A DNA stretch of 55,468 bases, the filler included, from Sluysia triapertura (taxonomy: Eukaryota): NCBI GenBank assembly GCA_046118255.1. It is 4 parts of 4 records of this genome, joined end to end, with 100 filler letters (N's around TTAATTAATTAA, not from the genome) between each part and the next. Parts side by side here need not be neighbours in the genome. Positions count along the whole stretch, not along the records: positions 44,361 to 55,468 come from JBJNIA010188765.1; 3 more parts are not named here. One strand, 5' to 3'. Each line of letters starts with the position of its first letter. Position 1 is the stretch's first letter. The notes below the pieces were generated by a model. That model did no database searches. It saw only the letters and a list, made by a program, of their open reading frames with translations, and was not told the DNA's origin. This document shows positions 1-55,468 of this stretch, one piece after another. Position numbers and translations under genes: made by a program.

Positions 1-13805: not shown

Positions 13806-14587
13806 NTAGGTTAGATAGTGCGTCAGCACTCAGTAATGTTGCTATAGTGTTTGAAGCTGACAAGTTTCTTTTCAATGTACTTTATAGAGTAGTATTTGTG
13901 ATACATTTTATCTTGTAGTTTATTTAAATAAATTATTTGTATTTAATATTGTACAATTTTTATATCTAGTTTGATTTGCACAAAATGATTTGTTTTTAGT
14001 TATTGCACGTGTGTTATATAATTTACTCATGCCAAAAGAACGTAATAATGAGTTTGTCTATAGTAATTACCCAAAATAAAGTACACGTGGACTTCTAGAA
14101 GATAATGACGATGAACAAAAATTTAAGTAATTTTAATTTTTAAAAATGAAAAAAAAGTTTTATAAAAAATTTACCATCGCCAAACAATCAACCGTATGTT
14201 GAATGGTGTATAACTATTATAAACTGCACAAATCGGATTAGTTTATAATTTAATACTTTACTTCTGCTTTAATTTTAATTACAAATATTCTGATGCCGGT
14301 TGCATGCAGTTTAGGATTTATGTTTAGTCACTTATTTCCGATTTCAAGTTGTAAAAGTATAGTCGATGTGTGGGTATAGTATAAAAACGGTTAAATGCTG
14401 TAAACGTGATGAAACTACCAGTTAACTTCTAGTTTCAGCTTCTACTGAGACTAATGAGCTGTGGAAAATTATTATACACAGGCAGCATTATACGCATGAT
14501 TTAATAGTAACTGAAATATACTTAAACATTATTGAATAATCAGTAATAATAAAAATATCAAACGTTTTTTATTTTGAATTAAATTAT

Positions 14588-14750
14588 GTTATATATTTGC
14601 TTTTTTGAAAATTAATTGACAAATGCATATCTCAAATTTTCTAAAAATGCGTATAAACAATTCACACGCACCATTTGATCAGGTAATAAGGTACATTTCT
14701 TCACAAATTTGAGATTGTGCATTTAGCAAAAATGAAGCAAAATACATAAC
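14588..14750. repeat. Imperfect ~60-bp inverted repeat (foldback or MITE remnant)
   Basis: GTTATATATTTGCTT...AAATGCATATCTCAAATTT versus AAATTTGAGATTGTGCATTT...AAGCAAAATACATAAC, with a ~45-nt spacer. Confidence 0.65.
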
Positions 14751-14959
14751 TTGTTCAGATCTGTTCAAGTTACTGTTCATATTTTAATATTTTAATACCG
14801 ATATTTCTTAAGGAAATAATCAAGTTTTTTGAGTTTCTTCAAAAAAATATTTAAGAAAATTTAACTGGAATTTGTCATTGTAAATAATTTCAAGGTAAGA
14901 TGATTTCTTACAGAATACAATAATCACATGTTATTGATAAATTAATTTGTGCTTGTTAG

Positions 14960-16465
14960 ATGTTAGCTGTTCGAAAAAGGATTTATTAAGATGAATTTCT
15001 CAATTATGGATTTACACAGAAAGAAGATAAAGCCCAAATGAAACCACAAAATACTGATTACATAATCTTTTAAAAATAATCAGTTGAAGAAACACTTAGA
15101 AAAATTACATCCAAAATTATCTTCTAAATCAAGAGAATATCGAGAGAATGGTTTTCCAACCGGTTTATTTGATCAACGTTCACCATCAAAAGCTAGCTTT
15201 GAAGTTGGAAAGATTCCATTAAAACAACAGCTGTGAAATTTACAGATATAATGTGTAGTCAAAAAGAAGCTATGAAAATAAAGTTAGTGCATTTGTTTGC
15301 AAGAGGAAAGAAAAAATTTCTGCATTAGCATAAAATGTGAGAGAACAACTAATAGCTTCAGTCAAAAAATAAATACTTTGTTATTTAACTTGATGAGACT
15401 ACATATGTCAGGAGTGCTTCATAAGTGATGGTTTATGTAGGATACAAAGGATTTCAAGTAATTGTTTTGTTTTCTTGAACTACGAACCCCTGGAATTGAG
15501 ATTTTTAACGAGGTTGACAATTACTTCAATTGTCAATTTGAAATGGGAAAATTGCATTGCTGTGCCTGTTGATATTAGCAAGAGAAAACATCCAAAAACT
15601 GAAGTTAACCATTGTATGATTCATTATGAGGCATTGGTTGTGAAATATTTTGAACATACATTGGAAACAGTTATCAAATTCTTCAATACCATCAATACTC
15701 GATTATTGCGTGAATTATGCAAAGAAGGAAAAGCTGAATATACAAATATACTGTATTATACTGAAGTGAGGTGGCTTTCACGTATAAATATCTTGATACG
15801 AGTTTGGAACTTGAAAGTTTCTTAAATGAAAATAAGAATGATTTTGCAGATAATTTAAAAACTCTGTCTGACTGATATTTTAGTGTGAATGTTTTGAACA
15901 AAGAATTACAAGGAAAAGAAGTGACCTTAATTTCATCCAGAGAAGAGATTTCTACATTTATCTCAAAATTTTATATTAGCGACAAAAAGTTCAACAAAAC
16001 AAAATTGCTATCTATCCCAAGTTAGCCTTGTTTTTGGAACATTGTGAAGAAATTACTTTTAATGATGTTAATGAAACAGTTGTAAAACATCTTAACAAAC
16101 GCAAAGAATGAATTCTTGATTAACATACTTCAGTTTGGTTGTTGATCCATTTTAATGTGAAATTGCTGATATACCAGAAGATCCTCAAGGATTGAATCAA
16201 AATCTGAATCACTTATTGAATTTGATAATAAAGTAGATATGTCACAATTATGGATGCCATAACCTGCAAAAGCTTTTAGAATTGTACACGAAGCAACAAT
16301 CTATCTTTGTGAACAGAGTTTTTCTGTTTTAACAAATATCAAATCAATGAAGGAAAATCGTTTGAATGCTGATTGAATGTTTTCAGATTGCTTTAACTTC
16401 ACTATGTTCAGATATTGATGGTATTTCATCTAAACAGAAACAATTTCATTATGCCAAACAATAAA
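14960..16465 (+). mobile_element. Decayed hAT (Charlie/Buster, ZBED5/FAM200-like) transposase
   Basis: Ordered motifs across frameshifts and stops: EFLNYGFT, LDETT, MVYVGY, HCMIHYEALV, ILYYTEVRWLSR, DIFSVNVLNKELQGK, WVVDPF, YLCEQSFSVL. Confidence 0.92.
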
Positions 16466-18536
16466 TGACATAGAGTAACTGTAATTTTGTGAATACATAG
16501 TTGTTCTAAATTAATTTATGATTTATTTATTCACAGTTATTAAAAATTAAAATGATTAAAAGGAGATGGATAATGGTAAAATTACTAAAATCATATAGGG
16601 CTGTGGATGTAAAAGTTACCCGATCATCGTCACAATGAATTTTCTATTGAAAGTATTGTTAAAGAAAACTCTGGTTTAGACTAAATCTTAGAGCTACTTA
16701 AATTATTTTATTATTTAATCTATTATACGCCTTTCTTTCCCAAACAAATTAGAATTATTTAATAAAAATTAACGTTATCTAATAGTTTTTATAATAAGTA
16801 GAAATATTAAGTGCTTCACTCAATTAATAACCTACTTCGAATTCTTTGGCCTTTATTAATTAATTAATCCACGAAACCTTTATTTCTAAGAAAATTAATC
16901 TATAATAATAAATTATTTGGTACTATCTTTTCTCGTTTACAATTATATATGGAATAATCCTTCTGTAAACAATGAAATTGCTCGTAACGAATAAATGTAT
17001 TAAATTAAATCAATATTAGTAAAACCATATCATAGTCGGTATGCAAAGTCTACGATAATACAAAAATAGGTATTATCATTGGTAATTATACAGCAATATA
17101 ATAATAGAACAAAATAAAAATATTAAATATGATAACAATATCCTTAATTATAGCATTGATGTTTTACTCTTAATATTTACATTGTATATTTTGAACAAGA
17201 TTTTATTACTAGTATTAAACCAACATAGAATAGATGATTTTAAGTAATATTTTAATCTTTGAATTAATTAAGGAGAAAATCTAAACTAATAATATCAATT
17301 AGAAGTTAAAGGAACGGTTCGCAAATGAATCATTGGTTTAAAAAGTCGATTTTGATTAAATCCGTTAAAATATTATTGATTATTATATCAATATATCCAA
17401 GGACCGAAGTAATCGCTGTTTAATGTTATTTCAATAAAGGACATTATGACTATTTGTCAAAGTCATATCTTTATTTAATATGCCGAAAAAAATTTTAAAT
17501 TAATATCTCTTTCCAGGTAAACCTTTTTTTCTCTTTAGTTTGATGATATTGTTCCTTATTTTTATATCTATTTTGAAAACGGCTTCGCCCTTTTTGTTGT
17601 TTAGCATCAATTAGGCATCACGCTTTAAACTAGAAATATTATCATTATAAAATATTATTATTCTTGTCATTGGTTATTATTATTATTAGATTATATATAT
17701 TAAGGCGTGAAACCTGATATCAATATAAATAATAACCTTATTGTTATAACTAATGTTTACCGTTGTTGTAACTGTTATGAATGTTTAACTTTAAAATAAG
17801 TTTGGTAACTTTTATTTCATATAAAATTCTATTAATGAAATTGGTTTAATAATCTATGTCTATTGTGGCACAGACATAAGTGAAATTTTTAATAGTTAAT
17901 GTATGTTAAACACCTCAACTTTCTTTAATTAAAATCGAACAATTAATAAATTACAAATTGAAGTGACCGTAAGTAATTAGAACGTTTTAATAGTACATAA
18001 TTTAAAATAAATAATTCTTTAATAAAAAGTTAGCTATTGTATCCTGAATTGATATCTAATTTGTTCCAAAATTATCTTGATAGTACCCACATTGATTTTA
18101 TCCCACATTGATTTTTAATAATGTTCTAAATTAATAATATTCTAAGACACTTTCCATTATTCGAAGTGTATTTTCAATAAAATTAATGTTTCAAACTACT
18201 TTCCAATAATAAATCATATCATCAATAATATTCCTATACTTTTGTAGGAATGCACATTGTAAACTTTCTATACAACAATTTCAAAATAAAAATATTTTAA
18301 ATAAATCTTGAACATTATAAATATTGTTAAGAAGTGTAAGATTAATATTACATTGACTTAAGTAAACAGAAATATCCGCATCAAACCATCCTACCTTCTC
18401 CAGCGTTTGAGTTGGGAGTGGATATCTATTTTTCTGGTTTACTCAAGCTCGCTTTATTAAATTTGGTGTAGATTTTTCTGATTAGTGCTAATTAAGTGAA
18501 AAGGATTTTTTAGCTTTTGATGTATATGATGTTTGT

Positions 18537-18614
18537 TGTATTTGCACATGCACCGAGCTTATTCTACTTACGCATGCATGGAGCTTATTGTATTTGTACA
18601 TGTGTAGAACTTAA
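18537..18614. repeat. Three diverged ~26-bp tandem units (TGTATTTGCACATGCA..GAGCTTAT)
   Basis: Directly visible. Confidence 0.7.
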
Positions 18615-20277
18615 AGTAGTGCATTGTTTTTATTATTAGTCGATTTTAATTGTCAGTATAAGAAAAGTGAGTCGCGCGTCACTACAGCATTATGATCTGC
18701 TATCACTTAATCTGACAATCAATCATACTTAGACACTTTATATAAGAATGTGATACTTCCATGTTCAACTTTTATTTAATGATCGCAATTTACATACTCA
18801 AATACGTACCAAATCTTATAGTGATGACGATTACATTGTTTAAGAATTATATGATCGTCTGAAGAAATCCCACCTCCGAACAATACCAATCAAATCTTGT
18901 AATGATGTTGACATTTATTAAAAATTACTAAATAATAACATAAAATCATCAACATCACAAAACCTATATAATTGATACTATGGAATATAAAAAGCATGAG
19001 TTATCATTATTTGAACATTAATAATATTATGAGCACGTAAATATGTTAAATCTGAAAATTTTGTTATAAAATTTGATATGAAACCCAACCACTACCTAAC
19101 TTTGCCCATATGCGTACCTTTTCTTTTATTGAAACTGTCATTATCGTAAAGGATAGCTTATTAACTTATATATCATTCTTTAATTTCAACATCTTTACTA
19201 AACTTGATCTTAGTTCCTGCTGGCTTGCAATGCTTCCTAATTTATTTTTAATTTATCTTAACTTAATTACCATTTCGCGTGGAAAAGTACTGATTTATAT
19301 TTTGGTGGATTTTACTTTAATCACTTTGTAAATGGATTAATTAATTCCATCTTCAACATTATATTTTCATGCATAATAATTTAATAAAAATAATTACTTT
19401 TGTATATCTTGTTATTACTTTTACTTATATTTTAGGCCTCGTTTGACATAATCAAATAATCTAAAAATTAATTTAATAAAGAAATCAAAATTACTTTATG
19501 TATTTTTGATTTTTGAAATATCTATTTCTTCGACCACTTTCCAAAAATTAAATTGTGACCTACATGTTTATCTGCTTGCATTTCTTCGGTTACTTCATAT
19601 TTAAATATTAATTGCATTAATAATAAAAACTTACTTCAGGACATATAAAATAATTGCGTCCGAAACATTCATACATATTATAAAGTGACTTTGTTGTTCT
19701 CTATAAATTAATATTAAAAAGCTTGTGATAAATGATCAGTTATTTTTTGTTGAATACGTTTATAATATTCAAGATCCAATAAAAATAAAATAATATCTAA
19801 CTAAAACAAATATGTTAGCGTCTTTGTTTTTGGTTAATTTTATCAATAATGCACTATTTACTATTGTAAATAGTATATAATTCATAATTGATTTTAAAGT
19901 AATTTTGATGGCAAAACTTTCTTCCCGTGGAGGTAGGAGTAGTTTCGCACATAAATTTCTATTTACTTACTTTGTAGTACCTAAATATCTGGGAATATTT
20001 GTTACAACTAAAAGAATCGGTTAAGAAACTCAAAACCATCTTAATAAACATAAAAAAGCATCAATAAATATCAAAAAAGATGCCAAAAACGAACTAAGAA
20101 ATGTAAATGAAGGCGATATAACATTTAAATAATATCTAGGAAACATTATGGATTGAAAGCAGTGGTCAAAAAACTTGAGAAATCTGCCAAAAAGTGAATA
20201 CTAAGAGACACAAACATGTACTAACTAGTAAGGCGGGTATAAATAAGTACTTAGTGCGAAAAATAATATATGTTAAA

Positions 20278-20377
20278 NNNNNNNNNNNNNNNNNNNNNNN
20301 NNNNNNNNNNNNNNNNNNNNNTTAATTAATTAANNNNNNNNNNNNNNNNNNNNNNNNNNNNNNNNNNNNNNNNNNNN
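20278..20377. other. Artificial contig spacer (44 N + TTAATTAATTAA + 44 N)
   Basis: The same 100-bp structure recurs at 32034 and 44261. Confidence 0.97.
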
Positions 20378-22557
20378 TAGTTTCATTACGTGAAAGCATA
20401 TAGATTTTTCTAATTTAGTTGTAATACATAATACCAATATTAACAAAGTGTTGATTAACACATTTAACTTCTATTTATTTGATAAATCCTAAGTTTTATA
20501 CAGTTCTTTTCTTAAGGGATACGACTTAAGCAACCTTACTCTAGTTCCTGTTCTCAAATTAATCACTGATGCTCGGTTTTCTTTTTCTAATCCAACAATT
20601 GTTTGTTATGAATCTTTAATTACCTGGCTTCCATTAGTTCTTTTGAAGGTTCTATTCCATTGTCATCATCTATAAATATTTTCTTTATTCGACTCCATAC
20701 ACTCCTTTTGCTAATATATTTCTAAAATTTTAACCAAGACTTCGTAATGATTAGCATTATTATTTTCAATGGATTTACTAAAATCATATTTCTTTTCAAC
20801 TTCGAAATACAATAGAAATTGTAGTAGTAATAGAACAATAAAGATAGTTGCATAAAGTATACGAAGGGCTATGCTTAAGGAAGCCCCTAAATTCGTACAT
20901 AGCATTATGATTATTATAAAGAATATTTTGAAAGTTTACAAAAATGTTTATAGATTTACATTAACTAAAATCATTATGCTAACGTATATTTTTAAAAAAT
21001 ATCGAGAATTTAGTATTGTTACGCATACTAAGACATTTTCAGAAATACACTTAAGACATTATTAATGACATGTTAATAATGGGAATTTTAATAAAATATT
21101 TTGAAATACAACTCAAATTATCTAATGGTTCATTGCGTCCGGATTTTATTCAAGTTATGTTCAATTATATTTTTAAATATAGCCTTATCATAATTGAGCA
21201 TTAATAATCGTTGCCCAAAACATATGTTTTGTAAAGTTATTGTCAATCTTAAGAGGTATAAGTTTAATATTTATTTCAGTTAGAGCCTTAAACACAACCT
21301 TGATTTATTTGTTGTTAAAATATCACATAAATAAAGTCCTATTTTAAATAAGGGATTATTAAATTTCATAGTTACAAATTGATTGTTACATATTTTTCAA
21401 AATCATTTTAAAGATGTTTGTAAAAATTCACATTTTCCAAGAACTATTTTAAAGAATGACAAACTATTATTTAACTCTCAACTAATCTTGTGAAAACAAG
21501 AAATACAGATATATTTAACGAGTCGGAGACTCAAACCCAATCTATTCGAATTATAATTTTAATAATCAATAGTAATTATTAATAACAGTAATTATTTGTT
21601 GAGTTTAACAGTATCTTAAGTACATAAATTGACCTCTATAAATTTTTGTAGCTCAGTTTTATTAAAATCTTTATTAGTCTTAAACTAGTATCATTGATAT
21701 TAATTTTCTTTCATGATTGGAAATTAATGCATATTTAGCAAAAACCACATATATATTTTATATTTTATTTTTAAGATATTCAACAACTTATCAAAACAAT
21801 AGGCACCACCTGTCCACCACCTGTCTCGGTAGAGAAAGAAGTTACTCCGCTTTCAGAAGATTAATTTTAGATATTGAAAAACAGTTAAATAGCGATCTTT
21901 GTTTATTTGGTCGCGAATATAAAAACAGTGACGACGATCAAAATTGCTGATCCGGAGAGAAAGACAAAACATAATTTTTATGATTTAATTTTTAATTTCA
22001 GACTTTATGATATCATTTTGTATGCCATTAACTGACCTACAGTTGGCAAAATTGTTTAACACAGTTCCTGAGTTTGACTATTGTCAACTTCAAGAACTCG
22101 ATTCATCATAGGAAGAGTTTAACTCTTCAAATCCAACTCAGGACATTTGCTCATCACAATATTCAAATGTTGTAGAATTATAAGTGCGATTTGAATTAGT
22201 TCTGGTATATTAACAACAGGGATAAGTTTTGGCAGCAGGTATTTGGAAAACTCAACTTCGTACATAAATCAGCGACTTGAAGAACTGTCAGTAAAACAAA
22301 AGGTACCAAATTGCTGCTTTTCAATTACAGATTAACTGTGGTAACACTCAGTGTAAATTGATTGCTTGGGCATTGGCATAACAGTTTTCGGTAGTGATTT
22401 ATAAAATTGGGATCGAGTTTGAAAAGTTGATACAACATAATCGATGGAATATGGAATCTTGCTAAGTTGTAGTGCATCTAATCGCAAACTACTTTCGTAA
22501 TCGAGAAGTAACTTAAGATATTTCTGAAAATTTTCCGGTGAATATTGAAATTTCTTA

Positions 22558-22911
22558 ATGTCAAATTAAAAAAAGAATTCAACAGAGTCGATTACAAATA
22601 ACTCGACATCAACCAGTGAAATTATTAGGAGTGACGGAGATAAAACAAGAATATTCTCTAAAAGAAATATCACGCAATTTGATGTTAACATGACGCCATT
22701 AATCCGATCAGACTTGGACGACAAATTACGATTAGTGAAGTCCGGCTTGTGTTTGTATACTACTCGAAATGGAAAATGTGTAATGTATGGCAACAACTGT
22801 CGGTATGTACACAATGCAACCGAATTCTCAGACAAAATCACTTGGACTTCGAACTTAGTGGATCATATGTATAGAATAAAGCAATTGATATCATCATTGA
22901 ACACAAATTAA
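22558..22911 (+). pseudogene. CCCH zinc-finger (TIS11/ZFP36-like) gene fragment or pseudogene
   Basis: KSGLCLYTTRNGKCVMYGNNCRYVH is C-x8-C-x6-C-x3-H with the K..LC lead-in and G.C.YG..C.Y.H pattern. The frame is open from 22570. An in-frame ATG at 22558 is followed by TAA at codon 4. Confidence 0.6.
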
Positions 22912-23464
22912 CTCAATACAAACGGTCATCACGATTTAAAAGTAATTGTTAATTATAACTTGATTATTAACTTTATTGGTAACATTGAAACATATTTACA
23001 TTTTATTTTTTTAGAATCTCCTACCAAGTGGATCGAACACAAACTCGGGATGACACAACCAAAATAAGAACATTAAAACCAAATGTTTTTCTTTTAATTT
23101 ATCCTAATAAAACTTATGTACAAATTTTCGTGTTTTATAATATCAAATTTCGAATAAATAATAATAAAAAGGTTAAAGAATTCATGTTTTTACAATTTAT
23201 ACAATTTTATCCTTTAAATAATAAGTTAAAATTCAAATTTTTAAATAACATAAACCATTTCTTAACACCACAACTATAATATTAATAATTGAGTTAAAAT
23301 TGTAGTTTTAGTTTAGGTTGATGGGTCATAAGATTATTGAAGATATAAATATGAAATAATGGGAGTAGTTGTACACAATTGTTTGTGTTGCTATTGTACG
23401 TACATTAGATGGTTTAAAGTACTTTAAAAGTACATTGTGTATAAGTATGATCAATTAAGTTTTA

Positions 23465-23620
23465 AGAACGAAAGAGGCATCGACATTTCATGCTGCTTTG
23501 TTATTACAAAAGTTTCATCTCATAACAAGAGCAATACGAATTGATAAATCCACTTATATTCAACGGAGAGAAACTGACAAATTAGCAGCAATACGAGAAT
23601 TGCAGGACAAATGGGTAAAA
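23465..23620 (+). mobile_element. piggyBac (PGBD4-like) transposase fragment
   Basis: TFHAALLLQKFHLITRAIRIDKSTYIQRRETDKLAAIRELQDKWV resembles the piggyBac motif FRATMS..RF..I...IRFDD...R..RR..DKLAAIR..WD.WV. Confidence 0.85.
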
Positions 23621-25389
23621 TTTTATATATTTCATTTCGACAGTTCTACATGACTCTCTGTGATTGTAAAAATTCATATTGTTATAATGTAAGTAAATTA
23701 AAATGATACATTTAGATATATAATTGATATATCAATACATATTCAGGATGAAAAGAAAGTTTGTTTGCAAAGAGACATATTCTCGTACAACCCCTCATAC
23801 TGAAAGTAGCCAATACCTTCTTAAAAGCAAACATGTTGCAGATCATGCGACCAATGTGCTAATTAGAATCAAGTATTAAAATTTCTACAAAAATCACATG
23901 GATGAGAAACAATTATTTTATTGTTGTCATTATTGCAATTGATAAATATTTTATTAATATATTTAATGTTATGTATTTTTCAAAGTCTGATATTTTTAGA
24001 TCAATTAATAAATTGCTACTTCATGTATTTTGGTTTCGAAAAACAGACCGAATTAATGTGATTATTGTCGAATATGGTAGAAGAATAAATTAATGTAACT
24101 AAATAATCAAATATCTTCTAATGATAATAACAACCCATTAGATGCTTAAGGATATCAGAAAGTGATACCTTTGATAAGATTTTTGTAATAATAATAAACC
24201 AAAAATAATAATAATAATAATACTTTAAGTACTATTTAATTATTTAAGTTAAAAATAACAGCGAATCATAACATAAAACTACGTAAGGTCATGAGTAAAT
24301 AATCAGTATAAATAGAATACTTAATTGTTACACAACTCACAATTTCAAAAACTGAATTTGATCAACGCACAAAGTTTGAATTATTTATAAATTTTTAATT
24401 GTTTGATCGGACGAAATTTTCATCAATTATTACAATATTTCTACATTGGTGGTTTAATATGAATATTCGAATATTGCTTTCGAATGTGAATTATATTAAT
24501 TATATAGATTATTCCGAACTACTATTAGTTAATTAACCGTTAGTTTTCTACATTAAGACACATTTTATTGCGCAGTAAATTCTTACTAAAATTTAATTAT
24601 TTAAACTATTCAAGACGATGTACAAGTCTATTAACTAAGAATTTTGTAATTGTTACCTTGCTAATCGAATATTAAAACTTTTAATAATGTAATGTAGCAA
24701 TTTCATATTAAATTACACTAGAAATTCTTGTATCTAAAGTTTTGTATCGAGTTTTAAATATTACATTTGAAATTCCCATGAATAAAACCGAGTTCAATAT
24801 TGACCAAACAATTACGAAGTAAATTCCATGACATCGTACTTTTCGAAAATCGATCTTTACAGCATTGATTAATTTTATTTTATAAGAATAAAAGAAAGAG
24901 CGGAACATCACCATTAATTTATATAGTTTTAAATCAATAAAATTTGTCGCTTAATTATTAAAAATCCGATTATAATTCGGTAGAAAATTTAATTTATTTC
25001 AGGGGAAATCTAATAAAGCTAACCTCGCTGCAAAAAGCGGAAATTAAATCATCTATGAAAGTCTAACTCAGAAAATTAAGTCATTCATTAAGCAACTTAG
25101 CCAATAAATTAAAGTGCTTATAAAGCTAATCGATTTAACACCAAATCGAAAGTTACATATAATTAGTTTAAATATAATAGCTTATCCAAAATGCTTGTTT
25201 CTGTTATAAAAAAAGATTGACTAATACGGTTTAGTAACATTAAATATATTATATGATTAAATAAATTGTACGATTAGTGAAATTTTTAAAGATATTTAAT
25301 TTACTCTTTCGATCCAATTTCCAACGATGCATTATTAATCCGCCGACGAATATTCCAAAAGCACCGGCAGGAACGATTAGGGCACCTGA

Positions 25390-25391
<2 letters not shown>

Positions 25392-25453
<62 letters not shown>

Positions 25454-25463
25454 GTAATAATAA
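25392..25463. repeat. (AAT)n microsatellite
   Basis: Directly visible. Confidence 0.95.
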
Positions 25464-26940
25464 TGTCGTGAGAAAGATAGATCGAGTATTTTATAACTAT
25501 ATTGTAAAATTACAAAAATCACTATTTTCAATTGGTTCGTATTTGGTGTGTATAGTAATTTCGAATCATCTTCATGGAAATGAATTTTCTACCCCGTTCG
25601 TCTAACCTAATCCCATTAAATGATTGGTTTAGGCAGTATCTTAGATTTCGAATTTTGAGTGCAACAACGTACCAATAACAATACAATACCGAAAAATACT
25701 AAAGAAAATATCAAGTCGTAGAGGTTTTGTAATATATTAAAGGTAAAATAAAATCAATACAACAATATAATAAATAAATAAATAAATAAAAATACAAAGT
25801 ACTATTATTGTTGATTAATAGAAAACAGTATATAAAAACAACGAACAACAAAAGGAAAAGATTTTTAGAAGAAAGTTGGATAGATATTAAGAATTTAAAA
25901 TGGTTAAAAACCGAATTAGACAGCCAAATATTTTAAAGAAAGTGGGAAAAGTTGAACAAATATTTTAATCGAAGGACCAATATCCGAACAGTTGAATCTT
26001 AATCCGATATATTGATAATCGAATATTCAAATATTTTAATAACGGACACAAATTTCGAACGTTTCCATTTAATAAGGTAAAAAATAGTCTGTCTTAATAA
26101 AAAATTTGAAAAATCTAAAATCAATTCTTATTATTGATTATTTTAATTGACAAATATCAAGTAAAATTTCATTGTTATAAATAAACATTGCGTTGTTTTA
26201 TCTTTCGTTAATTTAGTATAGTCTCCAAAAGAAAAATACAAATTACATTATAATCGAAAATATTCGTTATTTACTAAGTAAACTAAATTCTTTTTCTTTT
26301 AAACAGAACAAAGACTTACTTTCGCATTTCCATTTCAGATGAGCGAAACGAGTATCTAATATCACACTTCTAGATAGAATAAATCTGAAGTATAATATTA
26401 CTTATAAAGCGAGATAAGGTAAAATAATTACTAAACGAAGTTAAGTTGCTGTTGACGAATAATAATTTATATAAGTAAAGATATATTTAGTGTATATTAG
26501 CTAAAGTAATTCAAATAATAACATTTTGTACACTTTACAATTGTAGAAGGAAATTTAAAACTTTATCGAGAATAATAATTTAAAAAGAGACCTGCATTAA
26601 TTTCACCCAGACATGCGAAAGCTATCAATGAAAGAGTGCGTTCAAAGATATTTAATTTTTATAAAGAATTATCTTAAACAATAAAATTATAAATTTTACA
26701 TAATCATAAAAGCCAGCATTATAATAACTTGTTATATACATCACCTTATCCTTAACAATTTTGCTTTCCAGGCATCTGTTTTATCTATTGTCAAAGTGCG
26801 AAGTTTGATAAAGATGTGTAACACTTGTTAAAATTGATTATATTTAAAACCTAATAATAATAATGATAATGATAATAATAATAAATAATGTTAATAAATA
26901 ATGATTATATAATTTTAATAAAAAAATAATAACAATGACA
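25464..26940 (-). mobile_element. Candidate ~1.5-kb solo LTR
   Basis: Begins TGTCGTG and ends ATGACA (short inverted termini), with ATAA on both sides. Minus-strand TATATAAA at ~26466-26473. The TSD is low-complexity, so support is limited. Confidence 0.4.
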
Positions 26941-27927
26941 ATAATTACTTTATAAGTAATATAATAAATAGTAAAAATTACGCCCACATATCGGGATTTA
27001 TCAGAAATAACGTCGTAGTACAAATTAAATGTAAATTATTTTACTATCTTAAACAGCCTCTCATATTTTAATCAATAATATAAAATAACACAGATAACGT
27101 AAGATAATGTCGATAAAGTTGGTGAAATGAACGATTTTTTAGATGAAAGGTTTGAATCAGAAATATTAAAGGAGCATAATAGATGTTTATTTAAATTTAT
27201 TAAAATTAAATTTGTTTACGGTTAGTCTTGTAATTCTTAGACTTATTTTTTAATCAAATAATAACTATTGCATATTTAATGTTGTCTTTGTTCACTTGTT
27301 ACTTAAATTAAGTAAAAAATAAAGGTTTAATAAAAACTATAAATTCTATCGACGAAATAATAAAATTACCAAAGTTATTCGTAAATTTTAATCAAATAAT
27401 ATTCTTTACTAAAATTAACAACTCTTAAATTATTCAAACACATTCAATACTTTGTTCGACAGATTCAAACAGTCTATTTGAAAAAATTATGGTTATAATT
27501 AAATAAAATTCAAATTCTTTTTCAAATTTATTAATAATGATAGAAAGGTATTGTCAAATATTTTAACGAAAACCCACACGTAATTAATTAATTTTTAAAT
27601 TATTTAATTCTAGACATTATTTAAAACTTATTATCAAGTAAAATAAATTGTCAATCCGCTATTTTACTCGAACCAAATCCAATGATCTACTCGAATTTCG
27701 AATCTTCATGTCTGACAATGTAAAAGCAAGAATTTATCTGTCTTCTAAAACGAGTTCTTCCTATAATCAATTTCGTTAATCTATTTTGCTCTACTATAAA
27801 AGACTACTACTTACCTTACAAATGATACATCTCATTTAATGTAAATATTTAAGAATTTTGTCTTTTCTTGATTATTTTGTTACGAATAATTCATGTAAAT
27901 GACCGAATTAAAACATATCGAACTTAA

Positions 27928-28613
27928 AAGTAACCGAACCGCAAGCTTAAATAAAAATAAAAAACTTAAAAACGACAAATATAATTTCTTCTTTGATGTC
28001 ATTTTATGTGTTATTCATTTCCTTCTTATTGATTTTATTGATTTTTGTCCAGCATGCGCTTATGGGCCCTCATTCTGAAAAATGAGGACGAAGGAATGAA
28101 TGGACATGTTAATAGACACAATTGTGTTTATTGGGAGTGAGAACCCATCGCACTATCGAAACTGAAGTCAGTGTTCCTGGAGTCACAGTCTGGGTTGGCC
28201 CATTCTTCTTTGAAGGAATAATGAACTTGATATGCTGAAAACTAAAATGTTTCCTATTGTTAATGAGTTCCTCCACTTCGGTTATCTTCGTTTTCAACAA
28301 GATGGAGCACATGCGCACTACAGCAAAGATGTTCTATGACCTGATCTGACACCGCCTAATTTTTTCTATGCGGGGTTCTAAAGAACACAGTTTACACTAA
28401 AAATCCCAGGATAATTGATCAACTAAAACAAAGTATTCAGCACGAATGGAACCAAAATTCAAAGAAAACTTGCCAGAAAGTATGTCGCAGTGTTGTCAGA
28501 AGATGTCGTGTTTGTATTGTAATTCAAGGTGGATATTTTGAATATTTGTAAATACTAAATATACCTATTAAATTTGTCGTTTTTTGATATCTAATTTTAT
28601 TTAAGTTTGCGTT
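27928..28613 (+). mobile_element. Internally deleted Tc1/mariner-superfamily element (rosa/DD41D-like), copy 1
   Basis: GPFFFEG, FQQDGAHAHY, PDLTPPNFF, VYTKNPRIIDQLKQSI, CRVCIVIQGGYFEYL*. Long subterminal inverted repeats (AAAAACGACAAAT / ATTTGTCGTTTTT). Confidence 0.88.
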
Positions 28614-41510: not shown

Positions 41511-42029
41511 CCAGCATCGAAATAATATAAATAAGTATAAAAAATAATATTTTGTAGAATTTTGACCAGTATTGAAACAATATAAGAAATTTGACCAATA
41601 TTACAATAATATAAATAAAGATATAAGTTTAAGAAGATTTTAAGGATCAATATTAACAAGATTTTGAAAAATTTAATAAGATTTTTATAAGAATTTATGA
41701 TTTTTAAGAAGAATTAACATAAAGATTAAGTAATTTAGAAGATTTTTTGACTAATACTGACATAAGAATTAAGAAGAATTTAGAATCATTATTGAATAAT
41801 TTAAGAATTCATGAAACACTTTTGAGGATTAAGATTAAGTATTTCAAGGATTATTAGTGAATTAATATTAAGAATTTAAGTATTGTATTAAGATTTCGTT
41901 AAGAATAAGATAAATTTAAGCAAAATTATTACTCCCTAAGTCGATTATTGATAGATTTAGTAAACTTTAAGAAAAATAGATAAGCGAGTTGTACTTTCAG
42001 AAGATTACAGATCAAAGTTAAGGAATTAT

Positions 42030-43104
42030 ATGGCTTTAGCTAATGAATTTAAAGATGAATTTACCTGAAATGAAAAAATTTGACGGAACAGAGGAAGATC
42101 TCTGCGATTTCTTCTGCGTATAGCAGAAGCTAATGGCTGGAATGAAGCCAAGAAAATAAAACGGATCCAAAATTACCTAACTGGAGTAGCTATCCAGACA
42201 TATAAAGAAATAAGTGATAATAAGAAAACTTGGAATGAATTTGTTAATGCATTTACAAAAGAAATAGCCCTTGATGATATGGGTAAATATTATGCAAAAA
42301 TGCTCAATACTAGAATACAAAAACCTAATGAATCTGTATATGAATATACTTGCGCTCTTAAAAGCCTTGTTGCTAGAGCAAAAATTCCAGAAGCTAACAG
42401 AGAAGTAACATTGAAAGATAAATTGAAAACTGGATTACGACCTGAATTAATAACTTATGTTAACTTAATAGAAGGAAAACCTTTTAAAGAATTAATTCAA
42501 ATATTAAGGAACATTGAACGCTCAATTATACATAAGAAAAATAAGAATAATATTGATATATAAGCGATAACGAAGAAAAGGGAGATAAAAGCATGAAATT
42601 AACAAGAAATAATTATAATGATAATAAATTTAACTCACGAAATTATGAAGAATATAATGATAACAACTAGAGTCAGGAACGACATAATAGCCCACGTAGA
42701 GGCAATAATAATTCAAATTCAAATAATTATAGAAGCAATGATAATTGCAGAAATAATTTTAAAGGTAATTCAAATAATTATAGAAGAAACAGTTCGAACA
42801 ATGACAGGGGTAGCTCAAACAATTATAGAGGAAGTAATAATAATAGATGATTCTATATAGAACAAGTAATTATGGTGCTTCTAATTATGAACAAAGACCA
42901 GTACCGAGATGGCCACCAAGTTCTAGTTTTAATAGGAATAGAAGTAAAAGTCCAACAAGATATGAAAACAATAATAAGACTCAAACTAATATAGATGGAG
43001 AATTAATCTTTGACAACTGTAATAAGAAAGGACATTATGCAAGAGATTGTAGGAATTTAAGACAAAATGTATTTACTCAGGATTTTAATAAGGTAAGGGG
43101 ATAA
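42030..43104 (+). pseudogene. gag: Ty3/Gypsy gag (capsid + zinc knuckle), frameshifted
   Basis: LPEMKKFDG, AEANGWNEAKK...YLTGVA...Y, TWNEFVNAF, RIQKPNESVYEY (retrotransposon gag MHR-like), GLRPEL, an N/R/Y-rich linker, and FDNCNKKGHYARDC (CCHC knuckle with the first Cys lost). Confidence 0.93.
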
Positions 43105-44260
43105 TACCAAAGCCCCAATGGGAAGGTAAGGTTTAGTTACAATAACAGTAGGAATAATAAGGGACAGGTTACTTGTAATTATAGAAGCCAAAAATATTAT
43201 GAAAATGAATATGAAGATGAAGAACAACAACATAAAGAAGAAAGGAACAGAAGCAGAAGACAACCAAGAAGAAGAGAAACGGGTAGTGATGAAGAAGATA
43301 ATAAATACCTTAAGTTAATTTCAGATGAAGAAACGAATGAAATGCTACGGGAATTCTATATTACTGGATTGGGTTGTGACAAAAATAGATTTAAAAATAA
43401 ACAAGAAAAAGAAATTTTTATGAGTTATATATATGATAGATATTTAGAATTTCAAAAAGATAAACAAAGAAGAGAGCAATGAGAAAAAGAAGAAAATAGA
43501 TTAACCATCCAATCAATTCAGGTAAGAATTCGGGAATTATTTTCGGAAGAGAGTATTGAACAAATAAAGGAGATAAAAGAAGTAACATCAAATGAAGATA
43601 AAAAGAAAAGGATTCAAGAATTAATTGACAAATGGGAAGGAAAGATGAAGAAACCAGACTTAGATAAGCCAGTTGATAAAGAAATAGAAAGTAATGATGA
43701 AATAGAAGAGGAATTGAATACAGAATCATCTCCAACAGAAGAAGAATAGAGTTTAGAATCAAGCTCAACAGAAGAAAAGATAAAACAAGAAGGAAATCAA
43801 TAAAACAACTCAGAATTAAGTGATGATCAAGAAGTAGAGACATATAGAAAATATAATTTACAATAACAAAACAGATGATGAAGAAATTCAAGCAGAAGAA
43901 ATGGAATTGGATGATGAAGATGCTTATTACAGTGGCACCGAAGGAATGGAAATAGAAGAAATGGAATCAATAATGATAGCGGCTAACGATAAAATAAATA
44001 CCTCAGAAATTAAAGAAGTTAATCAAAAAGTTGAAGAATTTTTAGCTAATATGACACGTGGCAAAGATTTAAATGATTTATTGAATTCGGAATTAAGTTT
44101 ACAAAATGGACATGATAAAAAATTAGTATTAGCTATTTTAAGTAAGGAAGATAGTTTATATAAGACAAAGGTGAGAAAATTATTGTCGAACCCATATTTT
44201 ACGTCATTTTAAAAAAATAATAATTTGATTGAGAATTTAGAAAGAAGAATGACACTAGAG
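43105..44260 (+). pseudogene. Decayed Glu/Lys-rich polyprotein extension after gag (no protease/RT reached before the spacer)
   Basis: Strong GAA/AAA codon bias with scattered stops. ORF 43901-44212 is acidic and helical-looking. Confidence 0.65.
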
Positions 44261-44360
44261 NNNNNNNNNNNNNNNNNNNNNNNNNNNNNNNNNNNNNNNN
44301 NNNNTTAATTAATTAANNNNNNNNNNNNNNNNNNNNNNNNNNNNNNNNNNNNNNNNNNNN
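44261..44360. other. Artificial contig spacer
   Basis: 44 N + TTAATTAATTAA + 44 N. Confidence 0.97.
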
Positions 44361-44569
44361 TTTACTATAACTGTGTGTTAAGAATGATTATAAATACAAA
44401 TTTGTGGATAAAGAATAAATTTATGTTATATTATTATATTATTTTAATTAATAATGAGCCTGTTACGTGCCTTAAGCACGATTTCATAATCAAGATCATT
44501 TCAAAAATTATAAAAATCTTTCTGATAAAATAAATGATAAAATTAATAACAATAATAATTCTTCATTAA

Positions 44570-45576
44570 TTTCTAAACTCAAACATCATAATTACAATTC
44601 TAATATCAGTGAACATATATCCACAATAGTCCTCCTTTTTCTATTGTGATTTTATCTACTATGTCTGTTAATACTTTAGCCTTTTTTAGGGGGAACAAAA
44701 TTTCTTACCAAACGGCTTGAACGTCTTCTTTAGTTTATATTTGAAATGTTTTTTGATTCAAAAAGTTTCAGCTTTCTCTTTAATTCTGTTAATCCTATTA
44801 TTTCAATATTTTCGTTTTTTACATACTTCTTCTATTGGTGATTCATCATCTTTTTGATATAGAAATAGAGAAACTAAGTTAAATTTCACTTGATTTAAGA
44901 ATATCAGGGGGCATTTGAATTTATTTAATTCATAAAATAACGTTGATTATCCGGCATCGCAACTTGTTTTATCGATTCTATAATACAACCGAGATATCAT
45001 ATTTCCTTTCTCAATATCGAAACTTTCATTGTATGACTTTAAACTTACTACATACTTTTCTTGGACAGCTGCATTATGATAAAATTTACCTTCGTATTCG
45101 ATAGATCCTCTTTCACATGTTCCTTCTGAATGTAAATTGCTTGCAGTTCTAATATAAATTATTTTTTCATTGTTTCTTATTTAAACCTACATATCCGGTC
45201 TAAAACGCATCTTTGCAATTATTTTAAAATGTTTTAGTATATTTGATAACTCCATTATTGAACAGTGACCGTGGCATCCATAGTACGATATTGCTAGTGA
45301 CCTTTTAGCTGTGCATTCTCTTGCTAAAGTAGTGACTAGGTTTCCTTCCTGATAAATATTTAAAACTTGTGTGTCTCTTATTTGTACTCGATTCGTTCTG
45401 GATTCTGGACAATCTTCTGTATCTAACAAAGAGAATTTTCTATCAATTTGTGGTTTACTGCAGTCAAAGGCTTTTATATCGTTGGTTTTGTTTATTCCAA
45501 ACGTAGCTAATAATGTTATTACGAGGAGCGAATTATTGAGTGAATTACTTAATTTAGGCATGGTATTGTTTAACAT
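44570..45576 (-). pseudogene. Chuvirus-like (gB-like) envelope glycoprotein, N-terminal half, frameshifted and truncated
   Basis: Hydrophobic leader LLVITLLATFG, then AFDC...FSLLDTEDC...YQ...EC...SYYGCHGHCS. After frameshifts: CKDAF*TGYV, EGTCERGSIEYEGKFYHNAAVQEKYVVSL, SCDAG*STLFY...C, DYCGYMF. Order and spacing resemble chuvirus-type G (GYDC, SLLD..C, YCG.H.H.S, C....TG, G.C.G, NVVVQ, CGY). Confidence 0.8.
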
Positions 45577-46821
45577 AACATTGTTCTTAAATAAACTTGA
45601 TAAAATATCGGAGGATTCATTTTAATTATTCATTTGCATTAATTGTATTTCTCCAACCTTCTTGTTTGTCAATCCAGAGTTTAAGTTTCTTATCGATAAA
45701 TTATATGACTTATCGATTTTCTCCATAGTTAGTGACTTTGCTTTATCATATTGAAATGTTACACAAGCTAAAATTATTTCAATTGTTTCATTATTAACCA
45801 GTTAATTTATTTATTTTAGTTTACAGTGCTCAGTATCTATATAATTTTCTATATAATATTGTTGGGATTGCCCAACTGTGGATGAGGAGTTGAGCAAAAG
45901 GCACATGGAACCATAAATTGGAATAAGAGTTGATACGAAGTGAGAGATTGAGCATTATAAATATTGTAGAAAAGGAATAATGAAAATAAAAACGTTGATA
46001 ATAAGGTTAGCAGCTGAAGAATACTTTGACCTTCCAAAGACCTACATAAGATGTCGAGAACTTGTGGAGGCGTGAATTGGACTTAAAAAACCTTTGAAGG
46101 AATTAGAATATCTGTGAATTTGTTAATTCAATGATCATCGAAGACTTTATCAACCTTTAAGTATTCTTGAAACCTTGATAAGCATCTAAGACCTCGAGTA
46201 ATCTTATAAAGTGTTTAAAATATTTAAAAGACTTGAGAAATAATATAGTTGTTCAAAATAATAAAGTTAAGTTTAAGATGGTAAAAATTAACATGAAGAA
46301 CAAGAAAAAGGAATCAGAGAGGTGAAGGTAAAAACATCTAGAGCCTCATGAATGCTTTATAAAACCTTTAAACATAAAATAAGTTTAAAAATAGAATTAA
46401 TTAATTCAAATTTTAATTAACTTAATTAAGAAAAAGGTACGTTTTTATGAATGTGAAATGCTATGTTAAATTTGAAACTGTGTTTGTATTTGTTTTGAAA
46501 AGTCCTTTCGATGAAGGTATGGTTTTACGGAGTTCATGCAAGGAAAGCCTCAATATTGAGCAAAGTCAAATTTTAATTAATTTTTAATTATGAAATGTTA
46601 AATTTTTAATACTTCGAGTAATGCAAATATGATCATTGGAATGCGAGATGATTGCTATGAAAGAGGAGAATCTATGAATGAACTCGAAATGTTTGTAAAA
46701 TGGTTGATTTGAGAATATTTTTCATTAGAAAATTAGGTGTGAAAAATCGAAAATCAATTAAATTCTAAAAAGTGACATTAAATTCATTATTTTTATGTAT
46801 GTTAATAATATTGTTAATTGT

Positions 46822-47150
46822 TATTTTAATGTGAAAATAGATTGAGTAGAGTAAAAGAAAATGATGGCTAATAATAAATCAAATTTCTATGTTTGGTACA
46901 TAATGAAGTTTGATAGACCGTACCATGTAAATGTCAAAGTTGTTCTTGTCGGTTTGATTGTTAAAGAGGTTAGGATGATTTATGTGAGAGAGTGTTTGCT
47001 TGTGAGACTTAAGATTGATTGGATAATGAAAGAGTATAAAATAAAATTTGTACAACACAAGACACAGTCACACATTCACACAATCCTACCCGCATTGAAG
47101 AACCATGCATGTGGTAATCTTTTTATTTATTTTTACGTTTTATTATTTTA
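46822..47150 (+). repeat. Copy 1 of a diverged ~330-bp direct repeat containing TATAAAA (47035)
   Basis: Collinear with 49950-50275 (TGAGTAGAGTAAAA, AAGTTTGA.AGACCGTACCAT, CGGTTTGATT, AGAGTATAAAATAAA, TACAACACAA, CCATGCAT..GGTAA). Confidence 0.88.
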
Positions 47151-47810
47151 TTATTTTAAATAAACTAAAATAAGTAAATTTTTTTGGTAAGTATCTTAAG
47201 AATAGTCTTGTGGGAGACACTCAGCCCACATCATTTTATTTTGAATTAATTATTTTATTTTTAGCAATTTTAATTCAACTTTCTGGGAGACACCCTGTCC
47301 AGTTTATTTTTAAAATATTTTGAATTATTTGATTTTTAGCGATTTTAAGTATTGAAATAACTTTGTGCACACACTTTAAAAGCAGAAACGATTATGCAAA
47401 ACATTGTCCTTATCTCATCCTCTAAAACAATTTGTAACACGACCTGCTTAAGTCTGAAAAACTTGCAGAAGTACGAGTGGGACCAATTGGTGCCAGCAGC
47501 GGTGAAAGGGTTAACAGTGTTAGGGCTTTTATTTTATGAGAGCTGTCCTCTTGACTTAAAATGACTGAGTTTGATTTAATACTTTGTTCATCACTCCAAG
47601 TCATATATGAAGTGAGTAAACTATCCACATTTTTGTCAATATTTTTTTGCTTCTGCGATACCGCTTTGTAAATCTTTAAGGAACTTTCGTGCCTCTTTAC
47701 CTAGAGCTCGCTTAGGAGTATTCTCTTCTTTTTCTTCATTGGCTGAAATTTCCACTCGGATTACCTACTTTTAGTTTACCTTTATTTCGTCCTTATTTAT
47801 TGGCTCATCG

Positions 47811-48277
47811 ATGGGTTGGTGCATAAGTTCGTGCAGTTTTTTACAATTATGAAAAATGCATACTGATCAAAAATAAAAACCATGCAAAAAATTCCAAATT
47901 GAGTTTATTAAATCATTAGAAAAAACAAATGTCGCAGTCTCAAATATCTCCGCCACAATCGATCACTTCCTTCCACCGTTCTGTCAGTTTGTCAATCCTA
48001 CGTTTGAAGAAGCTTGATGATTTGGGGCTATGCTTCTTCGTTTTCAAATGTGAGACCAGAAAGATGGTTCGACATGGAACGGAAAAGGAGTAGATGCCGG
48101 AAATGTTCATTTTTATCTACATGACACTCCATTTTAATGAGGATAATGAAAGTGTAGTCTAAAATGATTTAAAAAGATAAATCAGCTGAATGAATATAAC
48201 TCAAATCAGTCAAAACAAGAAGTTGGTGTGTTTTCTTTGAAACAAGTAAAATCGCACGAATTTAAGCACCAACCCAA
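47811..48277 (-). mobile_element. Internally deleted mariner (DD34D) element
   Basis: TIRs TGGGTTGGTGCATAAGTTCGTGC and GCACGAATTTAAGCACCAACCCAA|TA. Minus strand encodes LFRSMSNHLSGLTFENEE and SFFKRRIDKLTERWKEVIDCGG. Confidence 0.93.
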
Positions 48278-48964
48278 TATCTCTTCGAGTAGATCTGTTT
48301 CATTTCCGTCATTAATTGATGTTTGATACGTATCATCTGTATCATCTGAATTTCTTCTATTTTCATATTTTCTTCTATTTCACATCTACCACCTTATTGG
48401 TTACTTTCATTTTTCTGCATTTTTGTAAAAAAATTTAAAATTTGTACATACAAATAATATATAAATGTCTTTTTCTTTTCGTTGTGTTTCTTTTTCTTTG
48501 AAGTCGTAATCATCTTCCAATTTCATTATATGGAATTCCTGCGGAACTTTAACTGTTTCTGTTAAACCACTTCGCCTTCTCCGTATCCCTCTCCTTCACA
48601 TTCTTCGTCATAACTATCATAATTATCTTGTTCTTATCTTTCGTAGTTCTAATTAACTTGTACCATTTTAAAATTTCGAAACTCTGTCATCATTCTTAGT
48701 CAGTTTAGAAAAAACTGTCGCTGCAAATTTTTTAAGGTAATACTAATTGTATTTAAGAAAATTAGTGTTACAAAATTAGTATTTCTAAAATCTATTTTTA
48801 GAAAAAATATTAAATTTCCTCGATATATTGAGCGATAAAATCCAGGTAATATAACTTATTAATACAATTTTAATTGTATCTCTTTTCTTTATTTTATAAA
48901 TTTATAATTGTATCATAAAGGTTTTTGAATTTATAGTTTTAACATTATTAATTACGATAATCTT

Positions 48965-49080
48965 AGAGAAAGTATTTACTGATATTTATTAACTCATCAA
49001 GTTACACGAACATCCACTATTCGTTGTAAGTCGCTTGCTGTGACCGGACCCTGCTAAAAATATTTTACTGTAAGTTGAGT
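48965..49080. mobile_element. Internal fragment related to the Tc2/pogo element at 36262-37008
   Basis: CGTTGTAAGTCG.TTG.TGT.AC..GAC..TGCT.AAAAATATTTT is shared with ~36770-36850. Confidence 0.7.
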
Positions 49081-49949
49081 ATTAGAAAAACCGCAGCATA
49101 TTTATTACTATTATTAACTTTATTATTAAAATATTGTTATTATTTTAAGGCTCAGCAGCTGCCAAAGCTGAAAAATGTCACAATGATTGTTGAACACATC
49201 TTCCAATAATTTGTTTGAATCGGTGATGAATAATTATATTATAAATATTAAATTGAAAATATCTGTAAAAAATAATAGAAAAATATGTATAATTTAAATA
49301 TTGAGAAATAAAGTAAAAGTCTGTAAAATAAAATACAAATGGAAACCAGCACTAAGTTCCTGATGTATCGATCTGGTAGTACTACTTGGAGATGATGTAA
49401 TAAATGAAATTAAGTAAATTTTACATATTTATAAATTAAATTCTCCTTAAAAAATAATGATACTTTTCAAAATATATCTGCAAAGTTGCTTATTAATCAA
49501 ATTTTGCTTTTTCAATGATATTCGTCAAAAAATATATATTCAAGGTTTGCTTCGTAAATAATTAAATATATCTTAGAAATATTTAAACTCCACATAAATT
49601 TTGTATTTAGTTTCTAATAAAAAATTTGTTTATATATCATTTAATTTTTACTTCACCATGGAAACCCGACAATTTATATTGACAAAACAAAAATTTTAAA
49701 ATATTTAATATTAATTATTTGCTCACAAAAATAAATATTATACAATGTTTTAATATTAGTAATTTTAAATATTATTTTAATTATTATTTGATATTAATAT
49801 TAAATATTTACTTACTTTTAAATTTTAATAATTTTATTTTTAAGAATTTAATTATAATTTTAATTTAATTATAATTTCAAAAGAATTTAATGATAATTTC
49901 AATGTTTATTAATTATAAAATACTAGAAACTAGAAAAAGATGCCTTTAC

Positions 49950-50275
49950 ATTTTAATGTGAGAAGTAATTTTAGTAAAAATAGACTGAGTAGAGTAAAAA
50001 GAAATGATAGTAGATAATAAATCAGATTTATATGTTTTGTACCTAATAAAGTTTGACAGACCGTACCATATAGTTGTCATTGGCGGTTTGATTCTCAAAG
50101 AGATTTGGATGATTTGTGTGAGAAAGTGCTTGATTGTGAGGTTGTGAATTTATTGGATACGAGAGTATAAAATAAAGATTTCAAAATTTTTACAACACAA
50201 TAATACAATAACACAACAATGATGATAGAAGATCCATGCATAGGGTAAAATTTTTAATTTTTTTTTATTTATTTA
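49950..50275 (+). repeat. Copy 2 of the ~330-bp direct repeat (TATAAAA at 50166)
   Basis: See copy 1. Confidence 0.88.
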
Positions 50276-50740
50276 TTACCATTAAGGCAGTAAATTTTGC
50301 ATCACAGGTAAATTCACTAATTATTTCATTTATAATTAGATTCATTGTTGTAAAACCACATCAATATGATCTAATGAATGAAATTATGCAACAATTTAGA
50401 ACAATATTAAATAAGTTTAATACTGAACAGGTCCCTCTTCTTGCTGAGAAGGTAAATTACGTAGAAAACAGTATAAAATTGTAAAGTTTTTCAAGTAGAT
50501 GTTAAATAATATTTAAATAAGAAAAGCATTAAATTTTGTATTGTAATTGAAGCCAAAATGTTTTGTTATGAAAGTTTTACTAACATTTGTATATATAAAA
50601 TATTAATTTAAATTTCAGATCTTTATTTAATTAAATAACTAAAAGTATTTGTGAAAAAAAATTATTCAAACAAATATAATTTTACAGTGATTTGATATTG
50701 TTAATTTTCCTGATACAAAAATGTGACAATTTTGGATCAC

Positions 50741-51559
50741 TTAATTGTTATTTATAGAATATTGACTTTGTGAGTAATCATCTTTAACAGACATCCTTTT
50801 AATCTTATTTTGGGAATTTAGTAATTTATTCATTCCATACATATGCGATAAAGCGTTCACTGCTTCACTTTGATTGAATTTTAAATTTTGATATTGTGAA
50901 GCTGCTTTATTGGTTAAATTGCATTCAGTAACTCCATCAATCATTCCATAATTACCAGAATAATAAATATTCGATTGATATTTTCTTGGCGGTAAGAAAC
51001 TTCCAGACCAATCTCGGTCAAGTAAACTATCACAAATATCAATTTTTTGATCAGTATAAGTTATCATTACTTTACACACTGGATCATTTAGATTTTCTAT
51101 TACGGAAAGTTTTGTTAGTTTAGGTTCAGCTTGTCTTTTATAAAAAGTACTAGAAATTTTTTTTGCTTCTTTCGACATCGCAGAATGAAAAACAGGTATA
51201 TAGTTTAAAAAGTGTACAGATCTATAGCGACGCATAAATTCCGTTTCTACTTGAATTGATAAACGTACTTTGTTTAAATAAATTAAACGTAAATATTTTT
51301 GGTTTTGTACTGTATTAATTTCAGGATAAAATAGTGTACCATTTGGACGCAAAAAATCTAAATCAGCCAAATTCAAATTTTCAAGTATTTTTTTCCTTTT
51401 AAATTTACGCTTTAATATAACGATATTTTCATCATCAAGTTTAGTTTCTAACTTTGATCGACTTCTTAACTTTGAAAAAACATTTTTTCGTATATCACTA
51501 TTTAGGTTACATTTATTTTTTAAAAAGTTATTCTTATTGCCAAAATTACACTCATTCAT
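50741..51559 (-). CDS. Intact intronless 272-aa ORF of unknown function
   Basis: Longest uninterrupted ORF in a stop-rich AT background. Minus-strand TATATAAA at 51590-51597, ~30 nt before the ATG, and AATAAA at 50622-50627. Basic KRKFKRKK cluster. No family recognised. Confidence 0.6.
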   Translation of the reverse strand: MNECNFGNKNNFLKNKCNLNSDIRKNVFSKLRSRSKLETKLDDENIVILKRKFKRKKILENLNLADLDFLRPNGTLFYPEINTVQNQKYLRLIYLNKVRLSIQVETEFMRRYRSVHFLNYIPVFHSAMSKEAKKISSTFYKRQAEPKLTKLSVIENLNDPVCKVMITYTDQKIDICDSLLDRDWSGSFLPPRKYQSNIYYSGNYGMIDGVTECNLTNKAASQYQNLKFNQSEAVNALSHMYGMNKLLNSQNKIKRMSVKDDYSQSQYSINNN

Positions 51560-53710
51560 TCAATTGAATTGCTTTAATTATAAATTGCATTTATATACAT
51601 TCATTTATATTTTACTATTTAAAGCATAGCATTGATTTTTTTATTATTTTTGGAATTAAAAATTAAATAAAGGATTTAAATGCTTTAATGATGTTTTAAA
51701 ATTAAACGCAAAACTACAACTGTACACGTGGTAATAGAACCATTTATAGTAATTTGGGCAAAGTTATATTTAAATATTGCTAATAATTTTTATAGCATTC
51801 TGATACTATGTTTTTGTTCAATAGTTAATCGCAATAAAAATAAATTTTCATGAAATATATTTGTGGGAGCCAACTCATTACATCTGGTTTTATTATGAAA
51901 TCAGCACATAATATAATTAACAAAATTCCTAAGTTAAATCACATTCCCTAGTCATTAATCATTACAATTTATGCCTCACAACCATTAAGATCAATTAATT
52001 CACAACTTTATTCAATAAAACATATTAACTTGAGTGTCACATTAAATAAATTCATTTTACAAATCATATTGTAAATACAGTATTTGTATATATTTGTATT
52101 ATTTGTGAATATTATATAGTAAATACAATATACAAATTTTTTATATAATTGTGAATATTACTAAATATTAATTAGAAAACATAAAATCTACAAAAAATTA
52201 TACACATTTGTAATTATTATTTGTGAATTAAAAATACAAAAAATTTTAAATTTGGAATGTTTACCGAAGTTTATGTCGAAAAATGTCAATTATAAATACA
52301 ATTTTTGGATTTTAATCTAAAACTTCTTTATTTTCCGGTAAATAATTGAAATAATTTTATTAGTCATTGGAATAAGCTTATAAAAGGTAGTAAACTTTAT
52401 CCGCAGAAGTTAATCATTAGTTTAGTTGAATAAAAAATTTTTAATTTGGTTTCTAGGCGTTTGGAAAGTTGGTTCTTTGATAATTGGAAAATTTGATTAA
52501 TTCTTGGAAATTCGTTGGACAGACTTCTAAGGAATTTGCTGTTATCGATTACAAGAAGAAATATAAATCTTTATTTTTGGGAAAAACTCATAAGTAAGCT
52601 TATTCCTGGTAGGTTTAAACAAATATTTTGTCTCAATATATTACTTAAAATTTATTCATCTATTACACTCAAGGATTATCTTTGGGTTAAATTTGAATTC
52701 AAAATATCATTATAGTTGAATATTTGTATAATATAACCTTTTATTTATTTTATATTTATAAAATAAATATTTATTTTATATTTATTTTATATTTATATTT
52801 ATTTCATATTTATGTTTTGTTCAATTTATTCTTTTGTTGTTATATAATAAACTTTTATTTGTTAAAGGATTTATCGTTTAAAATTTCTGAATCAAAAGTT
52901 AGAGAATTTAATTAGTATAAACAACCTTGACAGAATTTAGAATCAACTTCATTAAAATTTTCAAAAAAGTGTAAGAATCTTTTCATACTGTGATTTTCTT
53001 AAATATATTGACCCTCTTTAAGCTCTTTCATCAAATCCTACGTACGCGTCCTTTTTTAAGATAAACCGCAGCACGTAGACGAACCCATTCTTTTTTATTT
53101 GTTCATAATTGTTTAGCTGAGAAAGCGAACATAAGCATTAAAGTGAAATATCAAATCTTTCTAGTTTGAGGACCTAGAATTAGCGATCTGTTTTGTATTA
53201 AGTATATTTTGTATTAATTCAGGTGCGAAGATTTAAGTTGTGTCACCACTGGCTTTTAATTTGTTTTTAAAGAGTAATTTACGTTGTTGTGGAGAGTAAT
53301 TTGCAATTTTGTTATAAAGAATAATTTGTATTTTGTTATAAAGAGTACTTTGTATTGTCGTTGTCATAAAGAATAATTGTTACCTTTTAAATTGTAATTT
53401 TTGACTATTTAAAGAATATATTGAGATTCTGAAGTTGTTTAGTTATTGGGTTTTGATTAATAATTTGTAAAAATAGAAAGTATAAAAGACACAACATTCA
53501 AATAATAACCATATAAAAACCAAATGATAAAAGTTGTAGTTAGCATTAATTCATGGATGATCATTTTAAACGTAATTTTGAAGGTACTTTAAGTTCTACT
53601 ATTTTTAAGTAAGTATCAATTTTTTTAAATATGCCTCTTAGGCAATAAATTAATATTAATTTTATTTTATTTTCAAGTACGGTAACCTCAACAATAACAG
53701 CAGCAATATT

Positions 53711-53714
53711 AGTG

Positions 53715-53754
<40 letters not shown>

Positions 53755-53786
53755 CAGTAGCAGTAGTAGTAGTAGTAGTAGTAGTA
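53711..53786. repeat. (GTA)n microsatellite
   Basis: Directly visible. Confidence 0.95.
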
Positions 53787-54016
53787 AATTGTGTTATCAT
53801 TCTGCATGAATAAAATTTCTATAAGTTTTGGATCTCAGTATTTTATCTATTATTTTACTTTCACCAGAGATTTTTGGAGAAGATAATTATTTCCAACATT
53901 TTACAACAATGTTTTATACTCTTATATTTATACACTTTTGATTAATAATTTCATAGTATCCTTGAAAACTCTTGAATTTTATCAAAAAAATGTTCTTTTG
54001 CCTAATAATTTGGTCA
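53781..54016 (+). mobile_element. 3' fragment of the Tc1 element family at 29302-29840
   Basis: Collinear with 29606-29834, ending in the TIR remnant CTAATAATTTGGTCA. Confidence 0.88.
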
Positions 54017-55468
54017 TGATTAGAATCAAGTACGTGTCGAGAGAAACCTGAATGAATTCCACTGTTTATATTATTGTTATAATAACAATGTTTTATAACT
54101 TATTATAAATGTAATAATGTAATGTTTCATATTTACATCAAATTCATTATTGATTTATACAATTTTTAGTAGATGTTTGAATAATATTGATATAAAATCT
54201 AAGTTGAGGGATTAACAAGATGCGGAGCTGATACAGACTAAAATCATAAAAAAATCATAGTGGATAAGCACTCTCGATAAAGTAATAAAATATAAAAGAA
54301 AAGTGAAAAAGAATAAGCACGCATACAAAAGTGCAAAAATATAAACATAATTACATACAGACATGCAAACAAACAAAAGGAAAGTTAAAATAAAAAAGTT
54401 GTAATAATAATAAAATTATAATGATAACAATAGTAAAAGTGAAGTTTAAGTTGAATTGTTACATAGTTTAACGTGGAGTTACGATGATATAAGATTACCA
54501 TGAAAGTTATTATTGTGATAGAAGTTACGATAACAATAAATATAATTATATACAATGACTATGTTTGTGTTTTGAATGACTCGAGTAATTTATTTAGTGT
54601 TTTCTTTATGTGGGAAATGTTCATATTGTAAAGGTGTATAAAATTTTATTTTTGTCTTTGTAATTTTATGAAAAATAATTATAAAAAAATAAAAATTATT
54701 GTTAAAATTTATATTATTTAAAAAATTATTAATTTAATTATAGTAAAATTAAAATTATTATTATTATTACAATTTAAAAAACACATAAAAAGAAACTTCT
54801 AGAAAGAAGTTTGTTTAATTAAAATAAAAGTATTTAAAATGTCTTTACTGGTATATAAAGACGTGTAAATAAAGAAGACGCCATAATTGAAAAACTACAA
54901 AGAAATTATTCGTCAATACTCCGCCATTTTCTAATTATTCAATCGGGTTTGCGGTAGAAATATTACAATTCCATCAGCATTGGCAGAAATCAGCAATTTA
55001 ACATCTCTTCATCAGATTCTTCTCGAGTGTTTCAACAAATTTCCAAATATTCACTTAAATTAGTTATATCATGTCCCGCGTCTACGATTAGAGGGAACGA
55101 TTTTTCATCTTCCAGAACACAATTCATTCGAAAGGAAAAATAATTAGCTATCATCAACGTTTATTATTGATTAATCGTAAGTTTGATTTATATAAGTTGC
55201 TAATCTCACATAGAGTTATAAAATATGCGTAAAATACTATTTTTTGCGGTTGGTCATTAAGGCCAATCATAAAATCACATTAAAATATAAAATCTTAGAC
55301 CTTTAGTTTGCCCTTAAGGTCAATTAAAAAATAGATATCGTAGGGTAGAATCTTCCGGCTAGAACCTTATTACAATTTAAATATTATCGTTATTATAATT
55401 TTTATCTTATTTGATCTTATTTAATCAGCATAACTGTTTATCGTATTAATTTGCAGTAATTGTATTTT

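Follow-up and report, generated by a model that had tools for sequence, protein, structure and literature searches.

A broken, internally deleted class III env gene in Sluysia triapertura, likely from a giant Ty3/gypsy Gag-Env-Pol retrotransposon

We analyzed a 55,468-nt stretch of Sluysia triapertura DNA (the window), joined from four parts with filler between them. On its minus strand lies a 129-aa ORF with an ATG at 45576 and a stop at 45189-45187, whose frame remains open for 75 codons further upstream of the ATG apart from one stop (45624-45622), as the first-pass annotation had recorded. The features around this ORF are as follows:

41493..44260, plus strand: decayed gypsy-type gag, with capsid (42084-42560), zinc knuckle (~43015-43053) and a primer-site-like TGG at 41493
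44261..44360, no strand: assembly spacer (44 N, 12 fixed letters, 44 N), one of three identical 100-nt spacers in the window
44446..44559, minus strand: possible env transmembrane remnant, hydrophobic and collinear (profile columns ~564-592)
44630..44734, minus strand: second env piece, profile columns ~497-531
44827..45528, minus strand: class III (chuvirus G / gB-type) env ectodomain, N-terminal ~245 of ~650 positions, assigned by PF24664, profile and Foldseek
45493..45528, minus strand: internal signal or first membrane segment, hydrophobic, before the first conserved Cys (45462)
45531..45801, minus strand: upstream part of the env frame, ~90 codons with one stop at 45624-45622
45860..47230, plus strand: very highly repeated LTR-like sequence that begins TGTTGGG and borders the env frame upstream; right end uncertain

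Read in a single frame with X at the stops (P0001), the env matched the Pfam family PF24664 (Monjiviricetes fusion glycoprotein). The match, at E 2.1e-11, covers positions 5-198 of the 653 in the model and scored 43 bits against a curated cut-off of 27, a cut-off that the 129-aa ORF also exceeded on its own. A profile built from the fetched relatives matched 45528-44800 at E 5e-50, and frameshift-aware scoring placed profile columns 2-245 at 45528-44827, in a single frame apart from 45220-45170, with 189 bits (0/5 shuffles reached this score; best shuffle, 23). The short second-frame stretch at 45220-45170 likewise scored above all 40 of its shuffles. Within the first 250 profile positions, seven of nine conserved cysteine columns are filled, six in the main frame and one, read by eye, in the second-frame stretch. 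The class III glycoprotein identity of 44827..45528 is far beyond chance, and these Pfam, profile and shuffle results bear out the chuvirus-G/gB-like glycoprotein proposed in the first pass; the main match, however, occupies two reading frames and not the three noted there.

The leader peptide noted earlier also holds up. The hydrophobic stretch at 45493..45528 has a best 13-residue Kyte-Doolittle mean of 2.34, and a comparable stretch precedes the first cysteine in all 22 relatives examined for a leader, short fragments left out, with means of 1.67-3.32 at the same place. More than 140 residues lie upstream of this leader in the same ORF in 21 of these 22 relatives, and the window env likewise has an internal signal with an open upstream frame that contains one stop. 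This upstream part, 45531..45801, is likely the linker ahead of env in the polyprotein; at iE<0.5 it matched none of the relatives tested over the 200 residues that precede their env, and we infer its identity from position.

The gene is nevertheless broken. The matched stretch at 44827..45528 holds three in-frame stops as well as the short frame excursion at 45220-45170, and sequence below 44827 scored at chance level against profile columns 245-420 (40/40 shuffles equal or better), which rules out both the by-eye idea that env is collinear down to the spacer and the earlier claim that the glycoprotein continues collinearly below 44827. A second env piece is present at 44734-44630, matching columns ~497-531 with 28.1 bits (0/40 shuffles; best shuffle, 18.8); a second profile scored this piece at 21.0 bits (0/40 shuffles; best, 20.7) and extended it to 44798, and tblastn of P0004 against it gave E 0.024. 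Since columns ~497-531 here come after columns 2-245, ~220-250 ectodomain codons are missing. A complete ectodomain with its anchor was not found in the window, columns ~250-465/495 being absent, and the env copy is unable to encode a full ectodomain. The hydrophobic segment at 44446..44559 may be a remnant of the env transmembrane segment, and as an anchor it scored no better than chance (39/60 and 23/60 shuffles equal or better). A chuvirus-like 'CGY' near 44620, considered as homologous, lies in a different frame from the 44734-44630 match and is probably coincidental. A search of sequencing runs found the env locus in one run, with no RNA run among those listed; one contig of this run, X1, spans 44649-45880 with zero differences, so the breaks are present in the DNA of run X1, which is possibly the assembly's own source.

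We also modeled P0001 with AlphaFold from 27 sequences (mean pLDDT 65, high over residues ~140-310). Foldseek against BFVD ranked chuvirus and chu-like G first (E 2e-12 to 1e-9, 13-18% identity), followed by xinmo-, rhabdo- and herpesvirus proteins, with 74 matches at E<=0.001. In the PDB, the top 10 rows were all class III fusogens (gB, VSV G, Thogoto Gp and GP64) at E 0.002-0.008, and no row reached E 0.001 or better; a PDB search by sequence returned four weak RAD9A rows and no fusogen. A wide VIA fold search yielded nothing at Z>=5 and was uninformative, being dominated by the N-terminal helix (residues 1-49). The predicted env fold resembles those of chuvirus G, gB and rhabdovirus G, and the AlphaFold and Foldseek comparison proposed in the first-pass annotation came out in its favor, both in BFVD (chuvirus G top, E 2e-12) and in the class III character of the PDB top 10.

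The carrier of this env is best approached through its relatives. A phmmer search over 1.84 billion representatives returned 41 matches, 14 of them at E<=1e-10, and the 11 matches of at least 1000 aa were all within the 20 proteins scanned with Pfam. In nine of these 11 long relatives, the ORF that encodes env also encodes part of a retroelement: a retroviral-type protease follows env in seven, plus a weak one in P0005, and RT, RNase H and integrase follow it in four; for the remaining two, P0018 and P0041, the Pfam scan showed env and no retroelement domain. A zinc knuckle lies upstream of env in P0009 and P0015, and an upstream gag match was obtained for P0005 as well. P0043, a 4844-aa cluster mate of P0004, combines env, several proteases, ankyrin repeats, RT, RNase H and integrase, while in P0008 and P0042 env is preceded by a Bcl-2-like domain, in a region with homologous counterparts in P0002, P0015, P0026, P0045 and P0047. 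That a retroelement carries the glycoprotein, as first proposed, is thus seen in relatives whose env shares an ORF with protease, RT, RNase H and integrase. The longer polyprotein that the first pass envisaged keeps its internal signal peptide but not its layout: because env in the relatives sits mid-polyprotein and is followed in frame by protease and Pol, it is an internal rather than a C-terminal module.

Three further observations concern these proteins. P0043, P0006 and P0009 carry two to four protease-like domains behind env in one polyprotein. P0003 is a gypsy Env-Pol polyprotein labeled at NCBI as a bacterial MAG protein, and is likely animal DNA in a metagenome bin. In P0036 (370 aa), the start of env is fused to a mitochondrial ribosomal L47 domain, either by gene capture or as a prediction artefact.

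Across all 30 relatives, identity to the window env was 20-36%; the ten best of polyprotein type reach 30.3-35.6%, against 21.7% for P0034, the sole relative that starts at its leader. In a tree of 31 rows, which includes no named chuvirus, the window env adjoins P0003 among polyprotein envs, with weak deep support (44-60 around the window branch). By these sequence comparisons, the window env is closest to polyprotein-borne env. Other searches added little: word-indexed protein searches with the one-frame reading yielded no match among 1460 candidates of 227-723 aa or among 934 of 724-2065 aa, an alignment search gave five matches among 7999 scored, none of them named, and in viral contigs none of 14 pattern matches was confirmed.

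The retroelement-rich setting described in the first pass is real, with the qualification that the gag lies on the opposite strand and across a 100-nt spacer. As 44261..44360 is an assembly spacer, the sequences on its two sides need not be neighbors, and the env piece ends at this spacer, before Pol could begin. Within the window, the env copy has no linked pol, no LTR pair and no gag on its own strand, and no long direct-repeat pair surrounds it; the flanking frames scanned contained no Pao-type Pol domains, the nearby frames scanned with Pfam contained no polymerase or nucleoprotein family, and no Bcl-2-like domain matched upstream of env, where the repeat borders the frame. The plus-strand gag was recognized by Pfam (Retrotrans_gag, E 2.7e-5; zf-CCHC, E 1.8e-4) and carries a long acidic tail. 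Its matches include the N-terminal parts of P0015 (E 2e-15) and P0005 (E 4e-10), both of which bear env in the same ORF, so this gag likely represents a related Gag-Env-Pol family rather than the env's own copy. Just upstream of its primer-site-like motif, 41388-41461 forms an 82% inverted match with 3-79, and this repeat is possibly the LTR of the gag.

The repeat at 45860..47230 gave no Pfam match in any of its three plus frames and shows no target-site duplication at its candidate ends; a 73% partial sister copy lies at 49965-50278 (plus strand), and the repeat is likely a later insertion. A primer-site-like TGG occurs at 47185, and a 9-mer is found twice, at ~47212 and ~47287. Summed contig depth, which is not copy number and comes from one run that is possibly the source of the assembly, reached 1.7 million over this repeat, 16,000-234,000 over the gag part and 9,000-39,000 over env, compared with 18.9 for the exact contig and 31-190 over quiet flanks. 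We read the depth over env only as a sign of many diverged sister copies.

Elsewhere in the window, an exon of an ornithine decarboxylase-like host gene lies at 6240-6587 (plus strand; Pfam Orn_Arg_deC_N, E 1.3e-11), weak CCCH zinc-finger matches below cut-off at 22570-22911 (plus strand), and a 272-aa open frame that has no Pfam match at 50741-51559 (minus strand). Several direct-repeat blocks of 80-94% identity occur in the same order at 27926-28584 and 30042-30791, probably two copies of one transposon. By eye, 47930-48250 (minus strand) resembles the C-terminal end of a mariner transposase in its motif, with no Pfam support. The window has a GC content of ~24% and contains ATT microsatellites; a flatworm host is plausible, and these two properties, together with the kind of relatives found, would point to a dugesiid.

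Several origins for the env copy can be weighed against this evidence. It could be a piece of an endogenous chuvirus (Jingchuvirales) glycoprotein gene that inserted alone and was amplified later, and the chuvirus G models are indeed the best viral fold matches, PF24664 is named after these viruses, and no pol is linked to env in the window. We nevertheless regard such an insertion as highly improbable: identity is 13-18% to viral G and 30.3-35.6% to polyprotein env, a rough contrast given that the former comes from structure alignments and the methods differ; the frame extends 75 codons beyond the ATG on its upstream side, as it would in a polyprotein; and the nearby frames scanned contain no polymerase or nucleoprotein family. 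A BEL/Pao env of the mosquito Anakin type, one of the precedents cited in the first pass, is just as hard to credit. Such elements have precedent in mosquitoes (PMC7642597), and by eye the plus strand at 45860-46350 at first resembled the end of a Pao integrase. That assignment is unsupported, as 45860-46350 had no Pfam match in any of three frames, and the motif match to the published mosquito BEL env rows is poor by eye. Peptidase_A17, DUF5641 and DUF1759 are Pfam families specific to Pao. No family from this list appeared in the sets of 20 and 9 proteins scanned, and the Pol of the relatives is gypsy-type; as judged from these sequence matches, the likely type of carrier is Ty3/gypsy and not BEL/Pao.

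The plus-strand gag and the env could instead belong to one element, with env antisense or one contig flipped. In keeping with this, two of the polyproteins that bear env match the gag in their N-terminal parts, and one spacer lies at or close to the end of each piece. The two nevertheless face each other tail to tail, ~9.6 kb of other sequence would separate them if the right-hand piece were flipped, their summed depths differ (gag, 16,000-234,000; env, 9,000-39,000), and env is sense and in frame in all relatives, leaving little room for this arrangement. Domestication of env as a host gene, to serve in cell fusion or as an antiviral decoy, has a precedent in the solo glycoproteins described for mosquitoes (PMC7642597); three stops in the matched stretch, the frame excursion, the large deletion and the many diverged sister copies bring domestication close to refuted for the window copy.

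We therefore favor, with a probability of about 0.85, a broken and internally deleted class III env that likely derives from a giant Ty3/gypsy Gag-Env-Pol LTR retrotransposon and is likely dead. In intact members of such a family, one long polyprotein would cross the ER membrane twice, first at the internal signal and again at the env anchor. Gag, and in some members the Bcl-2-like domain, would remain cytosolic, the internal signal would direct the env ectodomain into the lumen, and the env transmembrane segment would stop transfer, so that the protease, RT, RNase H and integrase that follow stay cytosolic. The parts would then be cut free by signal peptidase together with the protease that the element encodes; trimeric env on budding particles may fuse them with neighboring cells, for example stem or germ cells, and the element would multiply by retrotransposition. 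The window copy would have decayed afterwards through deletion, point changes and a neighboring insertion. The topology, processing and cell-fusion steps of this scheme are modeled on established membrane-protein biology. More speculatively, the host may harbor an undescribed, still infectious retrovirus-like family that threads env from the middle of a Gag-Env-Pol polyprotein and passes from cell to cell into the stem-cell pool, with the plus-strand neighbor as a second, more abundant family of this kind; we consider this unlikely. The window env is only about one third identical to any sequenced relative.

The locus itself is a fossil and adds little, and the broader interest lies in the unusual problem of membrane topology and processing posed by an env inside a Gag-Env-Pol polyprotein. 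Gag-Env-Pol elements of the kind in question are known from planarians, as Burro and the flatworm 'errantiviruses'. Because the kind of element has already been described in planarian flatworms, the window env is likely not a newly found chuvirus capture, and with flatworm elements of this class in print the copy at most extends a host range or family list. The independent capture suggested by the first-pass annotation, which knew of no earlier description, is accordingly unlikely: the arrangement is published in flatworms (PMC6431247, PMC13524379), and PMC13524379 argues that the association is ancient.

The closest systems in print are those flatworm elements. Planarian Burro (GYPSM1), a giant Ty3/gypsy element of Dugesiidae, has env in frame between BCL2 and protease; its env matches mononegavirus fusion glycoproteins and is likened by HHpred to gypsy Env/F-type proteins, and decayed Burro fragments occur in Dugesia japonica (PMC6431247). 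The relatives of the window env similarly place env between a Bcl-2-like domain and protease in a giant ORF, whereas the window copy has no linked Bcl-2-like, Gag or Pol domain, and its env is class III where Burro's is likened to gypsy Env/F-type proteins, a comparison made on the published description. Nine flatworm gypsy elements with gB-type GAG-ENV-POL organization, six of them in Schmidtea, are listed in PMC13524379, in which the Schmidtea families (Smed_errantivirus_1-6) have 1-215 intact copies each, the env of Platyhelminthes errantiviruses is HSV/gB-type with cysteine pattern C1a, ENV-POL matches are given for all three dugesiid genomes found in the table, the GAG-ENV-POL association in flatworms is argued to be ancient, and the discussion states the entry mechanism of gB-bearing elements to be unknown. 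The window env resembles these elements in its gB-type env, in the same order of motifs by eye and in being multicopy, and differs in that the published elements are intact and the window copy is broken and deleted. Over the first ectodomain strand, compared by eye with the published sequences, it shares 10/18 residues with Smed_errantivirus_1 and 2/18 with mosquito BEL-51.

Mosquito Anakin elements, which carry a chuvirus-like glycoprotein (PMC7642597), are LTR retrotransposons as well but belong to the BEL/Pao superfamily, and the BEL-51 motif is the one that shares just those 2/18 residues by eye; mosquito BEL/Pao elements and arthropod EVEs are covered by PMC7642597 and PMC10084718. The G of chuviruses and other Jingchuvirales shares the fold family and the PF24664 model with the window env and provides its best viral structure matches, yet is only 13-18% identical to it in structure alignments, and whereas viral G is a free-standing gene of ~650 aa with an N-terminal signal, the window family carries an internal signal inside a polyprotein.
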